Part shown: piece by piece, positions 1 to 64,000 of the stretch
How positions within the stretch are numbered: the stretch's first letter is position 1
Layout of the letters: each line of letters starts with the position of its first letter
Source of the DNA: Escherichia phage ECML-183-2
Sequence record: OL631481.1
DNA: 64,000 nt
Reading direction: 5' to 3' (one strand)
Translations under genes and position numbers: made by a program
The notes under the pieces: model-generated
The model's input: only the letters and a program-made list of their open reading frames with translations
What the model was told of the DNA's origin: nothing
Database searches by the model: none

Positions 1-272
1 CCTTGTTGTAACCCCTTCATTTCTGTTTTAGTCCAGAAACTATATTGAGCCTTAGATCTGTAACCTTCAGGTAGTGCATTCAGTGTTTTACCAGATATCG
101 GTTGTAAGCTTGCCGCTTCAATAGTAAATGGTTCATATTCTACACTACTTTCTAAGTTAGCAATAACTGAACCAACTGCCTCTTTGTAGACTCGTCTACG
201 ACCTTGGTATTCAGTTAGATCAAGGAGAGTAAATTGATCTAGTAACACTTGTATCTCCTTTTTAGTATACAT
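1..272 (-). CDS. hypothetical protein, N-terminal 90 codons; gene continues beyond window start
   Basis: ATG at 272-270; frame checked open to position 3; not in ORF track because it is edge-truncated; downstream of head genes, so likely neck or tail. Confidence 0.4.
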   Translation of the reverse strand, partial: MYTKKEIQVLLDQFTLLDLTEYQGRRRVYKEAVGSVIANLESSVEYEPFTIEAASLQPISGKTLNALPEGYRSKAQYSFWTKTEMKGLQQ

Positions 273-293
273 CAAAAACAAAGTTTATGCAAG

Positions 294-782
294 TTATTTT
301 TTAGACTTGCTTTTTGTGATTTTTGTTTCGATTGCATTTATCATATATGCCGTATCTATTAAGATATGATTAGAATAGTTGCCTTTATCTTGTCGTATCT
401 TAATTGTCACAGGAGATAAAGGACGATAACGTTGCATTGCAATCGCTTGAGCTATTCCTTCTCTAGAGGCTCTCGCTATAGGCTCAAAAACAGCCAACCC
501 AACATTGTTCATTAGGTAATTTGCAAAAACCTGCTTCATCTTTTTAGCGATATTGTTCTGTGAGATAACAGCACCATCTGTTATAAAAGGGCGAGCAGGT
601 ATGTTGTTTGTTTCATTACCATATTGTTGAATAGCTGCTATTGCAGGAATAGTGAGATCTGATTCAGGATGCCTTTTGTTTGTTAAAAAACCAGCTTCGA
701 TTTGAACTTGTTCAAGGTCCATCATCTTTTTGATAATGGTTTCCCAATCTGTATCGTCACCTGGTAAGATCTCACTTTCCAT
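294..782 (-). CDS. hypothetical structural protein (head-completion/neck region)
   Basis: 162 aa ORF co-directional and tightly packed downstream of capsid genes. Confidence 0.5.
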   Translation of the reverse strand: MESEILPGDDTDWETIIKKMMDLEQVQIEAGFLTNKRHPESDLTIPAIAAIQQYGNETNNIPARPFITDGAVISQNNIAKKMKQVFANYLMNNVGLAVFEPIARASREGIAQAIAMQRYRPLSPVTIKIRQDKGNYSNHILIDTAYMINAIETKITKSKSKK

Positions 783-1330
783 TATTTGTCCCTACGATAA
801 AAAGAAACAGGTCCGTAATTTCGCAAATAATTAACGTTGCGGGTATTACGATCAACACTTGCAACATTACCAAGACCATTCACAGAGTTAGGATCGCTGT
901 TTACTCGATCAATCTCACGAGCATCCACACCGCCAATAAGAACTTTACTGGTTGCTCCTCGTCCTGCCGTGCACCCAGGAATGACCATAAGACCATTTAA
1001 ATAGTTATGATAGATATCTTCCCACGGAGACTTATAAGTTACTTGACCGTTGTTAAATTTAACTTCAACTTCGACTTCACCCATCTTTTCTCTGCGGGAC
1101 ATAGCTCCTCCTGTTTGAGTACTGTTGTTAAGAACATCGTTGTTCCATAGATACTCTAAAACAGAAATCAAGCTGTTCCACAATACTGCACACTTATCCT
1201 TATCTTCATTCCCTATGATATCAATCCAAGTTTGGATGATCTGAATCAGCATTGCATCTGGCAATACTTCTTGAGAAGGGTTATAAACAAGAATTCGGAT
1301 CAGTGGTGCCAACTCTACCGCATTCAGCAT
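782..1330 (-). CDS. hypothetical structural protein
   Basis: 182 aa ORF; stop/start abutting neighbours in the morphogenesis operon. Confidence 0.5.
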   Translation of the reverse strand: MLNAVELAPLIRILVYNPSQEVLPDAMLIQIIQTWIDIIGNEDKDKCAVLWNSLISVLEYLWNNDVLNNSTQTGGAMSRREKMGEVEVEVKFNNGQVTYKSPWEDIYHNYLNGLMVIPGCTAGRGATSKVLIGGVDAREIDRVNSDPNSVNGLGNVASVDRNTRNVNYLRNYGPVSFYRRDK

Positions 1331-1339
1331 AAGCCCACC

Positions 1340-1738
1340 TTATTTTTTACGAAGGGAACGTTTTTTAGCTGGAGTGTCTACCGCTTCTACTTTTAAAACT
1401 TCTTCTTTGATTTTTACAGGTGCATAGTCTTCGTAACTTACAAGATAGTAACCCATGTGTTCTTCACTTGCAAAAGGATGCACAAGAATACCTGTTTCTT
1501 CTCTCAAACGCGTGAGGAAGTGAATGAAGTTTCCACCTAATGCAATACGACCATCTTTCAGATAGAAAGACATTGGTGGCGCAGATACTAATGTTTTATC
1601 AGCATCGATCAGTGGTGAAAGCGATTCGAAATCACGAATCATTTCGTGATAACTAAAGTAACGTTTCAATTCTGGGTTTGACATATCAATCTCCTCGTTG
1701 TAAACTCTTATTGTAAACAGAAAAGGCTCGCCCATCAC
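1340..1738 (-). CDS. hypothetical protein
   Basis: 132 aa ORF immediately downstream of the capsid gene. Confidence 0.5.
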   Translation of the reverse strand: MMGEPFLFTIRVYNEEIDMSNPELKRYFSYHEMIRDFESLSPLIDADKTLVSAPPMSFYLKDGRIALGGNFIHFLTRLREETGILVHPFASEEHMGYYLVSYEDYAPVKIKEEVLKVEAVDTPAKKRSLRKK

Positions 1739-1768
1739 GGACGAGCCTCTAATCTTAACAGAGTTCTA

Positions 1769-2770
1769 TTAAGCCGTAGTCAGTTTAACTACCAGTTCTG
1801 GACGGGTGTTAACTGCGAGCAGCGAGAATTCAGACTGAAGCTGAATAGTGCGGTGCTGGCTGATCATGAAGGTATACAGTTCACGAGCCTGGGTGTTAGC
1901 CAGTTCTGGAGTATCCGCAGGAGCGTAGTGCGCCTGGAACATACCTTCGATACCCATAGGCAGAACATATGCTTCACCAGCAGGAATGTTACCGTGGATA
2001 TCTTCAATGTAAGTTACACCGTTCCATTCGAACACCTGAACATCCATGTTACCGCTAAGGCGGTCACGCAGAAGGTTAGGAGTTCCCTGGAAATACTGAT
2101 ACGCCTGGCGAACAAATGGAGAGTTAACCAGAGATGCGAAAAATTCACGAGAACACAGAGCTACGATACGGGTAGCGGTAGAGCCATCTTGTTTAGTATC
2201 GATGATGTAAGCACGAGCTTCTTGTTCGATAGTGGCTGCTGGAGAAACAGTGGTAGAAGCAAAGTCTACAGCAACAGATTTCTGGGTAGCACCCCATTCG
2301 GTATACCAGTTGTATGCAGAGTTAGCTGCACCACCTACGCCGTTATAGGCACGACCCATAACTGCTTCTGCAAAGATTTTCTCTTTGGTTTTTGCTACGT
2401 CACGCAGAATCTGGGACATATAACGGTTAACAACTTCAGCGTCTGTGCGCAGAGAGTCATTGATTCCTGCCATTGCAAAGCTACGGAAAGATTGAATATC
2501 TTGAGCTTTGATGTTTTTATCCAGAGGGAAGAACGGAATGCGGAACGCTTTCAGTTCTGGATTTTTCATGGTCAGGAAGTTACGCTCACCACCACGCTCA
2601 CGAGCGGAGATCAGAGCATCTTCAGCTTTTTCTTTACCGATTTCAATAGCGGTAGTTGAATGATAGTCAACACTGAACAGATTCAGGCTGGCAATCAGTG
2701 TATCAGGGGAATCCTGAAGTTCGATCATAGGGCTGAAATCTACAACCTGATCTAAAATTACTGCTGGCAT
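1769..2770 (-). CDS. major capsid protein (putative)
   Basis: 333 aa ORF directly after scaffold-like gene in terminase-portal-scaffold-capsid order; the antisense ORF 1853-2659 is rejected. Confidence 0.6.
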   Translation of the reverse strand: MPAVILDQVVDFSPMIELQDSPDTLIASLNLFSVDYHSTTAIEIGKEKAEDALISARERGGERNFLTMKNPELKAFRIPFFPLDKNIKAQDIQSFRSFAMAGINDSLRTDAEVVNRYMSQILRDVAKTKEKIFAEAVMGRAYNGVGGAANSAYNWYTEWGATQKSVAVDFASTTVSPAATIEQEARAYIIDTKQDGSTATRIVALCSREFFASLVNSPFVRQAYQYFQGTPNLLRDRLSGNMDVQVFEWNGVTYIEDIHGNIPAGEAYVLPMGIEGMFQAHYAPADTPELANTQARELYTFMISQHRTIQLQSEFSLLAVNTRPELVVKLTTA

Positions 2771-2791
2771 TATATTAATCTCCTATTAAAA

Positions 2792-3190
2792 TTAAGAAGT
2801 GAAAACGACTTTTTCGGTCAGTTTCAGATCATGTGTTTCCAGTGCTGCTACGCCAGCGTCATCTACCAGGGAGCCATCTTTGTAGTATACTGCAAAGCGG
2901 TTCAGAGTAAGATCACGTACGCCAACAACTGCGGTGAAAGTGTCACCTACTGCTACATCGTCAATACCGAACAGAGCATCAGTCCAAATCAGAACTTTAG
3001 CAGCATCGGCAGCTTCAGCTTTAGCAGCTTCAGTGTTGTCAGCTTTCAGGATAGAACCAATTTTCATGGTTGCTGTTTTAACCAGGTTAACTTCACGTAC
3101 ACAGTGTCCAAGGTCAGAGCTAAACACTCCACCCAGAACCAGGTGTCCGAATTCCTGGCGAGAGTTAGATAAAGTAATTCCTTTAGCCAT
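2792..3190 (-). CDS. hypothetical capsid-associated protein (possible decoration protein)
   Basis: 132 aa ORF between scaffold and capsid genes. Confidence 0.4.
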   Translation of the reverse strand: MAKGITLSNSRQEFGHLVLGGVFSSDLGHCVREVNLVKTATMKIGSILKADNTEAAKAEAADAAKVLIWTDALFGIDDVAVGDTFTAVVGVRDLTLNRFAVYYKDGSLVDDAGVAALETHDLKLTEKVVFTS

Positions 3191-3209
3191 TTAATTTAAT
3201 CTCCTAAGA

Positions 3210-4325
3210 TTATTGTTTCTGGGCTTTTTTAAGTTCAGCAGCTTTCTGACTAATCAGTTCAGAAGAAGATTTAGCTACAGGTTGAGTATTGATCACATCA
3301 ACACCACGTTCTGTTCCAAATTCTTTCTTAACTGCGTCCACTTCTGCACGTGCTTTTTCGAATGCTTTGACGATAGTTTCAGCGATATCTTTATTGTCTA
3401 CCAGATATTTAACGAGAGCTTCAACTTTGTCTTCTTCTACGAAAGAATAGGATTTAACAACAGTTGTATATTCTTCTTCGATACGAGCTTGTTCAGCTTT
3501 ACGAAGTTCTTCTGCTTCCTGTTCTGCCTTAGCGATTTTTTCCTGTGCTTCAAGTTCTGCGGCTGCACGTGCATCTGCGGCTGCTTTTTCTACAGCTTCA
3601 GCGATCTGTGCTTTCATCAGTTCTTGGAATTCAGCAGATTTCAGGAATTCTTCTTTGTTGATATTTTCCAAAGGGGTTTCTCCTTTATTGATTCCAGTTG
3701 TGTTTGCAGATTTATCACCTGCGGGGTTAGCCTCTGCATCCACAGAGTTTGTATTAGCTTTAGCGTGAGCTTTCACTAAATAATCTTTAACTTGACTTTG
3801 TTTCAAGGAACTCTTAACGAGATTACTCAAAGCATCGTCTAAAACGTCCTCAAAGAAATCAATGGAGATCATTACATCACCATCAACAACTTGATAATCA
3901 GTAACACGAACAACAGGTTTAGCAACCTCTTCAACTTCAACATTCAGTCCGTCAACTTTAAAGCCAACAGAGAACATACCGTTATCTGAACAGAAAATTG
4001 CAACGTTCGCATCGAAGTCAGCATCAATAACGTAAACCCAATCCCAACCAGCTTCAAATTTTTCACGCACTTTTTCAGAAATGCGATCCATCACTTGTTG
4101 AATATAGCTTTTACGTAACTCTGTAACATCTTCTCCCATTTTAGTGAGAGCTTCTAACTTTTCAAAAGTTATGTCTGGAGATCCGTCTGACTTAAATAAA
4201 AGGGGGGTATTATAACCAGATGCCGCTCCACCTTGAAAATCAAAAGTGTAAGCAATATGAGCACCTAGTGACTCTTCCGTAGCTTTTCCTGAAAAGTCTA
4301 CGTTAGTTAAATATGTATTTGCCAC
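3210..4325 (-). CDS. scaffolding protein (putative)
   Basis: 371 aa; long Ala/Glu/Lys-rich coiled-coil segment (AEAVEKAAADARAAAELEAQEKIAKAEQEAEELRKAEQARIEEE); lies between portal and capsid. Confidence 0.5.
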   Translation of the reverse strand: MANTYLTNVDFSGKATEESLGAHIAYTFDFQGGAASGYNTPLLFKSDGSPDITFEKLEALTKMGEDVTELRKSYIQQVMDRISEKVREKFEAGWDWVYVIDADFDANVAIFCSDNGMFSVGFKVDGLNVEVEEVAKPVVRVTDYQVVDGDVMISIDFFEDVLDDALSNLVKSSLKQSQVKDYLVKAHAKANTNSVDAEANPAGDKSANTTGINKGETPLENINKEEFLKSAEFQELMKAQIAEAVEKAAADARAAAELEAQEKIAKAEQEAEELRKAEQARIEEEYTTVVKSYSFVEEDKVEALVKYLVDNKDIAETIVKAFEKARAEVDAVKKEFGTERGVDVINTQPVAKSSSELISQKAAELKKAQKQ

Positions 4326-4327
4326 GA

Positions 4328-4807
4328 TTAGTCCTTCTTGACTTTAACGCCCATTGCGCCTATACTCAAACCTTTAAGAACGCCGTCTTTACGAGCTTGA
4401 TATAATTCAGGGTCGTTGAATTGGATTTTAACGAGGGGAGTTCCTTCCACAACGAGTTCGTCACCAATGTAACAATCGACTTCATTTACCCAAGCTTTAA
4501 TTGGAGAAAACTTATCGGTGTTCTTCATGTGACCAAGATTACCACTAATGTTGGTAATATTCTCATTGAAGTTGTCAACCATCTTCCTGATTTCCAAATC
4601 AGACATGCGCTCTCCGTGGAGATCGTCTTCTTCAGGTGGACAATACAAGACCTCAATAACCTGCATCTTTTCTTCATCAAATTTATTTTGTTTGACTAGA
4701 GTTTCAGGTTTTTGAGATGGTATAGAATCTTGTTGGGATTCAGAATTCTCTTTAAAACCAGCGAAGGTTTTGAAGAGTTCCCACAGTGTATCTTTATTGA
4801 GTTCCAT
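4328..4807 (-). CDS. head morphogenesis protein (possible prohead protease)
   Basis: 159 aa ORF between portal and scaffold, the usual protease position; no catalytic motif recognised. Confidence 0.35.
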   Translation of the reverse strand: MELNKDTLWELFKTFAGFKENSESQQDSIPSQKPETLVKQNKFDEEKMQVIEVLYCPPEEDDLHGERMSDLEIRKMVDNFNENITNISGNLGHMKNTDKFSPIKAWVNEVDCYIGDELVVEGTPLVKIQFNDPELYQARKDGVLKGLSIGAMGVKVKKD

Positions 4808-4843
4808 TTGAAACCTCTTAAAAACAGATATCCCATAAATCTT

Positions 4844-4872
4844 AGTCTACAGGATATTTGTTGTTTTGTCAA
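4844..4872 (-). promoter_or_regulatory. sigma70-like promoter (TTGACA-N17-TAGACT) upstream of gene 4328-4807
   Basis: minus-strand TTGACA at 4872-4867, 17 nt spacer, -10-like hexamer at 4849-4844. Confidence 0.35.
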
Positions 4873-4900
4873 TAGAAAAATTAAAAAATATTAAATATTT

Positions 4901-6466
4901 TTAATTCGACAGGTTTTGTGCTGAAGGATCTAAAGCAGAAACAGTATCAGACGTTCCAGTTCCCGCTGTAGCTAAACCATCTCCTGATCGTGAAGTTTTG
5001 TCAGGCATATAGTTATCCATGAATTCAAAGAATTTCTCTTTATTGGCAACAATATCGTCAGGGATGCGATATTCAAAACCAATTTTTTCAAGGAACTCGT
5101 TAATAACTTCTGGGGTTAAAGGTATTGCACCAGAGGCTACCAACTGCTGAATAGCTTTAGCATTTACTTCAATATCAGGATCACCCATTTCACCACTGAC
5201 AAACTTAGGCATATCTTCATCAGAAAGGAAGATATTGTTTAGTCGTAGTGTTTGAGGGATCAGTTGAGAGTTTATAGCTTCTACAACAATATCTACATCT
5301 CGCTCAATAAAATGAGACAATAGTGTTTGTTTGTTGTCAGAAAGCGCAAAACTTCCTGCATCACCATCACCCATAATCAACACACCCGCACCAAAGCGGT
5401 TATAAATATCTAGCTTGCGTTGTTTGATTAGTGCTTGAGTGTCAAACTGTTTACCCGTGCCATCAACACCTTGGAATACAAGATCGTATTGACGCATCAC
5501 TGTGCCTTCATAAACGTCTGAAGGCAATACCATGTAGGCTTGCTCACCAGAGTGCAGGTTAGCGATGTTGGCTTGGAGAACTCGAAGAGATTGTGCTTCA
5601 TCCCCAGCAGGATCTAAAGATGCCCTGTTTAGAATGTCACTTGGAACCTTAAGAACTGGCATACCGCCTAAATCTTTAGATACCCCAATAACCTCAAATT
5701 CCTGAATAAGAGATTTTTCACGCCAGCTACGATATACAGCTAAAAGCGGACTAACTCCTAGTGGGTTATTCTCTGTAATGTTACTACCAACAAATAAAAC
5801 TTTACTGAAAGGAATTTCTTTAATACCAGTTTCTAAAGTTGTATTACCTGGAGCTAACATCGTATTGGTGATATTCTGGTTAACAGATAGAATAGAACGT
5901 CCGTCTGCCGAATATGTAAAAGGTTGAGCCATGTGAAGAGTGTCTTGTGGTCTAAAAGCCAGTTTGGTCAATCGCCAATACCCAAAGTAAGGACTTTTAG
6001 GATCTTCATCCAACTCATAAACTTTCTCTGCGAATGCAAAACCATATTGCTTATATGTCAAAAGTGATCTAACATATTGACGTAGAGGGGCTTGCATATT
6101 GCGTAACATGTAATCAATAAACTTAGCAGCTTTTCTTGACTTTGCCGAGTTTACATTGTATTTTATCTTGAAATCAAAGAATGCTCTATCTACAAAGATA
6201 TATGTAGCGTCAAGAGCAGTAGCTACATCAGGGTCTTCACCCATCTCTTTAAAAGTGCGAATACATTCTGGGAAACGAGTCTCATAAGGTTGCATGAAAT
6301 TCGTAAATGCTTTGATTGAGTTTAATCCGATCGTTCCTATTTCAGGTGACAGGAGTAACGTTTTCTCTTTCTCTGCCTCTTTTGTTGGAGAGAGAGCAGC
6401 TTTATTTGCAGCACCTTTGTCCCAGTATTCTGACTTTTTAGTGTACGTTCTTTTTCCTGTTGACAC
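4901..6466 (-). CDS. portal protein (putative)
   Basis: 521 aa ORF immediately downstream of the large terminase; size and position typical of portal. Confidence 0.55.
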   Translation of the reverse strand: MSTGKRTYTKKSEYWDKGAANKAALSPTKEAEKEKTLLLSPEIGTIGLNSIKAFTNFMQPYETRFPECIRTFKEMGEDPDVATALDATYIFVDRAFFDFKIKYNVNSAKSRKAAKFIDYMLRNMQAPLRQYVRSLLTYKQYGFAFAEKVYELDEDPKSPYFGYWRLTKLAFRPQDTLHMAQPFTYSADGRSILSVNQNITNTMLAPGNTTLETGIKEIPFSKVLFVGSNITENNPLGVSPLLAVYRSWREKSLIQEFEVIGVSKDLGGMPVLKVPSDILNRASLDPAGDEAQSLRVLQANIANLHSGEQAYMVLPSDVYEGTVMRQYDLVFQGVDGTGKQFDTQALIKQRKLDIYNRFGAGVLIMGDGDAGSFALSDNKQTLLSHFIERDVDIVVEAINSQLIPQTLRLNNIFLSDEDMPKFVSGEMGDPDIEVNAKAIQQLVASGAIPLTPEVINEFLEKIGFEYRIPDDIVANKEKFFEFMDNYMPDKTSRSGDGLATAGTGTSDTVSALDPSAQNLSN

Positions 6467-6535
6467 TTGTTCCTCCAGTCAGGTATAAAATCGTTAAGGC
6501 AAGGCTGTATTATATACAACCTCACCTATCTAGTT

Positions 6536-6564
6536 ATAATACACTTTAAAGTGACTTTTGTCAA
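6536..6564 (-). promoter_or_regulatory. sigma70-like promoter (TTGACA-N17-TATTAT) upstream of portal gene
   Basis: minus-strand TTGACA 6564-6559, 17 nt spacer, TATTAT 6541-6536. Confidence 0.45.
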
Positions 6565-6567
6565 CAA

Positions 6568-8643
6568 TTATCTTTTACGGACACTATACGGTTGGTGAAA
6601 TCCGCTGTTCATTCTACTGTATCCTGTAGGAGCATTTGTTGTTGCAGGGATAGCTACTGCTTTGAAAGTATTCTCTTTTGACAGAGTATTGAAACAAGAA
6701 GCAGCAGCATCGGGAATGTCATCTTTAATAGTGGCTGTAGATCTTTCACCATTGAAAGATTCCAATTCTTTATAAAAGTGGGTTAAAGTTTCCACATTAG
6801 GGAAAGAATCTTCAACAATATAAACAAAACCGTTTTGACACGCACTACTAAAAGGCATAAAACGCTGAAGCTTTTTCTTGTTGCCTGGCATAGCATCTGG
6901 TTTAACAACAAAACCCTCTAGAATAAGTTTCTTTGCAGACTCTGTATATTCTATTGTCCCAGCCCCAGATGGGTCTTTAGGAAGAACTACTGTAACTTCT
7001 GGTCCATCAATCTTACATTGATTTAGAATCAGGTTATCCCTTTCCCCAGGTAATCTTCGAAACCTTCCGAAAATTTTACTTTTCTCATCCACAGCATCAT
7101 AATCATAGTCACCAAAGATGTAGATATTACCATCTTGGTCTTTACCCATTTTGACAGATGTTGTATAGTCTGGATAACGATAAGTTTCTGTAGGAACTGA
7201 AACAGCTTTATCCCATGCTCGCATTAGTTTAAGATTATTAGGAACATCTTTATAAGATATCTTATGCAACCATTCACGTTGGAAGAAAGACTCTTTCTGT
7301 ATACGTGCAAACCAACAGCCGTCCAAGAGTTGTGCTCTTTTGATTGCTGTTTGTGATTTAAGCTGTGCTAAATAATTAGGGTTAAGCCTAATCAATTCTG
7401 GGTTATCAAATATTGTCCCACCGATAAATACGAAAGTTTGTGGTTCAATAACAACTGTCTCCCCTGTATTAGGGTTTTCCATGAAACAGTTTTCTGGATA
7501 TTTTTCTTTCAGTTCTTCAGGTGTGTCAGCAAAAACAGGTTCATCATTAACAATGATGAAATATTTTTGTTTACCACACATATCTTCTCTAGGATAACCA
7601 CCCTCATCGAGATAAGGTAATACCCAATTCAAAACCCAACTATCTGCATCGGGGTTACATGTGCACAACATGAAGCTTGTTTCTGATTCTGAACGCATAC
7701 GTCCCAGAAGATAGAGCATTTCATATTGCGTGAAGTGGGTTAACTCGTCAAAACCTACCATTGAATACTGTGTACCCTGATGGTTTGTTTCTGCTGTTAC
7801 GTTATCATTTTCCAAATGGTCAAATTTGAGGGTTCCACCACCAGTTGCTTCAAAAATGATATCCATTGTACTTTCTTTTACGTGCGGTTGTAAAGGAAGA
7901 TACAAACGTTTTGCTTCTGTAAACAGACCACCTGGTTTACGGTGAGCAGTGGTGTTCTTACGGAAAAGTATTCCACCAAACAAAGGGTCTTTGTAGGCGT
8001 ATTTTAAAGCTTTCAGCAATAGCAGACGAGACTTGCCGCTATTCCCAGTAACGAAGCAGTGATCGCCACGTCTAAAGACAATATAGCTGCTTGGAGTCTC
8101 AAAACAATATTTCTTATCATCTGTTGAAATAACCTCGTGTATTTTTAAGTAAGTGCTCTTTTTACCAGGTATGTTAAAAGGAACACGTTTACCGAATGGA
8201 TTTTCTACATAACCTTGCAGGGGTTTTCCTATTTGCTGTAATGCAATAAGATCTCCTACAAGAATCTCGAAATGTTTCTTTGATTTCTTTTTCTTATAGA
8301 ATACAAAACGGTGTTCCATACTAAGTTCTTGGAATAATCCTACACCATTTGTTATTCTGTATAGATTATCTCCATTTAAATCGTATTCTACAAAATAAGG
8401 TGTTACCAATTCTAAACGCTTATTCTTAGGATTGTATTGGTAAATATCCTCTCCCGAATATTCACTAATCTGTCTCCAACCATCTTTTGTAAGATATTCC
8501 GTTTCAGCAGAAACACATCCAGCGGCACCACCATAAATCATAACTTCTGGCATTAAATCCATTGCAAGAGTCTGTTTACCTGGTTGAGCCTTTACTTCAA
8601 TATCTACTCCAGCTAAACTACCTGCTGCCTTTTTCTTTGCCAC
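6568..8643 (-). CDS. terL: terminase large subunit, interrupted by an in-frame mini-intein
   Basis: 691 aa; Walker B-like MVGFDELTHF; CTCNP coupling motif; C-terminal nuclease-like region; Walker A split as YGGAAG / intein / SGKSRLLL. Confidence 0.85.
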   Translation of the reverse strand: MAKKKAAGSLAGVDIEVKAQPGKQTLAMDLMPEVMIYGGAAGCVSAETEYLTKDGWRQISEYSGEDIYQYNPKNKRLELVTPYFVEYDLNGDNLYRITNGVGLFQELSMEHRFVFYKKKKSKKHFEILVGDLIALQQIGKPLQGYVENPFGKRVPFNIPGKKSTYLKIHEVISTDDKKYCFETPSSYIVFRRGDHCFVTGNSGKSRLLLLKALKYAYKDPLFGGILFRKNTTAHRKPGGLFTEAKRLYLPLQPHVKESTMDIIFEATGGGTLKFDHLENDNVTAETNHQGTQYSMVGFDELTHFTQYEMLYLLGRMRSESETSFMLCTCNPDADSWVLNWVLPYLDEGGYPREDMCGKQKYFIIVNDEPVFADTPEELKEKYPENCFMENPNTGETVVIEPQTFVFIGGTIFDNPELIRLNPNYLAQLKSQTAIKRAQLLDGCWFARIQKESFFQREWLHKISYKDVPNNLKLMRAWDKAVSVPTETYRYPDYTTSVKMGKDQDGNIYIFGDYDYDAVDEKSKIFGRFRRLPGERDNLILNQCKIDGPEVTVVLPKDPSGAGTIEYTESAKKLILEGFVVKPDAMPGNKKKLQRFMPFSSACQNGFVYIVEDSFPNVETLTHFYKELESFNGERSTATIKDDIPDAAASCFNTLSKENTFKAVAIPATTNAPTGYSRMNSGFHQPYSVRKR
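8041..8517 (-). mobile_element. mini-intein (about 159 aa) inserted in the TerL P-loop
   Basis: starts CVSAETEYLTKDG (intein block A), internal SMEHRFVF (block B-like), ends ...HCFVTGN followed by Ser; splicing would give GAAGSGKS. Confidence 0.7.
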
Positions 8644-8652
8644 ATTCCCTCC

Positions 8653-8997
8653 TTATTCAGCAATAATACCTTTTTCTTGAAGTGTTTTAATATATGCTTG
8701 TAAACCTAAAACCTTTCGTCTATCTTGCTCCCAAAGAGCATTGTTTTGAGTTTGGTTGTTGACAACTTCAGATCTACTAACCCCTTTTGCAATTTGATTT
8801 TTAGTGTATGGCACAGGTGTCGATACTTTATCCATCAAGTCCGAATCTGGACCTTTAACCTTTTCTATTGCTACGGCCTTACACTCATCAATAAGAACTG
8901 GGGAAGCTTTTGTTGATGATGAACAACCCGTCATCATTAGGGGCAAAGCAAGACATACTGCCAGAATTAGTTTTTGCATAATTCGTTGTATCCTCAT
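8653..8997 (-). CDS. o-spanin-like outer-membrane lipoprotein
   Basis: signal peptide with lipobox-like LMMTGC; start is embedded out of frame in the upstream i-spanin-like gene. Confidence 0.45.
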   Translation of the reverse strand: MRIQRIMQKLILAVCLALPLMMTGCSSSTKASPVLIDECKAVAIEKVKGPDSDLMDKVSTPVPYTKNQIAKGVSRSEVVNNQTQNNALWEQDRRKVLGLQAYIKTLQEKGIIAE

Positions 8998-9280
8998 TGA
9001 TCGTTTGTTTCTTCTTCTCTAAATCTGCTTTTAATTGTGCATTGTTTTTAGACAAATTGTTTATTTGGGTATTTAATAATGCTCTTTCTTCATCTGCTCT
9101 TTTTTGAAGAACATCAAAATCCTGTTTTGCTTTTGCTTGGGCTGCTTGATATAATTGCGTTTGATAGGCAACACCATCTTTGTAGCCAGACTCATGTATC
9201 TTGTTATAAGCAAACATTCCGGCAAGAATAAGAACAACAATTAAAACAAAACCTAATACAGTTTTAGTCTTTAGATTCAT
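8888..9280 (-). CDS. i-spanin-like protein
   Basis: 130 aa; N-terminal TM helix (VLGFVLIVVLILAGMFAY) then coiled-coil-rich periplasmic part; overlaps the lipoprotein gene. Confidence 0.45.
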   Translation of the reverse strand: MNLKTKTVLGFVLIVVLILAGMFAYNKIHESGYKDGVAYQTQLYQAAQAKAKQDFDVLQKRADEERALLNTQINNLSKNNAQLKADLEKKKQTINEDTTNYAKTNSGSMSCFAPNDDGLFIINKSFPSSY

Positions 9281-9479
9281 TATCTTCTACTTCCTCATAA
9301 AATTTTATTTTAGGAAGAGAAGGGGCGTTGTTAACTATCTTCTTCACTTCCATCGGTTGAGCCTCCGCTAGGATCTCTTCCCACGTCTTCTCTGTCATCA
9401 TAAAGTTCTTCCTCCAAGTTCCAAGCCCGTGTGTAATCATTCTTTTTATCTTTATGATAAGAAGAACGGTTAAAATCAT
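9264..9479 (-). CDS. hypothetical protein
   Basis: 71 aa ORF; true start may be an internal Met. Confidence 0.3.
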   Translation of the reverse strand: MILTVLLIIKIKRMITHGLGTWRKNFMMTEKTWEEILAEAQPMEVKKIVNNAPSLPKIKFYEEVEDNESKD

Positions 9480-9564
9480 TTTTAACTACAAAATTGCGCA
9501 TATTTTATCCTCCTCATATCTGATCTTATCACAAAAGTATATACAATTGCAAGTATTAAAAATA

Positions 9565-9595
9565 AAAAAGCCCCTAACCTTTCGGAGAGGGGTGT
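9565..9595 (-). terminator. putative intrinsic terminator
   Basis: GC hairpin (CCCC...GGGG) followed on the minus strand by a T-rich run, just downstream of gene 9642-9938. Confidence 0.45.
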
Positions 9596-9641
9596 TAAAA
9601 ATAACAAGGAGGAGGGGCAAAGCCCCAAGAGAGGAGAGGGA

Positions 9642-9938
9642 TTAGATTACGATCTTTTTAGGAACGTCATCTGTATTCTGCACGGCAGGAGTTTCTTCTT
9701 CCATAGCTTCATAATGTTCTTCTAACCATTCTTCTACTTGCTCTTTAATAGCTTTGGCTGCTTGGAAGCGGAGAGGTTTTGCTGCATCCTTATCATTAAC
9801 AAGTTCAACAATATATCGCATAGCTTCTAAATAATGCTCTGCAAATAATTCTTTTACACTTGCTTGCGCCGCATCCATTGCATAGATCTGTTGCATTTCG
9901 GCTGTTGGTCTTCCACGACCACGTTTTAGTTTAGGCAT
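9642..9938 (-). CDS. small DNA-binding protein, possible terminase small subunit
   Basis: 98 aa; basic N-terminus KRGRGRPT; located upstream of terL. Confidence 0.3.
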   Translation of the reverse strand: MPKLKRGRGRPTAEMQQIYAMDAAQASVKELFAEHYLEAMRYIVELVNDKDAAKPLRFQAAKAIKEQVEEWLEEHYEAMEEETPAVQNTDDVPKKIVI

Positions 9939-10004
9939 AATAAAATCCTCCTAAACTTTATCTTAACATATAAAAAATAATAAGTCAAGTTTTATTCAAT
10001 AGAT

Positions 10005-10030
10005 AGCAAAAAGCCTCCAATAAGGAGGCT
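10005..10030 (-). terminator. intrinsic terminator ending the tRNA transcription unit
   Basis: hairpin GCCTCC-AATAA-GGAGGC followed by TTTTT on the minus strand. Confidence 0.6.
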
Positions 10031-10145
10031 AATAAATACTGTTAATTTGAAATGCTTTATTATGATTGTGCGTTAAGGAGTCGCACCCCTCCATCTTAGA
10101 AGGAACCAGGCAAGGTCTTCAAAGATACCGCTGGCAAGCGATATT

Positions 10146-10224
10146 TGGAGGCGGGAATTGGATTTGAACCAATGATCTCCAGCATATGAAACTGGCGAGG
10201 ACGACCAGACTCCTCTATCCCGCT
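10146..10224 (-). tRNA. tRNA-Met(CAT)
   Basis: hand-folded cloverleaf: anticodon loop TTCATAT, T-arm ATTGG-TTCAAAT-CCAAT, encoded CCA; position 1-72 is an A-C mismatch. Confidence 0.6.
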
Positions 10225-10301
10225 ATTATGTATCCCGTGCTGGATTCGAACCAGCATCACAAAAATTGTGGATCTCTTATCCTGTAAGTCTAACGGGAAA
10301 C

Positions 10302-10375
10302 TGGTTGTTTCGACAAGAATCGAACTTGTGTCTCACGATTATCAGTCGTGGGTTCTACCATTGAACTACGAAACA
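10302..10375 (-). tRNA. tRNA-Ile(GAT)
   Basis: acceptor TGTTTCG/CGAAACA, anticodon stem CACGA/TCGTG with loop CTGATAA, T-loop TTCGATT, encoded CCA. Confidence 0.75.
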
Positions 10376-10438
10376 TTTAAAAGAATATCTCACGTCTGAT
10401 ACAGACTAACCTTTTGTCTGACGCATGAAATATTTAAT

Positions 10439-10515
10439 TGGTCGGAATTGCAGGATTCGAACCTGCGACCCTACGCTCCCAAAGCGTATGCTCTACCAAA
10501 CTGAGCTAAATTCCG
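10439..10515 (-). tRNA. tRNA-Pro(TGG)
   Basis: acceptor CGGAATT/AATTCCG, D-arm GCTC-AGTTTGGTA-GAGC, anticodon loop TTTGGGA, T-arm GCAGG-TTCGAAT-CCTGC, CCA. Confidence 0.8.
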
Positions 10516-10520
10516 TTATA

Positions 10521-10596
10521 TGGCTGGTCTGTCTGGATTTGAACCAAACCTACGACAGTCAAAGTGTCGTGTGCTACCGGACTACACTACAAACCA
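10521..10596 (-). tRNA. tRNA-Gln(TTG)
   Basis: acceptor TGGTTTG/CAGACCA, anticodon stem CGACA/TGTCG with loop CTTTGAC, T-loop TTCAAAT, CCA. Confidence 0.8.
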
Positions 10597-10694
10597 ATAA
10601 ATCATTTAATGAAGGGCAACCAGAAGAAGTGTGAGAGAAGGAGAAAACCATGAGTAAAAGAGAAAGTTTTCTGGCAACCCTTTATTAAATAATT

Positions 10695-10771
10695 TGGAGC
10701 GTTATATCGGATTCGAACCGATGCCACCGACTTGGAAGGACGGGATGCTGAACCGCTAACACTAATAACGC
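10695..10771 (-). tRNA. tRNA-Gly(TCC)
   Basis: acceptor GCGTTAT/ATAACGC, anticodon loop CTTCCAA (one stem mismatch), T-arm ATCGG-TTCGAAT-CCGAT, CCA. Confidence 0.65.
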
Positions 10772-10784
10772 TTTGTATATATTT

Positions 10785-10814
10785 ACTATACTACATTTTA
10801 CTATCGAATGTCAA
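10785..10814 (-). promoter_or_regulatory. sigma70-like promoter (TTGACA-N18-TATAGT) inside the tRNA cluster
   Basis: minus-strand TTGACA 10814-10809, 18 nt spacer, TATAGT 10790-10785; predicted start a few nt upstream of the tRNA-Gly 5' end. Confidence 0.5.
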
Positions 10815-11089
10815 TAGTTATTTAATAGGTGGGACAGTGACGAGTATCCCTTTGGGTGACTAGCCCTACGTTCGGTAAGCTAACTTAAAATAATACAAAA
10901 CCAAAGTCAAATATTATTCTTCGTTGCTGTCGATGGGAGAGCCGCTTCTTCTTTTGCCCCATCCAACCCTACTCCGGTCAAGTTTCAGGTAACTCTTTGT
11001 GTGATCAACACAATACTAAGAACACTGTCTTTCGAACAGACCTTGTGCACAGGATACGACGATCAATCACAGTGCCCTTAATGTTGTGT

Positions 11090-11164
11090 TGGTGCTCCCA
11101 CTCTGAATCGAACAGAGATCCACGGATTACAAAACCGTTGTAATAGCCATTATACTATAGGAGC
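11090..11164 (-). tRNA. tRNA-Thr(TGT)
   Basis: acceptor GCTCCTA/TGGGAGC, anticodon loop TTTGTAA, T-arm CTCTG-TTCGATT-CAGAG, CCA. Confidence 0.65.
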
Positions 11165-11255
11165 AAAGCTGGGACTCGGCAGGATTCGATACCTGCAATT
11201 CCAGAAGCCTCTTGGCGACTGGGGGGTTTACCTTAACTCTACAAGTCCATAATTC

Positions 11256-11341
11256 TGGCGATGAGTATAGGATTTGAACCTATATCGTTCTTTCGAACAC
11301 GGATTAACAGTCCGCCGCTTAAACCATTCAGCCAACTCATC
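11256..11341 (-). tRNA. tRNA with anticodon GTT (Asn-type) but type-II architecture
   Basis: acceptor GATGAGT/ACTCATC, anticodon stem GCGGA/TCCGT with loop CTGTTAA, extra variable hairpin GTTC-GAAA-GAAC, T-arm ATAGG-TTCAAAT-CCTAT, discriminator G, CCA. Confidence 0.5.
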
Positions 11342-11347
11342 TTAATT

Positions 11348-11435
11348 TGGTGGTGAGTGATGGAGTCGAACCACCCGAATCGCAATGATAACAGATTTAC
11401 AGTCTGCCCCGCTACCCCTACGGAATTAACTCACC
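11348..11435 (-). tRNA. tRNA-Tyr(GTA)
   Basis: acceptor GGTGAGT/ACTCACC, anticodon arm CAGA-CTGTAAA-TCTG, long variable arm, discriminator A, CCA. Confidence 0.8.
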
Positions 11436-11565
11436 TAAATGCTAATATTTAAATTCTTTTTAAAATAGCCAGTGTTCACACCACTAACTATGAGGTATCG
11501 GTAAAGTGGTTACCGCCACTTGCCGAAGATTTACTCTGCTAAAGTAAGCTATATTAAAAAGAACT

Positions 11566-11651
11566 TGGCGGTAGATGTAGGACTCGAACCTACACGCCGT
11601 TTCCGACTACAGTTTAGCAAACTGTCGTGGCTACCATTTCACCAATCTACC
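11566..11651 (-). tRNA. tRNA-Ser(GCT)
   Basis: acceptor GGTAGAT/ATCTACC, anticodon arm ACAGT-TTGCTAA-ACTGT, long variable arm, T-arm GTAGG-TTCGAGT-CCTAC, discriminator G, CCA. Confidence 0.8.
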
Positions 11652-11655
11652 AATC

Positions 11656-11746
11656 TGGCGGAAGGAGGGAGAGTCGAACTCCCAAGGCTCTTTCAAGCTC
11701 GGCGGTTTTCAAGACCGTTTTCGTCGCCACGTCGATTTGCCCTTCC
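11656..11746 (-). tRNA. tRNA-Ser(TGA)
   Basis: acceptor GGAAGGG/TCCTTCC, anticodon region ACGGTCTTGAAAACCGCC, long variable arm, T-arm GGGAG-TTCGACT-CTCCC, CCA. Confidence 0.8.
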
Positions 11747-11754
11747 ATACTTAT

Positions 11755-11784
11755 AATCTAACATAAAATAATGTTAGTTGTCAA
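11755..11784 (-). promoter_or_regulatory. sigma70-like promoter directly upstream of tRNA-Ser(TGA)
   Basis: minus-strand TTGACA 11784-11779 with a weak -10 about 17-18 nt downstream; tRNA 5' end at 11746. Confidence 0.35.
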
Positions 11785-11980
11785 TAGTTTTTTAAAACAT
11801 TTTACCATGAATGGTGACTCCACCAACCCCCGTTCTCAGCGAACGGTGCTCTTCGAGCATTTATGTCTTCTAATATAACCGTGGCCTTTGTTTATAATGT
11901 CTGACATACTTACCTCATTCTCTGCCACCATGATCAGTAGTGGGTTCAAATCACTTGAGCTAATTCATGTTAAAATGTTC

Positions 11981-12055
11981 TGGTGTCTTTACAAGGAATC
12001 GAACCTTGACTAAGAGTTTAGAAGACTCCTGTGCTATCCATTACACCATAAAGAC
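11981..12055 (-). tRNA. tRNA-Arg(TCT)
   Basis: acceptor GTCTTTA/TAAAGAC, D-arm GTGT-AATGGATA-GCAC, anticodon loop CTTCTAA, T-arm CAAGG-TTCGATT-CCTTG, CCA. Confidence 0.75.
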
Positions 12056-12057
12056 GT

Positions 12058-12132
12058 TGGTGGCCCTGGCTGGTTTCGATCCAGCTACCTATCGGTTATG
12101 AGCCGACAGCTCTCCCATTGAGCTACAGGGCC
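12058..12132 (-). tRNA. tRNA with CAT anticodon (Ile2-lysidine type or elongator Met)
   Basis: acceptor GGCCCTG/CAGGGCC, D-arm GCTC-AATGGGA-GAGC, anticodon loop CTCATAA, T-arm GCTGG-ATCGAAA-CCAGC, CCA; overall resembles bacterial tRNA-Ile2. Confidence 0.7.
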
Positions 12133-12342
12133 ATAAATGTGGTAACAGAGACGCTGACGATTGTAGAGAACCGCTACATTCTCTAAGACCAAGCCCAACT
12201 TTCAGCGTAAAAGTTCTTGAGCCGAGACTATTCCTTTTCCTCTTTGGTAGCTAACCTCTGAAGAAGTAGTCTCTAACACTATCCGCAGTGCAAGCCTCTC
12301 TTAACAAAAGTCAACGACCCTGTTACCACACTTGATGAACGT

Positions 12343-12372
12343 ATCCTAACATATGAAGGATACGTTTGTCAA
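12343..12372 (-). promoter_or_regulatory. sigma70-like promoter at the upstream end of the tRNA unit
   Basis: minus-strand TTGACA 12372-12367 with a weak -10; overlaps a 9 bp inverted repeat AACGTATCC/GGATACGTT. Confidence 0.3.
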
Positions 12373-12379
12373 TAGTTAT

Positions 12380-12628
12380 TTAAGCATATTCTGCTACTTC
12401 TTCACTATCTTTCTTTTCCAGAAGAGCAACAACCAAAGCTTCTGCGTTAAAAGTATTAATTTCAAGATCCATCTCTCGCATCAGAGCCAAGAAATCAATA
12501 ACTTTAACATCTTTAGTGATTACAATAGAAGTTGTACCATTGTTTTCAGATGTGTATTTTTCTGGATGGAAAAGAAAAACTGCATTGCCGTTACCATCTT
12601 CAAACACGTGTTTTTCTAATAGAGACAT
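12380..12628 (-). CDS. hypothetical protein
   Basis: ORF with AGGAGG RBS before the internal ATG (MSLLEKHVF...). Confidence 0.4.
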   Translation of the reverse strand: MSLLEKHVFEDGNGNAVFLFHPEKYTSENNGTTSIVITKDVKVIDFLALMREMDLEINTFNAEALVVALLEKKDSEEVAEYA

Positions 12629-12636
12629 TGTTCCTC

Positions 12637-12888
12637 CTAATCTGTTAGTTGTTCGTCCTCTACCAAGTTTGACACGAGAACGTCTGTTATACATTGATGC
12701 TGATAAACCCTTTCGGGACTATCATCAAAAGCCAAACCTGTGCAAATAGAACAGAGGTCTGATTCCTTGATGACTCCATTTTTATCACGTCTGGAGTGGT
12801 TTGTCAAATGCCTATTACAAGCACGGCACCTAAAATAAAAACTATTTTGCATATATCCTTCGAACCCCAAATGGGGAGTGATCGGCAT
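12637..12888 (-). CDS. hypothetical Cys-rich (zinc-finger-like) protein
   Basis: 83 aa with CRACNRH ... CSIC motifs. Confidence 0.4.
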   Translation of the reverse strand: MPITPHLGFEGYMQNSFYFRCRACNRHLTNHSRRDKNGVIKESDLCSICTGLAFDDSPERVYQHQCITDVLVSNLVEDEQLTD

Positions 12889-12925
12889 CTCCTCACTTCT
12901 AGTTTAGCACGAAGGATATCTTAAG

Positions 12926-13111
12926 TCAACTAGGAATAATTTTATCCTTTTTGGTTTCATAACCAGTCCAATCTAAATCCTCCCAGCCTTCATCATCGTC
13001 TAACACATTGTCATCATCATAAGATGCAATGTTATAAATAGAACGTGGATTACAAGACATACAATCTTTAATAGGCACATGATGCCATTTGCACGGATTC
13101 TCACTAATCAT
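12926..13111 (-). CDS. hypothetical protein
   Basis: 61 aa ORF at the edge of the AT-rich divergent region. Confidence 0.35.
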   Translation of the reverse strand: MISENPCKWHHVPIKDCMSCNPRSIYNIASYDDDNVLDDDEGWEDLDWTGYETKKDKIIPS

Positions 13112-13590
13112 TGCACACCTCCATTCTTGTTAAGATGTTTCGTACTGTACTTCATACTGATCTATAGATCAAGTATTATTTATAATAATTTATTATTTTA
13201 TTTTTAATTGATAGAAGTTGATCTGTACGTACCAGTTCTGATACACTGTACCTGTTTGTTAGATCTAATAATTATTTATTATTAATATTTAATAATTATT
13301 AATCTAGTACGGAGTACAGTACTTGAGTACAGAGTACTACATCAACAACCTAAAACCTTAACTCGCTGCGCTCGTTAATAGATTTCTAGGGTAGCATACT
13401 TCGAAGACAAAAGTCAAGAGTTTTATTAAAATTATTTTCTGTGTGCAAAAACCTTGCTTAAACAGGTAGCAATAGTATAGTCTATAACATAAGCTTCATA
13501 AGAAGCTCGTAGAGCAAGTTAACTTACTAGGTAAGGTGATTTACATCTTATATATAAAAAGTGCGTCAGAGACGCGTTTAGGAGGCTAGA
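13112..13590. promoter_or_regulatory. AT-rich divergent intergenic control region with palindromes and GTAC-rich repeats
   Basis: perfect 14 bp palindrome TGATCTATAGATCA; repeated AGTACAG/GTACT units; separates minus and plus transcription blocks. Confidence 0.5.
13454..13481 (+). promoter_or_regulatory. sigma70-like promoter (TTGCTT-N16-TATAGT) for the plus-strand early operon
   Basis: hexamers read directly from sequence upstream of first plus-strand gene. Confidence 0.4.
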
Positions 13591-13914
13591 ATGAGATTTA
13601 CAAGACAAGAGGTGGTTGTGCTGGACGAAGCAATGACAATGATCGTCTTTTACTACGAGGATATCTTCTGTGCAGCATATCATTTAAATGACATTCAGAT
13701 TGAATGGCAGCAGATAGCATTCTTGTTGGACAAGAGTAATCATTTAGATGGCTTTGAGTATTTGGAATGGGATGGTGCAAAGGAAGTTAAAATTGTAGGG
13801 TTAAATCACGATCAGATTGTTGACATGCAATGTAAGTTGTGTCATTATCAGTTCTCAAACAAAGTCAAACTCGAAAGGCAATTGGAGGTGGTTAAAGATG
13901 ATAGCACTAATTAG
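13591..13914 (+). CDS. hypothetical protein
   Basis: 107 aa ORF, first gene of the plus-strand block, RBS AGGAGG. Confidence 0.5.
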   Translation: MRFTRQEVVVLDEAMTMIVFYYEDIFCAAYHLNDIQIEWQQIAFLLDKSNHLDGFEYLEWDGAKEVKIVGLNHDQIVDMQCKLCHYQFSNKVKLERQLEVVKDDSTN

Positions 13915-14014
13915 TGAGAATCCAGTCCTTGCAACAATTGTTCTGATTTTTGCCTTATGTGTGGTTCACGATATTCTGGTAAGCTATTTTGACAATAAAG
14001 GAGGTAAGAAATGA
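13898..14014 (+). CDS. small membrane protein (38 aa)
   Basis: RBS GGAGGTGG before ATG; single hydrophobic helix. Confidence 0.35.
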   Translation: MIALISENPVLATIVLIFALCVVHDILVSYFDNKGGKK

Positions 14015-14205
14015 AAGACGTTATTCAAATGGTATTCCGTGTAACTCTAGATGGTATACACGTTGTTAAAGGCACACAGAACTACACAGAAGCGAAAGAA
14101 CACTTCTTAGAGTGGATTGATACACTGAAGACACAAGATGTGTCCTACAGCCGTGTTACGCTTACTGGCGACCATACCCCAATCATGGAGTACGTAAAGA
14201 AATGA
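14011..14205 (+). CDS. hypothetical protein
   Basis: ORF with ATGA stop/start overlap. Confidence 0.5.
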   Translation: MKDVIQMVFRVTLDGIHVVKGTQNYTEAKEHFLEWIDTLKTQDVSYSRVTLTGDHTPIMEYVKK

Positions 14206-14441
14206 GCAACTATCCAATTACAGGCGTAACCTATTCTTGTGTAGCAAAAGGTGGTTTATATACGGTAGTGGAATTTCCAAAACCTGCCGGAATATCTAAA
14301 GTGTTTGATCCTGTGGTTATCTATGAAGATCTTAGAACAGGTCAACGTTACTGGAGATTTGTGAATGACTTTTTAGATCGTATGGAGGTAGTAAGTGGCG
14401 AAAACACCGAAGAAGTTATCAAAGCCAAAGAACGTTACTAA
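14202..14441 (+). CDS. hypothetical protein
   Basis: ORF with ATGA overlap. Confidence 0.5.
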   Translation: MSNYPITGVTYSCVAKGGLYTVVEFPKPAGISKVFDPVVIYEDLRTGQRYWRFVNDFLDRMEVVSGENTEEVIKAKERY

Positions 14442-14748
14442 GAAACAGAAAAACGAGGTTCTCAAAGTAGCCAAATCAGTTCCTAAGAAAGATAAATTTG
14501 ATACGGAGGCATTCGTCTTTGACACACCAATCGAGAAGATTGAAGAAGCGTTGCAACGTCTTGAGGAGCAGGAGGCAGATCCAATGGCTGAACCACTCAC
14601 GGCAGACCAAATTTATTGGTGGGGAATATGGACTTTGCAACTACCAGAAGCAAAACGAAGAGGAATGACTTCAGTTCCTACTTGTGCAAAAGAAGCGGCT
14701 GTGTTAGGTTTGTATGAGAAATCTAAAAAGAGGAGCAAAAAGAAATGA
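14395..14748 (+). CDS. hypothetical lysine-rich protein
   Basis: GTG start after GGAGG; basic N- and C-termini. Confidence 0.4.
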   Translation: MAKTPKKLSKPKNVTKKQKNEVLKVAKSVPKKDKFDTEAFVFDTPIEKIEEALQRLEEQEADPMAEPLTADQIYWWGIWTLQLPEAKRRGMTSVPTCAKEAAVLGLYEKSKKRSKKK

Positions 14749-15026
14749 TCAAGACTTTCCTGAAGTGTGTAAAAGCAACAGATAATGAGTGGTACTCTGG
14801 ATTATTCACGGCTGGCAAGAAATACGAGATCCTCAACGGGACAGGCAAGAAGTTTTCTCTCGTTGTAAACGATGAAGGTACGAAGCAAATGGTATTTGCT
14901 GAAAGTTCTGTTTATGGTATTTTTGAAGTAGTGCAAGAAGGCTCTCCAATGATTCTGGAGTATCATGGCACTAATAAACCATATACTGCTATGGATGTTA
15001 TCAACAACAAGAGGAATGCAAAATGA
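14745..15026 (+). CDS. hypothetical protein
   Basis: ORF, translationally coupled. Confidence 0.5.
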   Translation: MIKTFLKCVKATDNEWYSGLFTAGKKYEILNGTGKKFSLVVNDEGTKQMVFAESSVYGIFEVVQEGSPMILEYHGTNKPYTAMDVINNKRNAK

Positions 15027-15205
15027 TTTTACTCTATTCAGGTAAGGCGAAATACATGCAAGGTGTTAAACGCGTAGAGGTTACTAAGACAGTAACAATC
15101 GGAAAATCCTTTATAGTCTATTATTTCATTATTAATGGGAAGGAGTATGTTGTAGCAAAGACCTTGGTTGATAATGGTAAAACGTGGAAAGTGGAGGCAC
15201 TATGA
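15023..15205 (+). CDS. hypothetical protein
   Basis: ORF, translationally coupled. Confidence 0.4.
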   Translation: MILLYSGKAKYMQGVKRVEVTKTVTIGKSFIVYYFIINGKEYVVAKTLVDNGKTWKVEAL

Positions 15206-15408
15206 TCCCTGTAGCTGGGTGGGTGGTATTGGCAACACTCAATGGGAATGTTACTGTGGAGACTAAAACCATCTTCAAAGCACCAGAAGATTGCTATAAC
15301 TCTTTGGTAACTTGGCCTCATGATACGGATGATAAGGCAGAGTATCAGTGTTTTTACATTGAGGGTAATCCTGTAGAATTTGAGGTTAAAGTGAAGGAGG
15401 AAAAATGA
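15184..15408 (+). CDS. hypothetical protein
   Basis: ORF in operon. Confidence 0.45.
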   Translation: MESGGTMIPVAGWVVLATLNGNVTVETKTIFKAPEDCYNSLVTWPHDTDDKAEYQCFYIEGNPVEFEVKVKEEK

Positions 15409-15875
15409 GAATTAAAGTAACTAAAGCTTACGATGATAACCCGAAGTTTATCTCTTTGAATAAGAGTTATGGTGTAGAAAACGGCGATGAGTTCGAGGTT
15501 ATCGATCTTTTTGAAGACCACGGTTATATTGTCAAAGCCCCAATCACAGAGCAGGCTATTATCATCTTACGCACAGAGGCTGTTGAGGTAGGTTCTGATG
15601 AGCCTCAATATGACAGCCCATACATGACAGAGTGGATCGTAGCTGTGGATGTTGGAGGTATGGTTTCTGTACTGAAAGCTCCTAATCTCCATCCTGGTTT
15701 TACAGAGAACGGTAAGACAGCTTTGGATTATGGGTTGCCAGAAGATGTTGAGAATACACCGCCAGGTATGTACCGTTGGATTTGCTCTTTCCATGAAGAG
15801 AAGGATTGGGAATCAGGGCTTGTAGATGATTGGCATTTTGAAGTGGAGAGTTCTTTTTTAATCATGCCAGCTTAG
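15405..15875 (+). CDS. hypothetical protein
   Basis: 156 aa ORF. Confidence 0.5.
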   Translation: MRIKVTKAYDDNPKFISLNKSYGVENGDEFEVIDLFEDHGYIVKAPITEQAIIILRTEAVEVGSDEPQYDSPYMTEWIVAVDVGGMVSVLKAPNLHPGFTENGKTALDYGLPEDVENTPPGMYRWICSFHEEKDWESGLVDDWHFEVESSFLIMPA

Positions 15876-15885
15876 AGGAGGTTAT

Positions 15886-16230
15886 ATGAAAGTTTGGATA
15901 GATGATATGCGGAACCCAGCCGACTATGGACAGGAAGATGCAATTTGGTTTAAAACGTCACAAGAAGCTATGGCTTTTCTCAATGATCCTGCTAAACTGT
16001 ATCGAAGAGTAACCGAGTGGTCTTTTGACAATGATTTAGGTATGGAGTCAGACCAAGATGGGTATGATGTTTTCCTGTACCTGGAAGAACTTCTGGCGTT
16101 TGGTAAACCTTGCTTTGGTTCACCCACCATTTTCGTGCATACTTCTAATCCCGCCGCTGGGGATAAATTCATGCTTGCAAAAGAATCCATGCTGCGTTAT
16201 GGTATTAAAATGATTCGTGTGCACTATTAA
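15886..16230 (+). CDS. hypothetical protein
   Basis: 114 aa ORF, RBS GAGGAGG. Confidence 0.5.
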   Translation: MKVWIDDMRNPADYGQEDAIWFKTSQEAMAFLNDPAKLYRRVTEWSFDNDLGMESDQDGYDVFLYLEELLAFGKPCFGSPTIFVHTSNPAAGDKFMLAKESMLRYGIKMIRVHY

Positions 16231-16239
16231 GGAGAGAAC

Positions 16240-16383
16240 ATGCATCATTCGGTTTGGTCGGAACAAGAAGAGGACGAAGGTTACTTTATCTACCGAGAAG
16301 AAGAGGATTGGCCCGACACAAGTAATGATCTTTTACTTCCAGATACTAGTTTTATCGAGGATAACTTAAGAGAGGAGGATTAG
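16240..16383 (+). CDS. small acidic protein (47 aa)
   Basis: RBS AGGAGAG before ATG; below ORF-track length cutoff. Confidence 0.3.
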   Translation: MHHSVWSEQEEDEGYFIYREEEDWPDTSNDLLLPDTSFIEDNLREED

Positions 16384-16389
16384 GAAACA

Positions 16390-16746
16390 ATGAGTGGTAT
16401 TGAAAACAATATTTGTTACCAACCTCTTACCTGGATTGGTGAGGGTCATTATGCGCAACGTGTTATCGTCTGTGCTGCGAATAAGTATATTTTGAATAAT
16501 GGTGAAGAGTTAATTATTCCTTGTGTTCGACATGCAAATCCTGTACTATATGCACAGTTAAGCGTGTTGAAAGAAGCAGGTGTAATCAACAAAACTTTGT
16601 GCACACCAGATAATCAAGGCTTTATCGATCAGTATTACAATTGGTGGAGTCGTGCGGATGCTTACGTCATCGCGGAAAATGCTGACCAGATCGACCATGA
16701 GCGTAATGGTCACGACCATGAATTATTTAGCGAGGGATTATACTAA
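16390..16746 (+). CDS. hypothetical protein
   Basis: 118 aa ORF. Confidence 0.5.
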   Translation: MSGIENNICYQPLTWIGEGHYAQRVIVCAANKYILNNGEELIIPCVRHANPVLYAQLSVLKEAGVINKTLCTPDNQGFIDQYYNWWSRADAYVIAENADQIDHERNGHDHELFSEGLY

Positions 16747-17297
16747 TGTTTATTACAAGCGATTTGCATTTTATGCATAAACGTATTCGAGAGTTTGCTC
16801 CTGAATATCGTCCGTGGGAAGATATGGACCACATGACAGAAGCCTTGATCGAAGCATGGAACAAATGTGCTACTACTCCTGGTGTTAAGATGTGGCATTT
16901 GGGCGACTTCTGTTTCGGAACTGAAGAAGATACCCGTAAAATTGCTTCCCGTCTCCAAGGAGATATCACCTACTGTGTTGGGAACCATGACTACAGCAAA
17001 CACCGAGAAGTGCTTGCAGAGTATGGAGAAGTGGTGTATTATGACGAAGTGAAATATCAGAAGCTGTTCTTCGTCTTAAGCCATTACCCTATGGCCTCCT
17101 GGAATAAACAAGGTCGTGGATCAATCATGCTACACGGGCATTCCCACGGATCTTTCCCTGATGAAGCTTATGGTAAAATGTTAGATGTGGGTTGGGATGC
17201 ACACGGAAAAATCTTGCATTTTGATGAGATAATTTCTATGATGAGTAAACGAGATATCGTGACTGTAGACCATCACAAAATAATCAAAGGAGAGTAA
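16746..17297 (+). CDS. calcineurin-like metallophosphoesterase (candidate RNA 3'-end healing phosphatase)
   Basis: motifs DLHF, GDF, GNHD, HGHSHG; directly upstream of ligase and kinase. Confidence 0.65.
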   Translation: MFITSDLHFMHKRIREFAPEYRPWEDMDHMTEALIEAWNKCATTPGVKMWHLGDFCFGTEEDTRKIASRLQGDITYCVGNHDYSKHREVLAEYGEVVYYDEVKYQKLFFVLSHYPMASWNKQGRGSIMLHGHSHGSFPDEAYGKMLDVGWDAHGKILHFDEIISMMSKRDIVTVDHHKIIKGE

Positions 17298-17298
17298 T

Positions 17299-18231
17299 GT
17301 GACTAAATTTAATTGCGACGATTTGGTTGAAAAAGGTTTAGTTCATAAGAAAACATATAAAGAAGGAGAGTATTCTGGTCTATCTGTTCTTAAGTATAAG
17401 AACAAAGTTTTCTGGGATAACTTATGGAGCATTGATTCTCGTCTTCTAGAATGTCGCGGAATCGTTGTTGATGCTGATGACAATGTTGTTATTTGGCCTT
17501 TCACTAAGATTTTTAATCGTTTTGAGAATGGCACAGATCTACCAGCGGATGAACTTGTAGATGTGGTTCGTAAAGTAAATGGTTTTATGGCCTCTGTAGG
17601 TGTATATAAAGGTCAACTTATTGTATCGACAACAGGAAGCCTTGAATCAGATTTTGCAAGTATTGCAAAGAATCATATTGTTTCAGAGTGTGATGACATA
17701 GAACATTTCATCAAATGGACAGAGAGTGCAAAAGCAACTTTCCTTTTTGAAATCTGCGATCCTTCTGATCCGCATATTGTCGAAGAAGAACCAGGTGCAT
17801 ACTTAATTGGTGCCAGAATTCAAAATCCTGATGGGACAAGTTTTATGTTACCTGAAGGTGCTCTTGATGGAATTGCTTCTGTCACCAAATTTAAGCGTCC
17901 TGAAGTTCATTCGATGGTTAAGTTTTCAGATGTTGTTGAAATGTCTAAACATTGTAAACACGAAGGGTTTGTAGTTCGTGAAACAAACTATCCGTTCAAC
18001 TTGCTTTTAAAAATTAAATCACCACACTATCTTACTAAGAAGTTTCTTATGCGTGGTGGAGATAAAAAGTGGGATCTGATTTGGGATAATCCAAAAAATG
18101 CCAAACAAATTGTTGACGAAGAATATTACGCTTTGTTAGAATGGATTCGAAATAATTTTACGAAGACTCAATGGGCTGCTTTAAATCAGCAAGAGCGACG
18201 TGAAAAAATCGAAAACTTCTTTGGGGGATAA
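17299..18231 (+). CDS. ATP-dependent RNA ligase-like nucleotidyltransferase
   Basis: motif I KVNGF, motif IV EGFVVRE, motif V LLKIKS; GTG start; flanked by phosphoesterase and kinase. Confidence 0.6.
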   Translation: MTKFNCDDLVEKGLVHKKTYKEGEYSGLSVLKYKNKVFWDNLWSIDSRLLECRGIVVDADDNVVIWPFTKIFNRFENGTDLPADELVDVVRKVNGFMASVGVYKGQLIVSTTGSLESDFASIAKNHIVSECDDIEHFIKWTESAKATFLFEICDPSDPHIVEEEPGAYLIGARIQNPDGTSFMLPEGALDGIASVTKFKRPEVHSMVKFSDVVEMSKHCKHEGFVVRETNYPFNLLLKIKSPHYLTKKFLMRGGDKKWDLIWDNPKNAKQIVDEEYYALLEWIRNNFTKTQWAALNQQERREKIENFFGG

Positions 18232-18636
18232 ATGAAACAACTTATCATTTTACGTGGCGTTTCAGGTGCTGGTAAATCTACGGTAGCAGAAATTATTTCT
18301 GAAGGTTATTGGCCTATCTGTGAGGCAGATCAATATCATTACACAGAAAGTGGTGTTTACGATTGGAAGCCAGAAAATGTAGGTAAAGCACACGCATGGT
18401 GTCAGAGTATTGTTCGTGATGCTATGAAATCTGATCTTAAAAAGATTATTGTTTCTAACACTTCAACCACAGAGAAAGAACTTAAACCTTATTTAACTCT
18501 TGCTGAAGAGTTTGGTTATCAAGTTATCTCTTTAGTTGTTGAAAATAGACACGGTAACGATTCAATTCACGAGGTTCCACAACATATTCGTGATCAACAA
18601 GAGAAACGTCTTCGTGGTTCACTTAAACTTCAATAA
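18232..18636 (+). CDS. P-loop kinase, polynucleotide 5'-kinase-like
   Basis: Walker A GVSGAGKST near N-terminus; 134 aa; ATGA-coupled to the ligase gene. Confidence 0.55.
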   Translation: MKQLIILRGVSGAGKSTVAEIISEGYWPICEADQYHYTESGVYDWKPENVGKAHAWCQSIVRDAMKSDLKKIIVSNTSTTEKELKPYLTLAEEFGYQVISLVVENRHGNDSIHEVPQHIRDQQEKRLRGSLKLQ

Positions 18637-18645
18637 GGAGAGATA

Positions 18646-18972
18646 ATGCAAATTTATACAGATGATCGTAAATATGAGACAATTTTAGACGAAGATACTG
18701 GACGAATTACCGTTCTCCGTCACGGTGAAGAGTGGCGTGATGAAACTGGGGATAACTATATCTTATCTCTGATTCATCTTATTGAACAAATGCGTGATGA
18801 TTACGCTGAACTGCATTATGAAAATGAGGCGAATAAAGTAAAATTTGAAAATGAATTAGAAGAGAAAGAATCAGAAATGGTATATCTAAAAGAAGAGATC
18901 TCCCGTTTGGAGGAAGAGATTGATGCTCTTCAGGAAGAGATTTACGAACTCAACAACGAACTGAACTCTTAA
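18646..18972 (+). CDS. hypothetical coiled-coil protein
   Basis: 108 aa, Glu/Leu-rich heptads at C-terminus. Confidence 0.45.
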   Translation: MQIYTDDRKYETILDEDTGRITVLRHGEEWRDETGDNYILSLIHLIEQMRDDYAELHYENEANKVKFENELEEKESEMVYLKEEISRLEEEIDALQEEIYELNNELNS

Positions 18973-18981
18973 GGAGAGATT

Positions 18982-19173
18982 ATGAAAAAAGATATCGTTG
19001 TTGTTGGTTGGCTGACTTGCCCTTGTGGTAGTAATGACATAACTGTAAACACAGAGGGTGATAAAAATTATTTATTCTACGGTGATAAAATCACTTGCAA
19101 TACCTGCGGACGTGTTGGTATTATAGAAACCGATGATTGCTGCGTTTTTGAATCTTGGGATGAAGATGAATGA
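18982..19173 (+). CDS. zinc-ribbon protein
   Basis: CPCG ... CNTCG pairs. Confidence 0.45.
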   Translation: MKKDIVVVGWLTCPCGSNDITVNTEGDKNYLFYGDKITCNTCGRVGIIETDDCCVFESWDEDE

Positions 19174-19391
19174 GTACTGCATTTTATGTTCGTAGCGGGG
19201 ACGAGGATTTTCTAGCTACTTTTGATGACGGTGATCTTGAAGATATGTATGAAGATATGCTTGACTATGCCAAAGGGCAAGGTTTCACAAGCATTGATTA
19301 TATGTTGGCAACATCTACAACGTTACTCGACGCAGATTTGGATGAAGTGTGTAACAGATTGAAAATTTCAGTTTTTAAATGGGAGGACTAA
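19170..19391 (+). CDS. small acidic protein
   Basis: 73 aa, Asp/Glu-rich. Confidence 0.4.
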   Translation: MSTAFYVRSGDEDFLATFDDGDLEDMYEDMLDYAKGQGFTSIDYMLATSTTLLDADLDEVCNRLKISVFKWED

Positions 19392-20506
19392 TGCAACAAA
19401 CAAATCAAACGCTGTATGGTAAAGATTCAAAAGGAAAACTTAAACAGTGGACAGTGTATACAGATGGTGCAGTTGTTACTGTAGCTCATGGAAGGGTAGG
19501 TGGAAAAATCACAGAAAAATCTTATACAGCAGAAGCAAAAAACATTGGTCGTTCCAATGAAACAACACCGGAAGAACAAGCTGAACTTGAAGCTTTTGCC
19601 AAATGGACAAAACAGTTAAAGAATGGCTATTATAAAACAAAAGAAGAAGCTGAAAACCATGTTCCTTCCACACCAATGAAATGCCAGGATTATAAAGATT
19701 ATCCTGAAAAGGTTGTGTTCCCTGGTTATGCACAATACAAACTGAACGGGTTACGTTCTATGATTAACATGAAAGGGGAGTGTTTATCAAAAGCTGGGGA
19801 AGTGTATAACCTACCACCTCATTGGAAAGGTATTCCAAACTTTATTAGTGAAGTTGTTGGTCATCCTCTTGATGGTGAAGTGTTTGCTGGGTTAGGTGTC
19901 CTTAGTCTGCAACAAATTAACAGTGCTTGGAAGAAGCATAATGCAAATACACCTTTGCTGAATTATTACGTATACGATATTCCAGTTCCAGGCCTACCGT
20001 TTGAAAAACGTGTTGATGCTCTTGCTGCTCTTAAGGCAGTAGTTGAAGATTATGGTCTTGACGAGCTTATTTGTGTAGTTCATACAGAGTATATTGAAAA
20101 CCAAGAACAGTTTGATGCTTTCTATGAAAAAGCTTTACTTGAGAAAGCTGAAGGTGTAGTATATCGTAATGCTCACGGAGTTTACGAATTTGATAAACGT
20201 TCTTATGACGTTATTAAACGTAAGCCTCGCCACACCCTTGAAGTTAAAGTAACACATTCAAAAAGTGATAAAAATGGCGATGGAGTGTTGACAGGTGAGA
20301 TGGAAAATGGTAAAGTAGTCGAATTCTTAATGCGTAAAGATGCTCATGAGACTATCAATTATCGTAAAGCAGAGAATGCTTCTACCTTGATTAATCAGTT
20401 CGTTGAAATAGAGTATGAAGAATTTTCAGATGAAGGTATTCCAACAAAACCTGTTGGTGTTCGTATTCGAGAAATGATCCCAGGCACTTGGGAACCAGCA
20501 GAATAA
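19379..20506 (+). CDS. ATP-dependent ligase (DNA or RNA), nucleotidyltransferase superfamily
   Basis: motif I YKLNGLR (KxNG), motif IV EGVVYR, motif V VIKRK; 375 aa. Confidence 0.55.
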   Translation: MGGLMQQTNQTLYGKDSKGKLKQWTVYTDGAVVTVAHGRVGGKITEKSYTAEAKNIGRSNETTPEEQAELEAFAKWTKQLKNGYYKTKEEAENHVPSTPMKCQDYKDYPEKVVFPGYAQYKLNGLRSMINMKGECLSKAGEVYNLPPHWKGIPNFISEVVGHPLDGEVFAGLGVLSLQQINSAWKKHNANTPLLNYYVYDIPVPGLPFEKRVDALAALKAVVEDYGLDELICVVHTEYIENQEQFDAFYEKALLEKAEGVVYRNAHGVYEFDKRSYDVIKRKPRHTLEVKVTHSKSDKNGDGVLTGEMENGKVVEFLMRKDAHETINYRKAENASTLINQFVEIEYEEFSDEGIPTKPVGVRIREMIPGTWEPAE

Positions 20507-20515
20507 GGAGGAAAA

Positions 20516-20710
20516 ATGTTCTTAGCCATTTTAATCGTTTTCAGTGTGCTTTCTTTTTATTGTATGAATGCTTCTGAAAACTTTCCTAAGAATTCAAAGA
20601 AAAGAACCGTATGTGTTGCGATTGATTCATGTATGTCTGGAGTTGGGTATGCGGTAGTTTCTTGTTTCTTAGCTTATCATTGTGCAAAATACCTGGAGGC
20701 ATTTTTATGA
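20516..20710 (+). CDS. small membrane protein
   Basis: 64 aa, hydrophobic. Confidence 0.4.
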   Translation: MFLAILIVFSVLSFYCMNASENFPKNSKKRTVCVAIDSCMSGVGYAVVSCFLAYHCAKYLEAFL

Positions 20711-20889
20711 TAATTTTAGCAACAATTCTTATGATGTTGATAGCAATTGCTATTATAATTCTGGCATCTTTTCCGGCGGATAAATGGTATTTCAATATTC
20801 CACGTATGCTTGTTTTCGGTTTCGCAGGGATTTACATGGGTGAGTCTGTAGCAAATATTAGCAACTTTCTAGAAAGCTATTTTAAATAA
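20707..20889 (+). CDS. small membrane protein
   Basis: ATGA overlap; two hydrophobic helices. Confidence 0.4.
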   Translation: MIILATILMMLIAIAIIILASFPADKWYFNIPRMLVFGFAGIYMGESVANISNFLESYFK

Positions 20890-20898
20890 GGAGTTATA

Positions 20899-21624
20899 AT
20901 GATCGAGAATTTTTTTAAAGATATTAAATTCGATACTGAATTTTTCAAAAATGCAGCAAAGCACGTGATTGATTGGAATGCCAAAGCACGAGGTGGTGAA
21001 CAACCGGAATTCACTCAAGAGCTATTTATGTCCCAAATCGGGTTCGTTCGTGAAGAGCTTAAAGAGTATGAAACAGCCGCGAAAGTAAACGATCATGTAG
21101 AACTCTTGGATGCAGCAGCGGATATTTTTGTAGTATCCAGTTATCTGACCTACATGTTCTTTGGTGAAGAACATACGATGAATTTCTTGGACTATGCTGT
21201 AGGCGATGTTTTTACTCCAACTGTGTATACTGATTTTGATGCTTTGGAACAAACATTTACAGAGCCAGTTCAAATGGCACTAATGGCTGCTGGTATTATG
21301 CGTATGTCTCGTGACACTCTAATCCGTTCAAAATATCCAGAAAAGAAAGTTATTAAAGAGGTATTGAAAAGTAATGATTCCAAGTATCCAACTAAACAAC
21401 AGTTGCTGAAAACTTGGAAAACTTCGGATATCGATTCAGCCATTGCACAAGAATGCGCTGCAATTGAAGAACGAAATGCCAATCGTCCAGAAGGGGCATA
21501 CACTGGTGTTCATGCTGTTTATAATGAAAAACAGAAAGTGTATGTGTTCTTTGATGATAAAGGTAAGATCATGAAACCATCGACCTTTGTCAAACCTAAT
21601 ATTGCAGGTATTATTAATAAGTAA
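20899..21624 (+). CDS. MazG-like nucleoside triphosphate pyrophosphohydrolase (putative)
   Basis: all-alpha NTP-PPase-like EExxE...ELLDAAADIFVV motif. Confidence 0.4.
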   Translation: MIENFFKDIKFDTEFFKNAAKHVIDWNAKARGGEQPEFTQELFMSQIGFVREELKEYETAAKVNDHVELLDAAADIFVVSSYLTYMFFGEEHTMNFLDYAVGDVFTPTVYTDFDALEQTFTEPVQMALMAAGIMRMSRDTLIRSKYPEKKVIKEVLKSNDSKYPTKQQLLKTWKTSDIDSAIAQECAAIEERNANRPEGAYTGVHAVYNEKQKVYVFFDDKGKIMKPSTFVKPNIAGIINK

Positions 21625-21680
21625 TGTTGTAAGCCGCCCTTTATGGGCGGTAATGTGAGATGTATTAAATAGGAGGAAAC

Positions 21681-22559
21681 ATGTTTGTAAAATCTTTTAA
21701 ATCCGCTCTGCCTATGGTTGTTGGTGACAATGCTTCTGTAGCATCCCTTAACAGCATTACAGATATTCCTCTGGAATTTGTAACAGCAGAAGGCTCCCAG
21801 TCACACACTATCGGTCTTGTTCGTTTCGAAGATGACTCTAAATTTGTAAAAGAGTTTTCAGATCTTGAACTGCTTAATGTAGGTCAATCTGTGAAGAAGG
21901 TAGATAAAAAGAAAGTTAAACGTATTCTGAATGAACGTCTAGAAGAAATGCGTCAGGACATGGAGAGCGAAGGTAAAGAGTTTTATGTCGATAAAGAAGT
22001 AGTCAAAGCAATGAAAGAAGATATTGAATTTGCACTATTGCCTGAAACAGAACCTGAAGATTTCTTTAACTATGTTGTCTTGGATAAAACTACGAATCTT
22101 CTTTATGTTCTTAATGGAAGTAAAAAGGTTGCAGAAGAGATTACTTCTTTCCTCCGTTCCGTCCTGGGGACTTTCCCTTCGGTAGGTTTTAGTGTGCACG
22201 AAGAAGCTATTGTAAAAGGTTTTGGTGAATTGCTGGAGAATCACGAAGCAGATCGTATTACTCTCGGAAATTATATCAAAATGGAGGATAGCGAGGGCGT
22301 TGTTGTTTGGAGTAAAGAATCTCTATACGAGTCTAAAGCTGTAGAACTAAAAGAAGATGGTAAAGATGTTGTTGCAATCGGTCTTGAATATGACGGTGTT
22401 GTAGATTTTGTAGTGGATAAAGAGTTTAAACTTTCTAAACTACGTTTTCCGAAATATTTTGCAGACGAAGAAGGTAGTATTGAAGCTTCAGTCCTTCTGT
22501 GCTTCAATGAGATTCGAGGTCTGATGGAAGATTTAACCAAAGCAACAATCCTTAAATAA
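21681..22559 (+). CDS. RdgC-like recombination-associated protein (putative)
   Basis: 292 aa; N-terminus and FLRSVLGTFPSVGF segment resemble bacterial RdgC (from memory, not aligned). Confidence 0.4.
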   Translation: MFVKSFKSALPMVVGDNASVASLNSITDIPLEFVTAEGSQSHTIGLVRFEDDSKFVKEFSDLELLNVGQSVKKVDKKKVKRILNERLEEMRQDMESEGKEFYVDKEVVKAMKEDIEFALLPETEPEDFFNYVVLDKTTNLLYVLNGSKKVAEEITSFLRSVLGTFPSVGFSVHEEAIVKGFGELLENHEADRITLGNYIKMEDSEGVVVWSKESLYESKAVELKEDGKDVVAIGLEYDGVVDFVVDKEFKLSKLRFPKYFADEEGSIEASVLLCFNEIRGLMEDLTKATILK

Positions 22560-22563
22560 GTTC

Positions 22564-22592
22564 TTGACTTGCGGGATTAGTTATGATATTAT
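22564..22592 (+). promoter_or_regulatory. sigma70-like promoter (TTGACT-N17-TATTAT)
   Basis: hexamers read directly; followed by hairpin GCCTACC...GGTAGGC plus T-run at 22593-22621. Confidence 0.5.
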
Positions 22593-22631
22593 GCCTACCT
22601 ACTTAATGAGGTAGGCTTTTTAGGAGGCGTT

Positions 22632-22841
22632 ATGAAAAAGATTCTGACAGTCGTTCTTTTAGCTTTTAGTTTCACAGTAGCAGCAGGTCAAATTACTTTA
22701 ATCTTGTCTGATTCTGAAGTTAATGGCAACACAAAATATTGCTACTATTCTAACGCTAACCAAGATGAAGTTATAGCAATCCCGAAAAGTCGTCAATGTC
22801 CGTATACTAAAACATTCTCAACAGAGGATGACGATGAATAA
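22632..22841 (+). CDS. small secreted protein
   Basis: N-terminal signal-peptide-like segment, 69 aa. Confidence 0.45.
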   Translation: MKKILTVVLLAFSFTVAAGQITLILSDSEVNGNTKYCYYSNANQDEVIAIPKSRQCPYTKTFSTEDDDE

Positions 22842-22853
22842 TTAGGGGGAAAT

Positions 22854-23972
22854 ATTAGCGGTTATATTTTAATTAAACCTGAAGATCTTCATTTATATGT
22901 CAACGAAGAAACAGTAGCTGCAATTGATTATGATCAGATCGCTTTCCAAGCAGCGTCTGCATTAGAGAAAAGAACAATCATTGCCAAGCACATCCCTTCA
23001 GGTGCTCAAAAGGAATTTAAAAATAAGACAGAGTTTTGGGGTAAAAGTAAGACTAAAATTGGAGGTTGGCTAGGAGATACAAATGCAGAAAGAGCCTCCA
23101 AAAACAAACGTCCCTTCACAAAGGAAGAGTTCGAAATTATTGATAAGCAATACCCGCCAGAAGATATCGGACACACCTTCCAAGCAGCTAAAACAAAAGT
23201 CTTAGGTATTCTAAAACATCTACGTTTAGAAAAATATTGCGGAGTTATTGGCGTAGGAAAAACTTTCAGACACGCCTTCAAAATGCCTGTAGAATATAAG
23301 TCTGAACGATTAGATATCAAACCACTTCAGCTTTCAGAAACCAAAGATTATCTTGTGGAGTTCCACAATGGTGATGTTGTTACTGTAATAGAGGCTGACG
23401 ATGAGTTAGAGAAGTATGGTTTCCAAGGTTATAAAGATTATAAAAGGACGGGTAAATTTTCTTATATTGTAGTGTCTATAGATAAAGATAGTTTACATAC
23501 TCCTAGTATCCTTTTTAATTTCTACAAAGAGGATGGAGTATTTAAAAATCCAGATATAATTCTTATTGACGAGTCTATTGGCGACATATGGATCGTAGAT
23601 AAAGGTAAAAAGAAAGAAGTTAAAGGTTGGGGAAGTTATTGGTTAGCCTATCAGATGCTAATGGGAGATAAAACAGATAGTATCCGACCTTATCAAGATT
23701 TTGATATTAAGTTTGGAGATATTACTTGTTTTAATCTTCTCTCAGCTTGTAAAACTCAAGCAGAGCTTTTCCAAACAGTTAAAGATACTTACTACTCGTG
23801 GTTCCCAGATGGTGTTAATTTTACTTCTTGGGATGGAGAAGAAGTCCATATGACAACAGACGAATGGATAGAAACAATTTTCCAGTTGGTATACATGAAA
23901 CGCTGGGATAATGACGATACAACATTTGAGAGTATGCTTCAGTCATACATCTCACAACAGGAGGCAGAGTGA
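22854..23972 (+). CDS. 5'-3' exonuclease / flap endonuclease (RNase H-like FEN family); start codon uncertain
   Basis: IDYDQIAF N-terminal motif, EADD, LMGDKTDSI (H3TH-like); conserved N-terminal domain lies in open frame 22842-23282 with no ATG/GTG/TTG. Confidence 0.5.
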   Translation: MSGYILIKPEDLHLYVNEETVAAIDYDQIAFQAASALEKRTIIAKHIPSGAQKEFKNKTEFWGKSKTKIGGWLGDTNAERASKNKRPFTKEEFEIIDKQYPPEDIGHTFQAAKTKVLGILKHLRLEKYCGVIGVGKTFRHAFKMPVEYKSERLDIKPLQLSETKDYLVEFHNGDVVTVIEADDELEKYGFQGYKDYKRTGKFSYIVVSIDKDSLHTPSILFNFYKEDGVFKNPDIILIDESIGDIWIVDKGKKKEVKGWGSYWLAYQMLMGDKTDSIRPYQDFDIKFGDITCFNLLSACKTQAELFQTVKDTYYSWFPDGVNFTSWDGEEVHMTTDEWIETIFQLVYMKRWDNDDTTFESMLQSYISQQEAE

Positions 23973-24928
23973 GCAGATTAACAGAAGAGCAGAAAGCAGA
24001 TATCCTTAGTATGAGTGCAGAGGGTATGTCTTCTCGCAATATTGCAGCAATTGTTTTAGGTAGTCCAACAAGAAAAAGCACAGTAAATGATTTCCTTGCA
24101 CGTTTCGGTGCAAGTAAACAAGAGCCAGTTAAAAAGAAACAACCAGTTATTAAAATTATTGATGTTGAAACTGCACCAGAGATTGCATATACTTTCCGTC
24201 GATTCAAAGCCTTCATTTCTCCAGACCAGGTAATTCGTAGGGGTTATTTGTTATCTTACTCTTCTGCTGATTTGTATACTGGTGAAGTGGAAGGTAAGAA
24301 CTTGTCTTCTTATCCTCTTTTTGATATTGATCATACAGATGATTGGGAGCTTTGCCAAGATCTTTGGAACCTTCTGAATGAGGCAGATGTAGTTGTGGCA
24401 CACAACGGGTATAAGTTTGACCGTGCATACATTAACCAACGATTTGCATATCACGATATGGCTCCTCCTTCTAATTATGTAGTTGTTGATACATTGAAGG
24501 CAGCTAAGAAACAATTTGCACTTCCTTCCAACTCCCTTAAAGAAATGGGAGCATATTTCGAAACAGAAAGTGAAAAACTGGATAACGAGGGGTTCCCTTT
24601 ATGGAAAGCATGTTGTGAAGGTGATCGTGATGCTTTTGAACGTATGCAGATTTACAATGATGGCGATGTTGTTTCACTCCGTGATTTGTATATGAAAATC
24701 CTTCCGTGGATTCCACAGCATCCTAACTTATCCGCTTATTACCCAGATGAGAAAGTCCGTTGTTCTCGTTGCGGCAGTGATCATGTTCACGTTGTTACTG
24801 GTAAGCAATACCACACTGCGGTAAGTTCTTTCGATATCATTCGTTGTGAATCTTGTGGAGGTTTGTCACGTAGTAGAGCAAACACCAGATCCAAAGATAA
24901 ACGAGCAGCAACTATTATTGGAATCTAA
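23969..24928 (+). CDS. DEDDy-type 3'-5' exonuclease with N-terminal HTH-like and C-terminal zinc-finger-like regions
   Basis: Exo I IIDVETAPE, Exo II VVAHNGYKFDRAY, Exo III YNDGD; CSRCG...CESCGG. Confidence 0.5.
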   Translation: MSRLTEEQKADILSMSAEGMSSRNIAAIVLGSPTRKSTVNDFLARFGASKQEPVKKKQPVIKIIDVETAPEIAYTFRRFKAFISPDQVIRRGYLLSYSSADLYTGEVEGKNLSSYPLFDIDHTDDWELCQDLWNLLNEADVVVAHNGYKFDRAYINQRFAYHDMAPPSNYVVVDTLKAAKKQFALPSNSLKEMGAYFETESEKLDNEGFPLWKACCEGDRDAFERMQIYNDGDVVSLRDLYMKILPWIPQHPNLSAYYPDEKVRCSRCGSDHVHVVTGKQYHTAVSSFDIIRCESCGGLSRSRANTRSKDKRAATIIGI

Positions 24929-24934
24929 TAATCA

Positions 24935-24958
24935 GGGAGCTTATTGCTCCCTTTTTTA
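24935..24958 (+). terminator. intrinsic terminator
   Basis: GGGAGC-TTATT-GCTCCC hairpin followed by TTTTTT. Confidence 0.65.
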
Positions 24959-24987
24959 TTGACAAAAATTTGATATTAGTGTATACT
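24959..24987 (+). promoter_or_regulatory. strong sigma70-like promoter (TTGACA-N17-TATACT)
   Basis: consensus -35 and near-consensus -10 with 17 nt spacing, immediately after the terminator. Confidence 0.6.
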
Positions 24988-25014
24988 CTGCTAACCACAA
25001 TAAAAGGAGGAAAT

Positions 25015-25242
25015 ATGAGCATTACATTAACAGGTAACGAAATTTTCGAACTGTTTGAAATGTTAGGTTTGAACTATACCATCGAGAAAGACCCAGATTT
25101 ACTTGACGTTAAAATAACAATTCAAGAAGATACAGCAATCTACAATGATGATGGTGATGTTATCTATCAAGGTAGGGTAGCTTATTATACAGATTACCCA
25201 GAAGAAGGCGCAGTAGGAATTCAGGAGGAAAATTATGTCTAA
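25015..25242 (+). CDS. hypothetical protein
   Basis: start moved to the ATG after RBS AAGGAGG, because the ORF-track start precedes the predicted transcription start. Confidence 0.5.
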   Translation: MSITLTGNEIFELFEMLGLNYTIEKDPDLLDVKITIQEDTAIYNDDGDVIYQGRVAYYTDYPEEGAVGIQEENYV

Positions 25243-25636
25243 TGCTTTTGATAATCAGGTTGACGGTGATCACTACACAAAAATGGCAATGCAACCTATC
25301 GAACTAACTTATTTGGTTGGTGGCACACCTTGTTTTTGCAAATTGGCAAAATACGCAACACGTATTAAAGGTGAACGTCAGATTAACCTAGATAAAGCTA
25401 TTCATTGTATTGAACTAGAAAGAACCCTTATGCAAAATAACACGTATATGGTTCGTGAAAATTATCCATCTATGACAAATGCAGCTAAACATGATCAAGC
25501 TATGCTTCTTATTGATTTCTTCACAAAAGATCCTTTAATCCGAGTGGCACTGAAACACATGTATAACTCTTCTTATGTAGATGCAGTTGAAGCTATTAAA
25601 CAACTTAAGGAACGTATTAGTGGCGAGCAATACTAA
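25235..25636 (+). CDS. hypothetical protein
   Basis: 133 aa ORF. Confidence 0.5.
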   Translation: MSNAFDNQVDGDHYTKMAMQPIELTYLVGGTPCFCKLAKYATRIKGERQINLDKAIHCIELERTLMQNNTYMVRENYPSMTNAAKHDQAMLLIDFFTKDPLIRVALKHMYNSSYVDAVEAIKQLKERISGEQY

Positions 25637-25814
25637 ACAATATGGAGCAGGAGAAGTTTATAAAATATTCAACCGAAAAGGTGATAAACTTTTACTAACT
25701 TTGACTATTCCAGAAACAATGTGCAAGGCGGGGTTAGACCGCCTTTTGTTTTTTAAACACAATATCCCACCAGGGGAATATACAGCTAAAAAGGTGAGCA
25801 ATATTGGCAGGTGA
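25581..25814 (+). CDS. hypothetical protein (uncertain)
   Basis: 77 aa ORF overlapping the upstream gene by 56 nt. Confidence 0.25.
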   Translation: MQLKLLNNLRNVLVASNTKQYGAGEVYKIFNRKGDKLLLTLTIPETMCKAGLDRLLFFKHNIPPGEYTAKKVSNIGR

Positions 25815-26379
25815 ACCAAAAATAATGTGGGGTGAAGGAACACCCTGGAAAACACAAGCGGAATTTTATACTTATCTTAGGGGATGTTTTAGAAAAGCAT
25901 GGATGAGACACCCTAATAAAATTAAGGTTATCAATGCAAGGCGTTTTAAAGTTGATCGCGTAGATAAAGACGGCAATGTAATGCTAGATAAGAAAACTGG
26001 AAAACCAAAACAAGTTTGGAATTGTGAGTGCGAAATATGTGGACATAGAGGAGGAATGAAAGACTTCCAAGTGGATCATATTCACGCAGCAAAACAACTT
26101 CAATGTTTTGATGATATTCCTCTTTTTGTTTTCCGTTTGATCTATGTGAAAGAAGAAGATTTGCGAATGGTTTGTAAATTGTGCAACTCTATTCTTGCTT
26201 ATGCAGACAAGCAAGGCATATCTTTTGAAGAAGCAAAAGCTGAAAAAGAAGCGATAGCTTTGTGTAGAGCTAAGAAAGATAAAGCATGGCTGAAGAAGCG
26301 TAAAATAGAACCTGAAAGCACAGTAGCAAAACGCCGTAAACAAATAGTCAAAATCCTATTGCAGGAAATTGAAAGTTAG
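25804..26379 (+). CDS. HNH-family endonuclease (putative)
   Basis: CECEICGHRGG ... VDHIHA ... CKLCN pattern typical of HNH zinc-finger nucleases. Confidence 0.45.
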   Translation: MAGEPKIMWGEGTPWKTQAEFYTYLRGCFRKAWMRHPNKIKVINARRFKVDRVDKDGNVMLDKKTGKPKQVWNCECEICGHRGGMKDFQVDHIHAAKQLQCFDDIPLFVFRLIYVKEEDLRMVCKLCNSILAYADKQGISFEEAKAEKEAIALCRAKKDKAWLKKRKIEPESTVAKRRKQIVKILLQEIES

Positions 26380-26415
26380 TATAAGATAACTATACTAAAA
26401 GAGAGAGGAGGTTTT

Positions 26416-27024
26416 ATGCAGATAGTATGTGATTGGGATTTAGTTGTGGCTCCGTTAGATGTTGCTTGGTTAGAATGGTTGAATAAGATTAGTGGCCTTG
26501 GTGTTAAAATCGACACATTCACAAAAAATGCAGATTATGATCTTACCAACTATTTTCCTGGTTTCAGGGAAGAGTTCAACATAGATCCTTACGGATTTCT
26601 GGATAATCCTCATCTCTACGATACTATGGGTTTTGTTCCAGGTATGCCAGATTTCTTAAAGTATGTTTCAAGGAAAGGTAGCAATCTTTTGATCGCGAGT
26701 GTGACAAAAGGTGGTCACTTAAGTTCTAAACATAAACATGTTTTAAGAACATTAGATACGATTGATTTTAGCAAAGGGTCTGGTAACGGCTTTTTTGCTA
26801 CGAAAGAAAAATACTTATTACCTTGTGATATAGCAATAGATGACAGGGCTGATAACCTATTATATTTTCCAGATGAAGTAGTTAAAATATATTTTAATAC
26901 ACCTTATAAAGATAACCATCTAGAAGAACTAAAGAAAAAACCAAATGTTGTGATCACAGGTTTAGAAGATCAGTGGCTAACATGTTTGGATGTTTTTAAC
27001 ACTTTGAACAATTTTAAAAACTAA
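26416..27024 (+). CDS. HAD-superfamily 5'(3')-deoxyribonucleotidase-like protein
   Basis: N-terminal DxD motif (VCDWDLVVAP) typical of HAD phosphatases. Confidence 0.45.
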   Translation: MQIVCDWDLVVAPLDVAWLEWLNKISGLGVKIDTFTKNADYDLTNYFPGFREEFNIDPYGFLDNPHLYDTMGFVPGMPDFLKYVSRKGSNLLIASVTKGGHLSSKHKHVLRTLDTIDFSKGSGNGFFATKEKYLLPCDIAIDDRADNLLYFPDEVVKIYFNTPYKDNHLEELKKKPNVVITGLEDQWLTCLDVFNTLNNFKN

Positions 27025-27033
27025 GGAGAAAAA

Positions 27034-28032
27034 ATGACAAAACAGATTTCGGCTAGTATTATTGCACATTCCATCACTGAAGACGGAAAAGAGATTGTAA
27101 CTTTCGAACTTGAATATCCACGTATTATTCATTCAGAACTGATGACTCACCGCCTGTTCAGTCGTAACGCTGCTTCTAGCCGTGCTATACCTGTTAAAAC
27201 ACTGATCGAAATGGTGCGAAATCAGCCTGCTCGTCCTTATCGTTTTGGGGCTAACCAACCTGGTATGCAGGATAAAGGTGTTGATCATGACGCGCTTATT
27301 GATGCAGGTTATACTGCTCAAGAGTGGTGGGATCTTGCCGCGCTTAGTGCAGCACGTTTCGCAGAAGAATTCTCTTTGGCAGGGTACCACAAACAAGTTG
27401 CAAACCGTCTTCTGGAACCTTTCCAACGAATTAAAACAGTTCTGACAGCAACAGAATATGAAAATTTCTGGTGGCTACGTGATGACAAAGAAGCCGATCC
27501 TACTATCGAAGCTTTGGCTAAAGAGATGCACAGAGAGTATGAAGGATCTACACCAGAAGTGCTGAAACCAGGGCAATGGCACACACCTTATGTAGACCAT
27601 TTCTATGATAATATTGGCACAGAAGGTGACGATCATTTTGTTTTTGGTGGATACTACGTTCAAGATGAATCTGGAGAAGTTGTTGTGCTTACTTTGGAAG
27701 AAGCCAAAGCTATTTCAGCTTCGTGTTGTGCACAGGTTAGCTATCGTCGTTTAAATGCAACTAAAGATAAAGCTTTAGATATCTATGGTCGTTTGCTAAC
27801 TGGGCGCAAGGTTCATGCTTCTCCGTTTGAACATCAAGCCACCCCAATGCAAGAAACATGCGAACAATATGGAGAGAACTGTTTTGAAGATTTGTTTATC
27901 AATGCTCCTTGGGATTTTAACTCTTGGGAACCAGGTATTACCCATGTAGATCGTAATGGTAAGTTTTGGTCTGGCAATTTCAAAGGTTGGATTCAACATC
28001 GTCAACTTTTAACAAATCATACTAAATGGTGA
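27034..28032 (+). CDS. thyX: FAD-dependent thymidylate synthase ThyX-like
   Basis: ThyX-like signature HRLFSRNAASSR (RHR-x7-S type); 332 aa. Confidence 0.55.
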   Translation: MTKQISASIIAHSITEDGKEIVTFELEYPRIIHSELMTHRLFSRNAASSRAIPVKTLIEMVRNQPARPYRFGANQPGMQDKGVDHDALIDAGYTAQEWWDLAALSAARFAEEFSLAGYHKQVANRLLEPFQRIKTVLTATEYENFWWLRDDKEADPTIEALAKEMHREYEGSTPEVLKPGQWHTPYVDHFYDNIGTEGDDHFVFGGYYVQDESGEVVVLTLEEAKAISASCCAQVSYRRLNATKDKALDIYGRLLTGRKVHASPFEHQATPMQETCEQYGENCFEDLFINAPWDFNSWEPGITHVDRNGKFWSGNFKGWIQHRQLLTNHTKW

Positions 28033-28130
28033 TCTGTTTAAATAGTTATTGACTTTAGTATTAGTTTTAGTATAATATAGCACAATACTGGGAGGAGGTG
28101 AGTCCTCCCATTCAAAATGAAGGAGAAAAT

Positions 28131-28541
28131 ATGTCATTAGTAAATACTACAACTTGGGCTACCGTAAGCATGTCTACTGTAATGTCTACCCCTATCTGGA
28201 AACTAGAATCAAATAAACACAATGGTAATATCCCACACGAGAAACAAAATGCTGTTATTAGAGCATCGCTTGTAATGCTGGGTATGGCTGAAGATTCACA
28301 CTATTCTGTTGAGCGTAATGTGAATATCCGAAGCAATAACGATAAGCGAGTAGTGTTTGCAAATACAACGCTTTTCACTTTCCCTGTTTCACCTAATTGT
28401 GGTTTTAAACGAATCTACCAAGAAAATGATATTTTTCATTTTGGTGATGAAGAATTTACAGGTTGGGGTGCGTCACATATTAAGATGGATGATTTCGGTA
28501 ACTCTTATGATCCTGCGAAAGCAGATGATACTAATCAATGA
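28131..28541 (+). CDS. hypothetical protein
   Basis: start at ATG after AAGGAG; the ORF-track GTG start sits too close to the GGAGG. Confidence 0.45.
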   Translation: MSLVNTTTWATVSMSTVMSTPIWKLESNKHNGNIPHEKQNAVIRASLVMLGMAEDSHYSVERNVNIRSNNDKRVVFANTTLFTFPVSPNCGFKRIYQENDIFHFGDEEFTGWGASHIKMDDFGNSYDPAKADDTNQ

Positions 28542-28792
28542 GAGGGACAATGACTGATAATAAATATGAAGGCTGTGAAATCGAAGTCTATTTTGATGAA
28601 ACTGTTGGTTGTAATGTAACTGTAATTCTAGACACTTCAAAACGTTTATCTCCTAAAAGACAAGAAGCAGACCGTCGAGCAAAAGCAAAAGGGTTTGATG
28701 ACATAACTCATTTTGAAGGTTTTCTATATGCTAATGGACTTTTTAATGAAATGAAGTTCGGTTATGATGTAGATGTTTTGAATATGCATTAA
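28538..28792 (+). CDS. hypothetical protein
   Basis: 84 aa, ATGA-coupled. Confidence 0.45.
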   Translation: MRGTMTDNKYEGCEIEVYFDETVGCNVTVILDTSKRLSPKRQEADRRAKAKGFDDITHFEGFLYANGLFNEMKFGYDVDVLNMH

Positions 28793-28808
28793 TAATAGGG
28801 AGGAGAAG

Positions 28809-31052
28809 TTGATTCGTTTTGTAACTAAATCTAACGGTAAGACAGAGGAGTTTAATCCAGAAAAACTTCGCAAGTGGTCTGAATTTGCAGCAGGTAAACT
28901 AAACTGGTCTGAAATTGAATTAGAAGCTGTGAAGCGGTGTTATGACGGTGTGTCTACACGTGATCTGCATAAAGCAATGATTGCAGCGTGTATTGACAAG
29001 AAAACACAAGCTTACAGTGATATGGCAGGAAGGCTTCTTCTGGGTATGATTTACAAACAGGCTCATGGGGGATACCACAGTATCCCTTCACTGAATACCT
29101 TTTATCATGATATGGTAGAACGTGGACATTGGGCTAAAATGGATTATACTGATGAAGAGATCAAAGAAATCGGTAAGATTGTAAAACATAATAAAAACCT
29201 AACTTATGGTTATTCTGTTTTACGCCAAATGGTAGATAAATATCTTATTCGAGATGCGGTGAACGATGTAGTACATGAGTCGCCACAGTTTCTTTTCATT
29301 GGTATTGCAATGAAGGTTATGGAGATCCAACCAAAAGAACGCCGTATAGAAGATATTAAAAAACTTTATACTTATGTTAGTGATCTTAAGATTAATCTGC
29401 CATCACCATATCTGACAACTCTACGAACTCCAATCAAAGGAAGTGCGTCTTGTTGTTTATTCCGTGCGGATGATACGGCAGAATCTTTAGCTATTGCTAA
29501 TTACTTAGCTCACGAATATACGTTGAATAACGCAGGTATTGGTGTTAATCTTCAAACTCGTGCCACAGGTCAAGGTGTTAAGAACAATCGTATTATTCAT
29601 GGTGGTCTTCTTCCGTATCTGAAATGGATGGAAGATAGTGTTGGAGCTTCGAAGCAAGCAAGCCGTGGAGGTAGTGCTACAGTTACCTTTACCATACTTG
29701 AACCAGACTTCGACGATCTGATTCGACTGAAGAATCCAACAACACCTATAGATAAACGAGTAGACAAACTAGATTATTCTATTGTTGTTAACCGTTCGTT
29801 CTTGCGTCGAGCAGCAAAAAACGAAGATTGGATGTTAGTTAGTTGTGATGATGCTCCTGAACTTTATGAAGCTTTGTATAAAAGTGAAGAAGAGTTTGAT
29901 GCAGTTTATGACAAAGTAAGCCGTCGTCGCATTAAGAAAAAATTTGTTAAGGCTCGTGATCTTCTGACAGAGATTATTGTTCAACGTGCAGAAACAGGAC
30001 GTATTTACATGTTCTTTGCTGACAACGTTAACAACCATACACCTTTCCTGGATACGGTGTATCAATCAAACCTGTGTCAAGAGATCTTCTTACCAACTAA
30101 AGCTTTCCACAGTATGCCGGATCTCTTTACTGGTGAGAATACAGAAGATCAAGAATTGGCTTTATGCTTCTTATCTTCTATTGTTGCTGGTCGTGTCTTA
30201 CCTGAAGAATATGAGGATGTTGCATACTACACTGTATTGACAATTGACAACGTTATTGAAACAATGGATTATCCATTTAAACATAACGAAATAACTGCTA
30301 AAGCACGTAGATCTATTGGTGTAGGCATTACAAACTTAGCGCATTACTTGGCAAGTAATTTTGTAAATTATTCAGATGCTTATGCTAAAAAATTAATGCA
30401 TGAACTTGCAGAACGTCATTACTTTTGGTTGGCAAAAGCCTCTCTGCGTCTGGCTAAGGAAAAAGGTAATGCGGAATGGATCGATAAAACCAAATGGCCT
30501 CAAGGTTGGCTACCAATTGACACTTATGCTAAAACAGTAGATAGTATCGGTAATTTTGATCTTAAAATGGACTGGGAAGGCTTACGTGCTGAAATCATTG
30601 AACAAGGTGGTATCCGTAACAGTGTCTTGGCTGCTATTGCACCTAATGAGTCCAGCAGTTTGGTAAGCAATACTACTAACTCTCTGTACCCTGTTCGTGA
30701 TACTATTATGTATAAACAAAGTCAGAAAGGTAGCGTATTATTTATTGTTCCAGACTACGAAAAACTGAAAATGTTCTACCAATCCGCCTGGGATACTCCG
30801 GCTAAAGACCTTGCAGAAATGTATGGTATCTTTACCAAGTTTACAGACCAAGGAATTTCTTGTGATTCTTGGTTAGATTATTCTAAATTGGTAGGGGGAC
30901 GTTTATCAGTTAAAGAAGAGATGAAATTTATTTTGAACTTTGCTAGACTGGGTGGTAAGTCATTGTATTACCTTAATAGTAGAACAAAATCAGCAGATTC
31001 TTTAGCACAAGAAGATTCTGAAGACGAAGGGTGTAGTGCCTGTAAAATGTAG
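28809..31052 (+). CDS. nrdA: ribonucleotide reductase large subunit (class I, NrdA)
   Basis: 747 aa; ATP-cone-like N-terminus; NLCQEI active-site motif; TTG start after GGGAGGAG. Confidence 0.85.
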   Translation: MIRFVTKSNGKTEEFNPEKLRKWSEFAAGKLNWSEIELEAVKRCYDGVSTRDLHKAMIAACIDKKTQAYSDMAGRLLLGMIYKQAHGGYHSIPSLNTFYHDMVERGHWAKMDYTDEEIKEIGKIVKHNKNLTYGYSVLRQMVDKYLIRDAVNDVVHESPQFLFIGIAMKVMEIQPKERRIEDIKKLYTYVSDLKINLPSPYLTTLRTPIKGSASCCLFRADDTAESLAIANYLAHEYTLNNAGIGVNLQTRATGQGVKNNRIIHGGLLPYLKWMEDSVGASKQASRGGSATVTFTILEPDFDDLIRLKNPTTPIDKRVDKLDYSIVVNRSFLRRAAKNEDWMLVSCDDAPELYEALYKSEEEFDAVYDKVSRRRIKKKFVKARDLLTEIIVQRAETGRIYMFFADNVNNHTPFLDTVYQSNLCQEIFLPTKAFHSMPDLFTGENTEDQELALCFLSSIVAGRVLPEEYEDVAYYTVLTIDNVIETMDYPFKHNEITAKARRSIGVGITNLAHYLASNFVNYSDAYAKKLMHELAERHYFWLAKASLRLAKEKGNAEWIDKTKWPQGWLPIDTYAKTVDSIGNFDLKMDWEGLRAEIIEQGGIRNSVLAAIAPNESSSLVSNTTNSLYPVRDTIMYKQSQKGSVLFIVPDYEKLKMFYQSAWDTPAKDLAEMYGIFTKFTDQGISCDSWLDYSKLVGGRLSVKEEMKFILNFARLGGKSLYYLNSRTKSADSLAQEDSEDEGCSACKM

Positions 31053-31063
31053 TAGGAGAACAG

Positions 31064-31720
31064 ATGAAGAAGGGTAAACGTAAAGTTACCGTTCTCACAG
31101 AGAGGGGAGAAATCCCCTTGATTGTGGATGTTGAACGTAGATTGTGGGAAGGTGGTGTTATCAATGGAAAAAGGGTTAATACATTCATAGATCCTTCCTA
31201 TGCAGCTTGGAAAGGCATGTTTAATCGTGCATATAGTATGGAAAACATTAGACCAGGTTATAAAGATGTTACCGTGTGTGATGCTTGGTTCACCTTTTCA
31301 AACTTTGATAACTGGTATCAAGAACATAACGTGGAAGGCTTTGTTTTAGATAAAGATCTTGTTCTTGAAGGAAATACTGTTTACTGTCCTGAATATTGTA
31401 GGTTTGTTCCTCCTTACATAAATACACTCTTAAGTTATGCTAAGAGGTATGAAAGAAAATACTTACTAGGAGCACATGTTAGGAAAGATGGTAAGATTTA
31501 TGCCAAAGCTTCTGGGAGCAAAGGTAAGCATTTAGGTTACTTCGCTACAGAGGAAGAGGCACACTTCGCTTGGCTAAAGGATAAAGCTAAGTCAATCAGG
31601 GAAACAGCGGATCGTTACAAAGAGGAAGAACATTTTTATCCAGAGGTGTACAACACTCTTGTAAACAAGGCGGATTTCTATTGGCACCTGGCGGAAACAA
31701 AAACAGTATTTCGAGGCTAA
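31064..31720 (+). CDS. AP2-domain DNA-binding protein, probable free-standing homing endonuclease
   Basis: C-terminal GKHLGYFATEEEAHFAW AP2-like segment; inserted between nrdA and nrdB. Confidence 0.45.
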   Translation: MKKGKRKVTVLTERGEIPLIVDVERRLWEGGVINGKRVNTFIDPSYAAWKGMFNRAYSMENIRPGYKDVTVCDAWFTFSNFDNWYQEHNVEGFVLDKDLVLEGNTVYCPEYCRFVPPYINTLLSYAKRYERKYLLGAHVRKDGKIYAKASGSKGKHLGYFATEEEAHFAWLKDKAKSIRETADRYKEEEHFYPEVYNTLVNKADFYWHLAETKTVFRG

Positions 31721-31727
31721 ATATAAA

Positions 31728-31748
31728 GGGGCTTCGGCCCCTTTTTTA
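31728..31748 (+). terminator. hairpin GGGGCTTCGGCCCC plus T-run (copy 1 of 3)
   Basis: perfect 5 bp GC stem with TTCG tetraloop followed by TTTTTT. Confidence 0.55.
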
Positions 31749-31761
31749 TTGAGGAGAGATT

Positions 31762-32100
31762 ATGAGCACACTTATAGTTTTACCTGGAGTAACCCCAATC
31801 TACCGTCCTGGGTTTAAGCCTTTGTTGATTCCCCCTGAAGATTTTACCCCTGTTTGGTGTCACCATTATCTCGGCGGACTTCAAATAGCTAATATCCAGA
31901 TTTGGGAATCTTTTTATCCAGAAGCTACGGCTTACGCAATAACAAGGGCAAGAAGTGAAGAAACAGTGACTGTTATACTCGGTAGAAGCGTATGGCAAGC
32001 ATTAGAAGGTTTCTACCGGACTAATGGTGTTGAGGAACATGATATTTTAAACTTAAAAGGTTTTTGTGAAATAGTGGAGGATTTAAATGGCAGCAATTAA
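31762..32100 (+). CDS. hypothetical protein
   Basis: 112 aa ORF between the endonuclease gene and nrdB. Confidence 0.45.
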   Translation: MSTLIVLPGVTPIYRPGFKPLLIPPEDFTPVWCHHYLGGLQIANIQIWESFYPEATAYAITRARSEETVTVILGRSVWQALEGFYRTNGVEEHDILNLKGFCEIVEDLNGSN

Positions 32101-33175
32101 TTTACATAACGAAGTTTACAAAACAGGAAAATATCCAGTATTTTTAGGGGAACAATTAGGGATTTTTGATTCTGTTAACGTAACTTATCCAGAAATGCAT
32201 AAACTCTACAAACTTCAAAAAGCACAAGATTGGGATGAGAATGAAGTTAATCTGGATCAGACACGTAAAGATTTCGTAGCTTGTTCTAAAAACAACTATG
32301 ATGTTATGATTAAAAACTTATCGTTCCAATGGGAAAATGATTCTCTTGCAAAATCAATCATCACTTTGTTCTCTCCATTCTTGAGTAACAATGAAGCCTG
32401 TGCTATGATGATGAAGCAGAGTGAAATGGAAGTTCTCCATGCGTTAACGTATTCTGAAATAATCCGTCAATGTACTCCAGATCCAATTGAAGTCATCAAT
32501 CAGATTATGATTAATGATAAAATTTTCAATCGTATGGGTATCATTGCTGATATCATGGGTCAGTTGGAAGAAGCTGGTCATAAGTATGCTCTAGGATTGA
32601 TTGAAGCTAACGATGAACTTCGCTTGCTGATTCTTAAAGGGATGGTAGCCCTGATTGGATTAGAAGGTATTCAGTTTATATCTTCCTTCTCTGCTACTTT
32701 TGCTATGGCAGAACAACAACTGTTTGTTGGGGCTTGTAAACTGATCCAGAAAATTATGCTAGATGAAATCTTGCATGTTAAGATGGACTATGCTGTAATT
32801 GATGCATTGATGCATGACCCAATTTGGCGTAAAATTTACGAAGATAATATTGAAGAGTTGACTTTGATCCTCGACACTGTTGTTGAACAAGAGGAACAGT
32901 GGTGTGACTACCTGTTTAGTGAAGGTCGTTTTATTGTAGGTCTTAACGCCGAATTGTCTAAACAGTGGGTTTATTTCAATGCTGCTCCTATTTATCGTCG
33001 ATTGAAAATGAAAGCCAAGTTTAAAGCACCTAAACATAGTCCTTTAGCTTGGATGGAAAAATGGTTGAATCCTGATTTGATTCAGTCAGCAGCCCAAGAG
33101 ATTCAGTTAACTAATTACAAATTGAATTCAGCTAACAAAGATCTCTCTGATGATGAGGAGCTTGACTTCGAATGA
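32087..33175 (+). CDS. nrdB: ribonucleotide reductase small subunit (NrdB)
   Basis: 362 aa; two ExxH ferritin-like motifs (EVLH, EILH); adjacent to nrdA. Confidence 0.75.
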   Translation: MAAINLHNEVYKTGKYPVFLGEQLGIFDSVNVTYPEMHKLYKLQKAQDWDENEVNLDQTRKDFVACSKNNYDVMIKNLSFQWENDSLAKSIITLFSPFLSNNEACAMMMKQSEMEVLHALTYSEIIRQCTPDPIEVINQIMINDKIFNRMGIIADIMGQLEEAGHKYALGLIEANDELRLLILKGMVALIGLEGIQFISSFSATFAMAEQQLFVGACKLIQKIMLDEILHVKMDYAVIDALMHDPIWRKIYEDNIEELTLILDTVVEQEEQWCDYLFSEGRFIVGLNAELSKQWVYFNAAPIYRRLKMKAKFKAPKHSPLAWMEKWLNPDLIQSAAQEIQLTNYKLNSANKDLSDDEELDFE

Positions 33176-33381
33176 TTTTGAAATGTGTTGGTATAATCGA
33201 CACATTCAAAGACGTTTTTGATAAAGGGGCTTCTTATGAAGCCTCTGAAATGAAGAATGGTTTTTGTGATGTATTCGGTAAACGCCTGAAGAAAAATGGC
33301 GATCCTTGGCTAGGAGTTATGTCTTGTGGTCATATTATTGTAAATGGTGTTGCCAAATTTGAAATAATTAAGGAGGAATAG
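33172..33381 (+). CDS. hypothetical protein
   Basis: 69 aa, ATGA-coupled to nrdB. Confidence 0.4.
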   Translation: MILKCVGIIDTFKDVFDKGASYEASEMKNGFCDVFGKRLKKNGDPWLGVMSCGHIIVNGVAKFEIIKEE

Positions 33382-33533
33382 TGGCTGAAAAACTTATTTT
33401 TTGTCCTGTGTGCGGTGGGACGGGACAGATGGAAGTGGAAATTATGGTAACATTTCCTTGCCTGAATTGTCATGGTGAGGGACGAGTAGTAGTCTTTGAA
33501 AAAGAAGGGTTGGAGGTAGAAGATGGAGAGTGA
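33381..33533 (+). CDS. small zinc-ribbon protein (50 aa)
   Basis: GTG after AGGAGG; CPVCGGTG ... CLNCHGEG. Confidence 0.35.
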   Translation: MAEKLIFCPVCGGTGQMEVEIMVTFPCLNCHGEGRVVVFEKEGLEVEDGE

Positions 33534-33687
33534 AAAAGAGTATGTTCGCATTCCACGAGAATTAACAGATCACATTGCAGAAGCAATAGCTTTCGAAGCT
33601 AGATGTTGTGGAGGCATTGCTTACGATATTTATGAAGCAATTATTAAAGCTGCTCAAGAAGAGGAGGAGATGAAAAATGGGTATTGA
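33523..33687 (+). CDS. small hypothetical protein (54 aa)
   Basis: ATG with upstream GGAGG; below ORF-track cutoff. Confidence 0.3.
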   Translation: MESEKEYVRIPRELTDHIAEAIAFEARCCGGIAYDIYEAIIKAAQEEEEMKNGY

Positions 33688-34003
33688 TATCGAATGGCGT
33701 ATGTTACAGGGTGCACCTTTTAATAAGTGGGAAGAGGCTGTAGGAGAAGATCCTAGAATTGAAGAAGAATTTGATGGAGATTTTAACTGGTTCTTACAAG
33801 AAGGTCTTGACTTAAGTCGAATCTCTCCTTTCTACGATGCTGATGAGTCTTATTGCATATATGGTATTTATTTAGAAGGCGGAGAAGGAAGCGTAGCTGT
33901 AGATCTTGAGCAAGTAAATGAGAATGCAAAAGAAGCCTATGCAGAGCTACTTGAAAAATATAACATTAAAACGGAAACTATTATTTCTCAACATGTCTGG
34001 TAA
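33677..34003 (+). CDS. hypothetical protein
   Basis: 108 aa, acidic. Confidence 0.45.
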   Translation: MGIDIEWRMLQGAPFNKWEEAVGEDPRIEEEFDGDFNWFLQEGLDLSRISPFYDADESYCIYGIYLEGGEGSVAVDLEQVNENAKEAYAELLEKYNIKTETIISQHVW

Positions 34004-34012
34004 GGAGAGAAA

Positions 34013-34579
34013 ATGAAAGTAGAAAAAACAAAAATTGAAGGTGCGGTAATTATCAAACCAGACGTTTATAAAGATGACCGTGGTTTCTTTTTAGAAACAT
34101 ATAATGAACAAAAATACGAAGATATCATTGGTAGACAAACTTTCGTTCAAGATAACATGTCTAAATCAAACTTCGGTGTTTTGCGAGGAATGCACTTTCA
34201 AACAAATAATCCGCAAGGTAAGCTTGTTCGTTGTGTAAGTGGTGAAGTATTGGATTTCGCTGTAGACTTACGTAAAGATAGTCCTACTTACGGTGCTTGG
34301 GACGGTGTTGTTCTTCGTGCACGACACCATACGCAGTTTTGGCTTCCACCTGGTTTGGCACATGGTTTTATAGTTTTGAGTATGGATGCTATCTTTGAAT
34401 ACAAATGCACAACTCCATACGACCCTTCTAGTGAAGAAAGTTTACGTTGGGATGATCCTGATATAGGGATCGATTGGGGCTTCGATATGATTTTTGATGA
34501 AGGTTTTAAACCTATCCTATCAACAAAAGATGCAATGGCTAAATCTTTTCAACAGTTACGTAGCGAGGGTGTATGCTAA
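34013..34579 (+). CDS. rmlC: dTDP-4-dehydrorhamnose 3,5-epimerase (RmlC-like cupin)
   Basis: DDRGFF, VLRGMHFQ, GKLVRCVSGEV, LPPGLAHGF segments match the RmlC family. Confidence 0.75.
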   Translation: MKVEKTKIEGAVIIKPDVYKDDRGFFLETYNEQKYEDIIGRQTFVQDNMSKSNFGVLRGMHFQTNNPQGKLVRCVSGEVLDFAVDLRKDSPTYGAWDGVVLRARHHTQFWLPPGLAHGFIVLSMDAIFEYKCTTPYDPSSEESLRWDDPDIGIDWGFDMIFDEGFKPILSTKDAMAKSFQQLRSEGVC

Positions 34580-35415
34580 CATATCTGGTATTGGGTGGTA
34601 ATGGACAACTGGGACAAGCTTTACGTAAAGTTGCCCCTGCAAATGTATCTTTAATTTATCCTAAAGAACGTGTAGATATTACAAATTTTGAAGCTGTGCG
34701 AAACGCTATTGTTGAAGATTATGTAGATGGTGTTATTAATTGCGCCGCTTATACGGCTGTAGATAAAGCCGAACAAGATTTTGCTACTGCTTTGGCTGTT
34801 AATGCTTATGGCCCTGCAAATATTGCGGCAGTGTGCAGCAAACTTAAAATTGATTTTGTGCATATTTCCACAGACTATATTTTTAATTATTCTCATCCTA
34901 TTTTTGAAGACACTGCACCTAACCCAATAAACAATTATGGGTATACGAAAGAACTTGGTGAAAAAATGGTGCGAGGAGTTAACCCAAATGCATATATTAT
35001 TCGAACAGCCTCGGTATATAGCGAATTTGGAAATAACTTTCTAAAAACCATGTTGTCTCGCTATAATGATGGACAACGTGATTTTATTATTGTTGCTGAT
35101 CAGTTCTCTTGTCCAACATATGCTCCAGATTTAGCAGAAGCTATTTTTGAAGTATTAAAAACAGGTTGGTCAAGGTCTGTTAAGACTTACCATTTTGCAG
35201 GAAGCCATCTTATTTCTTGGGCGGAGTTTGCGGAAAAGATCTTGACACAGATGCCAGAACCTGTTAAGATATCGGCGGTATCAGCTTCAACCTATAATGC
35301 TCCAGCAGCACGTCCGGTGAAGTCACAACTAATAACCAGTCACTATCTTACAAAATCAGATTTAAATAAAGGTATTGAACAGTCTTTAGCAGTATTACTT
35401 AATAAGGAGAGGTAA
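34573..35415 (+). CDS. rmlD: dTDP-4-dehydrorhamnose reductase (RmlD-like)
   Basis: N-terminal Rossmann GGNGQLG; 280 aa; overlaps rmlC by 7 nt. Confidence 0.65.
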   Translation: MLTYLVLGGNGQLGQALRKVAPANVSLIYPKERVDITNFEAVRNAIVEDYVDGVINCAAYTAVDKAEQDFATALAVNAYGPANIAAVCSKLKIDFVHISTDYIFNYSHPIFEDTAPNPINNYGYTKELGEKMVRGVNPNAYIIRTASVYSEFGNNFLKTMLSRYNDGQRDFIIVADQFSCPTYAPDLAEAIFEVLKTGWSRSVKTYHFAGSHLISWAEFAEKILTQMPEPVKISAVSASTYNAPAARPVKSQLITSHYLTKSDLNKGIEQSLAVLLNKER

Positions 35416-35675
35416 TGGAATTTGTAATTTTTGGTAAACCTAACTGTCAATTTTGCGAAATGTCAAAACAACTATTAACCATGCGCAATAAACAGTTTGA
35501 ATATTTAAGTCTTGATCAAGACTATGATTTAGAATCAATGACTAAAACAGTTGTTGATCTTACCGGAGTTCCTCCACGCACATTTCCACAAATTCTGTCT
35601 GAAGTGAACGGGGAGGTAACATACGTAGGCGGTTTTACCGAACTGCGTGATCTCATGGCTCAAATTGCGGAGTAA
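35415..35675 (+). CDS. glutaredoxin-like protein (NrdH/NrdC-type redoxin)
   Basis: 86 aa with CQFC active-site motif near N-terminus. Confidence 0.6.
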   Translation: MEFVIFGKPNCQFCEMSKQLLTMRNKQFEYLSLDQDYDLESMTKTVVDLTGVPPRTFPQILSEVNGEVTYVGGFTELRDLMAQIAE

Positions 35676-35680
35676 CAATT

Positions 35681-35830
35681 ATGAAAAGTAAACAGAAACG
35701 TAAGATCTTTTCTCGTGCTTTGGCAAATGAGCTGAAGTCCAACATAAAGAAAACGAAACCAAAACGTGAAACTTCTCCAGAACATCTGTTGTTTAATGAG
35801 TTGGATCACGGAGTAGGAGACGACGAATAG
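35681..35830 (+). CDS. small basic protein (49 aa)
   Basis: below ORF-track cutoff; weak RBS. Confidence 0.25.
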   Translation: MKSKQKRKIFSRALANELKSNIKKTKPKRETSPEHLLFNELDHGVGDDE

Positions 35831-35837
35831 GAAGTAA

Positions 35838-36338
35838 ATGGCTAAAGTAGTAGATGAGTTTGATATGCTACGAGTCGATGAAGGACTGAAGCTTACTGTT
35901 TATCAAGATCATCTTGGTTATTGGACAGTTGGCATAGGACACCTTCTGACTAAAATAAAAGATAAAGCAAAGGCTATTCAAATCTTAGATAATCTCCTTG
36001 GTCGTAAGACCAATGGAGTTATCACAGAAAAAGAAGCCCGTCAAATCTTTGCTGACGATGTTGCAAAAGTGAAGAGAGACATAAAAAACAGTGCTATCTT
36101 ATCACCAATCTATGATAAGGTGAGTGATACTCGTAAATTGGGAATAATCAACATGGTTTTCCAGTTGGGGTTAAAAGGTGCTGAAGGGTTTAAAAATAGC
36201 TTGACTTTAATCAGCAATGCATATTATACTCAAGCAGGTAAAAACATGCGTAAAAGCCGATGGTATAGCCAGACGCCAAACCGTGCTGAACGAGTAATTA
36301 AAGTTCTGACTTCTGGAACTTTAGATGCTTACAACTAA
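35838..36338 (+). CDS. T4-type lysozyme (GH24 muramidase)
   Basis: EGLKLTVYQD ... GYWTVGIGHL matches the T4 lysozyme catalytic region. Confidence 0.75.
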   Translation: MAKVVDEFDMLRVDEGLKLTVYQDHLGYWTVGIGHLLTKIKDKAKAIQILDNLLGRKTNGVITEKEARQIFADDVAKVKRDIKNSAILSPIYDKVSDTRKLGIINMVFQLGLKGAEGFKNSLTLISNAYYTQAGKNMRKSRWYSQTPNRAERVIKVLTSGTLDAYN

Positions 36339-36342
36339 TAAA

Positions 36343-36360
36343 GGGGCTTCGGCCCCTTCT
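36343..36360 (+). terminator. hairpin GGGGCTTCGGCCCC (copy 2 of 3)
   Basis: identical stem-loop; weak T-tract, so may be an attenuator or processing site. Confidence 0.4.
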
Positions 36361-36375
36361 AAAAGGAGTGCTACT

Positions 36376-37134
36376 ATGGGAAATAAAACCGCAGCTAAAA
36401 CACAACGGCAGAAACTGGCTAATTCAGCAAAGATTGAAAGCCGTTATGCAGCAAAAGCGGTAGGTAATGACGATTACCGTTTAGATGAATTTATGCCTGA
36501 AGGGGACCAAAATAAGATTGTTCAAAGCATGATTTGGAATGATCTGACTGTTGTAAATGCTCCGGCAGGGACTGGTAAAACCTCTGTTGCTTTATGGAAA
36601 GCTTTGCAGATGCTTCGTTCAGGAGACTTCCGTAAACTACTTTTTATCAAGAACCCTACTGAAGTCGGAGATGACCAGATTGGTTTCTTGTCTGGGGATA
36701 AAACAGATAAACTAGCAGCACACTATGAATCTACAAAACGTATTTTCCAGCAATTCATGACAGCCAACAAATTGGAAAACGATATTGGATCAGGTAAGAT
36801 CGAATTGAATATTCCTAACTATTTGTTGGGGGCTACCCTGGATAATACAATCGTCATTATTGACGAAGCACAACTTATGTCAACAGAAACACTTAAACTT
36901 CTTATTGAACGTGCAGGTATTAATACGCATGTTATTGTATTAGGCGATGTTCGCCAGACATATGCAATTAAAAAACGTAGCAATGGTCTGCATCAAATTT
37001 TGGAACTTTTATATCCAGAAAATGAAGAAGGTGTTCGTGAGCCAATTGTAGATTTTATTGGATACGTTGAACTGACAACGGACGATAATAAACGTGGACG
37101 TTTGTCTAAACTGATTACTGAAGTGTTTATTTAA
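36376..37134 (+). CDS. phoH: PhoH-like ATPase
   Basis: Walker A APAGTGKTS; start moved to ATG after AAAAGGAG. Confidence 0.7.
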   Translation: MGNKTAAKTQRQKLANSAKIESRYAAKAVGNDDYRLDEFMPEGDQNKIVQSMIWNDLTVVNAPAGTGKTSVALWKALQMLRSGDFRKLLFIKNPTEVGDDQIGFLSGDKTDKLAAHYESTKRIFQQFMTANKLENDIGSGKIELNIPNYLLGATLDNTIVIIDEAQLMSTETLKLLIERAGINTHVIVLGDVRQTYAIKKRSNGLHQILELLYPENEEGVREPIVDFIGYVELTTDDNKRGRLSKLITEVFI

Positions 37135-37166
37135 TAATGTGGCAGGGAAGCCATTTATAAGGAGGA

Positions 37167-37670
37167 TTGATGGGTGTAGCAACAATAGCTATCGGAAGAA
37201 GCGGTATAGATGAGTGCTATCAAACGGGACTCGTAAAACCTAACGAATTTCGTCAAATTTGTGTAAACCATATTGAAAAAGAGATTGCTCTTACTTTAGA
37301 GAATATGACCCTCCGAGATAAACTGGAAATGTTTAAATGTTGGTGTCTAGGAGAAGATTGGCTTTTAAACCATTTTCAAGAACTTTCTGATAGTAAAGAA
37401 AGCTTGTTTGATTGTATAATAGGAATAGCTGGCTCCGATCCTAGCCTTCTGCACATAACAGAAGAAGAGGCGAAGTTACTGTTCTTAAGTAATTTGTTTA
37501 ATAAGAAAGCACTGCTTGTTCGTGATTGCAGTGATCTTCTTAATAACCCGCTCGCAACGTCTGATCAAATTTTTGTTGACAAAGAGACACTACGTGCGAT
37601 AGAATACATCTGCAAATATGTGAATGGCGGGAAAGCGGTTCTTAAAACATTAACAGAGGAGGAAGAATAG
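37167..37670 (+). CDS. hypothetical protein
   Basis: 167 aa ORF immediately upstream of the HslV-like gene. Confidence 0.45.
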   Translation: MMGVATIAIGRSGIDECYQTGLVKPNEFRQICVNHIEKEIALTLENMTLRDKLEMFKCWCLGEDWLLNHFQELSDSKESLFDCIIGIAGSDPSLLHITEEEAKLLFLSNLFNKKALLVRDCSDLLNNPLATSDQIFVDKETLRAIEYICKYVNGGKAVLKTLTEEEE

Positions 37671-38362
37671 TGACGACAATTATTGCAACCAAAAATAAGA
37701 TTTTGAGTGACGGTAAGGTAACTTTTGGTGGACGTGTAGATTCTATTAATTTCAAAAAGGTCCGAAAAATTGGAGATTACCTTGTAGGTGGTGCTGGTCG
37801 TCTGACCTCCGTGCTTTCTTTCTTTCAATGGTTTGAACAAAATCTACAGTGCGAAGCAGCACGTGATGCTGTCCCTGGTTTGATGATTCACTCTGATCCA
37901 GATAAAGAAGATGAAGAGTTTATTGCACTTGTTGTTCATCCAGACGGACGTATTTTCCTGCACGAAGGTAACAACCCAACACGTGCATATCCGATTGATG
38001 AAGAATATTATGCAGTAGGAAGTGGGTCAGACTTTGCTTTAGCTGCTCTTGATGCAGGGGCAACACCAGAACAGGCTATGGAAGTAGCTAAAAAGCGAGA
38101 TGCTTTTTCTGGTGGTGAAACATTTATTGAAGAACAAGACGAGATTATTGAATTAACAGATGATGATTTAGAAAACTTCTCCAAAGAAGAATTGATCAAT
38201 CTTTTGAAATTCGGTAATCCCTACGGTGAAGAAGAACCTCGTAACGTGGCAGGTAACGAGGCGGATACTGAAGAAAAATCTGTTGCAGAAAACAACTTGA
38301 CTTCTAAATCTGAAAATATTAATCTCGTAAATGTGGCGGATTTCGAAGGAACCGCTATTTAA
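37670..38362 (+). CDS. HslV-like Ntn-hydrolase peptidase with acidic C-terminal extension
   Basis: MTTIIATKN N-terminus (Thr after Met), KVRK, GGAG, AVGSGSDFALAALDAG core similar to HslV; about 80 aa acidic tail. Confidence 0.55.
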   Translation: MTTIIATKNKILSDGKVTFGGRVDSINFKKVRKIGDYLVGGAGRLTSVLSFFQWFEQNLQCEAARDAVPGLMIHSDPDKEDEEFIALVVHPDGRIFLHEGNNPTRAYPIDEEYYAVGSGSDFALAALDAGATPEQAMEVAKKRDAFSGGETFIEEQDEIIELTDDDLENFSKEELINLLKFGNPYGEEEPRNVAGNEADTEEKSVAENNLTSKSENINLVNVADFEGTAI

Positions 38363-38367
38363 CAAAC

Positions 38368-38390
38368 TGCCCCTTCGGGGGCATTTCTTA
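38368..38390 (+). terminator. hairpin TGCCCC-TTCG-GGGGCA followed by a U-rich tail
   Basis: read directly. Confidence 0.45.
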
Positions 38391-38407
38391 AACATAGGAG
38401 ATTAATA

Positions 38408-38842
38408 ATGTTACAAGTTCCTGCTAAGTTTGTTGAAGGCGCTATCCACTCTTACCGTCAAACATGTAAGAGGGCAAGAAACTGTTTAGATGGTCTGGTG
38501 GCAAAAACCTATACTGTTGAAAAGAAGAAACGTTGGTTTGGCAAAGATGTTTACGAAGTTAATATTTTTGGTGAACATAAACTAAACCACGATACTCCTG
38601 AAAACATGTTAGAAATATTTCTAAGAGATGACAAAATATCTCCTATGGATTACCAACTTTTAAAATTTTATGATTCTTCTTTGGCTATTGATAAGTTTGT
38701 TGAAGATATTCTGTCTAGAAAAACAGATAAAAACACTTATCCTCTAGAGGCTGATCAAATAGGATTATTAAACGAGATTTCATCCTTTAAAGAGTTGGAT
38801 AATATTACAAAAGAGGAGATTTTAGATGGCATTAGATTATGA
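38408..38842 (+). CDS. hypothetical protein
   Basis: 144 aa. Confidence 0.5.
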   Translation: MLQVPAKFVEGAIHSYRQTCKRARNCLDGLVAKTYTVEKKKRWFGKDVYEVNIFGEHKLNHDTPENMLEIFLRDDKISPMDYQLLKFYDSSLAIDKFVEDILSRKTDKNTYPLEADQIGLLNEISSFKELDNITKEEILDGIRL

Positions 38843-39335
38843 TCGCCCAACGAGCGATTATTATCCGACACCGCAAAAAGCAATCAATAGTTTGTTTAGT
38901 GTTATAGATTTCAAAAATCTAAAGGAAGAAGGTTGGGTTTTTGCAGAACCTTGCAGAGGTGAAGCTGAAGCGATTTATCGCCATTTTCCTGAAGGTTCAG
39001 AATATTGCGAACTTGAAGAAGGTAAAGATTATTTTAGTCACGAATGGGAAAATCGTCCCGACATTATAATCACAAATCCTCCATTTAAGTTAGCAATGGA
39101 GTTCTTGGAAAAGAGCTTAAAAGAGGCGGATGTTTGTATTTATCTTCTTCGGTTGGGCTTCTTGGAGTCAAAGAAACGACGAGAGTTCCATCAAAAGAAT
39201 CCACCAACAAACCTTATAGTCCTTTCAGAACGGCCTTCGTTTGTTGCAGGTGGAACAGATAAGACAGCATACGCTTGGTATGTATACGACCCAAAGAATC
39301 GTTTGGGCCTCTCTCAACCATTTTATTTTGTTTAA
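38826..39335 (+). CDS. phage Dam-type N6-adenine DNA methyltransferase
   Basis: DYYPTP and IIITNPPF (motif IV) in a 169 aa protein. Confidence 0.55.
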   Translation: MALDYDRPTSDYYPTPQKAINSLFSVIDFKNLKEEGWVFAEPCRGEAEAIYRHFPEGSEYCELEEGKDYFSHEWENRPDIIITNPPFKLAMEFLEKSLKEADVCIYLLRLGFLESKKRREFHQKNPPTNLIVLSERPSFVAGGTDKTAYAWYVYDPKNRLGLSQPFYFV

Positions 39336-39347
39336 GGAGTGTGAACT

Positions 39348-39584
39348 ATGGGTAAACTAATTATGACAGTGGCTATTGATTTTGATGAAGTAGATGAAAG
39401 CCTCAACCTTTCACTTTCTACTGACGTAGATGGCGAAATGGATAATATTGAAGCAGCTACTGCTCTTTTCTTCAAAAAAGCCATTGAAGTTTATGCCGAA
39501 CATGCTGCAAATCAGGCAGTAGATTACGGTGGTATCGTGCGAGCTTTAGTTCACTCTACCGAGGGCAATGACTGGGAAGATTAA
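39348..39584 (+). CDS. hypothetical protein
   Basis: 78 aa. Confidence 0.45.
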   Translation: MGKLIMTVAIDFDEVDESLNLSLSTDVDGEMDNIEAATALFFKKAIEVYAEHAANQAVDYGGIVRALVHSTEGNDWED

Positions 39585-39787
39585 TGGCTTACAATTATTA
39601 CTGCATTTATGCACATGAGAAGAAAAAAGGTGACACTGGGACTAACGTTTATGCGGAGTCCGAATCTCATGCAAAAGAGATTGGTGCTATCCTTTTATCA
39701 CGCTGGACTGGAAATAATTACAGTGCAGAAGATATGTTTGCAGAAGTGGATTCTAGTATCCAAGAAGGCAACATAACAACTACGTGA
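39584..39787 (+). CDS. hypothetical protein
   Basis: 67 aa. Confidence 0.4.
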   Translation: MAYNYYCIYAHEKKKGDTGTNVYAESESHAKEIGAILLSRWTGNNYSAEDMFAEVDSSIQEGNITTT

Positions 39788-39792
39788 TATAC

Positions 39793-39820
39793 TTATACTC
39801 CCTTTTCGGAGGGAGTATTT
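39793..39820 (+). terminator. hairpin ACTCCC-TTTTCGG-AGGGAGT plus T-run
   Basis: read directly. Confidence 0.45.
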
Positions 39821-39832
39821 TAAGGAGGGATT

Positions 39833-40027
39833 ATGCAGAGCGGAGAAGAACTTTTAGAGAAACAATTCTCAACGCGTCAACAAGCTTTAAGTTATATGGT
39901 TTTTCTAAGCAATCTTGATGTGAATGAGATACTTTTACGGCGCGAAGGTAATTTCTGGAGCGTTAAATATCATGCAACAAGGTCTGTAATCTACCTGGAA
40001 GAGGCGGAATTCTCTTTGGTAGAATGA
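39833..40027 (+). CDS. hypothetical protein
   Basis: 64 aa. Confidence 0.4.
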   Translation: MQSGEELLEKQFSTRQQALSYMVFLSNLDVNEILLRREGNFWSVKYHATRSVIYLEEAEFSLVE

Positions 40028-40041
40028 TCCGAGGAGTAGTT

Positions 40042-40614
40042 ATGCGTTCAACTTTCACTGGCAAAATAAATGCTGGTTTGATTTTTACAGCAGTAAGCAT
40101 TCTTAGCAAAAAGTTTAAAGTTGTTAACTTACCTGTGTGTGTCGATTTCGATCATGTTTTTGATCCTTCGAACCCCACTCGTTGCATAGTAAGGAGCAAT
40201 GTTGAAAACCCAACAGAAAATCTTTTTTATGTAACAAAACCATCTCAAAGCATACTTAACCAGGTTGAGGCGAAATTGATACCTAACGGTAAATATTACT
40301 CCTTTTTACCTTGTAAGTCGGTTGAAGTAGAGAATAGCAATACTTTCGCTAATAACTTGTCTGTATTCGTTTTCTTTGTTTCACAGGAAGACGAAACAGA
40401 TGAAATGGTAGCAACAGTGAGATCACTTTATGACTCTTTAGGGGTTGTTTATAGTCAACAAGTGTGCGAAAATAATAAAGCCTGTGTAGATTTCATTATC
40501 AACGGTATTTGTGTTTGTAGAGTAGAATCTTTTTGGCTGCACGATACATATGTGACTGTAGCAGAGGTTATATCTGAACCAAGATTTAGTCATGCGGTTT
40601 CGTTAATAATTTGA
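40042..40614 (+). CDS. hypothetical protein
   Basis: start moved to ATG after GAGGAG. Confidence 0.45.
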   Translation: MRSTFTGKINAGLIFTAVSILSKKFKVVNLPVCVDFDHVFDPSNPTRCIVRSNVENPTENLFYVTKPSQSILNQVEAKLIPNGKYYSFLPCKSVEVENSNTFANNLSVFVFFVSQEDETDEMVATVRSLYDSLGVVYSQQVCENNKACVDFIINGICVCRVESFWLHDTYVTVAEVISEPRFSHAVSLII

Positions 40615-40624
40615 GGAGGAAGGA

Positions 40625-40954
40625 ATGGAAATTACTACAGAACAAGCCCTTATCGACGAGGGTCGTAAAATCTTAGAAAAGTATTTAGGGGAGATTCATA
40701 AAACCCCTGGCTATTTGGGTTGGAGAATTGTTGAAGCTGTAGATTTCCTTCCTCGTAACAGTAAAAACGTCGAAATGCGATCTCTTTTCTTATTAGTAAA
40801 GGTGGATGGGGATACGCCTTTTAAAGATGCCGCAGAACATATTGAAAAAGTTGAAGAGAAAGCTTATGCAGAATTTGCCGATCTTGTTTTAGAACAAGAG
40901 ATTGAAGGAAAGGTGAATATTTTTATTTTCTTAGATTTTGAGGAGGATAAGTGA
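40625..40954 (+). CDS. hypothetical protein
   Basis: 109 aa. Confidence 0.45.
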   Translation: MEITTEQALIDEGRKILEKYLGEIHKTPGYLGWRIVEAVDFLPRNSKNVEMRSLFLLVKVDGDTPFKDAAEHIEKVEEKAYAEFADLVLEQEIEGKVNIFIFLDFEEDK

Positions 40955-41694
40955 TCATACACAGAGAAATTACTGTTAAAAGCGATCAAGATCTTTTTAT
41001 AATTGGAGATCTACACGGTTGTTATAATTTGTATGAAAAAGGAAAGGCAAAGTTAGGTATCCGAGATACAGATGTGGTTGTATCTCTAGGAGATCTTACT
41101 GACCGTGGAAAGCAAAACTTTCGTTGTGTTTTAGAATTTACTCGTAAACACAATCGCTACGCTATTCGTGGCAATCATGAAGACATGATGATTAAAGGTA
41201 TGCTGGAAGGAGATCGTAGCTACTACGAGTGTTGGTATCAAAATGGAGGATATACGGTCTTTGAAGAATGTGGTGAAGAAGGAGCTACAGCCTTAGCAAT
41301 GATGACAGAAGATTTACCTGTTGTTCTCATTGTTAACTACAGAGGCATGAAACTTGCGTTTATTCATGGTGGGTATCCATCTTCTTTGGAATATCTCCCT
41401 GTAACAGATATTCCAGAATACATTTCGAAGATGACAAAAACACAGGAAAACCGTTTTGCTGAAGCACTTATGTGGGACAGAGATATGGTAGACTGTGCTA
41501 AAGAGGGAATGAAACTTCCTGTTGTGATGGGTGTGGATTATGTGTTTCATGGACACTCTTATGTAAAAACACCTATTATCAATGCGAATCGTGTTTATAT
41601 GGATACTGGATCTGTGTTCAATAATAACTTAACATTTGCTTATTTCGATATGGACGGTGGTCTTCAATTTTATTCAACTCTTGAGGAGGATTAA
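40951..41694 (+). CDS. Ser/Thr protein phosphatase (lambda-PPase-like metallophosphatase)
   Basis: GDLHGCY, GDLTDRG, GNHED motifs. Confidence 0.7.
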   Translation: MIIHREITVKSDQDLFIIGDLHGCYNLYEKGKAKLGIRDTDVVVSLGDLTDRGKQNFRCVLEFTRKHNRYAIRGNHEDMMIKGMLEGDRSYYECWYQNGGYTVFEECGEEGATALAMMTEDLPVVLIVNYRGMKLAFIHGGYPSSLEYLPVTDIPEYISKMTKTQENRFAEALMWDRDMVDCAKEGMKLPVVMGVDYVFHGHSYVKTPIINANRVYMDTGSVFNNNLTFAYFDMDGGLQFYSTLEED

Positions 41695-42002
41695 TGTATA
41701 AGATTACAATTATTCAAAGTGTAGGTAATATCCGTAAAGAAGTTATCTTAGAAACAGAAGATGTTAATCTTGTTCGTGAGATTGTTTTTAAGGAAGATAA
41801 CCTGCAAACTGTAGAATCGGATGCACCGAATCTTATGGTGGATCAAGAATATTCTGAACTTCGTCGTATTTTTGAAGAGATTCAGAAGAAAGAAACACAA
41901 CCTACCATAAAACCTTTTGGTCCTTATGATCCGAGCAATCCTAGCAGTCCTTGGATCATGAGAAATACGGAACCCTATACACCTTTTGAAATTACTTGTT
42001 GA
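41694..42002 (+). CDS. hypothetical protein
   Basis: 102 aa. Confidence 0.45.
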   Translation: MYKITIIQSVGNIRKEVILETEDVNLVREIVFKEDNLQTVESDAPNLMVDQEYSELRRIFEEIQKKETQPTIKPFGPYDPSNPSSPWIMRNTEPYTPFEITC

Positions 42003-42009
42003 GGTGATT

Positions 42010-42591
42010 ATGGCAGAACTGTTCTATACGGGAGTTGGAAGTAGAGACATATCTGAAGAAGAGTGGGCTTTGATGGTAGGCATAGGGAAATGGCTTTCAA
42101 ACCTTGGGTTTAAATTAAGGTCTGGGAAGGCAGAGGGTAGTGATTCTGCTTTTGAAACAGGTGTCCAAGAGTCTGAAAATCCTACTAACAAGGAGATTTA
42201 TGTTCCTTGGGAAAATTTCAAAGGTAATCAGATTCCAGGTGATGTTATTGTTCTTGCAAAACCAGATACAATGAACTATGCTATCTCTGTGCAATGGATC
42301 AAAGATGTTCACCCAGCTTATGAAAAGCTTAAGCAGGGTGCTAGAAAATTGCACCAACGTAATGTGCATCAAGTGTTAGGCAGAGATTTGGAGAATCCTG
42401 CTCCATCATGTTTCTTGTTGGCTTGTGCTAATACTGATAAACATGGAGATGCAAAAGGTGGAACAGCTACGGCTTGGAAGATAGCTAAAGCCAATAATGT
42501 TCCTTGTTTAAACATTCGTGGGAAAACAAAACAAGAGATTTACGATTTTCTACGACCTTTGGTAATGAGGGCAATAACAAGTGATTCCTAG
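42010..42591 (+). CDS. DprA/SLOG-like Rossmann-fold protein (putative)
   Basis: GVGSRD ... RSGKAEGSDSAFETG resembles the DprA/LOG-type GxAxGxD motif; start moved to ATG after GAGGTGA. Confidence 0.35.
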   Translation: MAELFYTGVGSRDISEEEWALMVGIGKWLSNLGFKLRSGKAEGSDSAFETGVQESENPTNKEIYVPWENFKGNQIPGDVIVLAKPDTMNYAISVQWIKDVHPAYEKLKQGARKLHQRNVHQVLGRDLENPAPSCFLLACANTDKHGDAKGGTATAWKIAKANNVPCLNIRGKTKQEIYDFLRPLVMRAITSDS

Positions 42592-43093
42592 ACGTAAACG
42601 TGGTGAACAAAGAACAAACTTGGCAGAAATCTTAGATTACAACATGGTTAATGATGTGACAAAAGAAATTCTCCCTGTTGTAGAAGATATTCTTCGTAGA
42701 GGGTTACGATTCTGCTCTGATCGGGTGCATTTCATGTGGACACATAAAAGTGACTCCGCTTTGAATTTCTATCCTTTGGACTATACTCTGAACAATACGG
42801 AGATGAAAGATATCAACAAATACTTAATGGGATATAAAGATATAACAGAAACTGTTCTTGGAGAATTGGCAGAAATCTTGGCTAACGATATCCTTAGAAA
42901 TATTAATAAGGCTCTTGACAGAAGCCCAGCAGGAGTAGTAGTATCTTTTGCTGTGCCAGATATGGTTAAATATGAGTCTACAATACCTAATAAAGCTTAT
43001 GCCTTTCTTCGGAGAGACGTTCGTGGAAATGTGTTGGAGATGGAGTCAAACTACAAGATTGAGGAGGTTTTATGGCAGAGTTCGGATCAGTAA
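42581..43093 (+). CDS. hypothetical protein
   Basis: 170 aa. Confidence 0.45.
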   Translation: MIPRRKRGEQRTNLAEILDYNMVNDVTKEILPVVEDILRRGLRFCSDRVHFMWTHKSDSALNFYPLDYTLNNTEMKDINKYLMGYKDITETVLGELAEILANDILRNINKALDRSPAGVVVSFAVPDMVKYESTIPNKAYAFLRRDVRGNVLEMESNYKIEEVLWQSSDQ

Positions 43094-43362
43094 CAAGTTT
43101 TGAAAGTAACTTCGTTACCGCTTGGGAAGCTTGGGATGAAATGGGTGTTGGGGAACTTTATTTTTACAATGTAACACTACGTCCAGAGTATGCTTACCTG
43201 GTACCAGAAGGAACAGTTCAAATTGGCATGTATTTGTCTTCTCAAGACGGTGTTGTTCAATTTGAGTTTTATTCTAACACAACGGACAACGAATTTACAT
43301 ACCGCGCATTTCATGTCAACATGTCTTTAGGAGAGGAGAAATTTTATGACGACCAAGTTTAA
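43072..43362 (+). CDS. hypothetical protein
   Basis: 96 aa. Confidence 0.4.
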   Translation: MAEFGSVTSFESNFVTAWEAWDEMGVGELYFYNVTLRPEYAYLVPEGTVQIGMYLSSQDGVVQFEFYSNTTDNEFTYRAFHVNMSLGEEKFYDDQV

Positions 43363-43543
43363 AACAGTAGAAGAAGCCGTAAAAGCAGCTTATGAGGCTT
43401 TAGCGGAAGCAGAGCAGTTAGCAGATGAGACTGGTAAAGGTTTCCGTTTCTCCCCTGAATATGGGATGGGTGGTTATTATGATCCAGAAGACGAAAATGA
43501 GAACACTGGAACAAATTGGCATCCATCTTCTTTAAGTTGTTAA
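43346..43543 (+). CDS. small protein with C-terminal W-x-SS-x-C tail (family member 1)
   Basis: ends NWHPSSLSC. Confidence 0.4.
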   Translation: MTTKFKTVEEAVKAAYEALAEAEQLADETGKGFRFSPEYGMGGYYDPEDENENTGTNWHPSSLSC

Positions 43544-43554
43544 TAGGAGGTAAA

Positions 43555-43824
43555 GTGGGAATCGAAGATATCAAAGGTTATAAACCGCATACCGATGACA
43601 AAATTGGTAAAGTGAATGCTATTAAAGATGCTGAAGTTCGATTAGGATTAATCTTTGATGCTCTAATGTCTGAATTGTGGGCTGAACTGGACGATTGTGA
43701 AGATTTGGAAGAGTCTACCAATATATCCACCCGCCTTGACCAAATTTCAATAGCAAAGACTAAGTTGAAAGAAGCTTCTATGTGGGCCTGTCGTTCCGTT
43801 TTCCAACCAGAGGAGAAATACTAA
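43555..43824 (+). CDS. hypothetical protein
   Basis: GTG after TAGGAGG. Confidence 0.4.
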   Translation: MGIEDIKGYKPHTDDKIGKVNAIKDAEVRLGLIFDALMSELWAELDDCEDLEESTNISTRLDQISIAKTKLKEASMWACRSVFQPEEKY

Positions 43825-44042
43825 TGAGTTATCGTAATGTTGAAGAATTAACTGAAAAAGCCCAAGCTATTATGGCTTTAGTGGACGAACTTACAAAAGA
43901 AGCTGAAGATGCTGGTTTTGGTCTTAGTTTGGAAGATGACGCAATCTGTTTTGAAGATTGGCAATCCTCTTCTTGTTATGGTGAAGGTGATGATGGTTTC
44001 GTCGTTAATTCTCAAGGCGTTTGGCACAGTAGTAGCTGTTAA
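43824..44042 (+). CDS. small protein with C-terminal W-x-SS-x-C tail (family member 2)
   Basis: ends GVWHSSSC. Confidence 0.4.
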   Translation: MSYRNVEELTEKAQAIMALVDELTKEAEDAGFGLSLEDDAICFEDWQSSSCYGEGDDGFVVNSQGVWHSSSC

Positions 44043-44051
44043 GGAGAGATT

Positions 44052-44324
44052 GTGGAGTCTGAAGGCGAACTGCTGATAAAAAAGAAAGTTAAAGAGATGG
44101 AACAAGCACAAAGAAAGTTTCGTAAGGAAATTGAAGAACTTTGTGAACAGTTTCAGGAACAAGCTTGGATAGGTGACTACGGTAACGGAGAAACTTATTA
44201 CCCTACAGGAACACCAGCCGCAGATCACTATATTGATTTCATTTGTGAAGATTATGGTGTAGAGTTGGATGAAAATGGTTTAACCACAAGAGGTGTTTGG
44301 ATCTCTTCTTCCTCAATGTGTTAG
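44052..44324 (+). CDS. small protein with C-terminal W-x-SS-x-C tail (family member 3)
   Basis: ends GVWISSSSMC; GTG start. Confidence 0.4.
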   Translation: MESEGELLIKKKVKEMEQAQRKFRKEIEELCEQFQEQAWIGDYGNGETYYPTGTPAADHYIDFICEDYGVELDENGLTTRGVWISSSSMC

Positions 44325-44333
44325 TAAATAATA

Positions 44334-44356
44334 ACCCGCTTCGGCGGGTTTTTTAT
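44334..44356 (+). terminator. intrinsic terminator
   Basis: ACCCGC-TTCG-GCGGGT followed by TTTTTT. Confidence 0.65.
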
Positions 44357-44384
44357 TGACAGGAATCTGGAAGCTTGATAAACT
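44356..44384 (+). promoter_or_regulatory. sigma70-like promoter (TTGACA-N17-TAAACT)
   Basis: read directly after the terminator. Confidence 0.45.
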
Positions 44385-44414
44385 TAACCTATCAACCAAT
44401 AGAGGAGAAATATT

Positions 44415-45356
44415 ATGGTGTTAATTGGTAGCCGTGCATTACAAATTCATGCTATGGACATGGGAAAAGACTTGTATCGCCCTTGTGTAGATTTAGATTA
44501 CCTGTGTACAGAACAAGAGTGGGAAGAATTATCAAAAATGTTCTCTCAAGATGAGTTTGTTGAACTTGTAGAACGTAAAGGGAACAAGGGCCATGTCAAA
44601 ATGATAGCTGGTGCACATTTGGAATACGATATTGCTTCTCAAGGAGATAGCACAGAAGCTTTGATTAGTTATTGTGAAGATTCTGATGATGTTCGTCGAA
44701 CTTACGCTGGACACGTTGTTGCTCCTTTAGATGTGCTCTACCTTCTTAAAATGAGTCATCGTTTTAAAAAGGATAGTCCTCACTTCTTTAAAACTATGAA
44801 AGATATTCATTTCATGCGATCACTAGGCGCAAAGATCCCAGAAAATCTTAAGAGTGTTTACGAGTTGCGTGAGAAAGAAACATACACTTACTCTCATCCA
44901 AACTTAAACGTGAGAAGTAAAGATTTCTTTAAAGGTGATGAGGTTCCGTATGTTTATGATCATGATTCTATCCATGAAGCAATCGCGGTAATGGATGCTC
45001 CGGCATATAAATCTTATATGAAAGATGGAAGTGAAGTTATGACCAGCAAAGAAAAGTTTTTTGCTCAACCAAAACATGTGCGCCTGTTAGGTGTTTATGA
45101 AGAAGCGTGTGTTTTGGCTTTGGAACGTTCACAAATTCCTTTCGGTGGAGAGATCGGAGGTCCAACCCCTAAGCAAAGTTTTATAATGGCTTTATCTAAA
45201 GTCTGCACATCCATCACTAGTGGTTGGTTTAGGGAATATGCTTGGGAAAACTTTTATGTTGTTATTAAGCTATATGAAAACATGGGCGAAAACGACTATG
45301 TTGAACGTTTTAAAGCTAATCAACATGTAGTAAAGCCTTTTGAAGGAGGTTATTAA
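44415..45356 (+). CDS. hypothetical protein (possible nucleotidyltransferase fold)
   Basis: N-terminal GS ... DLD arrangement loosely resembling Pol-beta-type NTases; spacing is atypical. Confidence 0.25.
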   Translation: MVLIGSRALQIHAMDMGKDLYRPCVDLDYLCTEQEWEELSKMFSQDEFVELVERKGNKGHVKMIAGAHLEYDIASQGDSTEALISYCEDSDDVRRTYAGHVVAPLDVLYLLKMSHRFKKDSPHFFKTMKDIHFMRSLGAKIPENLKSVYELREKETYTYSHPNLNVRSKDFFKGDEVPYVYDHDSIHEAIAVMDAPAYKSYMKDGSEVMTSKEKFFAQPKHVRLLGVYEEACVLALERSQIPFGGEIGGPTPKQSFIMALSKVCTSITSGWFREYAWENFYVVIKLYENMGENDYVERFKANQHVVKPFEGGY

Positions 45357-45357
45357 T

Positions 45358-45753
45358 ATGTGTGGATATCTTTCAGAAAGTTATTTCAAAGTGACGCATG
45401 AGGATTTAGAAAAAGCACGATTGAAACTGACAGCTATTATTGAATACTCTAATACTGTTGATCACAGATTAAAGACTACTAAAGTATCTGTTCCTTGTTG
45501 GTTAGGTTTACGGCATAAAATAATGTCTCAACATGACCATGTTGTTCGAGAGATGCATGGTTGGTGTTGGTTTCACGATGTGGCTCTGCATTTTGGTTAT
45601 ATTACAGAAGAAGAGCATAGATTCTGTGAACTAACATATCGTATTCCAACCCTTCACGATTTAGATTTGTGGAAGAAAGCAAACGAGATTTTTCTTACAG
45701 AAAGTGATTGGCGTAAAGTTATGGCTTGTCTTGAATGGAGGGGTAATGAGTAA
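45358..45753 (+). CDS. hypothetical protein
   Basis: start at ATG after GGAGG. Confidence 0.45.
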   Translation: MCGYLSESYFKVTHEDLEKARLKLTAIIEYSNTVDHRLKTTKVSVPCWLGLRHKIMSQHDHVVREMHGWCWFHDVALHFGYITEEEHRFCELTYRIPTLHDLDLWKKANEIFLTESDWRKVMACLEWRGNE

Positions 45754-46429
45754 AACAGTTTTGTCTATGTTTGACGGATCTGGGATCATGGTGTTACGTT
45801 ATGCCGAAGCAGGTCACAAGTGTTTTTGTGTAAACGCTGATGAAGGGGATCACGGTAAATACGAGGTTAGGATGGAGCACCCAAACATAACCTATGTGAA
45901 TGCCTGGATAGATTCTACATTCAACCCTGAAGATCATGGGATACCTAAACCCGATATTATTTTTGGATTTCCACCTTGCACTATGTTAGCAGGTAGTGGT
46001 AGCAAACACGAACGCAGCACAGAGGAATTGGATGAAGCTTTAGCTAATATTCGTGTAGTGGAAGCTTTGGGTAACAAATATAATGTTCCTTGGATGATTG
46101 AGAACCCAGTAGGTAAACTTTCAACCTTATGGCGTAAACCCGATTTTTACTTTGATCCTTATGAGTATGGTGGGTATTTGTTTGAAGAGGAAGGAAGCTT
46201 TCATCCTAAAATGCCTACCCGTGATGGGTATACAAAGAAAACTTGTATTTGGCACGGCAATGGTTTTGTTCAACCAGTGAAGAAACCAGTAGATCATATA
46301 GGCTGCTTCTGGGGTTGGAAAAGCTTAGGCGGAGCTAGTGCAAAAACAAAACAACTTAGATCCCTAACCGCACGTGGTTTTGCTCGTGCCGTGTTTTTGT
46401 CTAACAATCTTCTAGATAAGGAGAAATAA
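45746..46429 (+). CDS. C5-cytosine DNA methyltransferase-like protein (small)
   Basis: motif I-like FDGSG, motif IV-like FPPC, motif VI-like IENPVG; only about 227 aa. Confidence 0.4.
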   Translation: MSKTVLSMFDGSGIMVLRYAEAGHKCFCVNADEGDHGKYEVRMEHPNITYVNAWIDSTFNPEDHGIPKPDIIFGFPPCTMLAGSGSKHERSTEELDEALANIRVVEALGNKYNVPWMIENPVGKLSTLWRKPDFYFDPYEYGGYLFEEEGSFHPKMPTRDGYTKKTCIWHGNGFVQPVKKPVDHIGCFWGWKSLGGASAKTKQLRSLTARGFARAVFLSNNLLDKEK

Positions 46430-47046
46430 TGTCAAATTCAAAACCAGTAGTTGCTTATCAAGTAGATCGTAATGATGGTGAAGGTAGTGTTGTAGTTTTT
46501 GATACACATGGTCTTGCAGCAAGACGCAAAGGTGCTTGTCTACTGGACATTGGTGGTGAAGATGAATACTGCACTGTACGTAGAGTAAAAGAATTTGATC
46601 AATATGCTGAAAAAGGTTTTGTACCCGTGAAAGCACTATTAGAAGCTGGATGGTGGATACCTAGTGCACATGATTATGATATTTTGGAAGATACAGATGA
46701 ATTCAACAGTGAAGATTTTGTTTTTTCTCTGGATGAAAAATGCGTTTGGAAGGACTGGGATGAAATGGAACGCCATGCTTATTTTATAAACGAAGCATTA
46801 GATCGTAAAACTTGGTTTGAGAATACAGTTAAAGCAGCGTATCCTCAATTTACTTTTACACAGTTTTGGGGTGGCCCACATCATATTACTCATACAGCAT
46901 ATTTCGAGTTCCCAGGCTCACGTTATAAAGGTACTGTTTATTGGGATTGGGACGAGGACAAAGAACCTTCTGCTCAAGACTTCCGTTGCTATGTTTGTCA
47001 AGGTGATCAAGAAGCCCTTGACAAATACCTACAAAGTCTGGTATAG
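46429..47046 (+). CDS. hypothetical protein
   Basis: 205 aa. Confidence 0.45.
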   Translation: MSNSKPVVAYQVDRNDGEGSVVVFDTHGLAARRKGACLLDIGGEDEYCTVRRVKEFDQYAEKGFVPVKALLEAGWWIPSAHDYDILEDTDEFNSEDFVFSLDEKCVWKDWDEMERHAYFINEALDRKTWFENTVKAAYPQFTFTQFWGGPHHITHTAYFEFPGSRYKGTVYWDWDEDKEPSAQDFRCYVCQGDQEALDKYLQSLV

Positions 47047-47064
47047 TGCCAACATCTGAACAAA

Positions 47065-47092
47065 GCCTCCTGTTTCAGGGGGCTTTTCTTTT
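47065..47092 (+). terminator. hairpin plus T-run
   Basis: GCCTCC...GGGGGC stem followed by TTTTCTTTT. Confidence 0.45.
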
Positions 47093-47104
47093 ATAGGAGG
47101 GAAT

Positions 47105-47584
47105 ATGTTTCAAGTAAATGTCAATGTGCATAATAGTTACTCTGATTGTGAAACGTGTGGCTATAATTCATCTAATGTTGTTCGTATTAGTGGCGATTTA
47201 GGAGAAGCTTCTTTTGGAGAAGAAGCAAGTTGCTTTAGTGGTATGGATGCAGAATGGAATGATATTGCACATTGGTTGGTGAGCAAACTAAAAGAAAAAG
47301 AGAAACCATTTCCTACTCTGCTTGATCGTTCTCTTGTGGAAGACGCAGGTAAAGCATATGCAGACTATGCGTATGCAGACGGTAAATATTTGGAAGATGA
47401 TAAGGCTAACCATTTGCTTTATGTTTACTATGAAGCTGAATCTGCCTACGATAATTATTACAGCATGTCTAACATCCTACGTCTGTTTGCAGAGTTTGAT
47501 ATTTATTTCGAAGTAGAATTTTCAGAAGATGATGTTTATGAATATGATTCTTATGATCCATTTGAGGAGGAAGAGGGTGAATGA
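47105..47584 (+). CDS. highly acidic protein (possible DNA mimic)
   Basis: 159 aa, Asp/Glu/Tyr-rich C-terminus (EDDVYEYDSYDPFEEEEGE). Confidence 0.4.
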   Translation: MFQVNVNVHNSYSDCETCGYNSSNVVRISGDLGEASFGEEASCFSGMDAEWNDIAHWLVSKLKEKEKPFPTLLDRSLVEDAGKAYADYAYADGKYLEDDKANHLLYVYYEAESAYDNYYSMSNILRLFAEFDIYFEVEFSEDDVYEYDSYDPFEEEEGE

Positions 47585-48168
47585 TAGAACGAAAACCCTT
47601 ACCAGATAGAGACTACTTGTTATCAAGGTTTAGTGTGGAGAATGGTCGTCTTGTTTGGAAACCTAAACCTTCTACAACAAAAGAGAACAAAAGATGGAAT
47701 AGCAGATACGCAGGGAAGATTGCAGGGACTATTGATAAAGCTGGTTACTCTCATGTCAAAATAGACGGTATTGTATACTTGGAGCACAGAGTTTGTTTTA
47801 AAATGTACCATAATTACTGTCCAGATGTTATAGATCATGATGACGGCAATAAGCTTAATAATGCGGAAAGTAATTTATTGGATAGTAACTATTTATTAAA
47901 TAATAACAATAGACATGTGGATGGGTTAGAAGGTATTTATGAAAAGGATGGTGTTTTTCTTTGGGTTATAAACTACAACCAAGAAACTTTCTCTGTTTCA
48001 GGTTTCAAAACTAAAGAGGAAGCTACTGTAGCTAGAGCTTTAGCAAAACAAGAAATTTTGAAAGGATCTTATATCAAAAAAGAAAAGAAGCGTATAGATA
48101 ACACTTCAGGATTAAGTTGTGTGTTTGTGGCAACAAGAGAGAACATTCTTTTTCAAGTTTGTGTTTGA
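47581..48168 (+). CDS. HNH homing endonuclease (HNH_3-like)
   Basis: LEHRV ... IDHDDGNKLNNAESNL signature. Confidence 0.6.
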   Translation: MIERKPLPDRDYLLSRFSVENGRLVWKPKPSTTKENKRWNSRYAGKIAGTIDKAGYSHVKIDGIVYLEHRVCFKMYHNYCPDVIDHDDGNKLNNAESNLLDSNYLLNNNNRHVDGLEGIYEKDGVFLWVINYNQETFSVSGFKTKEEATVARALAKQEILKGSYIKKEKKRIDNTSGLSCVFVATRENILFQVCV

Positions 48169-48308
48169 CAAGACCACGTATTGCAAATATGGTTTCAACG
48201 ATCCAGAGAGATGTGCTATAGCTCTGGAGAAGCTAAGGTTGAAGGTGATGAAAGAAAAATATAAACCTGCAAATAAAAGCATTTGCGAAAAACATAAGGA
48301 GGAGATTT

Positions 48309-49124
48309 ATGCCGCGTAGAGTCATATTCATAACTGGCGCAGGACTATCTGTGGATAGCGGTATCCCAGCTTTTAGAACAGATACTTCTTCAGGGGAGGC
48401 GTTATGGTCTTCTTATAATCTTTCTGAAGTCTGTGACATTTTCAACTTCCGTGACGGTTATCAGCAAGAACAAGGTATTCTGGATGCTATGGGCGGTTTA
48501 GATGCGGAAGGATATAACCTCTACCGTAAAACTCACGACTTTTACAATAAACGTCGCGCGGAATTAGAGAAAGTTGACCCGAATCCGGCACATCTTCAGA
48601 TTGGGGAATGGTTCAAAAAACATGGTGCAGAAAAGATTATTAACATCACTACTAACGTTGATGACCTCCTTGAACGAGCAGGAGTAGATAGGGAAGAAGT
48701 GCTACATGTGCATGGTTTTCTTCCTGAAATTACTTTTCAAAGAAAAGCTGGACAACCTACAATTGTAAAAGATGTTGGTTATCAAGCCATAGATGTAGAT
48801 GACTACCATTATGTAAAACCTAATGTAATCTTCTTTGGGGAAGCTGCTCCACTTTACACAGATATGTATCATATTTTTGATACACTGACGGCTCAAGATA
48901 TGGTTATCGTTGTAGGCTGCTCTAACCAAGTAATCAACTTCAACTGGGAACTCTTCCCTGCCCTGAATATTGGGGTTAAGATGGTTGTAGTTAACCCAGG
49001 TTTGAATTTTGTAGAACAAACTCTCTACGAAGAACGTGGAGTGCTTGTCTACCGAGAGAAAGCAGGAACAGTCTTCAGTGATGAAGGCTTTATCAAAATG
49101 GTTGAAGACCATTTAAACAAATAA
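48309..49124 (+). CDS. Sir2-family (sirtuin-like) NAD-dependent protein lacking the zinc ribbon
   Basis: ITGAGLSVDSGIPAFR, LHVHGF, PNVIFFGE, VIVVGCS; no CxxC pairs. Confidence 0.65.
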   Translation: MPRRVIFITGAGLSVDSGIPAFRTDTSSGEALWSSYNLSEVCDIFNFRDGYQQEQGILDAMGGLDAEGYNLYRKTHDFYNKRRAELEKVDPNPAHLQIGEWFKKHGAEKIINITTNVDDLLERAGVDREEVLHVHGFLPEITFQRKAGQPTIVKDVGYQAIDVDDYHYVKPNVIFFGEAAPLYTDMYHIFDTLTAQDMVIVVGCSNQVINFNWELFPALNIGVKMVVVNPGLNFVEQTLYEERGVLVYREKAGTVFSDEGFIKMVEDHLNK

Positions 49125-49133
49125 ACCACTCAA

Positions 49134-49152
49134 GGGGCTTCGGCCCCTTTCT
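49134..49152 (+). terminator. hairpin GGGGCTTCGGCCCC (copy 3 of 3)
   Basis: identical 14-mer followed by TTTCTT. Confidence 0.4.
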
Positions 49153-49167
49153 TATTAGGAGAATAAA

Positions 49168-49440
49168 ATGACTGAAGAAATCCGTGATTACTACCTTGCA
49201 CATTACGTTTACTACTTTGCCAATGCTACACAAAAAGGGGAAGGTAATCTTTACTTGGCAACAGGACATGGAACAGGCGTTAGGAAATCCAATATTGATA
49301 ATGCCTTGGCTCAAGTGGCTGCGGGGCTAGAAGATAAACTTCAAACACCTGTAGTTGTAGTGATGCAAAATATAAGTTACCTAGCAAGTTGTACTGAAAC
49401 CGAATTTAACGCGTCTGAGACGCAATCTAACGAAGAATAA
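49168..49440 (+). CDS. hypothetical protein
   Basis: 90 aa; last plus-strand gene. Confidence 0.45.
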   Translation: MTEEIRDYYLAHYVYYFANATQKGEGNLYLATGHGTGVRKSNIDNALAQVAAGLEDKLQTPVVVVMQNISYLASCTETEFNASETQSNEE

Positions 49441-49446
49441 AACAAA

Positions 49447-49475
49447 GGCACCCAAGTGGGTGCCTTTTCTATTTT
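49447..49475 (+). terminator. intrinsic terminator closing the plus-strand block
   Basis: GGCACCC-AAGT-GGGTGCC followed by TTTTCTATTTT. Confidence 0.65.
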
Positions 49476-49509
49476 AGAGCGTCTCTGTTCGATTTAGGTG
49501 GGTTCTAGC

Positions 49510-49740
49510 TTACTTGTGTAGTGCTCTCTCGTATAACTCAATAATTAATTCATCTTCTACTGTAATACGCGCCATTTGATCCGTCTTAAGGATTGTTGGT
49601 TGGTAGTGGTGCATTTCACTATTGATACTACAATCCCATTCGTCATAACCTAAATACTCTCCTACATGGACCTTAACCATAAAGGGAAACGGGTTATCTA
49701 CCAAAAATGCCATACAACCTTCTTCGATTTTATTTAACAC
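49510..49740 (-). CDS. hypothetical protein
   Basis: 76 aa; GTG start after AGGAGG; lies between convergent terminators. Confidence 0.35.
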   Translation of the reverse strand: MLNKIEEGCMAFLVDNPFPFMVKVHVGEYLGYDEWDCSINSEMHHYQPTILKTDQMARITVEDELIIELYERALHK

Positions 49741-49764
49741 ACGACCTCCTATTGCTACAGATAT

Positions 49765-49788
49765 GAAAAAACCCGCCGAAGCGGGTTC
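49765..49788 (-). terminator. intrinsic terminator for the minus-strand block
   Basis: ACCCGC-TTCG-GCGGGT followed by TTTTTT on the minus strand. Confidence 0.6.
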
Positions 49789-49831
49789 TATTGCTACGAT
49801 AGGATCACTATCCTATAGTATTGTTTCTGTG

Positions 49832-50113
49832 TCAAGCCTTAGCGTAGAAAAACTTCTCATATTCAGATTTTGTTACGATTGTGGGGCAATCTTTTGTTCC
49901 ATCCTCGATAACAGGGGCTTCTACCATTCTGGTGTTGAATAAGCAATAAGTTCCACGCATGTAAATACCCAGTTTTGTTTCTACGATGTGCTCTTTACTT
50001 ACGCTTGAAAACTTAATCTCACCATCGGAGTCTCTTATAGCAATAAGCGCATGTTCGGGCCAATCTTTTCCTTTTGCTCCTAAAGCATTATACAATTCTT
50101 GAACGAGTTCCAT
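49832..50113 (-). CDS. hypothetical protein
   Basis: 93 aa. Confidence 0.45.
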   Translation of the reverse strand: MELVQELYNALGAKGKDWPEHALIAIRDSDGEIKFSSVSKEHIVETKLGIYMRGTYCLFNTRMVEAPVIEDGTKDCPTIVTKSEYEKFFYAKA

Positions 50114-50125
50114 ATGACCTCCTTA

Positions 50126-50326
50126 TTAAATAACAAATTTTTCTTCTTCTGGCTTATCATAATCTGGAGAATAAACATGTGCGGGATTAAAACCTTTAAA
50201 ATTTCCGCGACCTTTACGTGGACAGTTGAATGTGCGAGCTTGATGATCCCCAAAAGATTTCCCACAATGCATACATTTAAAATCAGTGCGTTTAGTCATG
50301 CCATATCTCCTTTTAAAAGGCTGCAC
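50126..50326 (-). CDS. small zinc-finger protein
   Basis: CMHCGKSF ... FNCPRKGRG. Confidence 0.4.
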   Translation of the reverse strand: MQPFKRRYGMTKRTDFKCMHCGKSFGDHQARTFNCPRKGRGNFKGFNPAHVYSPDYDKPEEEKFVI

Positions 50327-50462
50327 CTGTTGAAGATGCAGCTTTGATAGATTATTTAGATGAGTCTAAAATGTCTTTTACTTTTGCCGTGATAACGTCT
50401 TGATATTTGTTAATAAGATAGCCTACAACTACACCTACGATAAATGAAACCATTATTTCTCC

Positions 50463-51071
50463 TTATTTAAGTGGTGAGAGAACAATCTCTCGGTTTTTTA
50501 AGAACCAAAGCACGTCATCTTGATCATAGTCTGATCCCTCTGTAGTAGAATTTTTGATAGAATCAAAAAACCAACGAGGTATACCAAAACAACTTCCAGA
50601 TGACTGCATGTCTTTCTGCGACATTTTAAATGTGATTGGAAAATCACAATTATCAATCTCTCGGATATCTGCTGAAGATAAGATTGTAACTTCAACCAGT
50701 TCGTCGTTAGATGTAGTATCGTTGTCTTCCTGAATAATGTCAAATGCTTTTTGCACATCTTTTGCATCTAATGTTAAACCTGTGGCTTTCTGAAAAGCCG
50801 AAACAAAAATTAGAGCTTCTTCAGAGCAAGGGGCTTCCAGCAAATGAGCCATAATAGGTGACAAGCAAATGTTAAGATCTTTGTCATACCAACGAACAAT
50901 CCACACAGGCGTTGCTCCGTTTTGTTTGTCACGAGCCAAAATTGTAACGTGCTGACCTTCTTCTGGTATATGATACAAACCAGAAAAACCAGGACCTGTA
51001 GTAGATTTTTTGACACGTGCTACGTGTCCAACTTCTAAAGGATCTTTACCATCCCAAATCTTCTCTTCCAT
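50463..51071 (-). CDS. hypothetical protein
   Basis: 202 aa. Confidence 0.5.
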   Translation of the reverse strand: MEEKIWDGKDPLEVGHVARVKKSTTGPGFSGLYHIPEEGQHVTILARDKQNGATPVWIVRWYDKDLNICLSPIMAHLLEAPCSEEALIFVSAFQKATGLTLDAKDVQKAFDIIQEDNDTTSNDELVEVTILSSADIREIDNCDFPITFKMSQKDMQSSGSCFGIPRWFFDSIKNSTTEGSDYDQDDVLWFLKNREIVLSPLK

Positions 51072-51079
51072 ATAACCTC

Positions 51080-51343
51080 CTAAATAACATCTTTGAAATA
51101 GTGAATCACTTCAATATTATGGTACAAAGTGCTTCGCTCTTTTGTGTACTCTGTTTTAGTAACAAACACTTTTGCAATACCGTACTTATGTGCTGGTAGG
51201 TTTGGATTGGTTTGCATAATTTCTTTCACTACATTTATAGTTTCGTGCTCGGATTCCCAATAAGTGAAGTAACCCTCACTATCAACGATTAAAGACTCGT
51301 TTTCAAGATCTACAAAACAGAAAAATATTGACGGATGGCTCAT
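51080..51343 (-). CDS. hypothetical protein
   Basis: 87 aa. Confidence 0.45.
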   Translation of the reverse strand: MSHPSIFFCFVDLENESLIVDSEGYFTYWESEHETINVVKEIMQTNPNLPAHKYGIAKVFVTKTEYTKERSTLYHNIEVIHYFKDVI

Positions 51344-51507
51344 TCTTTTTCTTCAACCTTCCTCAAAGCTTTTTGATCGAATATGGCGTGTTGCAATTCC
51401 CCGTTTTCATCGAACCAAGTTACTTTACAAGATTCACCATAACTTTCTATTACTGTCATTCGTTTGTTTGCACCTTTAAGGCAAACCACATCACCTACTT
51501 GCATCAT
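51340..51507 (-). CDS. small protein (55 aa), DUF2158-like
   Basis: ATGA-coupled at both ends; MMQVGDVVCLKGANKRMTVIES...; below ORF-track cutoff. Confidence 0.4.
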   Translation of the reverse strand: MMQVGDVVCLKGANKRMTVIESYGESCKVTWFDENGELQHAIFDQKALRKVEEKE

Positions 51508-51953
51508 GATTGAGTTCCTTTTTGTTTTTCAATAGCTGCACGAATTTCTGCTAAAGGTTCTGCTACCAAGTCTTCAACTTCTTGGATTTGTTCATTCATC
51601 ACATCACGAACCATTTGAATACGCTCTTCAAGGGAAACAGCAAGTTCATCTGCATAAGCCATATTAAGAACGTGGTAGAAATTTTCTTGTGCACTTAAAG
51701 CACCAGATAACAAATAATCCTGATCTTCCTCTGGTAAAAGCATGTGTTGCTCATATTCAGCAAAAGTGTTTTTGTTAATCTCAAGCAAAGCACCCATCAT
51801 AACATCATACTGATAATTTTTATGACCAGGATTGTTTAAAATAATATCTTCAAAGATATTAAGAAGAATCTTAGTAACAAAAGCATTGTTTTCGGCACCT
51901 TCCATCTGACGGATTACCGTGATTACTTCTTTTTCTTTAGCGTTTTGGCTCAT
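51504..51953 (-). CDS. hypothetical protein
   Basis: 149 aa. Confidence 0.5.
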   Translation of the reverse strand: MSQNAKEKEVITVIRQMEGAENNAFVTKILLNIFEDIILNNPGHKNYQYDVMMGALLEINKNTFAEYEQHMLLPEEDQDYLLSGALSAQENFYHVLNMAYADELAVSLEERIQMVRDVMNEQIQEVEDLVAEPLAEIRAAIEKQKGTQS

Positions 51954-52143
51954 AGTGTTTCTCCTCTGATTCTATTTCGATATAGCCTGTGGTTTTGCAC
52001 GGGTTACACTCGTAAATTTGACCTACATCCGCCATAACATATCCTTCACCACCACAATAGGGGCAAGGCATAGGAGGACAAGGTATGGACGTAATGATTG
52101 TTACGACATTATCAATTTTCAACATTTTCGCCATTATTACCAT
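51937..52143 (-). CDS. small zinc-ribbon protein
   Basis: CPYCGGEG ... CNPC. Confidence 0.4.
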   Translation of the reverse strand: MVIMAKMLKIDNVVTIITSIPCPPMPCPYCGGEGYVMADVGQIYECNPCKTTGYIEIESEEKHYEPKR

Positions 52144-52385
52144 TCCGCTATTAACGTCAAACCAAGTGCATCGTTAAAACGCTCAACATTTGAGTATAGG
52201 TATGGAGGGGTTATTTGCTCTAAAATCTGTGCTGCTTCCACTTGGTGCTCTATGTTTTGAGAAGTTCGGGCATAAACTAAGACACCCATTTTATTCAAAA
52301 TAAAAACAGAATCAGACCCATCCAGCTTATCAACGGCTGCATACATTTTAGTCATATCTTCTCCTGGATTACCATTCAGCAACAA
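52137..52385 (-). CDS. hypothetical protein
   Basis: 82 aa. Confidence 0.4.
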   Translation of the reverse strand: MLLNGNPGEDMTKMYAAVDKLDGSDSVFILNKMGVLVYARTSQNIEHQVEAAQILEQITPPYLYSNVERFNDALGLTLIAEW

Positions 52386-52584
52386 GACTAGGATTCATAG
52401 CAAAAGCTTTGAAAGTTGTTATGTCATGACTAACATTAAAACTAACACCTTTTACTTTCTCTAATATTTGAACTTTCGTCTCTCCGTCCCACGGTAGGAT
52501 GATAACACCATCTTCTGTGATCAACCACCAATGGTTCTCTCCATCTCGTGAATCTTTTGCTTTGTATAGAAAATTGGAACTCAT
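52369..52584 (-). CDS. hypothetical protein
   Basis: 71 aa. Confidence 0.4.
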   Translation of the reverse strand: MSSNFLYKAKDSRDGENHWWLITEDGVIILPWDGETKVQILEKVKGVSFNVSHDITTFKAFAMNPSLVAEW

Positions 52585-52945
52585 TCTTCCTCCTGTTCGG
52601 TATTATTCACCTGTGAGACACAATGTAACACAAGCTTTGTGAGTTTGTCAAGGATCTAATTACATTCTACACAAGAAGAGGGGTTAATAACTATAGGAAT
52701 AGTCTCACTATAGGTGCAATACTAGTTAAGAGTTAGATTGATAGGTAAGACTTATCTTAAACAGATAATTGATAGGTGAGTCACCATTGACTTTTTCAAA
52801 AAAGTATGGTACCCTAAACATATGTTTACGAGCGATAGCGAGTAGTAGATTTCTATATAATAATGTTTCATGTTACTCACGACAGTGAGGTATGAAACGT
52901 AAGTTAAGGTAGATAAACTATGATCATCTATCTACCATCTATTAA
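52585..52945. promoter_or_regulatory. non-coding region with direct repeats and a long hairpin
   Basis: direct repeats ATTGATAGGT(A/G)AG x2; imperfect hairpin GTTTCAT...ACTCAC/GTGAG...ATGAAAC; 11-mer CTCACTATAGG. Confidence 0.4.
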
Positions 52946-53155
52946 TCAATATAGATCTAATGTTAGACTAACAGTTATCCAACAAACAATAGCAGTCCAT
53001 ATAACAAGTAATGATCTACAAACTACATCCCATTCAAATACATTGTATGTTAACCATTCTCCCATCACAACAGAAGAACCTAACCAACATCCAACAATAA
53101 CTATAATCCAATAAAAGAATCCTACAGTAGAGTATACAGCAAAAGCTTTTAACAT
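52946..53155 (-). CDS. small membrane protein
   Basis: 69 aa, two hydrophobic helices. Confidence 0.35.
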   Translation of the reverse strand: MLKAFAVYSTVGFFYWIIVIVGCWLGSSVVMGEWLTYNVFEWDVVCRSLLVIWTAIVCWITVSLTLDLY

Positions 53156-53568
53156 CTTTCCTCCAAAAGTTGTTCAACAGTTTGACGAGTATGATTGTCC
53201 CAGTAAACCTTAGTGAAGTCAAGAGTTCCTTGTTCGTTTCTCTTAGTTTCGAAGAAGTATCCGCCTTCTCTTTCTACTCTGTCTCTAATGTGCTCTATGA
53301 GGTGCTTTTTACAAGATGCTGATAAACAGTGGTCATATTCCCCACGAAGCAATGCTATAGCTGCAAGCCTGTTATCACCAACTTGAGATATTGTCCAAGA
53401 AAGCATACTACCTTTTATACCTAAAGGTGTTTGTCGAATGGAATATCCACCATGCCTACTGATAGAAATTATGGCAAGTGGTTCTCCTGTTAGGGATCTT
53501 CCTAATGCACCTTCTGTTGGACTTCCTTCAATAACACGTTTGAAAAAGGCTTTGATCTTACCTAACAT
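53149..53568 (-). CDS. hypothetical protein
   Basis: 139 aa. Confidence 0.45.
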   Translation of the reverse strand: MLGKIKAFFKRVIEGSPTEGALGRSLTGEPLAIISISRHGGYSIRQTPLGIKGSMLSWTISQVGDNRLAAIALLRGEYDHCLSASCKKHLIEHIRDRVEREGGYFFETKRNEQGTLDFTKVYWDNHTRQTVEQLLEERC

Positions 53569-53585
53569 AAGTCCCCCTTAAAAAT

Positions 53586-53720
53586 TTACTTGTTTAAAGT
53601 ATCTCTTACTTGTTCTGCTTGACGTTTAGTAATAAAAGTCCCAACCGAAACGTTAAACTCATTGACTACAGAGAACGATCCATCACGGTTCTCACGAATA
53701 TTAAACAATTTCTTACTCAT
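53586..53720 (-). CDS. small protein (44 aa)
   Basis: strong RBS AAGGAGGTAGA before ATG; below ORF-track cutoff. Confidence 0.35.
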   Translation of the reverse strand: MSKKLFNIRENRDGSFSVVNEFNVSVGTFITKRQAEQVRDTLNK

Positions 53721-54288
53721 TTCTACCTCCTTCAATGCTTTGTGCCGTACCATCCCAAGCCATTAGAATGTTTTCCAATAGTTCACGAGGCTCTTTAAAC
53801 CAAACTTCCATTTCATCAAGGATCTCGTCCGTGTCGTAAGTATAACCTGGAACACCAAGTTCACATTTCTTAAGATAGCTTTCTAACCAGCGGTGATAAT
53901 TCTTAACCCATTCATACTGTGCTACCTTTTCTTTTACCCAATCTACACGATCTTTATCATAATGTTGAGTGCCAAGGAAAAAACCATTGTGGAAACTTTC
54001 CTCACCGAAAGGATAAATTGGATCTAAACCATCTTCTTCAAATAACATTTTTAATCTGTTTGATGTAGATTTCTTAGTTTCTGAATTGTAGTTTGTGGTT
54101 ATAAGCCAATCTTCCAAACAACGACACAAACCTTGACGAGAATCCCAAGGAAAAACACAATCTCCGACAGGAGCTTGTTTCGCCCATTTCAACCAGCCTT
54201 TAAAAAAGTTATACAGTATGTAGTCTTCAGTGTAATACATTATCTCCTCCTTTACGTATACAATAACACCCCGAAGAACGGGGTGCAA
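53713..54288 (-). CDS. paralog family member (WL...GLC...PF...R-x-WVK signature), long form
   Basis: shares the conserved motif set with 55180-55578, 58065-58391, 58824-59150, 62097-62411. Confidence 0.5.
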   Translation of the reverse strand: MHPVLRGVIVYVKEEIMYYTEDYILYNFFKGWLKWAKQAPVGDCVFPWDSRQGLCRCLEDWLITTNYNSETKKSTSNRLKMLFEEDGLDPIYPFGEESFHNGFFLGTQHYDKDRVDWVKEKVAQYEWVKNYHRWLESYLKKCELGVPGYTYDTDEILDEMEVWFKEPRELLENILMAWDGTAQSIEGGRNE

Positions 54289-54291
54289 CTG

Positions 54292-54903
54292 TTATTTAAT
54301 CTGTTTGAAAATTTCGTTTGGAACGGTACCGTTTAAAATACCTTCTACGATCTCTTGTGCAGATGTGTAAGAGAGTCCAAAAGAAGCTACGCCTAAAATT
54401 GCCTCCTTCAAAGGATCTGGCAGGGGTTCAAAATTACCTGCAACAAAGCCACCTGCACAAGCAGCGCCTTCATCATCCCAGAAAACAACTGCTACATCGT
54501 TACCATGCGAAGTTGTGCGATGTGCAATAACTTCAACTTCGGTGCCTTCTTTAGGAACAGAATAAGAACTGTCCCAAGAATATCTTTCCAAGTCAGGAAC
54601 AAAGATAACCTTTTCACCTACTGGCGGCAGTTCACAACGATAATACCAAGAATTTTTTTCGTTCATTGCTTTATTTTCCTCCACGTCTTCAAAAGTAACG
54701 ATCCAATCGTAGCCGTAAGAAAACGGATATTTTAGATCTAAAGAATAAGTTTGACCTAGATCGTCCTCAACAAGAACCATCCTGTCAAAGTTTGCGATGT
54801 TAGGATTATGTTTAATGACAGGGTATGTTTCCCCTACAGTAAATTGTCCTAAATGGTAAAGTTCATCTCTCCAAGTAATTTGGACATAAGTGCATTGAAT
54901 CAT
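54292..54903 (-). CDS. hypothetical protein
   Basis: 203 aa. Confidence 0.5.
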   Translation of the reverse strand: MIQCTYVQITWRDELYHLGQFTVGETYPVIKHNPNIANFDRMVLVEDDLGQTYSLDLKYPFSYGYDWIVTFEDVEENKAMNEKNSWYYRCELPPVGEKVIFVPDLERYSWDSSYSVPKEGTEVEVIAHRTTSHGNDVAVVFWDDEGAACAGGFVAGNFEPLPDPLKEAILGVASFGLSYTSAQEIVEGILNGTVPNEIFKQIK

Positions 54904-54907
54904 AAAA

Positions 54908-55180
54908 TCACCCCCAAGAAATATTTATATATCTTACAATGTTTGCACTGTCTAAAGCCATGTTTGCACCACACCCACGCTCGCGCCAGTAACTAACAAT
55001 ACCTTCACAGATACTCTCTTGTATCTTCTTATCACTTGGCATTTCTAGTATAAGACTTGGGTTGTGGATGTTTATGTTATAATATCCTTCCTCTGCGGCT
55101 TGAGCTACCAATTTACTTACTTTTTCAAAGTACGGGGAATTAGTGGCATCTGCTATTGTTTTTAAGGTTTGTCTATCCAT
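54908..55180 (-). CDS. hypothetical protein
   Basis: 90 aa. Confidence 0.45.
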   Translation of the reverse strand: MDRQTLKTIADATNSPYFEKVSKLVAQAAEEGYYNINIHNPSLILEMPSDKKIQESICEGIVSYWRERGCGANMALDSANIVRYINISWG

Positions 55181-55578
55181 TATTCTGCCTCATCATAGAA
55201 GAAATCCAACTCTTGTTCCAGTTGTTTAACTTGATCCTTAACCCACTGTACACGTTTTTCATTAAACATGCAACGTTTTTCCTTACACTCTTGCTCAAAA
55301 GATTTTGCTGTGTTAAACGGGAAAGTTGTATCTAAACCAGCATTTTCAAAACTGGCTAATTGCATACCATAAACAGAATATGCTAAAGAATGATCGGCTC
55401 GAAATTCATCACTTATATACATACGTAGACCTCGGCATAAGCCAACATCAGCGTAACCACTTTCTCTTGGAAAGAGACGGAGGTGTTCTAACCAATTATT
55501 ATAGAAATCTAAAAGAATCCTCTTACACTTCAAATCGATTGTCATAAAAAGTTTCTCCTTCATCGAACAAGTTGGCAA
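55180..55578 (-). CDS. paralog family member (WL...GLC...PF...R-x-WVK signature)
   Basis: FYNNWLEHL ... GLCRGL ... FPFN ... KRVQWVKDQ. Confidence 0.5.
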   Translation of the reverse strand: MPTCSMKEKLFMTIDLKCKRILLDFYNNWLEHLRLFPRESGYADVGLCRGLRMYISDEFRADHSLAYSVYGMQLASFENAGLDTTFPFNTAKSFEQECKEKRCMFNEKRVQWVKDQVKQLEQELDFFYDEAE

Positions 55579-55945
55579 GATTGTTCACGGCAATCTGGGT
55601 GGAAAGAAGACAACTGTTTGCAGACACATAAGCACGAGCTATTTTGTAAACATAGGCTTTCGTATTACAATTGTCTAGGATCGGAAGACTTTCGTCGATA
55701 GCATCTATAACACTAAACATCACATCTAAAACTTTAATTGTAAGTATTGTATCTATATCTTCGTAACCTTTTTCAATCCGACCTGAATAGAAAGCATAGT
55801 CCTCAACAGTTCGTCGTTTAAACTGGCGCATAAAATCGGAACCATCTGTAGTAGAATTGAACAAATTTTCAAAAAATACCTCCCATCCGGCAAAAAGGGC
55901 TGACAGCATGATTAAGTGATCTACAGATTCATTTTCTTGTTTCAT
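55523..55945 (-). CDS. hypothetical protein
   Basis: 140 aa; start may be an internal Met. Confidence 0.4.
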   Translation of the reverse strand: MKQENESVDHLIMLSALFAGWEVFFENLFNSTTDGSDFMRQFKRRTVEDYAFYSGRIEKGYEDIDTILTIKVLDVMFSVIDAIDESLPILDNCNTKAYVYKIARAYVSANSCLLSTQIAVNNLANLFDEGETFYDNRFEV

Positions 55946-55953
55946 ATCCTCTC

Positions 55954-56631
55954 CTATTTAATGTTCAATCTAGCACACAAGCGAGAAACAGTTTTAGCAT
56001 CCCACTTACCACCACGTGCTGTTGCGATTTTCTTACTATTGAATTTTTCAGCAATAGTTTTGTAAGGTGTATTTAAATCTCTAAGGATCTCCAAGCGTTC
56101 ACGAAATGTCTCTGCAAAAGCGTCTGCTTTAACAGAATTGTATTCCATTTTTCCTTTTCTACGTGCAGCGGCAGTTTTAGGATTAGCACTGCCTAACAAA
56201 ACACCTTTGCTTTTTGCTACAGCAAGACCCTTTTTAATACGATCAGCAATACCTCTAACTTCTTGTTCAGCCAGAACAGACAGAAGCTGTATAACCATTT
56301 TATCTGCGTCTGGCATGATGGCTATCTTAACATCGATCATTTCTAGAAGAGTTGCTACGGAGGCGTTGTTACGACCCAAGCGGTCAACTTTAGCTACCAA
56401 TAAAGTTGCTCCGGTAGCTTTACACATTTCAACCGCTTTAACCAGTTCCTTACGTTGCTTCCAATCGCCCTTACCAGAATAGTATTCAGAAAATTGACCA
56501 ATAACTTCAGCATCAGGCACAGAGTCTAAGAAGTAACGGATATCGTTCTCTTGGCTCTCCATACCATATTGTGCCTCACCTTTTTTCTGTTTAGAAAGAC
56601 GACTGTAAACAACAAACTTTTTCATAACCAC
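55954..56631 (-). CDS. small serine recombinase (resolvase/invertase family)
   Basis: N-terminal VVYSRLS (catalytic Ser context), VAKVDRLGRN, GIADRIKKG; C-terminal HTH-like region. Confidence 0.65.
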   Translation of the reverse strand: MVMKKFVVYSRLSKQKKGEAQYGMESQENDIRYFLDSVPDAEVIGQFSEYYSGKGDWKQRKELVKAVEMCKATGATLLVAKVDRLGRNNASVATLLEMIDVKIAIMPDADKMVIQLLSVLAEQEVRGIADRIKKGLAVAKSKGVLLGSANPKTAAARRKGKMEYNSVKADAFAETFRERLEILRDLNTPYKTIAEKFNSKKIATARGGKWDAKTVSRLCARLNIK

Positions 56632-56695
56632 TCCTAAACCATTGCTGTATTCTCACTTTACAAAACGAATAAACACTTGTCAAGGTATTTATTAT

Positions 56696-56908
56696 TTACA
56701 GCCATTCTACTTTTAAGCAGTATTCTTCGACATGTTGTTTACGCTTGTTTTTGTCTATGTAAGTGTATTCAACAAATGTCCCAAGATAATCCTTGTCCAC
56801 ATTGTGTTGGCTATTAATTGGACATTTAGTACGACAAACCCGTTGCCACTGACGAAGAATTACGGCTTTGTTTTTAGGATCAAAGGGATGAGGGTAATGT
56901 GCCTTCAT
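56696..56908 (-). CDS. hypothetical protein
   Basis: 70 aa. Confidence 0.4.
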   Translation of the reverse strand: MKAHYPHPFDPKNKAVILRQWQRVCRTKCPINSQHNVDKDYLGTFVEYTYIDKNKRKQHVEEYCLKVEWL

Positions 56909-57232
56909 TCACGCCTCCTGTTTTAGTCGAAAAATATTTTGAATAACGAGAGATGTATAGTTATCACTTAGTCCCATAAGTTCTACTTCCAAGTTTCGAA
57001 TATCTTCCACCGTAGGAGGATATGTTGGTAAAAATGCTTGAGCATTGCCAGATCCAACCTCATTGCTGTAAGCAGTTGTAAAATTGTAAGATACAAAACA
57101 TGAAACACCTTTTTGTCGGTACCCGATTAATCGACGAATACACCAGATAAGAGCCAAACCTATGAGAACACCTCCTAAACCAGCTAACAAGAAGGATAAG
57201 TTCATAATAGCTTCGTTAACAACTGCTTGCAT
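56909..57232 (-). CDS. membrane protein
   Basis: 107 aa, N-terminal TM helix. Confidence 0.45.
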   Translation of the reverse strand: MQAVVNEAIMNLSFLLAGLGGVLIGLALIWCIRRLIGYRQKGVSCFVSYNFTTAYSNEVGSGNAQAFLPTYPPTVEDIRNLEVELMGLSDNYTSLVIQNIFRLKQEA

Positions 57233-57242
57233 TCTTTTCTCC

Positions 57243-57542
57243 TTAGTTATGTAAACCCAAATGTGCTACAACTTCTCTACGATAAGATAACTGCATAGCG
57301 ATTTTATAGCCAGGATGAAAACCATTTACATCAATGTCATCAAACCAAACCTCAAACGAACCGTGCTTAAGAGTCATTAAGTTGATATACCATTCGATAA
57401 TATAATGATCGTCAGCAATACCTTCGATGTAAAATTCTCGGCAACAGTGAGATAGGTCTTCACTTGTTTCACGTTTCCAGTCTTTGATAGCACCCTTCTC
57501 TTTGGCTTTATTCAGAATCTTGATCAGGTCTTCAACTTGCAT
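57243..57542 (-). CDS. hypothetical protein
   Basis: 99 aa. Confidence 0.45.
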   Translation of the reverse strand: MQVEDLIKILNKAKEKGAIKDWKRETSEDLSHCCREFYIEGIADDHYIIEWYINLMTLKHGSFEVWFDDIDVNGFHPGYKIAMQLSYRREVVAHLGLHN

Positions 57543-57596
57543 GTTTCTCTCCTTTTGTGGTTAATCTTTATATTTTAAATATTGTACCGTCTTCTG

Positions 57597-58010
57597 TCAA
57601 ATAGCCTCTTTCTCTAAAACAACTCTTTGGATCACAACATCTTCAATGTTTGCCAAACAATGACCCAAAGTCAATCCTGCCTTGAAAGGTGCTTGTAGTT
57701 TGGATTCGGCTTCTACGCGAACAGAATGTTCCGCTCCGCACATGGTGTAATCTACACGGTAAACATTTAAACCTAAGAACATAGATTCTTCTTCTTCACA
57801 ACAAGGATTGAGTTCAGCCCATTCCCAAGCATCTCCTTCTAAAGCAAATGGAGTGTTGTAATTGAAGAAAGTGCAGCGCGGATATTCCCCGTTGAAAGAA
57901 TCTTTCAACAGGATATATTTCTTACCATTTGCATGGAAGAGTTCTCCTTTGATAACCTTACCTACAAGGATATCACTGTTAGTGGAACGGGTGCAAATAA
58001 ATTTTTTCAT
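57597..58010 (-). CDS. hypothetical protein
   Basis: 137 aa. Confidence 0.45.
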   Translation of the reverse strand: MKKFICTRSTNSDILVGKVIKGELFHANGKKYILLKDSFNGEYPRCTFFNYNTPFALEGDAWEWAELNPCCEEEESMFLGLNVYRVDYTMCGAEHSVRVEAESKLQAPFKAGLTLGHCLANIEDVVIQRVVLEKEAI

Positions 58011-58064
58011 GATTTTCTCCTCTCTGTTTCGATGAGATGATTATGACAAAGACAGATCCTTCTG

Positions 58065-58391
58065 TCAACCAATTATTTCTTCTGCTACACGTTCTTTTAC
58101 CCAGTTCACACGATCCACATTCAAATGACAACGGCTTTTTTCCGCTTCTAAGGTGTACTTTCCAAAATTACTGTTGAAAGGCAACACCATAACCAAACCT
58201 TTGAGGTAGAACTGCTCATGCATTTCATCCAGTACAGGTTCGTATCGTTCGCTTTCTCCTATGTCGTAAAAATCATAGAGGTTCGTGCACAAACCTGTGC
58301 AACGGGTGAACGGTTCACCTTCAGGAGCACCAGCTTCCAACCATGCCAAATACGTGCGGTAAAATGTTAATAGTTCTTCGCTCATTTCCAC
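58065..58391 (-). CDS. paralog family member (WL...GLC...PF...R-x-WVK signature)
   Basis: YRTYLAWLEAGAPEGEPF ... GLCTNL ... HLNVDRVNWVKER. Confidence 0.5.
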   Translation of the reverse strand: MEMSEELLTFYRTYLAWLEAGAPEGEPFTRCTGLCTNLYDFYDIGESERYEPVLDEMHEQFYLKGLVMVLPFNSNFGKYTLEAEKSRCHLNVDRVNWVKERVAEEIIG

Positions 58392-58594
58392 TCTCCTTCG
58401 TGATAGTAAACCTCAAAAGAATAGTAAGTGAACATGCTCATTGTAACACCTGCCATTTCTGGATCAAAGGGGGTGTTGTTATACATGTCAACTACTGCCT
58501 GACCCGCTGCTTTGGCATGTGCTGCTGAATCACAGGCACAAACATCTTTCTCCCACGGAAACTTGCCATCATACTTAAGACGGACAATCCACAT
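58382..58594 (-). CDS. hypothetical protein
   Basis: 70 aa. Confidence 0.4.
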   Translation of the reverse strand: MWIVRLKYDGKFPWEKDVCACDSAAHAKAAGQAVVDMYNNTPFDPEMAGVTMSMFTYYSFEVYYHEGEWK

Positions 58595-58596
58595 GC

Positions 58597-58824
58597 TTAT
58601 TCCTCCATCTCAAACCATTCAGGGAACACTTTATGGAAGACACGGGTTGTTTCCAAAAGGAATTCCAATTCTTTTTCCAGATCTGCGTTCCAATCGTGCA
58701 CTTTAACATTGATTGCCAATGCACTTGCACGGCGACTTAATTCTTGACAGATTGGATCACGCAGAACTATTGAGTCGTAAAACTGACAAACAGCTTCAAG
58801 TTCATACCAGTTATAATCCGACAT
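58597..58824 (-). CDS. hypothetical protein
   Basis: 75 aa. Confidence 0.4.
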   Translation of the reverse strand: MSDYNWYELEAVCQFYDSIVLRDPICQELSRRASALAINVKVHDWNADLEKELEFLLETTRVFHKVFPEWFEMEE

Positions 58825-59150
58825 TATTCATCCTCCTCTGCAATACGATCTCTTACCCAATTAATTCTGTCCACGTTCAGGTGACAGGCATCTGCATCTG
58901 ACTCTAAGACATATGCATCGTAGTTCTCATTGAAAGGGAGTTCTTGATTCAACACTTTATGGTAAAACTGTGCGTGCATTTCATCTGACAAGGTTGTTAT
59001 AATGGGGTTGTAATTACCTCTGTGCACATAATCGAACAAGTTGGCACACAAACCACAATCCCGCCGAAAAGGTTTACCATCAGGAGCACCAACATCAATC
59101 CATGCTAGATAAATTTTATAAAACTCCATCAACCTTGCGCTTGTTTTCAT
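58824..59150 (-). CDS. paralog family member (WL...GLC...PF...R-x-WVK signature)
   Basis: YKIYLAWIDVGAPDGKPF ... GLCANL ... HLNVDRINWVRDR. Confidence 0.5.
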   Translation of the reverse strand: MKTSARLMEFYKIYLAWIDVGAPDGKPFRRDCGLCANLFDYVHRGNYNPIITTLSDEMHAQFYHKVLNQELPFNENYDAYVLESDADACHLNVDRINWVRDRIAEEDE

Positions 59151-59388
59151 TTAGCCACCTCGTTAGTTTTTCTTGCTCTTTGTTTGCGCGTTCTAAGCTT
59201 CTGAACTTTAAACAGAGGGAACGAGAATCCCTACCCATGCACAAGCTTTCATCTAAGCTGTGCTCCCCAACCAACCAAAGAGAGTATGTTTGAACATCTA
59301 ACCCATAGTTTCTGTCTTTCCATAATCTCACCCCAAGAACATCAAAAGGAGCTTCCGCGACTAAAGAAAGGAACCGATCTTTATTCAT
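59116..59388 (-). CDS. hypothetical protein
   Basis: 90 aa. Confidence 0.4.
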   Translation of the reverse strand: MNKDRFLSLVAEAPFDVLGVRLWKDRNYGLDVQTYSLWLVGEHSLDESLCMGRDSRSLCLKFRSLERANKEQEKLTRWLNENKRKVDGVL

Positions 59389-59450
59389 ATTACACCACCT
59401 TACTCACGTTGATAATGTATGTATACCATACATAAAATAAATGTCAAGGC

Positions 59451-59651
59451 TTATCGACACAGATAGTTGTAACGATCTGCTTTATCCTCTGCTTCAGCAA
59501 AGTCAGCAATCAAGGAAGTTTTAAGTTCTTCCAACTCTTTCACCCAAGAGTCGTAATCGTTCTGTGTTTCTCCAATAGTTTGGAGAAAACAATCGTCGTA
59601 GCCAATAGACATGGCTAACTCGATAATACGTTCCAGTTTTTCTTCCATCAC
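59451..59651 (-). CDS. hypothetical protein
   Basis: 66 aa. Confidence 0.4.
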   Translation of the reverse strand: MMEEKLERIIELAMSIGYDDCFLQTIGETQNDYDSWVKELEELKTSLIADFAEAEDKADRYNYLCR

Positions 59652-60010
59652 TTCTCTCCTTCTACAGACTTCTGTTTAACATAGAAGTAAGCACCACGAG
59701 CAAGATACAAATCATGTTCAATATCGCTCACAGGAAAACCATTTGGATTTTTAAAACCATCTTCTACAGCCAAAATGAGAGATCGTAAACTGATAGCTAA
59801 CAACTCCATTTGATCTTGTAGTTTTCTATTTTCTGCGTAAAGGTTTTTGCATTTTTGTTCTGCATTTTTCCATTGTTCTAATGCATGATCATAGCGGTGC
59901 ATAAGAATAGCTTTTTCTTGTTCACGCTTAAAAGTTTCTTCACAAATGAAACCTGTGCCTAAACCAGTTTCTTCGTCTTTGACAAACACTTCAACAAAAT
60001 CTTTAGACAT
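59648..60010 (-). CDS. hypothetical protein
   Basis: start moved to internal ATG with AGGAG RBS, which removes overlap with the upstream gene. Confidence 0.45.
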   Translation of the reverse strand: MSKDFVEVFVKDEETGLGTGFICEETFKREQEKAILMHRYDHALEQWKNAEQKCKNLYAENRKLQDQMELLAISLRSLILAVEDGFKNPNGFPVSDIEHDLYLARGAYFYVKQKSVEGEK

Positions 60011-60011
60011 A

Positions 60012-60302
60012 TTATCTCCTATTTGCTTTCGGATACTCCCAACCCTCTGGGAGATCTTCTTTACACATCCACTCAAAAGGCCAGCGACAATAACTGTGCC
60101 ACTTTCCATCGAGATACAAACAATCTTCATCTACTGGTCCACAAGGGTTGATAACTACAACACACCCTTTCGCTCGCCAATATTGAACTATTTCAGGGTA
60201 AAAACAAGAAACGTCGGTCCACTCCCAAATACGTTCATCATTCAGACGGTAGGCTGCTGGTAATGTTTCTTTCATAGTATTAAACCTGAGCCAAGGAGTC
60301 AC
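60012..60302 (-). CDS. hypothetical Cys/Trp-rich protein
   Basis: 96 aa. Confidence 0.45.
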   Translation of the reverse strand: MTPWLRFNTMKETLPAAYRLNDERIWEWTDVSCFYPEIVQYWRAKGCVVVINPCGPVDEDCLYLDGKWHSYCRWPFEWMCKEDLPEGWEYPKANRR

Positions 60303-60516
60303 GCCAATTACGGCTATCTCCTTCTCCTAAATACCAGTAATCCGCAGCATTAAAAACTTGATAAGGAATACGCCACGCATAAGCGAAATCTGGAATCTCC
60401 GGTTTATGACTGTAACCATAACGCTCGCCACTCGAATCTGTTGCAATATAATTAACAAATTCAGGAACCTCTAAAATTTCACCTTGATACTCTACACGCT
60501 TGAAGCCATCTTCCAC
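60280..60516 (-). CDS. hypothetical protein
   Basis: 78 aa. Confidence 0.4.
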   Translation of the reverse strand: MEDGFKRVEYQGEILEVPEFVNYIATDSSGERYGYSHKPEIPDFAYAWRIPYQVFNAADYWYLGEGDSRNWRDSLAQV

Positions 60517-60736
60517 TTGTTCCTCCCCCTTCTACCAGAAGGGCAAGAAGTTTGATGTGAGGGCAAGTGAAATCTTGTCCTGGATAACGTGAACGGATAT
60601 CAGTTAACAATGCGATCACAGCATCCGATAACTCTTTATAATCCTCATATCTTACAAATGTGCCTTCTGTCGGATCATCAGGACACAAACGCCAAACATC
60701 GTTGCAGTTTACAGCATAATGTCGCACTTTAGTCAT
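60479..60736 (-). CDS. hypothetical protein
   Basis: 85 aa. Confidence 0.4.
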   Translation of the reverse strand: MTKVRHYAVNCNDVWRLCPDDPTEGTFVRYEDYKELSDAVIALLTDIRSRYPGQDFTCPHIKLLALLVEGGGTSGRWLQACRVSR

Positions 60737-60745
60737 AAATACCCC

Positions 60746-61144
60746 TTATCGTTGCGTACAATCAGCTTCTAGAGTAAGAACATTCGTTATTGTTTTATCA
60801 TTTTTTAGAAATGCAAACCAAGCCAAAGTGTCTCGATACTCTGTGCGCATCATTACTACTTCAGTAGTGCCAATAAATTGTTGTGAACCGTACATAGCAC
60901 TACCATCTTTACTTTTTTCTCCTGTGTATTGCAGAATGCCACTCATCAAAGCACCGCCTGAATTTTTAAGGATAAAGGAGTTATCTTTATTAATGACAAC
61001 AGAAGCCATTTTCTTAGGACCAGAAATCACTTCACCTTTCAGATTTTTAACAACCACATCTGACACACACTCATAAACTTGAGACGCACTTGCTGTTCCA
61101 AGTGATGCAATGAGTAACAACAAACCTACGATGATCTTTTTCAT
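60746..61144 (-). CDS. secreted protein
   Basis: N-terminal signal peptide MKKIIVGLLLLIASLGTASAS. Confidence 0.5.
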   Translation of the reverse strand: MKKIIVGLLLLIASLGTASASQVYECVSDVVVKNLKGEVISGPKKMASVVINKDNSFILKNSGGALMSGILQYTGEKSKDGSAMYGSQQFIGTTEVVMMRTEYRDTLAWFAFLKNDKTITNVLTLEADCTQR

Positions 61145-61240
61145 ATAAACTCTCCTCTTTGTTTACCCGATGCGCCCCCTGTTGGGCGGAAAGGGTTGTA
61201 CGCAAAATTTTTAGCTCCAATCGTCGGGTGTCCCGACTCC

Positions 61241-61447
61241 TTACGCTTTTAATGTTTTAACAGAATGACAAGCTTTGCAAACAATAACCGGAACAAGTTC
61301 ATCTCCATTATCCGCATAAATCACTGTTTTCTTCATTCTGCCACCACATGAACAATACTCTGTATGATCCGCTGGAATATTAAATATTCCGTAATCACTT
61401 TCATACTGTTTCTTACATATGGACACTGCTTTCGTAAAACAAGACAT
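61241..61447 (-). CDS. small zinc-ribbon protein
   Basis: CSCGG ... CKAC. Confidence 0.4.
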   Translation of the reverse strand: MSCFTKAVSICKKQYESDYGIFNIPADHTEYCSCGGRMKKTVIYADNGDELVPVIVCKACHSVKTLKA

Positions 61448-61449
61448 GC

Positions 61450-61671
61450 CTACTCCGCAAGAACCTTCACTTCGTCAGAGAAGAATACGTAATCACAACC
61501 TTCCCAAACATCTTCTTCAAACCACTCCCATCCCTCGACTTTGGACATTTCTTCTATCGTAACAAAGAATGTTGTCATATCCTCACTAACAAGATGTGCT
61601 TCAACAACAAAAGGAATCTGAACATTCTCAAAACCAACATAACCCAATACATCACAAACTCTAATTTTCAT
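61450..61671 (-). CDS. hypothetical protein
   Basis: 73 aa. Confidence 0.4.
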   Translation of the reverse strand: MKIRVCDVLGYVGFENVQIPFVVEAHLVSEDMTTFFVTIEEMSKVEGWEWFEEDVWEGCDYVFFSDEVKVLAE

Positions 61672-61672
61672 A

Positions 61673-61873
61673 TTATGCTCCTCTGTAGATTATGTTGGTG
61701 CGTTCACACTCTGCTACCAGCAAGCGATTAGCAATGTTATCCATAGGAACATCAATCTCTACACTCCAGGCATTGATACACACTTCTTCAATCTTTGCTC
61801 CCAACGTTTGTGCGATCAGAGCAACAGCCCCAGCATATTCAAGTTTAATCTCAATTACCATTTTGCACCTCAA
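61673..61873 (-). CDS. hypothetical protein
   Basis: 66 aa. Confidence 0.4.
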   Translation of the reverse strand: MRCKMVIEIKLEYAGAVALIAQTLGAKIEEVCINAWSVEIDVPMDNIANRLLVAECERTNIIYRGA

Positions 61874-61875
61874 GG

Positions 61876-62142
61876 TTATTTGTCTTGCTTGTATCTTACA
61901 AGGCGATCACACTCCAGGTCAAGAAATTTCTCCGCATTTCGTTCATGTTTGAGCACAATACATTGTTCTTTCCAGTCTGTAGCTCTTTGCTGCGCTGCTC
62001 CTGGGTCAAAATCCCAAAGCCATGCCGCGAAAAGAACAACTACCCAAAGCCATACCGCGAAAAGAACAACTATAACAATTACTAAGAAACTAAACACTAT
62101 TGGCATTGCACATCCTCCTGTGTAGCATGATCTTTTACCCAT
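61876..62142 (-). CDS. membrane protein
   Basis: 88 aa with hydrophobic stretch IVFSFLVIVIVVLFAVWLWVVVLFAAWLW. Confidence 0.4.
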   Translation of the reverse strand: MGKRSCYTGGCAMPIVFSFLVIVIVVLFAVWLWVVVLFAAWLWDFDPGAAQQRATDWKEQCIVLKHERNAEKFLDLECDRLVRYKQDK

Positions 62143-62411
62143 TTTATACGGGCAGCATTCAAATGCAATAGCCCGTTTCTTTGTGCAAAATCATATTTAA
62201 ACCAGTCTCCGTCATCAAACGGGTATTCTTCAGACAACCCTGCTTCTCGAAATTGCATTTGCATTTCATAATTTAGATCATCGTAACCACCAGTCCAAAG
62301 GTAGAGGCAACTGCACAAACCTTTATCGTGCCAGAAAGGATTATTATCTGGAGCACCAGCTAACAGCCAATTATGATAGGCTTGATAAAATTCTTTAAGT
62401 TCTTCTGACAT
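62097..62411 (-). CDS. paralog family member (WL...GLC...PF...R-x-WVK signature)
   Basis: YQAYHNWLLAGAPDNNPF ... GLCSCL ... HLNAARIKWVKDH. Confidence 0.5.
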   Translation of the reverse strand: MSEELKEFYQAYHNWLLAGAPDNNPFWHDKGLCSCLYLWTGGYDDLNYEMQMQFREAGLSEEYPFDDGDWFKYDFAQRNGLLHLNAARIKWVKDHATQEDVQCQ

Positions 62412-62609
62412 TTAACCCCCTGTGTACAGTGTTGAAAGATACACAGCAAAAGCATTCTCGGCTGTTTTAACCTCCTCTTCAAGATCTTCACGCTCTGTTG
62501 GCGTTAGCGCATTTCGCACAGCAGCGTCTGCTTCTCGGATTTTTCTTACTAAACGTGAAACATCTTTCAGTTGTTGAAAAGTAGCCATAATCTTCCTCCT
62601 TTTAGTCAA
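62412..62609 (-). CDS. hypothetical protein
   Basis: 65 aa. Confidence 0.4.
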   Translation of the reverse strand: MTKRRKIMATFQQLKDVSRLVRKIREADAAVRNALTPTEREDLEEEVKTAENAFAVYLSTLYTGG

Positions 62610-62901
62610 ACCAGTTGTATTCGGAAGGGTAACGAGCGTAGTTTGGCTTGTACCCCAGTCTTTTCATCTTAACAGACATACGAGTGAAGCCAAAGGTTGT
62701 TTTGCCCTTAGACATAAACTTCTTCCCACTCTTCATTGGCTTCTTAGGGTTTTTGATCGTCTGGTGTAACGCTCGCGCAAGCCACAGAGTGTATGCGCTC
62801 GGCACTTGATTAACTTTCATCTTGTTACCTTTCATCGAAACCTCCTTAGTGAACTTCGTGCCAAGTGCCAAACTCTTCTGCTGATACTTTAGGAACGGCA
62901 T
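62602..62901 (-). CDS. hypothetical basic protein
   Basis: 99 aa, Lys-rich. Confidence 0.4.
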   Translation of the reverse strand: MPFLKYQQKSLALGTKFTKEVSMKGNKMKVNQVPSAYTLWLARALHQTIKNPKKPMKSGKKFMSKGKTTFGFTRMSVKMKRLGYKPNYARYPSEYNWFD

Positions 62902-63073
62902 GAGTTTCTCGATATTTGTTTAAAGCTTTCTCAATGGCTGTAGCAAAAACATCTTGTGATTTATAAGGCATATAATAAGAGCGTCCCATGTATGCCACTG
63001 CATCACGTAATTCTTCTGCTTGCTCTTGTGTAACTGTCAATGTGATAGTAACCATTATTTCACCTCCGACCAA
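62846..63073 (-). CDS. hypothetical protein
   Basis: 75 aa. Confidence 0.4.
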   Translation of the reverse strand: MVGGEIMVTITLTVTQEQAEELRDAVAYMGRSYYMPYKSQDVFATAIEKALNKYRETHAVPKVSAEEFGTWHEVH

Positions 63074-63354
63074 TCAATAGTGATCCACTCGTATGCCCCG
63101 TTCAGATCCATTTCTTTATAAACAATAAGCCCACGCTCACGAAGAATTGCTACTGCTTCATCCATCCACTTCACCTGATTGTAGATCGCCCCTGGGTGGG
63201 TAGGGGAATTATCTAGACCAAAATCAGATGGCGTGAAATTTCTTGAAGAGTTTCCCGCTCGTGCTTCAGCAAAACATGTCTCGATCACTTCTTCAACAGG
63301 GAAGTTGAAGGAAGCTTCTTTTGCAATACGGCGTAACTGTTCAGTCAGATTCAT
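63055..63354 (-). CDS. hypothetical protein
   Basis: 99 aa. Confidence 0.45.
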   Translation of the reverse strand: MNLTEQLRRIAKEASFNFPVEEVIETCFAEARAGNSSRNFTPSDFGLDNSPTHPGAIYNQVKWMDEAVAILRERGLIVYKEMDLNGAYEWITIDWSEVK

Positions 63355-63381
63355 CTTATTCTCCTTTCGTTGTGTGAAACA

Positions 63382-63819
63382 TTACAGCAGATCTAATGCT
63401 TTCAACTCTTCTTTCAATGATTCAGGCAGGTCACATTCAATGTCAATCAGAGATAACAAGTGACCAACAATGCCTTCCAGATGTTGATACTCACTATAAC
63501 TTATAAATTCAGAATTGTAAACAGAAACATCCTTAGTTTCTTTCACAACTTCCCCCGCAGACACACACATAAAAAAGTTACGCTCTCCGCGAGCTAACAA
63601 TATCTCCCAACTCCTGAACGGATACTGTCCAGCTTCAATAATATCTCCGCTGTCCAATAAAGTCAATGAGCAAACAGACCCTGATTCACTAACATCTTCG
63701 ACGCGGAAACAAGACCCTTCAATCAAAGCTGCCATTTTGAAATTTTCATCAGAAATCATAGAGAAAGCTTCACATGCAGCTTTGCTTTTGAAACAGTAAA
63801 CAGCATTAACTTTGAACAT
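63382..63819 (-). CDS. hypothetical protein
   Basis: 145 aa; RBS AAGGAG. Confidence 0.5.
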   Translation of the reverse strand: MFKVNAVYCFKSKAACEAFSMISDENFKMAALIEGSCFRVEDVSESGSVCSLTLLDSGDIIEAGQYPFRSWEILLARGERNFFMCVSAGEVVKETKDVSVYNSEFISYSEYQHLEGIVGHLLSLIDIECDLPESLKEELKALDLL

Positions 63820-63828
63820 AATAGCTCC

Positions 63829-64000
63829 TTATTTTATTACCGCAGTAGGCTCAATACTAACAACACCAATACGCTCATAGATCTCAACAGTAGAAATTGG
63901 ATATTCTTCCTTCATCTTTTTTGCTTCCGTGGCGATCTCTTCATAAGAATGTGACACCAATTGGACATTCATGCCTTTAACAATAGCATAGTGTTTAAAA
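63829..64000 (-). CDS. hypothetical protein, C-terminal part (gene begins beyond window end)
   Basis: frame checked open from 63999 down to tandem stops at 63839-63834. Confidence 0.35.
   Translation of the reverse strand, partial: FKHYAIVKGMNVQLVSHSYEEIATEAKKMKEEYPISTVEIYERIGVVSIEPTAVIK

Follow-up and report, generated by a model that had tools for sequence, protein, structure and literature searches.

The window analysed here, a stretch of 64,000 nucleotides, comes from a Phapecoctavirus, namely, a phAPEC8-like myophage of about 150 kb, from E. coli. Open reading frame and tRNA calls, together with the annotation of relatives, place an intergenic junction at positions 13112–13590, hereafter the gap, which is about 98% identical in 62 phage records. 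It is bordered on the left by a minus-strand open reading frame of 61 aa (12926–13111) and on the right by a plus-strand open reading frame of 107 aa (13591–13914). As annotated in relatives, the leftward block consists of the 61-aa gene, a tRNA array (ten minus-strand genes at 10146–12132) and then lysis and structural genes; the rightward block starts with small open reading frames, followed by ligases, exonucleases and nucleotide-metabolism genes. Open reading frame strands, tRNA genes and the annotation of relatives all agree with the initial annotation, made from the sequence of the window, that the gap parts a minus-strand tRNA and structural block from a plus-strand block. The gap, and the palindrome, repeats and A/T-rich runs reported within it, were each found where they had been placed.

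None of the eight small proteins encoded beside the gap has a Pfam DNA-binding domain, and their PHROG families are of unassigned function. Six homologues of the 107-aa protein were found, its structure model was too poor to use (pLDDT 41.8), and a locus search of IMG/VR with this protein gave no pattern match; tblastn with the 61-aa protein returned distant Seunavirus matches, none of them syntenic. An Rfam scan of 12000–15000 (E ≤ 1) recovered tRNAs and no other RNA family, and a motif scan of the gap found no LexA, FNR, CRP or IHF sites above chance. In ZCKP1, a close relative with a complete genome of 150 kb, the other divergent junction of the genome (117878–117991) serves a simple promoter pair with about 110 bp.

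Predicted promoters and the 14-bp palindrome

Promoters were scored with a sigma-70 consensus position-weight matrix (PWM), and the scores were expressed as percentiles among all positions of the window, on both strands. First, P_L-prox (13144–13172, minus strand) is predicted from a −35 TTGATC (13172–13167), a 17-nt spacer and a −10 TACAGT (13149–13144), with a PWM score of 11.4 (99.99th percentile); its predicted start, at about 13137, is followed by a ribosome-binding site, GGAGGTG (13122–13116), and by the ATG at 13111. Second, P_R-int (13218–13247, plus strand) combines a −35 TTGATC, an 18-nt spacer with GTACGTAC and an extended −10, TGa-TACACT, scoring 11.8 (99.992th percentile), with a predicted start at about 13254. 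Third, P_L-dist (13388–13417, minus strand) scores 12.2 (99.994th percentile), from a −35 TTGACT (13417–13412), an 18-nt spacer and an extended −10, TGc-TACCCT (13393–13388); its predicted start is at about 13381, and it faces P_R-int, the two predicted starts being about 127 bp apart. Fourth, P_R-prox (13454–13481, plus strand) is a weaker predicted promoter (TTGCTT, 16 nt, TATAGT; PWM 8.3, 99.95th percentile), whose predicted start at about 13488 would give the 107-aa gene a leader of about 100 nt.

Three of these promoter-like sites keep their strand and order in five lineages of Stephanstirmvirinae, namely, that of the window, phiWec188, phi92, FKP3 and Tr1, and the sequence between them is otherwise unalignable. 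P_L-prox has an equivalent, at the corresponding position, in each of the four other lineages. A rightward site like P_R-int lies 107–112 bp before an invariant 13-mer (13362–13374) in these four lineages, and 144 bp before it in the window. The pattern of P_L-dist, TTGAC(A/T), 17–18 nt and TGn-TACCCT, is found 55–57 bp after the 13-mer in all five. P_R-prox has a counterpart in the same place in phiWec188 (TTGTGT-16-TGcTATAGT), and none was found in phi92, FKP3 or Tr1. The description of the gap as a divergent control region is upheld by these strong sigma-70-like promoters, which point both ways and keep their position in five lineages. Strong TTGACA-N17/18-TAnnnT sites that are co-oriented with genes also occur throughout the window, from which it follows that the phage uses host-type promoters widely. 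A literature search by genus name brought up no transcript-start mapping for this phage group.

The −10 of P_L-dist, TACCCT, is unusual, and its surroundings, TTAGGGTAGCATA, are conserved beyond what a −10 needs. This block may do something further.

The perfect 14-bp palindrome, TGATCTATAGATCA, is indeed present at 13158–13171, where it holds two GATC sites. Palindromes of this kind are at chance level in the window, with 8 perfect ones of at least 14 bp against 5.2 ± 2.2 expected from dinucleotide-preserving shuffles, and this dyad occurs once. It corresponds to the −35 hexamer of P_L-prox together with the adjoining part of the spacer. Among 12 close relatives the right arm, which contains the −35, is invariant, and the left arm, in the spacer, is mutated in four (nieznany, UP17, Schickermooser and phAPEC8). 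The dyad is absent from the distant lineages: phiWec188 and phi92 have the non-palindromic TTGACT-T(T)-TAGATCT at this position, and Tr1 and FKP3 have TTGACC and then an unrelated spacer. The palindrome exists because the lineage of the window has the −35 TTGATC, instead of TTGACT or TTGACC, beside the TAGATC that phiWec188 and phi92 share. The suggestion that it serves as an operator is not supported for a single-copy dyad that has a mutable arm and overlaps the −35 and spacer of a leftward promoter; as read from this comparison, it appears to be a side effect of how a single promoter is built rather than an operator.

Inverted duplication, GTAC cluster and 13-mer

AT tract 1 (13173–13217) separates the −35 hexamers of P_L-prox and P_R-int, which stand back to back, and is placed as an UP element would be for either promoter. 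Indels among close relatives alter its length, and an A/T-rich tract is found in the same place in all five lineages. AT tract 2 (13266–13303), which accounts for the A/T-rich runs of the initial annotation, comprises 38 nt of pure A/T, is nearly palindromic (inverted repeat I2), and starts 12 nt past the predicted start of P_R-int, between the facing promoters. By nearest-neighbour ranking it is the least stable duplex, at both 40 bp and 60 bp, in the 150 kb of ZCKP1 analysed, and it shows zero substitutions among nine close relatives.

These tracts take part in a 56-bp imperfect inverted repeat. Its left arm, IR-L (13142–13197), contains the palindrome as well as two GTAC sites and reaches into AT tract 1; its right arm, IR-R (13267–13322), spans AT tract 2 together with the first of the AGTAC units. 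The local alignment of IR-L with the reverse complement of IR-R scores 40, versus 17.5 ± 2.7 for 300 mononucleotide shuffles (z = 8.3), and the four other lineages are about 37 bp shorter between P_R-int and the 13-mer. For these two reasons the repeat is taken to be a lineage-specific inverted duplication, in which IR-R, judged from the alignment, is an inverted and decayed copy of the P_L-prox arm. A mobile element was rejected because neither phages nor E. coli genomes yielded a further copy of the inverted repeat. An invertible promoter was set aside on general grounds, as the 69-bp core seems short and no ZCKP1 gene is named as a recombinase.

GTAC is the most avoided 4-base palindrome, with 55 copies in 64 kb (0.86 per kb; observed/expected, 0.31), and ten of the 55 lie within about 200 bp, at 13142–13337, so that the GTAC/AGTAC repeats noted initially stand far above chance. 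In ZCKP1 the gap is the sole cluster of more than four GTAC per 250 bp. Five AGTAC units (13306–13338) start at 13306, 13313, 13318, 13326 and 13333, including two AGTAC-bearing 12-mers, AGTAC-RGA-GTAC, spaced 20 bp. This segment is at least 95% identical in 61 of 64 matching records, with no match outside this phage group and none in E. coli genomes; the phiWec188 junction has no GTAC at all, and GTAC is unclustered in phi92, FKP3 and Tr1. The four GATC copies of the gap, all of them GATCT or AGATC, fall within 104 bp, a weak enrichment that is equalled in density at two other sites of the window. The GTAC cluster is real, and promoter function by itself does not explain it. A phage GTAC methyltransferase was considered and rejected: the four ZCKP1 genes annotated as DNA methyltransferases match no methyltransferase family of Pfam or NCBIfam, and one of the four matches an XkdF-type protease family.

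The 13-mer, CTCGCT(G/T)CGCTCG, and its complementary arms (13358–13378) came out of the lineage comparison. On the minus strand the region reads TTAAC-GA-GC-GCA-GC-GA-GTTAA, and it is possible, from this arrangement, that the 13-mer and arms form a hairpin with a G-N-A triloop. A 25-nt stretch around the 13-mer is identical between the window and phiWec188, and the 13-mer is also present in phi92, FKP3 and Tr1, its sole variable base being the middle position of the loop. The outer arms covary at three pairs, a count that comes from five lineages in two groups, and the computed energies of the hairpin are weak, no better than those of shuffles. In IMG/VR, the motif pair CTCGCTGCGCTCG...TAGGGTA retrieved 14 loci; since about five chance matches were estimated for its 20 specified bases, unrelated GC-rich contigs among these loci were set aside. 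On the plus strand, the leader of the 107-aa gene has a second hairpin, GCGTC-AGA-GACGC (13563–13575), followed by the ribosome-binding site AGGAGG (13580–13585). This hairpin is kept in phiWec188 with a G-U change, and no consensus structure was found across four lineages.

Readings of the junction

Taken together, these observations suggest that the gap is probably a compound early-transcription hub of the phAPEC8-like phage, read by the sigma-70 RNA polymerase of the host. From sequence and comparison, the hub would consist of two back-to-back promoter pairs, P_L-prox/P_R-int and P_L-dist/P_R-prox, each enclosing an A/T-rich tract placed as UP elements would be. Leftward transcription would supply the 61-aa gene and the tRNA array, most of which is untranslated; rightward transcription would supply small early genes and DNA-metabolism genes joined in one long operon. 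As the inner promoters face each other, their predicted transcripts would overlap by about 127 nt, making interference or antisense control possible. AT tract 2 and the five AGTAC units would have arisen within the lineage, by inverted duplication of the left promoter arm, as a module that sits in the overlap of the facing promoters and is nearly unchanged within the lineage.

All four promoters are predictions of a consensus matrix, and A/T-rich DNA yields many −10-like hexamers. The 480-bp length of the gap, its unique GTAC cluster and its invariant 13-mer also exceed what promoters explain. An origin or operator role for the gap, as put forward in the initial annotation, is possible but unsupported.

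Alternatively, a sequence-specific protein of the phage or the host might control the facing promoters by binding the AGTAC/GTAC units, alone or along with the palindrome, as an operator array. This would fit the concentration of an otherwise avoided tetramer in a cluster that has no equal in 150 kb, the repeated 12-mer, and the presence of GTAC in the P_L-prox −10, in the P_R-int spacer and where the transcripts would overlap. Moreover, all ten cluster sites are intact in ZCKP1 versus 11 of 42 scattered sites that differ, although this contrast is not statistically significant. The promoters, however, are kept in phiWec188, phi92, FKP3 and Tr1 without the cluster, the motif array has no second copy in the genome, and the small proteins encoded nearby match no DNA-binding family. 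Furthermore, inverted duplication of an arm containing a −10 accounts for the AGTAC units. We consider such an array unlikely.

Equally unlikely, we believe, is a transcription-activated origin, in which P_R-int, with P_L-dist opposite, would fire into AT tract 2 and a persistent RNA-DNA hybrid formed there would prime DNA synthesis; the conserved hairpin could then be a priming or loading signal, and such an origin could coexist with the promoter hub. An A/T-rich unwinding element is indeed present at 13266–13303, and its position just downstream of a predicted start, combined with its rank as the weakest duplex of ZCKP1, is an origin-like trait; its lack of substitutions also favours this reading. 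The replication genes of ZCKP1 are a T7-like set (primase/helicase and family-A polymerase), with no initiator gene annotated. The promoter followed by an unwinding element is nevertheless specific to the lineage of the window: phiWec188 and phi92 have their A/T-richest tract upstream of the two promoters. In addition, ZCKP1 has other A/T-rich non-coding gaps, at 124.2–124.9 kb and 135.2–136.8 kb, and the deposited genomes include deletion variants inside the region. Compared with an iteron- or DnaA-type origin (oriC, lambda, P1), the gap has a single DnaA box, a perfect match to TTWTNCACA (TTTTGCACA; 13442–13450, minus strand), where about 1.65 matches with at most one mismatch are expected per 480 bp, and no DnaA-box array; no oriC 13-mer match in the gap goes beyond chance; and the AGTAC units, which would be the candidate initiator-binding repeats, are confined to the lineage of the window instead of being conserved with the replicon.

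GC skew had been proposed as a check on the origin. A local minimum of the cumulative skew does fall at the junction, but it is one of four turning points, and all four coincide with switches in the direction of transcription. The skews of the successive blocks (A, −0.162; B, +0.076; C, −0.151; D, +0.146) leave no extra component centred on the junction, and cumulative and block-wise skew gave no strand-composition switch beyond that of transcription. Literature searches brought up no origin mapping for this phage group, and we know of no replication origin yet defined for the rV5/phi92/phAPEC8 group. The narrower proposal, that AT tract 2, the five AGTAC units and the hairpin-forming 13-mer together constitute a transcription-primed origin of phAPEC8-like phages, would give a reason for GTAC being retained against its genome-wide avoidance, namely, that it is needed there; we regard this proposal as improbable.

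The inverted repeat might alternatively act in RNA, which we hold to be just as improbable. In the transcript from P_L-dist, IR-R and IR-L would make a large stem immediately ahead of the 61-aa gene's ribosome-binding site, a possible processing or stability signal, and the 5′-proximal 13-mer hairpin could act on the same RNA. The minus-strand RNA of 13385–13105 folds at −61.1 kcal/mol versus −46.1 ± 4.3 for shuffled sequences (z = −3.5), the two GTAC arms pair in this fold, and the small hairpin brings its covarying arms and a variable base confined to the middle of the loop. Yet such a fold arises from any inverted DNA repeat and the long-range stem is confined to the lineage of the window, and against the small hairpin stand its shuffle-like energies and the few lineages behind its covariation.

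Finally, a genome terminus or packaging site (a pac site or terminal-repeat boundary) is very hard to reconcile with the records: the deposited genome of nieznany starts and ends inside the region with overlapping ends, but these ends differ by a 66-bp deletion and thus indicate that the assembly was broken at a polymorphic, A/T-rich place, other records begin at scattered positions, and the phi92-like phage BME3 has a reported 342-bp terminal repeat in another, large non-coding region, whose ZCKP1 counterpart (135.2–136.8 kb) falls outside the window, so that record starts, nieznany ends and the BME3 repeat place no physical genome end at the gap.

Comparison with known systems

Myophages like phAPEC8, phi92 and rV5 are isolated widely and also serve in phage-therapy cocktails, and we know of no map of their transcription programme or replication start. 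The junction now has a predicted map with four starts, of which three are conserved in the subfamily, with an invariant 13-mer and with a meltable GTAC module confined to one lineage. Were the module to initiate replication or act as a regulatory switch, it would offer a useful point of entry for engineering such phages; were it neither, the palindrome and the skew minimum would still have been shown to be by-products of promoter layout, and GC skew should not serve as origin evidence in this phage group.

The stable-RNA promoters rrnB P1 and tyrT of E. coli have UP elements, and the predicted promoters for the tRNA array likewise have A/T-rich tracts directly upstream of the −35, which in the gap, unlike in rrnB P1 and tyrT, are common to two divergent predicted promoters. 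Origins made of a promoter and a downstream unwinding element include ori(uvsY) and ori(34) of T4, the primary origin of T7 (phi1.1A/B and an A/T-rich region) and the RNA II/RNA I system of ColE1. The gap resembles them in that the stretch of the genome that melts most easily begins within about 10 nt downstream of a predicted promoter, and it recalls RNA I and RNA II of ColE1 in its facing predicted promoters, whose transcripts would overlap by about 127 nt. Its promoters are nonetheless of the host sigma-70 type, not MotA-dependent or of the T7-polymerase type, and its downstream A/T tract is not conserved outside the lineage.

Coliphages 186 and P2 are temperate and have face-to-face pR/pL switches with repressor and Apl/Cox operators. 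Two conserved predicted promoters also face at short distance in the gap, where transcriptional interference is to be expected, but no repressor gene or operator set was found there. In oriC and P1 oriR, GATC repeats adjoin A/T-rich 13-mers, and the gap has four GATC and a GTAC cluster beside its A/T-rich tracts; unlike these origins, its GATC density is matched elsewhere, it has one DnaA box, and no GTAC methyltransferase was identified. Mini-hairpins of the type d(GCGNAGC) are reportedly extraordinarily stable, according to Hirao and co-workers. The minus strand of the 13-mer holds GCG(C/A)AGC, its variable base being the N of the G-N-A loop, although a standard energy model gives this hairpin no special stability.

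A close parallel is rV5, of a related phage group, for which bidirectional promoters were predicted at the divergent junction of genes 10/11 and changes in GC skew were also ascribed to transcription (Kropinski et al., 2013; PMC3606486). As in rV5, predicted host-type TTGACA/TATAAT promoters point both ways where the direction switches, and the skew changes coincide with the switch. Unlike the rV5 junction as described, the gap has four promoter-like sites in two pairs, of which the inner pair is facing, together with an invariant 13-mer and a lineage-specific inverted duplication.

A predicted promoter hub between divergent gene blocks

Over 801 bases around the intergenic gap at 13112-13590, 62 deposited genomes of Phapecoctavirus show 98-99% identity; members of this genus, which belongs to the subfamily Stephanstirmvirinae, are phAPEC8-like myophages infecting E. 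coli, with genomes of about 150 kb. Across this junction, identity to E. coli phages is likewise high, at 93-99%, for records that name Campylobacter, Klebsiella, Acinetobacter or Pseudomonas as the phage host, and these host labels should be treated with caution. The gap is bordered by a 61-aa ORF on the minus strand (12926-13111), beyond which lie ten minus-strand tRNA genes (10146-12132), and by a 107-aa ORF on the plus strand (13591-13914). According to the annotation of the close relative ZCKP1 (NC_047994), the leftward side encodes spanin, terminase, portal and head genes, and the rightward side is a 34-kb block in which small ORFs precede genes for RNA and DNA ligases, exonucleases, thymidylate synthase and ribonucleotide reductase. 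The gap itself is unannotated in relatives, except for an uncommented 'repeat_region' in nepoznato, anhysbys and tuntematon. tRNA content varies between lineages: nepoznato has an HNH endonuclease gene in its array (L001 151-669) where the window has tRNA-Gln (10521-10596), and the array of phiWec188 includes Tyr as well as a second Ser.

With the 107-aa protein serving as anchor, we retrieved the junctions of phiWec188, phi92, Klebsiella phage FKP3 and Citrobacter phage Tr1, and scanned all five with a sigma-70 weight matrix with frequencies based on published compilations. Three gap sites reach the 99.99th percentile or higher among all positions of the window: P_L-prox (13172-13144, minus strand, TTGATC-17-TACAGT, score 11.4), P_R-int (13218-13247, plus, TTGATC-18-TGaTACACT, 11.8) and P_L-dist (13417-13388, minus, TTGACT-18-TGcTACCCT, 12.2). 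Their order and strands are identical in all five lineages. A weaker site, P_R-prox (13454-13481, plus, TTGCTT-16-TATAGT), has a counterpart in phiWec188 only. Measured relative to an invariant 13-mer, CTCGCT(G/T)CGCTCG (13362-13374), P_L-dist sits between +55 and +57 in every lineage, P_L-prox between -153 and -190, and P_R-int between -107 and -112 in the other four but at -144 in the window. From the order and strands of these predicted sites follows a layout of two back-to-back promoter pairs, each with an A/T-rich tract within it, in which the inner promoters, P_R-int and P_L-dist, would face each other with predicted starts about 127 bp apart. Thus, the divergent control region proposed in the initial annotation stands, and can be refined to a predicted compound promoter hub conserved across the subfamily. 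Since strong TTGACA-N17/18-TAnnnT sites co-oriented with genes abound throughout the window, promoters of host type are the norm for this phage.

Two elements accompany P_L-dist. First, the block TTAGGGTAGCATA (13388-13400), around its -10, is nearly identical in all five lineages; being conserved beyond the needs of a -10 alone, it may have a second function. Second, the 13-mer element lies some 3 to 23 nt past the predicted start of P_L-dist and reads CGA-GCG(C/A)AGC-GAG on the minus strand, the sole base varying among the five lineages being the middle of a putative G-N-A loop. Its flanks differ between lineages, TTAAC/GTTAA in one form and (G)CC/GG(T) in the other, yet complementarity is kept, three pairs having changed in both partners. 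Mini-hairpins of the d(GCGNAGC) type are unusually stable, but under the standard model the energy computed here is -1 to -3.7 kcal/mol, no better than that of shuffles.

Towards the 107-aa gene, the leader stretch around 13482-13530 is the most variable part among close relatives; the phiWec lineage carries an additional 70-aa gene (L003 2659-2871) between P_R-prox and the 107-aa orthologue, and FKP3 a small additional ORF likewise. Within the 3' end of the 107-aa gene lies a near-consensus promoter, TTGACA-17-TG-CATTAT (13820-13848), and the C-terminal 35 residues of the protein are almost invariant, even in homologues just 56% identical overall, which hints at overlapping constraints there.

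The 14-bp palindrome at P_L-prox

The palindrome TGATCTATAGATCA (13158-13171) is perfect, as first described, but a role as operator did not hold up. Perfect palindromes of at least 14 bp number 8 in the window versus 5.2 ± 2.2 in shuffles, so this one is unremarkable on its own. At the same position, phiWec188 and phi92 read TTGACT-T(T)-TAGATCT, namely, a -35 hexamer and, after it in the spacer, a conserved TAGATC; Tr1 and FKP3 have TTGACC as their -35 and a spacer that diverges further; in the window lineage the hexamer is TTGATC, which incidentally completes the dyad. Among 12 close relatives the right arm (the -35) is invariant, whereas the left arm (the spacer) is altered in four: nieznany, UP17, Schickermooser and phAPEC8. 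Because the -35 arm is invariant, the spacer arm mutates and other lineages differ, the palindrome is best seen as a by-product of P_L-prox rather than a conserved operator. Four GATC sites fall within 104 bp, each as part of GATCT or AGATC, a density equalled elsewhere in the window.

An inverted GTAC and A/T module

The AT-rich runs and GTAC repeats noted at first were both confirmed, the latter being far stronger than had been recognized. Positions 13266-13303 are 38 nt of pure A/T; over the 150 kb of ZCKP1 that were analysed, no 40-bp or 60-bp duplex is less stable than the one here. The stretch 13142-13197, which holds two GTAC, the palindrome and the first A/T tract, aligns with the reverse complement of 13267-13322, which holds this second tract and the first AGTAC units, with a score of 40 (shuffles, 17.5 ± 2.7; z = 8.3). 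The right arm is therefore taken as an inverted copy of the left that has partly decayed, and it accounts for the 37 extra bp between P_R-int and the 13-mer in the window lineage. A 57-nt segment of the module is at least 95% identical in 61 of 64 matching records, and the second tract has zero substitutions among nine good assemblies. DNA similarity to the more distant phiWec179/188 is limited to 13352-13590, the A/T- and GTAC-rich half not being alignable, and the module was not found elsewhere in the phages and E. coli genomes searched. Deletions within the region occur in deposited genomes: 66 bp at one nieznany end, and 15 bp and 38 bp in the low-quality assemblies dw-ec and EP57, respectively. 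The module is a real, lineage-specific and conserved oddity.

Among 4-base palindromes, GTAC is the one that the window avoids most strongly (55 copies, observed/expected 0.31), followed by CCGG (0.36), GGCC (0.39) and CTAG (0.50), which fits restriction avoidance; the BASEL study (PMC8594841) reports this phage group to be unusually sensitive to restriction-modification systems. Yet 10 of the 55 copies fall within 13142-13337, and among the 154 sites in 150 kb of ZCKP1 the gap cluster is the only one exceeding 4 per 250 bp. All 10 gap sites are unchanged in ZCKP1, versus 11 of 42 scattered sites that differ, a contrast that is not statistically significant. In the relative BI-EHEC (L024), GTAC is specifically altered: 12 of 24 sites outside the gap region differ, compared with a median of 6.5% across 4-mers in general, and over the full set of 34 aligned sites GTAT appears at 12 and ATAC at just one. 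That assembly is nanopore-only (Guppy 4, Flye, Medaka; PMC8686590), and the pattern points either to miscalled bases where GTAC is modified or to C-to-T change with a strand bias. No such alteration was seen in the junction of the Indonesian sister isolate dw-ec. Four ZCKP1 products annotated as DNA methyltransferases, gp014, gp031, gp089 (L014 5234-5917, 12329-12838 and 46806-47285) and gp130 (L015 38114-38908), gave no methyltransferase match in Pfam or NCBIfam, and gp089 matches the XkdF-type phage protease family (PF14550, E = 1.4e-11); these annotations look unreliable.

Alternative roles of the gap

The enrichment would suit an operator array made of the AGTAC units (13306-13338), an operator array having been initially proposed for the gap, but the array is absent from sister lineages and no binding protein is identifiable. 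An RNA-level role of the long leftward leader could be argued from its folding (z = -3.5), which arises because the two inverted-repeat arms pair, as expected of any inverted repeat. A genome terminus or packaging site is unlikely: the linear nieznany record (MN850598) starts and ends within the junction with overlapping ends (L005 1-470, L006 2770-2999), one copy lacking 66 bp (window 13183-13248), which suggests that the assembly broke at a polymorphic A/T-rich spot and that the ends are no true terminus. The phi92-like phage BME3 has a reported 342-bp terminal repeat in a different, large non-coding region. Several Fur-box-like sequences (e.g. AATGATAATCATTCTCATT, GATAATGATTATCATTTGC) were observed around that repeat (L012/L013) and in large gaps of ZCKP1 at 124.2-124.9 and 135.2-136.8 kb, outside the window.

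A replication origin had also been suggested, with GC skew as the check. A local cumulative minimum does lie at the junction, but the global minimum of ZCKP1 falls at the other divergent junction. All four ZCKP1 turning points (about 2.9, 37.5, 81.7 and 117.9 kb) coincide with switches in transcription direction, and the four blocks have mean skews of -0.162, +0.076, -0.151 and +0.146, those adjoining the junction being no stronger than the two distant ones, contrary to what a bidirectional origin predicts. Skew gives no support to an origin here; the rV5 authors came to the same conclusion on skew for their own phage (PMC3606486). No initiator gene is annotated, and the only DnaA box is one lone site. 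The promoter with a downstream A/T tract is limited to the window lineage, and further A/T-rich non-coding gaps exist in the genome. The weakest duplex of the genome nevertheless starts 12 nt past the predicted P_R-int start, which would favour an origin built, like those of T4, at ori(uvsY), and of T7, from a promoter plus a downstream unwinding element, a reading that we regard as possible but improbable.

What the first reader, a model, noticed from the sequence alone, without database searches (positions are those of the whole stretch)
16746..18636. Three-gene RNA end-healing and sealing cassette (metallophosphoesterase, RNA-ligase-like, P-loop kinase) beside the tRNA cluster
Three consecutive, translationally coupled genes encode a calcineurin-type phosphoesterase (DLHF/GDF/GNHD/HGHSHG), a nucleotidyltransferase with ligase motifs I (KVNGF), IV (EGFVVRE) and V (LLKIKS), and a small Walker-A kinase (GVSGAGKST). 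Together these supply the three activities of a polynucleotide kinase-phosphatase plus ligase RNA repair pathway, here as separate polypeptides. T4 Pnkp plus Rnl1 repair tRNA cut by the PrrC anticodon nuclease, and bacterial Pnkp fuses kinase, calcineurin-like phosphatase and ligase-like domains. With at least 12 phage tRNAs nearby, this looks like a counter-defence module against host tRNA-cleaving or tRNA-depleting immunity.
Basis: partly seen in the sequence, partly recalled or inferred. Interest (0 to 1): 0.8.

Follow-up and report, generated by a model that had tools for sequence, protein, structure and literature searches.

The report
Phage RNA break-repair gene cassette
A phAPEC8-like E. 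coli phage carries three back-to-back genes (phosphoesterase, RNA ligase, polynucleotide kinase) that most likely clean up and rejoin cut RNA such as tRNA; the prediction is sound, but it is already annotated and published for these phages and has never been tested biochemically.

Summary
Three tightly abutted genes lie at 16746-18636 in a Phapecoctavirus genome, and all quoted motifs are present.

- **Kinase:** it groups with the T4, Clostridium and Capnocytophaga polynucleotide kinases, not with nucleotide kinases.
- **Phosphoesterase:** it has all the metal ligands, but belongs to the uncharacterised aq_1665/COG4186 family. Its 3'-end-healing role rests on genomic context.

That context is strong. 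Of 40 ligase lineages in viral contigs, 33 keep both the kinase and the phosphoesterase within 7 kb, in at least six gene orders. Two lineages fuse kinase and ligase into one protein. Kinase homologues that lack this ligase sit near other RNA ligases.

The counter-defence role remains an inference.

Novelty is low. GenBank records already name these genes. Iyer et al. 2022 described the homologous neighbourhood (tRNA ligase, cREC, kinase, MazG, calcineurin-like phosphoesterase, sirtuin) as phage RNA repair. A cREC gene, a MazG-like gene and a distant Sir2 gene are also in this window.

The parts
16746..17297 (+). Calcineurin-type metallophosphoesterase of the aq_1665/COG4186 family. Predicted RNA 2',3'-cyclic-phosphate / 3'-phosphate end-healing enzyme.
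   Evidence: Pfam Metallophos and Metallophos_2, and phrog_547 at E 6.5e-56. A family profile hits PDB 1xm7 (aq_1665, function unknown) at E 3.9e-22. D6, H8, D54, N80, H113, H132 and H134 are invariant in 28 homologues. It lies within 7 kb of the ligase in 68 of 80 ligase loci.
17299..18231 (+). ATP-dependent RNA ligase with an Rnl1/Trl1-type adenylyltransferase domain and its own short helical C-terminal module. Predicted sealing enzyme.
18232..18636 (+). Small P-loop polynucleotide 5'-kinase-like protein. Predicted 5'-OH end-healing enzyme.
   Evidence: Pfam AAA_33 and phrog_2071. The top PDB hits of a family profile are Pnkp1, T4 Pnk and CthPnk. The AF2 model has pLDDT 90, and its top Foldseek hits are CthPnk and T4 Pnk at TM 0.75-0.79. 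It is fused to the ligase in 10 viral contigs.
15886..16230 (+). cREC (cyclic-phosphate processing receiver-like) domain protein. Likely accessory member of the module.
   Evidence: Pfam PF20274 at E 3.9e-17. In related phages this gene sits between the ligase and the kinase. It is predicted, but untested, to open cyclic phosphates (PMC7824862, PMC9503650).
16390..16746 (+). T4 Arn.3-like protein of unknown function. It overlaps the phosphoesterase start by one base. Probably not a specific member of the module.
   Evidence: phrog_839. tblastn finds homologues in 1487 phage records, including T4 arn.3. It lies near the ligase in only 3 of 80 loci.
20899..21624 (+). MazG/PRA-PH-like nucleotide pyrophosphohydrolase, a recurrent neighbour of the module.
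   Evidence: Pfam PF01503 at E 2.7e-6. It is present downstream in 13 of 80 ligase loci. It is listed in the published neighbourhood type (PMC9503650, section 3.7.3).
10146..12132 (-). Phage tRNA cluster, transcribed divergently from the cassette's gene block.
   Evidence: ARAGORN finds 10 tRNAs. Rfam finds 11 above gathering score plus 2 weaker hits. tRNA genes lie within 7 kb of the ligase in 23 of 60 related loci.
48309..49124 (+). Sir2-family protein, a possible distal member. Its homologue is adjacent to the module in Vequintavirus.
   Evidence: Pfam SIR2 at E 3.2e-21. It is 47% identical to the sirtuin that lies next to the ligase and cREC genes in phage AlexBoehm.
22593..22616 (+). Terminator-like hairpin that probably ends the + strand gene block containing the cassette.
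   Evidence: Consensus scan only. A terminator is annotated at the equivalent place in phage Schickermooser.

Best explanation
The three genes form a split RNA 'heal and seal' module of a phAPEC8-like phage. The proposed mechanism is as follows.

1. A host or competitor ribonuclease cuts an RNA, most plausibly a tRNA anticodon loop. This leaves a 2',3'-cyclic phosphate and a 5'-OH.
2. The metallophosphoesterase removes the cyclic or 3' phosphate to give a 3'-OH.
3. The small P-loop kinase phosphorylates the 5'-OH.
4. The Rnl1/Trl1-type ligase, through a lysyl-AMP intermediate on Lys92, rejoins the ends.

The cREC protein may help to open cyclic phosphates.

What is shown here: fold and family assignment, conservation of catalytic residues, and gene linkage. 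What is inferred: the phosphoesterase's substrate, tRNA as the target, and the counter-defence purpose.
For: **Ligase**
- Pfam RNA_lig_T4_1 at E 1e-15. A family profile hits T4 Rnl1 at E 1e-10.
- From that alignment, the window residues R53, K70, F72, K92, G95, E151, E222, G223, K238 and K240 match T4 R54, K75, F77, K99, G102, E159, E227, G228, K240 and K242. Most are invariant in the family.

**Kinase**
- The best profile and fold hits are polynucleotide kinases.
- D33 matches the T4 general base D35. The invariant V115-P116 matches T4 V131-P132, which line the 5'-nucleoside pocket (residue roles from PMC2831316).

**Phosphoesterase**
- All the canonical metal ligands are invariant.

**Context**
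- Of 80 ligase loci, 73 have the kinase and 68 have the phosphoesterase within 7 kb.
- Of 40 lineages clustered at 70% identity, 33 have both, in at least six gene orders.
- Two lineages (10 loci) encode a kinase-ligase fusion of about 430 aa.
- Kinase homologues without this ligase still pair with the phosphoesterase (51 of 80 loci overall). Their neighbourhoods are richest in PF09414 RNA ligase, the PHA02142 OB domain and RlaP.
- The same module with a flanking tRNA cluster occurs in Vequintavirus AlexBoehm.
Against: - No biochemical or genetic test exists for any of the three proteins. Literature searches found none.
- The phosphoesterase family has no known function. About half of its viral homologues lie without the ligase or kinase nearby.
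- A close relative (L083) keeps the phosphoesterase but has lost the ligase and kinase.
- The kinase lacks counterparts of T4 Arg38 (His36 here) and Asp85 (Asn76 here).
- The ligase lacks a counterpart of T4 Lys119 (Thr112 here). It also lacks the long T4 C-terminal domain that confers tRNA specificity.
- The tRNA cluster is 4.6 kb away on the other strand.
- Only 23 of 60 related loci have a tRNA gene within 7 kb.
Confidence: 0.7

Rival explanations
1. The module uses a Trl1-like, NAD-linked chemistry rather than the T4-like one. cREC opens the cyclic phosphate to a 2'-phosphate. The ligase seals 3'-OH,2'-PO4 ends with 5'-PO4 ends. The Sir2 protein removes the junction 2'-phosphate, much as KptA/Tpt1 does. 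The metallophosphoesterase and MazG-like enzyme then process the ADP-ribose by-products or 3'-phosphate ends.
For: - Iyer et al. 2022 proposed this for the homologous Vequintavirus neighbourhood.
- cREC, MazG-like and Sir2 genes are all in the window.
- The Sir2 is 47% identical to the sirtuin adjacent to the module in AlexBoehm.
- An invariant basic cluster (K248, R252) follows motif V, roughly where Trl1 has its RxxR 2'-phosphate site (PMC6379707).
Against: - cREC accompanies the ligase in only 10 of 80 loci, whereas the phosphoesterase does so in 68.
- Here the Sir2 gene is 30 kb away from the cassette.
- The activities of cREC and of this sirtuin clade are untested predictions.
- The basic-cluster resemblance is positional only.
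Confidence: 0.15
2. The genes do not repair RNA damage. They act on nucleotides or DNA ends. The phosphoesterase would be a cyclic-nucleotide or signal-degrading enzyme. The kinase would be a nucleotide kinase. Together they would support the nearby DNA ligase, or the ligase would act as a T4 gp63-like tail-fibre attachment factor.
For: - The ATP-dependent DNA ligase, RdgC and exonuclease genes lie just downstream. A DNA ligase lies within 7 kb in 33 of 80 ligase loci.
- Many database records call the ligase a 'tail fiber attachment catalyst'.
- The phosphoesterase family is uncharacterised, and half of its members occur alone.
Against: - Fold and profile searches place the kinase with polynucleotide kinases, and NMP kinases score much worse.
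- The kinase is fused to the RNA ligase in some phages. Elsewhere it pairs with other RNA ligase families.
- The 'tail fibre' label is annotation transferred from T4, with no evidence here.
Confidence: 0.08
3. The module is a housekeeping RNA-processing system for the phage's own transcripts, not a counter-defence device. It could, for example, mature or salvage phage tRNAs or rejoin processed RNAs.
For: The module lies near a phage tRNA cluster here and in AlexBoehm. tRNA genes are within 7 kb in 23 of 60 related loci.
Against: - A close relative has lost the ligase and kinase, with an unrelated gene in their place. This suggests an accessory function, not an essential one.
- The one characterised precedent, T4 Pnkp with Rnl1, is a counter-defence pathway (Amitsur et al. 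1987, cited in PMC10264068).
Confidence: 0.07

Closest known systems
Phage T4 Pnkp plus Rnl1 tRNA repair pathway (counters the PrrC anticodon nuclease)
   Different: - In T4 the kinase is fused to a HAD (DxDxT) phosphatase. Here the kinase stands alone and the phosphatase candidate is an unrelated metallophosphoesterase.
- The ligase has a 66-aa C-terminal module in place of T4's 120-aa tRNA-specificity domain.
- It scores 25 bits against NCBIfam's T4 RnlA model, whose cut-off is 242.
Sirtuin-linked phage RNA-repair gene neighbourhood, type 2 of Iyer et al. 2022 (phage V5, Proteus phage Mydo)
   Same: The parts list is the same: T4-like tRNA ligase, cREC, kinase, MazG and a calcineurin-like phosphoesterase. 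The Vequintavirus AlexBoehm locus is directly homologous (ligase 47% identical, sirtuin 47% identical).
   Different: - Here the sirtuin is 30 kb away, not adjacent.
- Here cREC is upstream of the phosphoesterase, not between the ligase and the kinase.
- My survey finds the phosphoesterase to be a core partner of the ligase (68 of 80 loci), not an occasional one. cREC is the occasional partner (10 of 80).
Bacterial Pnkp-Hen1 RNA repair (Clostridium thermocellum) and Pnkp1-Rnl-Hen1 (Capnocytophaga gingivalis)
   Same: It combines a kinase, a metallophosphoesterase and a ligase. The best PDB sequence hit of the kinase profile is Pnkp1 (E 2.6e-7), and the best fold hit is CthPnk.
   Different: - Those systems fuse the domains into one polypeptide and need a Hen1 methyltransferase. 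No such gene was found among the cassette's neighbours.
- Their phosphatase is lambda-phosphatase-like, whereas the cassette's is aq_1665-like.
Fungal and plant tRNA ligase Trl1 (LIG, KIN and CPD domains)
   Different: Trl1 is one trifunctional protein with a 2H cyclic phosphodiesterase, and it requires a 2'-phosphate at the 3' end. Its C-terminal domain defines the Rnl6 clade (PMC6379707) and shows no sequence similarity to the phage C-terminus.
Aquifex aeolicus aq_1665 (PDB 1xm7), COG4186 metallophosphoesterase
   Same: It is the closest solved relative of the cassette phosphoesterase (profile E 3.9e-22).
   Different: It is a structural-genomics protein with no assigned function, so it says nothing about the substrate.

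Membership tests
Rnl1 (T4 RnlA) RNA ligase family | Covalent nucleotidyltransferase motifs I, III, IV and V, with the motif I lysine | tested here: met
   K92 in KVNGF, E151, E222-G223, and K238 with K240 align to T4 K99, E159, E227-G228, and K240 with K242. They are invariant in 25 homologues.
Rnl1 (T4 RnlA) RNA ligase family | [quoted passage not shown] | tested here: met
Rnl1 (T4 RnlA) RNA ligase family | The T4-type C-terminal all-helical domain (residues 255-374) that confers tRNA specificity. RNA ligase clades are defined by this appended domain (PMC6379707). | tested here: not met
Rnl1 (T4 RnlA) RNA ligase family | Curated family thresholds | tested here: inconclusive
   The protein passes Pfam PF09511 (58.6 bits, cut-off 28.3). 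It fails the NCBIfam equivalog TIGR02308 (25.2 bits, cut-off 242).
Polynucleotide 5'-kinase clade (T4 Pnk, CthPnk, Pnkp1) | P-loop GxxGxGK[ST] and the general-base Asp that contacts the 5'-OH (T4 Asp35) | tested here: met
   G9-T17 is GVSGAGKST. D33 is invariant and aligns to T4 D35.
Polynucleotide 5'-kinase clade (T4 Pnk, CthPnk, Pnkp1) | [quoted passage not shown] | tested here: not met
   His36 and the invariant Asn76 occupy these positions. Mammalian Pnkp also lacks an Arg38 counterpart (PMC2831316), so this is not disqualifying.
Polynucleotide 5'-kinase clade (T4 Pnk, CthPnk, Pnkp1) | Fold closer to polynucleotide kinases than to nucleoside monophosphate kinases, and a Val-Pro nucleoside pocket | tested here: met
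   Foldseek gives CthPnk and T4 Pnk TM 0.75-0.79, against adenylate and UMP-CMP kinases at about 0.5. The invariant V115-P116 aligns to T4 V131-P132.
Polynucleotide 5'-kinase clade (T4 Pnk, CthPnk, Pnkp1) | Phosphorylation of 5'-OH RNA or DNA ends | not testable with these tools
   This needs an enzyme assay.
Calcineurin-like metallophosphoesterase superfamily | Dinuclear metal-binding motifs DxH, GD, GNH[DE], H and GHxH | tested here: met
   D6, H8, D54, N80, H81, H113, H132 and H134 are invariant in 28 homologues. Pfam PF00149 is above its cut-off.
Bacterial Pnkp-Hen1 RNA repair system | A single kinase-phosphoesterase-ligase polypeptide, a Hen1 methyltransferase partner, an Rnl4-type ligase and a lambda-phosphatase-like phosphoesterase | tested here: not met
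   - The three proteins are separate.
- No methyltransferase was found among the neighbours scanned.
- The cassette phosphoesterase matches aq_1665, not lambda phosphatase. hhalign against the window's own lambda-phosphatase-like protein gives only 53% probability.
Sirtuin-linked phage RNA-repair neighbourhood (Iyer et al. 2022, type 2) | Co-located T4-like tRNA ligase, cREC, kinase, MazG, sometimes a calcineurin-like phosphoesterase, and a sirtuin | tested here: inconclusive
   The ligase, cREC, kinase, MazG-like protein and phosphoesterase all lie within 15886-21624. The sirtuin homologue is present but 30 kb away, at 48309-49124.

The most novel reading that the evidence does not exclude
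The phosphoesterase-ligase-kinase trio is a distinct and very widespread phage RNA-repair system. In it, the uncharacterised aq_1665/COG4186 metallophosphoesterase family is the 3'-end healing enzyme, which would be the first function assigned to that family. The ligase would found its own RNA ligase clade: an Rnl1/Rnl6-type adenylyltransferase with a unique short C-terminal module. It might have a substrate preference, such as 2'-phosphate ends or particular tRNAs, that differs from T4 Rnl1.
Probability: 0.3. Interest if true: 0.5.

Novelty: new member of a known kind. Interest (0 to 1): 0.35.

Why it matters
tRNA-cleaving immune systems are increasingly recognised in bacteria. Examples are PrrC, RloC, PARIS, some retrons, Cas13 and HEPN toxins. 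Phages could answer them either by supplying their own tRNAs or by repairing broken ones.

This ligase family occurs in 677 of about 50,700 sequenced phage genomes. They include therapeutic-candidate phages of E. coli, Klebsiella, Pseudomonas, Acinetobacter and Vibrio. Yet none of its three enzymes has been studied.

Showing what the module repairs would do three things:
- explain part of the host range of these phages;
- give the first function to a conserved phosphoesterase family;
- possibly add compact kinase and ligase enzymes to the molecular-biology toolbox.

The idea itself is not new. It extends the T4 paradigm and has already been predicted in print.

Tried and rejected
- Single-sequence searches of the ligase against PDB sequences found nothing. 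Only a family profile reached T4 Rnl1.
- The kinase alone gave only P-loop noise. Its profile was needed too.
- NCBIfam gave no usable assignment for any of the proteins.
- A profile of the ligase C-terminal 77 residues found no relative in the PDB, so the C-domain remains unplaced.
- Burroughs and Aravind 2016, the main survey of RNA repair systems, is not in the held library. I could not check whether it already lists this exact trio.
- Literature searches for experiments on these genes in phAPEC8, phi92 or rV5-like phages, or for phage RNA-repair counter-defence beyond T4, found none.
- I considered adding the upstream, translationally coupled gene (16390-16746) to the module. I rejected this because it is a T4 Arn.3 homologue found in 1487 phage records and rarely lies near the ligase.
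- I considered a Pnkp-Hen1 assignment and rejected it (see the membership rows).
Full report
**What the window is.** The region 15800-18700 is 98-99% identical to Escherichia phages of the genus Phapecoctavirus (phAPEC8, Schickermooser, ESCO5, ESCO13; subfamily Stephanstirmvirinae). In Schickermooser (MK373788) the three genes are already annotated as 'putative phosphoesterase or phosphohydrolase', 'putative RNA ligase' and 'putative polynucleotide kinase'. Other records call them metallophosphatase, RNA ligase and ATPase.

**Checking the observation.** The junctions are as follows:
- TAATG, a one-base overlap with the upstream gene;
- TAA, one base, then GTG, preceded by AAGGAGAG;
- TAAATG, preceded by GGGGG.

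Homologues start at the same N-terminal residues, which supports the GTG start. Coupling is therefore plausible from the sequence. The tRNA count is softer than stated. ARAGORN finds 10 tRNAs at 10146-12132 on the minus strand. Rfam finds 11 above its gathering score and two weaker tRNA-like hits.

**The ligase.**
- Pfam RNA_lig_T4_1 matches at E 1.1e-15, and phrog_562 at 1.4e-70.
- A single-sequence search of the PDB found nothing. A profile of 25 homologues hits T4 Rnl1 at E 1.1e-10 over T4 residues 51-249.
- In that alignment, window R53, K70, F72, K92, G95, E151, E222, G223, K238 and K240 stand at T4 R54, K75, F77, K99, G102, E159, E227, G228, K240 and K242.
- I recall these as the essential residues from the Shuman laboratory's mutagenesis. 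PMC6379707 confirms the roles of Arg54, Lys75 and Phe76.
- T4 Lys119 is replaced by an invariant Thr.
- The AlphaFold model is confident (pLDDT 92).
- The last 66 residues form six short helices and have no PDB sequence relative.
- RNA ligase clades are defined by the domain appended to the adenylyltransferase core (PMC6379707). On that rule the protein belongs to the Rnl1/Rnl6 lineage but is not a strict Rnl1. It also fails NCBIfam's T4 RnlA equivalog cut-off.

**The kinase.**
- Pfam gives only AAA_33, and the single sequence finds only P-loop noise in the PDB.
- A profile of 28 homologues ranks Capnocytophaga Pnkp1 first (E 2.6e-7). A fungal Trl1-type kinase, T4 Pnk and Clostridium thermocellum Pnk follow. 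All are polynucleotide kinases of RNA repair or splicing.
- The model (pLDDT 90) is closest to CthPnk and T4 Pnk (TM 0.75-0.79), then to the tRNA kinase PSTK. Adenylate and UMP-CMP kinases reach only about 0.5.
- The invariant D33 aligns with the T4 general base Asp35. The invariant V115-P116 aligns with T4 Val131-Pro132, which line the pocket for the 5' nucleoside.
- T4 Arg38 and Asp85 are replaced by His36 and Asn76 (residue roles from PMC2831316).
- From memory, the family's 'AD.YH ... AH.WC ... NT.T ... ENRHG ... H.VP' pattern also resembles the N4BP2-type kinase domain. I could not test this.

**The phosphoesterase.**
- All the canonical dinuclear-metal ligands are invariant in 28 homologues.
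- The only solved relative is Aquifex aq_1665 (1xm7, profile E 3.9e-22), which has no known function.
- It is not the lambda-phosphatase-like type found in bacterial Pnkp.
- The window does encode such a protein elsewhere, at 40951-41694 (lambda phosphatase 1g5b, E 5.5e-27). It is only marginally related to the cassette enzyme.
- The RNA end-healing role of the cassette phosphoesterase therefore rests on context.

**Context across phages.** Three surveys of viral contigs were made, each centred on one gene.

*Ligase-centred loci:*
- Of 80 loci, 73 hold the kinase family and 68 hold the phosphoesterase family within 7 kb.
- Clustered at 70% ligase identity, 33 of 40 lineages have both.
- The gene orders include KIN-LIG-MPE (15 lineages), MPE-LIG-KIN (13), MPE-LIG-cREC-KIN, cREC-MPE-LIG-KIN, LIG-KIN-MPE, LIG-MPE-KIN and a divergent arrangement.
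- Two lineages (10 loci) encode one protein of about 430 aa, with the kinase at the N-terminus and the ligase at the C-terminus.

*Kinase-centred loci:*
- Of 80 loci, 51 have the phosphoesterase and 34 have this ligase family.
- In the 46 loci without this ligase, the commonest Pfam families among large neighbouring ORFs are the PHA02142 OB domain (10) and PF09414 RNA ligase (9). RlaP, an RNA-repair-associated nucleotidyltransferase, is also present.
- The kinase therefore keeps company with RNA ligases of more than one family.

*Phosphoesterase-centred loci:*
- Of 80 loci, 43 have the ligase and 38 have the kinase. This family is broader than the module.

The loci are not phylogenetically independent, and I ran no formal test. 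Even so, conserved proximity through repeated rearrangement, together with a fusion, is standard strong evidence for a shared pathway.

**Additional members and the published precedent.**
- The gene at 15886-16230 is a cREC domain protein (PF20274, E 3.9e-17).
- Aravind and colleagues defined cREC as a predicted cyclic-phosphate-processing enzyme linked to RNA ligases (PMC7824862).
- Iyer et al. [quoted passage not shown] They interpreted it as clean-up of 2',3'-cyclic phosphate RNA ends (PMC9503650 section 3.7.3).
- The window has the MazG-like gene at 20899-21624 and a Sir2 gene at 48309-49124.
- That Sir2 is 47% identical to the sirtuin lying beside the ligase and cREC genes in the BASEL Vequintavirus AlexBoehm.
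- In AlexBoehm the authors already annotate 'polynucleotide kinase', 'putative phosphoresterase' and 'RNA ligase'. A tRNA cluster flanks that module as it does here.
- The cassette is thus a member of an already described type. My survey adds that the phosphoesterase, not cREC or the sirtuin, is the usual partner of the ligase and kinase.

**Mechanism.**
- The best-supported reading is T4-like chemistry: the phosphoesterase removes the cyclic or 3' phosphate, the kinase phosphorylates the 5'-OH, and the ligase seals.
- The main rival is Trl1-like chemistry with a 2'-phosphate intermediate, resolved by the sirtuin. It is not excluded.
- Points in the rival's favour: the ligase is as close to Trl1-LIG as to T4 Rnl1, and an invariant K248/R252 cluster follows motif V near where Trl1 has its RxxR 2'-phosphate site (PMC6379707). 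That resemblance is positional only.

**Target and purpose.**
- tRNA repair as counter-defence follows from the T4 precedent (Amitsur et al. 1987, cited in PMC10264068).
- It also fits the recurrent, though not universal, proximity to tRNA genes (23 of 60 loci).
- It further fits the module's accessory nature. A close relative (L083) retains cREC, the Arn.3-like gene and the phosphoesterase, but has a 112-aa HExxH-motif ORF in place of the ligase and kinase.
- None of this has been tested.

**Verdict.** Novelty is low, because the genes are annotated and the neighbourhood type is published. The module is widespread (677 phage records carry the ligase family) and has never been characterised biochemically, so it remains a reasonable experimental target.

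Noticed in passing
L083 7558-7896 (equivalent to window 17285-18635): A closely related 153-kb viral contig (phosphoesterase 95% identical) keeps cREC, the Arn.3-like gene, the phosphoesterase and the downstream genes. It has lost the ligase and kinase. In their place is one 112-aa ORF with an HEAIH (HExxH) motif.
   Followed up: partly
L049 6539-7831 and nine similar loci (L051, L052, L057-L062, L065): Natural fusion proteins of about 430 aa, with the small kinase at the N-terminus and the Rnl1-like ligase at the C-terminus. No phosphoesterase homologue lies within 7 kb in these contigs.
   Followed up: partly
window 11351-11435, 11660-11746 and 10231-10299 (minus strand): Three tRNA-like sequences inside the tRNA cluster that ARAGORN does not call. 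Rfam scores them at 39 bits (tRNA), 37 bits (tRNA-Sec model, below its cut-off) and 28.8 bits (just below the tRNA cut-off).
   Followed up: no
window 40951-41694 (+): A second metallophosphoesterase, a clear lambda phosphatase (NinI) homologue (1g5b, E 5.5e-27). This is the family whose members are known to have 2',3'-cyclic phosphodiesterase activity and that supplies the phosphatase domain of bacterial Pnkp. It could be an alternative or additional 3'-end healing enzyme.
   Followed up: partly
window 48309-49124 (+): A Sir2-family gene, 47% identical to the sirtuin that lies directly beside the RNA ligase and cREC genes in Vequintavirus AlexBoehm. Here it is separated from the cassette by 30 kb.
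   Followed up: partly
window 16390-16746 (+): The gene that overlaps the phosphoesterase start is a homologue of T4 Arn.3, whose function is unknown. Many records label it 'anti-restriction nuclease', apparently by transfer from the neighbouring T4 arn gene.
   Followed up: partly
window 15886-16230 (+): In ESCO5 and related records the cREC protein is annotated 'putative RNA ligase and tail attachment protein'. It has no ligase domain, so this is probably an annotation carried over from its gene neighbour or from fusion proteins.
   Followed up: no
window 15800-18700, compared with the phage collection: Records named Campylobacter phage B15 and Acinetobacter phage vB_AbaM_ABPW7 are 97-98% identical to E. 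coli Phapecoctaviruses over this region. The host labels look doubtful.
   Followed up: no
kinase-centred loci L156-L241: Where the small kinase occurs without the Rnl1-like ligase, it often sits next to the phosphoesterase. The neighbourhood also holds PF09414-type RNA ligases with a PHA02142 OB domain, and occasionally RlaP. The kinase-phosphoesterase pair thus looks like a portable healing unit that combines with different ligases.
   Followed up: partly
window about 31-37 kb (by correspondence with Schickermooser gp084-gp087): The phage carries a four-gene dTDP-rhamnose biosynthesis set (rmlA-D-like), according to the annotation of the near-identical reference genome. I did not verify this in the window.
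   Followed up: no

Follow-up and report, generated by a model that had tools for sequence, protein, structure and literature searches.

The gene at positions 19391-20506 on the plus strand of the window (the whole 64,000-nt stretch of Escherichia phage ECML-183-2 DNA analysed here, GenBank:OL631481.1) is an ordinary, previously annotated ATP-dependent DNA ligase gene of a phAPEC8-like E. coli phage. [quoted passage not shown] The window showed 98% nucleotide identity to Phapecoctavirus genomes (phAPEC8/ESCO13-like coliphages), the genes for the DNA ligase and the RNA ligase both carry annotation already in more than 100 phage genomes, and the product of 19391-20506, which is 99% identical to P0001, is annotated as an ATP-dependent DNA ligase in ESCO13 and Schickermooser. 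For the window itself the result is of small importance, since both genes are already annotated in published genomes and their roles are deducible by homology; its value lies in the by-products.

The open reading frame of the original prediction (19379-20506, plus strand, 375 aa) was confirmed to be present. The true start of the ligase is likely the ATG at 19391, located 12 nt downstream of the ORF start and overlapping the TAA stop of the upstream ORF; among the homologues listed, nearly all were approximately 357-381 aa long and the closest were 371-372 aa. The features of the gene, with residues numbered from this ATG, were as follows:

19382-19387, plus strand: Shine-Dalgarno sequence GGAGGA for the 19391 start, seen in the sequence; an RBS is annotated at the same place in ESCO13
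19391-20506, plus strand: ATP-dependent DNA ligase gene, 371 aa from the ATG used in relatives (PF01068, phrog_114)
19391-19675, plus strand: N-terminal domain (NTD), residues 1-95, mixed beta/alpha, of the ASFV-ligase DNA-binding type (AF2, Foldseek)
19676-20227, plus strand: adenylation (nucleotidyltransferase) domain (AD), bearing motifs I, III, IIIa, IV and V
19739-19756, plus strand: motif I, KLNGLR, with predicted AMP acceptor K117 (K121 in the 375-aa ORF) and N119 (N123) in place of the usual Asp
19868-19882, plus strand: motif III, LDGEV (translation, alignment position)
19904-19912, plus strand: invariant S-L-Q, in which Leu173 corresponds to Leu211 of ASFV ligase and Phe635 of human LIG1
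19964-19978, plus strand: motif IIIa, YYVYD (translation, alignment position)
20150-20167, plus strand: motif IV, EGVVYR (translation, alignment position)
20210-20224, plus strand: motif V, VIKRK (translation, alignment position)
20228-20503, plus strand: OB-fold domain (AF2 secondary structure; Foldseek; weak match to PF14743 DNA_ligase_OB_2, E 0.005)
20438-20473, plus strand: motif VI-like segment IPTKPVGVRIRE, including Thr352-Lys353 (alignment)

Profile searches placed the product among the DNA ligases. PF01068 (DNA_ligase_A_M) was matched at 36.8 bits against a cutoff of 26.2 with the whole 204-position model covered, phrog_114 was matched with an E-value of 2.2e-74, and a profile of 43 homologues searched against the PDB retrieved DNA ligases only, the best being ASFV ligase (E 2.4e-23, residues 37-361). 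HMMER aligned KLNG with motif I of solved ligases (KLDG in Lig E, 4d05; KRNG in ASFV ligase, 6imj), the KxDGxR motif with its catalytic Lys being present as KLNGLR with Asn at position +2, as in ASFV ligase, which is active and has been crystallised. Motifs III, IIIa, IV and V were found in order at the expected alignment positions; IV and V had been named beforehand and were confirmed, and III and IIIa were found in addition. Translation and alignment also bore out the Asn reported in motif I of both ligases, and the placing of this motif about 100 residues from the N-terminus was right as an approximation, its Lys being residue 92 in the RNA ligase and, depending on the start, 117 or 121 in the DNA ligase. 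Among the 43 homologues, K117, G120, R122, D161 and E163 (motif III), E254 and G255 (motif IV), and K276 and K278 (motif V) were invariant. The counterpart of motif VI, IPTKPVGVRIRE, retained K353 and R360 in all homologues and lacked the canonical Arg-Phe pair, Thr352-Lys353 being aligned with Leu402-Gln403 of ASFV ligase and Arg871-Phe872 of human LIG1.

The AF2 model of the DNA ligase (pLDDT 93.1) was superposed by Foldseek over its full length on 6imn, 6iml and 6imk, closed complexes of ASFV ligase with DNA (TMq 0.78-0.79, approximately 410 columns including the NTD), as compared with a TMq of at most 0.60 for ligases without an ASFV-type N-terminal domain. The sequence (HMM) alignment likewise extended into the NTD, from ASFV residue 74, and the OB fold predicted by AF2 superposed on ligase OB domains in Foldseek. 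No Pfam match above cutoff was obtained with the N-terminal or the OB segment in isolation, and the NTD was covered by no Pfam family. Sequence comparison and modelling together indicate an ATP-dependent DNA ligase organised, like ASFV ligase, in three domains (NTD-AD-OB). Assignment to the Lig E equivalog (NF006592/PRK09125) was rejected, with a score of 56.5 bits against a cutoff of 200 and an extra 95-residue N-terminal domain in the phage protein.

All ORFs of 50 aa or more were scanned with the HMMs of the two families, filters off, and with the pattern K.[DN]G.R, and no second copy of a DNA ligase was detected. In the close relative MK373788, which has genes for a DNA polymerase and a primase/helicase of its own in its 151-kb genome, a single DNA ligase is annotated, and a second one, whether ATP- or NAD-dependent, is absent from the full annotation of the 151 kb. 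By homology, Lys117 of motif I would attack ATP to give ligase-AMP, the AMP would be passed to the 5′-phosphate at a nick, and attack by the 3′-OH would then seal it, with the beta-rich NTD, the adenylation domain and the OB domain closing together round the nicked duplex DNA. For the phage genome, the enzyme would serve in lagging-strand joining and in repair; it may not be strictly “replicative”, since the phage can also draw on E. coli LigA. What the enzyme seals (DNA or RNA-containing nicks), which cofactor it uses and how faithfully it ligates are predicted from homology.

The RNA ligase gene upstream was found between two genes for putative end-healing enzymes:

16746-17297, plus strand: metallophosphoesterase, 183 aa, candidate 3′-end healing enzyme (Pfam Metallophos, 24.9 bits against a cutoff of 21.5; phrog_547, E 6.5e-56)
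17299-18231, plus strand: Rnl1/Trl1-type ATP-dependent RNA ligase, 310 aa, GTG start (PF09511, phrog_562, 2c5u, Foldseek)
17572-17583, plus strand: motif I of the RNA ligase, KVNG, with Lys92, aligned to KEDG (Lys99) of T4 Rnl1
18232-18636, plus strand: P-loop kinase AAA_33, 134 aa, candidate 5′-OH polynucleotide kinase (Pfam, 38.3 bits against a cutoff of 27; phrog_2071, E 1.4e-57)

The RNA ligase matched PF09511 (RNA_lig_T4_1) at 58.6 bits, the cutoff being 28.3, and phrog_562 with an E-value of 1.4e-70. A phmmer search of the PDB with its sequence alone gave no match, a profile of 41 sequences retrieved T4 Rnl1 (2c5u, E 2.5e-10), and Foldseek matched the protein to Trl1-LIG and T4 Rnl1 with E-values of approximately 1e-13. 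The essential residues of T4 Rnl1, which we take to be R54, K75, F77, K99, E159, E227/G228 and K240/K242, correspond at the aligned positions to R53, K70, K92, E151, E222/G223 and K238/K240, invariant among homologues, and to F72, nearly so. The motif I Asn was present in 121/121 sequences of the RNA ligase, and the Asn of KVNG would be a trait of this protein's own lineage. For the phosphoesterase and the kinase, the candidate roles were assigned from family and PHROG matches and from conserved synteny, in that distant contigs keep the metallophosphoesterase directly upstream and the kinase directly downstream of the RNA ligase; the kinase also matched phrog_505 (polynucleotide kinase, E 6e-9) and is a “putative polynucleotide kinase” in Schickermooser, and sequence matches in the PDB were weak or generic (phosphoesterase aq_1665, E 3e-6; T4 Pnk for the kinase, E 0.54). 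It is proposed that the RNA ligase, the flanking metallophosphoesterase and the P-loop kinase would heal and seal broken RNA, probably tRNA. The PF01068/phrog_114 matches of the one gene product, the Rnl1/Trl1 matches of the other and the phosphoesterase and kinase flanks support the earlier suggestion that one may be the DNA ligase and the other the RNA-repair ligase. Phosphoesterase, Rnl1-like ligase and kinase form a conserved three-polypeptide set for RNA healing and sealing, unlike T4 Pnkp/Rnl1 in composition. The T4 RnlA equivalog (TIGR02308), which includes the C-terminal tRNA-specificity domain, was rejected for the RNA ligase (25.2 bits against a cutoff of 242), the match ending at T4 residue 249. 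A block of 10 phage tRNA genes is located near the cassette.

The original prediction had further allowed that the two KxNG proteins are paralogues with divided specificity, and had treated their Asn residues as matching. Such a pair would go back to a gene duplication within the phage lineage, one copy having taken over DNA and the other RNA substrates. Both proteins do belong to the covalent lysine nucleotidyltransferase superfamily, their genes are 1.1 kb apart on the same strand, and the model of the RNA ligase still matches ASFV ligase by fold (Foldseek, E approximately 2e-5), but BLASTP of one against the other gave an E-value of 7.3, profile-profile alignment with hhalign gave a probability of 0.1%, and neither family HMM matched the other gene with filters off (hmmsearch --max). 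Their best solved relatives also differ (ASFV DNA ligase versus T4 Rnl1 and Trl1), as do their architectures, NTD-AD-OB as against an Rnl1 N-module, NTase domain and helical C-domain, and in relatives the DNA ligase partner has KLDG or is another, T4-like ligase altogether. In distant contigs KLDG was found in the DNA ligase next to a retained KxNG RNA ligase, and therefore the shared Asn is independent in the two lineages. Such a duplication is hardly credible; in the pairwise alignment and profile searches that had been recommended, the two genes fell into different families, DNA ligase versus Rnl1/Trl1 type, and they appear from their sequences to be separate branches of the nucleotidyltransferase superfamily.

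It is also very unlikely that the product of 19391-20506 is a second RNA repair ligase with RNA or RNA-splinted substrates as its main targets, a role that could be suggested by KxNG, which Trl1 and some Rnl3 RNA ligases typically have, and by the position of the gene 750 bp downstream of the RNA-repair cassette. All significant sequence and fold matches of the product were to DNA ligases, it has an OB domain and an NTD of the ASFV duplex-DNA-binding type, and it is the only DNA ligase of the phage; moreover, D and N interchange freely in the DNA ligase family, and sugar specificity is not known to depend on the residue at motif I +2, which in RNA ligases can be Asp, Asn, His, Met or Ser. KxNG has already been documented in the RNA ligases Trl1 and MthRnl and, as Asn153, in the DNA ligase of ASFV. 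Another explanation, that the Asn/Leu active site marks a mismatch-tolerant ligase of relaxed fidelity like that reported for ASFV ligase, sealing imperfect or damaged nicks such as those left by restriction or nuclease attack, agrees with the sharing of the whole three-domain architecture of ASFV ligase and of two of the four ASFV residues (Asn153 as N119, Leu211 as invariant L173). However, Thr352-Lys353 replace ASFV Leu402-Gln403, and swaps of the ASFV nick-site residues lowered activity and left discrimination unchanged, no tie to fidelity being found (PMC6344480), so we regard this explanation as improbable.

The preferred reading, a DNA ligase in which Asn at motif I +2 would be a tolerated isosteric substitute for Asp, was examined across the family. 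Asn was present in 108/121 close sequences (the query and 120 homologues) and Asp in the other 13; among 143 representatives of 50%-identity clusters, the position was D in 88, N in 54 and E in 1. Arg was found in motif VI in 0/161 Asn sequences versus 26/101 Asp sequences. Among the representatives, Arg at position 352 accompanied D in 26 and N in none (Fisher p 8e-7, uncorrected for phylogeny), the association being read from a MAFFT alignment and a quick NJ tree with no correction for shared ancestry. A rough NJ/Fitch count gave approximately 34 D/N switches and approximately 13 Arg changes. Asp and Asn swap repeatedly at motif I +2 across this very large, mostly phage family. In LIG1-type enzymes the motif I Asp is salt-bridged to the motif VI Arg, as is the case for Asp570-Arg871 of human LIG1 (PMC6344480, which also describes ASFV Asn153). 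In this family Asn was found only where that Arg has been lost, as at Thr352-Lys353 here, and because of this loss a carboxylate would have no partner and an amide would suffice. Loss of Arg would permit Asn without forcing it, since 62/88 Asp-bearing representatives also have no Arg. The family is thus a natural experiment on the acidic residue of motif I, with approximately 34 Asp/Asn switches and Asn excluded wherever motif VI has its Arg.

The family comprises at least 3,500 clusters at 50% identity, mostly phage or metagenomic, and also includes pithovirus and asfa-like virus ligases; its representatives were 28-35% identical to residues 74-411 of ASFV ligase, with E-values down to 7e-35. 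Previous work treated ASFV ligase as a singleton, described its DNA-binding domain as “completely novel” and its active-site residues as “unique”, and proposed it as a drug target on these grounds. Yutin and Koonin (2009) had already grouped it with bacterial and phage ATP-dependent ligases; in the literature searched, no publication linking its N-terminal domain to phage ligases was found. The “unique” features of ASFV ligase are widespread in phages. Its nick-site quartet (Asn153, Leu211, Leu402 and Gln403), of which 2/4 are present in the phage ligase (N119, L173), varies across the family and is therefore no criterion of membership. As a tentative and rather doubtful extension, the ASFV NTD fold and Asn/Leu may be hallmarks of this phage and metagenomic family in which the Asp-to-Asn change and the disappearance of the motif VI Arg are linked by mechanism and produce a “loose” site for nick binding, with altered fidelity. 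If true, the coliphage ligase would be a tractable bacterial model for the ASFV enzyme and possibly a useful mismatch-tolerant ligase. ASFV ligase has thousands of full-length phage relatives, and its features can therefore be studied in an E. coli phage.

Among known systems, ASFV ligase (AsfvLIG, NP419L; 6imj, 6imk, 6iml and 6imn) has the same domain order as the phage enzyme, with a mixed alpha/beta DNA-binding NTD where a helical DBD would otherwise stand, followed by adenylation and OB domains, and shares with it the Asn of motif I (KRNGVR with Lys151/Asn153; KLNGLR in the phage) and Leu at the position of human LIG1 Phe635. The two are only approximately 21% identical pairwise, the phage protein is approximately 50 residues shorter, and the motif VI pair is Thr-Lys in the phage but Leu-Gln in ASFV. 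Their hosts also differ, the phage ligase working in a bacterium, and base-excision repair, together with Pol X, is the function assigned to ASFV ligase, whereas the phage enzyme would be the sole ligase of a replicating phage genome. Lig E (4d05, 6gdr, 8u6x; NCBIfam PRK09125; E 1.7e-19 for 4d05) and Chlorella virus ligase (2q2t; profile E approximately 2e-16), motif I of which was studied by Sriskanda and Shuman (2002, as cited in PMC4797309 and PMC6035275), share the adenylation and OB core and motifs I-VI, but both are without the N-terminal DNA-binding domain, have KxDG and reached a Foldseek TMq of at most 0.60. For the RNA ligase, T4 Rnl1 (gp63; 2c5u, 5tt6, 9do4) and the Trl1 ligase domain (6n0t, 6n67, 9qw7) have in common with the phage protein an Rnl1-type N-module and NTase fold, and fungal Trl1 also has KxNG. 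In T4 Rnl1 motif I has Asp (KEDG) instead of Asn, and the protein has 374 aa as compared with 310 aa, the phage enzyme being 64 residues shorter with a shorter helical C-domain. T4 Rnl1 is paired with Pnkp, and the phage RNA ligase likewise lies beside putative end-healing enzymes; however, Pnkp of T4 is bifunctional with a DxD phosphatase, whereas the phage cassette has a separate metallophosphoesterase and a separate 134-aa kinase.

The plus-strand ORF 19379-20506 was present in the window, and translation together with HMMER alignment bore out the original prediction that it carries Asn in motif I: its KLNG aligned to KLDG of Lig E (4d05) and KRNG of the African swine fever virus (ASFV) ligase (6imj), and the predicted motifs IV and V likewise fell on motifs IV and V of these two solved ligases. 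The proposed start at 19379 had to be corrected. The gene begins in relatives at ATG 19391, which shares bases with the TAA stop codon of the preceding ORF and has GGAGGA on its 5′ side (19382-19387), and homologues are about 357-381 aa long for nearly all those listed and 371-372 aa for the closest; because these three features favour ATG 19391, residues are numbered from the 371-aa form (K117, N119). The following motifs were read by translation:

19739-19756, plus strand, motif I, KLNGLR
19868-19882, plus strand, motif III, LDGEV
19964-19978, plus strand, motif IIIa, YYVYD
20150-20167, plus strand, motif IV, EGVVYR
20210-20224, plus strand, motif V, VIKRK

A nucleotide search with a 5-kb query around this region matched 126 phage records, of which 55 had at least 80% of the query covered and 64 had a best match of 95-99% identity. 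Among the top matches listed, the Phapecoctavirus Escherichia phages phAPEC8, ESCO13 and Schickermooser were ~98% identical, and since they annotate both genes, as "ATP-dependent DNA ligase" and "RNA ligase (and tail fiber attachment catalyst)", the window is, judged by its sequence, that of a known phage with a gene order already known. In the complete annotation of one relative (98% identical in nucleotide sequence across the 5-kb region) there are a single DNA ligase and a single RNA ligase, along with a family-A DNA polymerase, a DnaB-type primase/helicase, a UvrD-type helicase and ribonucleotide reductases; scanning all ORFs with HMMs, filters off, and for the motif revealed no further ligase. 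The DNA ligase gene shares a rightward block with genes for a MazG-like pyrophosphohydrolase, RdgC and exonucleases, and its most likely task would be to join Okazaki fragments and close repair nicks in the phage's DNA. Directly downstream of the ligase are:

20516-20889, plus strand, two overlapping small ORFs (64 and 86 aa), hydrophobic-rich, just after the ligase
20899-21624, plus strand, MazG/PRA-PH-like nucleotide pyrophosphohydrolase
21681-22559, plus strand, RdgC-family protein

The two small ORFs possibly encode small membrane proteins; as relatives annotate hypothetical genes of 195 nt and 183 nt at 20516-20889, translation of the 86-aa ORF probably begins further in. A MazG-like gene is likewise found 3′ of the DNA ligase in L007, a contig of a distant relative. 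It was also noticed that GC skew is negative up to 14 kb, positive between 14 and 49 kb and negative afterwards, with both sign flips (~13000-14000 and ~49000-50000) coinciding with switches of transcription direction between gene modules.

The upstream gene (17299-18231), also predicted to carry Asn in motif I, indeed has KVNG at 17572-17583, which aligned to KEDG (Lys99) of T4 Rnl1 in a 41-sequence profile. Its 310-aa product passed PF09511 (58.6 bits against a cutoff of 28.3), matched PHROG 562 and matched T4 Rnl1 by profile with an E value of 2.5e-10, and in fold it is as close to the Trl1 ligase domain as to T4 Rnl1 (both E ~1e-13). The essential residues of T4 Rnl1 have invariant counterparts among its homologues (F72 nearly so). 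The protein has 64 residues fewer than T4 Rnl1, and its score missed the cutoff of the T4 RnlA equivalog. It belongs to a tight three-gene string (16746-18636, plus strand), flanked as follows:

16746-17297, plus strand, metallophosphoesterase, ending 1 nt before the GTG start of the RNA ligase
18232-18636, plus strand, 134-aa AAA_33 P-loop kinase, starting directly after the RNA ligase stop
10146-12132, minus strand, 10 tRNA genes (Met x2, Ile, Pro, Gln, Gly, Thr, Asn, Ser, Arg), ~5 kb upstream of the string

The same string occurs in the distant contigs L005 (4439-6282) and L007 (4421-6310), where the RNA ligase is only 50% identical. It is best read, by analogy with T4 Pnkp plus Rnl1, as a putative healing-and-sealing set for RNA, probably tRNA. 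Its three polypeptides differ in make-up from the T4 system. A Thg1-family gene (3′-5′ nucleotidyltransferase, tRNA-His guanylyltransferase-like) is present in L007 (2854-3561) and in L008 (2095-2802), ~1.5 kb 5′ of the string in a distant relative, in keeping with a tRNA-repair theme. Just 5′ of the string in L005 (1380-4195) are genes for PRPP-synthetase-like, NAPRTase and Macro-domain proteins, which may act in NAD+ salvage or ADP-ribose handling.

The two ligases had been proposed to be either a DNA ligase and an RNA-repair ligase or paralogues with divided specificity. The former proved right, one being of PF01068/ASFV type and the other of PF09511/Rnl1-Trl1 type; paralogy is contradicted by the comparison of the two proteins, in which nothing but the superfamily fold was detectably shared (hhalign probability 0.1%; BLASTP E 7.3), and by the lack of HMM cross matches. 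Motif I Asn is present in 108 of 121 close DNA-ligase sequences (the query and 120 homologues; Asp in the other 13) and in all 121 RNA-ligase sequences, and on these counts is conserved rather than due to chance. The match between the two genes is a coincidence, each lineage tolerating Asn independently: in distant contigs the RNA ligase retains KxNG, and the nearby DNA ligase is either of the same family or a 457-aa T4-like enzyme, in both cases with KLDG.

The DNA ligase passed PF01068 (36.8 bits against 26.2) and matched PHROG 114 (ATP-dependent DNA ligase; E 2.2e-74); the Lig E equivalog cutoff was missed (56.5 against 200 bits), and no Pfam model covered the N-terminal 95 residues. PDB matches of a 43-homologue profile (A1) were DNA ligases only, the best being the ASFV ligase (E 2.4e-23) over residues 37 to 361, that is, part of the N-terminal domain and the whole adenylation and OB domains. 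With a confident AlphaFold model (mean pLDDT 93.1), Foldseek ranked first the closed ASFV ligase-DNA complexes 6imn, 6iml and 6imk (TM 0.78-0.79, ~410 columns), and in Lig E, T4, Chlorella virus and Prochlorococcus ligases only the two-domain core was matched (TM at most 0.60); full-length matches among predicted viral structures included pithovirus, Solivirus, abalone asfa-like virus, a crAss-like phage and an Acinetobacter phage. These profile, Pfam and full-length structural results indicate an ASFV-type three-domain ligase. An exhaustive profile search gave 18,409 family representatives at E <= 1e-3, a number that falls to 3,505 at E <= 1e-30; nearly all of the 150 best are full-length (350-400 aa), and representatives were 28-35% identical to ASFV ligase residues 74-411 (E down to 7e-35). 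Six representatives of 706-785 aa (P0244, P0270, P0281, P0293, P0296 and P0306), all outside the window, have the catalytic motif split by an intein-like insertion of ~330-400 residues directly after the motif I Gly (KL[D/N]G|C...HN|CR).

In human LIG1, a salt bridge under the nick, flanked by Phe635 and Phe872, links Asp570 of motif I to Arg871 in the OB domain; the ASFV ligase has Asn153, Leu211, Leu402 and Gln403 at these positions (PMC6344480). The family alignment gave:

Residues at the four positions
Phage DNA ligase: N119, L173, T352, K353
ASFV ligase: N, L, L, Q
Sizeable family subgroup: D, F, R, F (canonical)

Positions 352-353 lie within the motif VI counterpart, GIPTKPVGVRIRE in the phage DNA ligase and GIPRFPVGIAI in canonical members. 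Among 143 representatives (50%-identity clusters), the motif I +2 residue was Asp in 88, Asn in 54 and Glu in 1, and Arg at position 352 occurred 26 times with Asp and never with Asn (Fisher p 8e-7, not phylogeny-corrected); for all 263 aligned sequences the counts were 26 of 101 with Asp versus 0 of 161 with Asn. A quick NJ tree with Fitch parsimony gave ~34 Asp/Asn switches and ~13 Arg changes, which suggests that the position is labile and that the association does not reflect one single inherited event. We infer that the carboxylate is no longer needed once its Arg partner is lost, and that the isosteric amide can then be tolerated. The literature agrees with a role that depends on context and is not essential: neither Asn99 of MthRnl nor the Trl1 Asn is required, the equivalent residue of human LigIV is unnecessary on a pre-adenylated substrate, Asp29 of the Chlorella virus ligase is required for later steps, and among RNA ligases the position is occupied by Asp, Asn, His, Met or Ser (PMC4797309, PMC6035275). 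In Trl1, the Asn touches a water molecule that belongs to the catalytic metal complex.

The N-terminal domain of the ASFV ligase has been described as a completely novel fold and its Asn153, Leu211, Leu402 and Gln403 as unique (PMC6344480), and in a 2020 review the enzyme was a lone node in a similarity network (PMC7470946). Yutin and Koonin had already put it among bacterial and phage ATP-dependent ligases (PMC2806865), so the phage connection is not new in outline; our literature search found no paper on the N-terminal domain and Asn common to ASFV and phage ligases. The phage gene itself is an ordinary, annotated one of a structurally characterised kind. Its wider interest is limited to two points, namely that a motif VI Arg appears to exclude Asn from motif I, and that the supposedly unique ASFV architecture, together with the Asn, would be common in phages.
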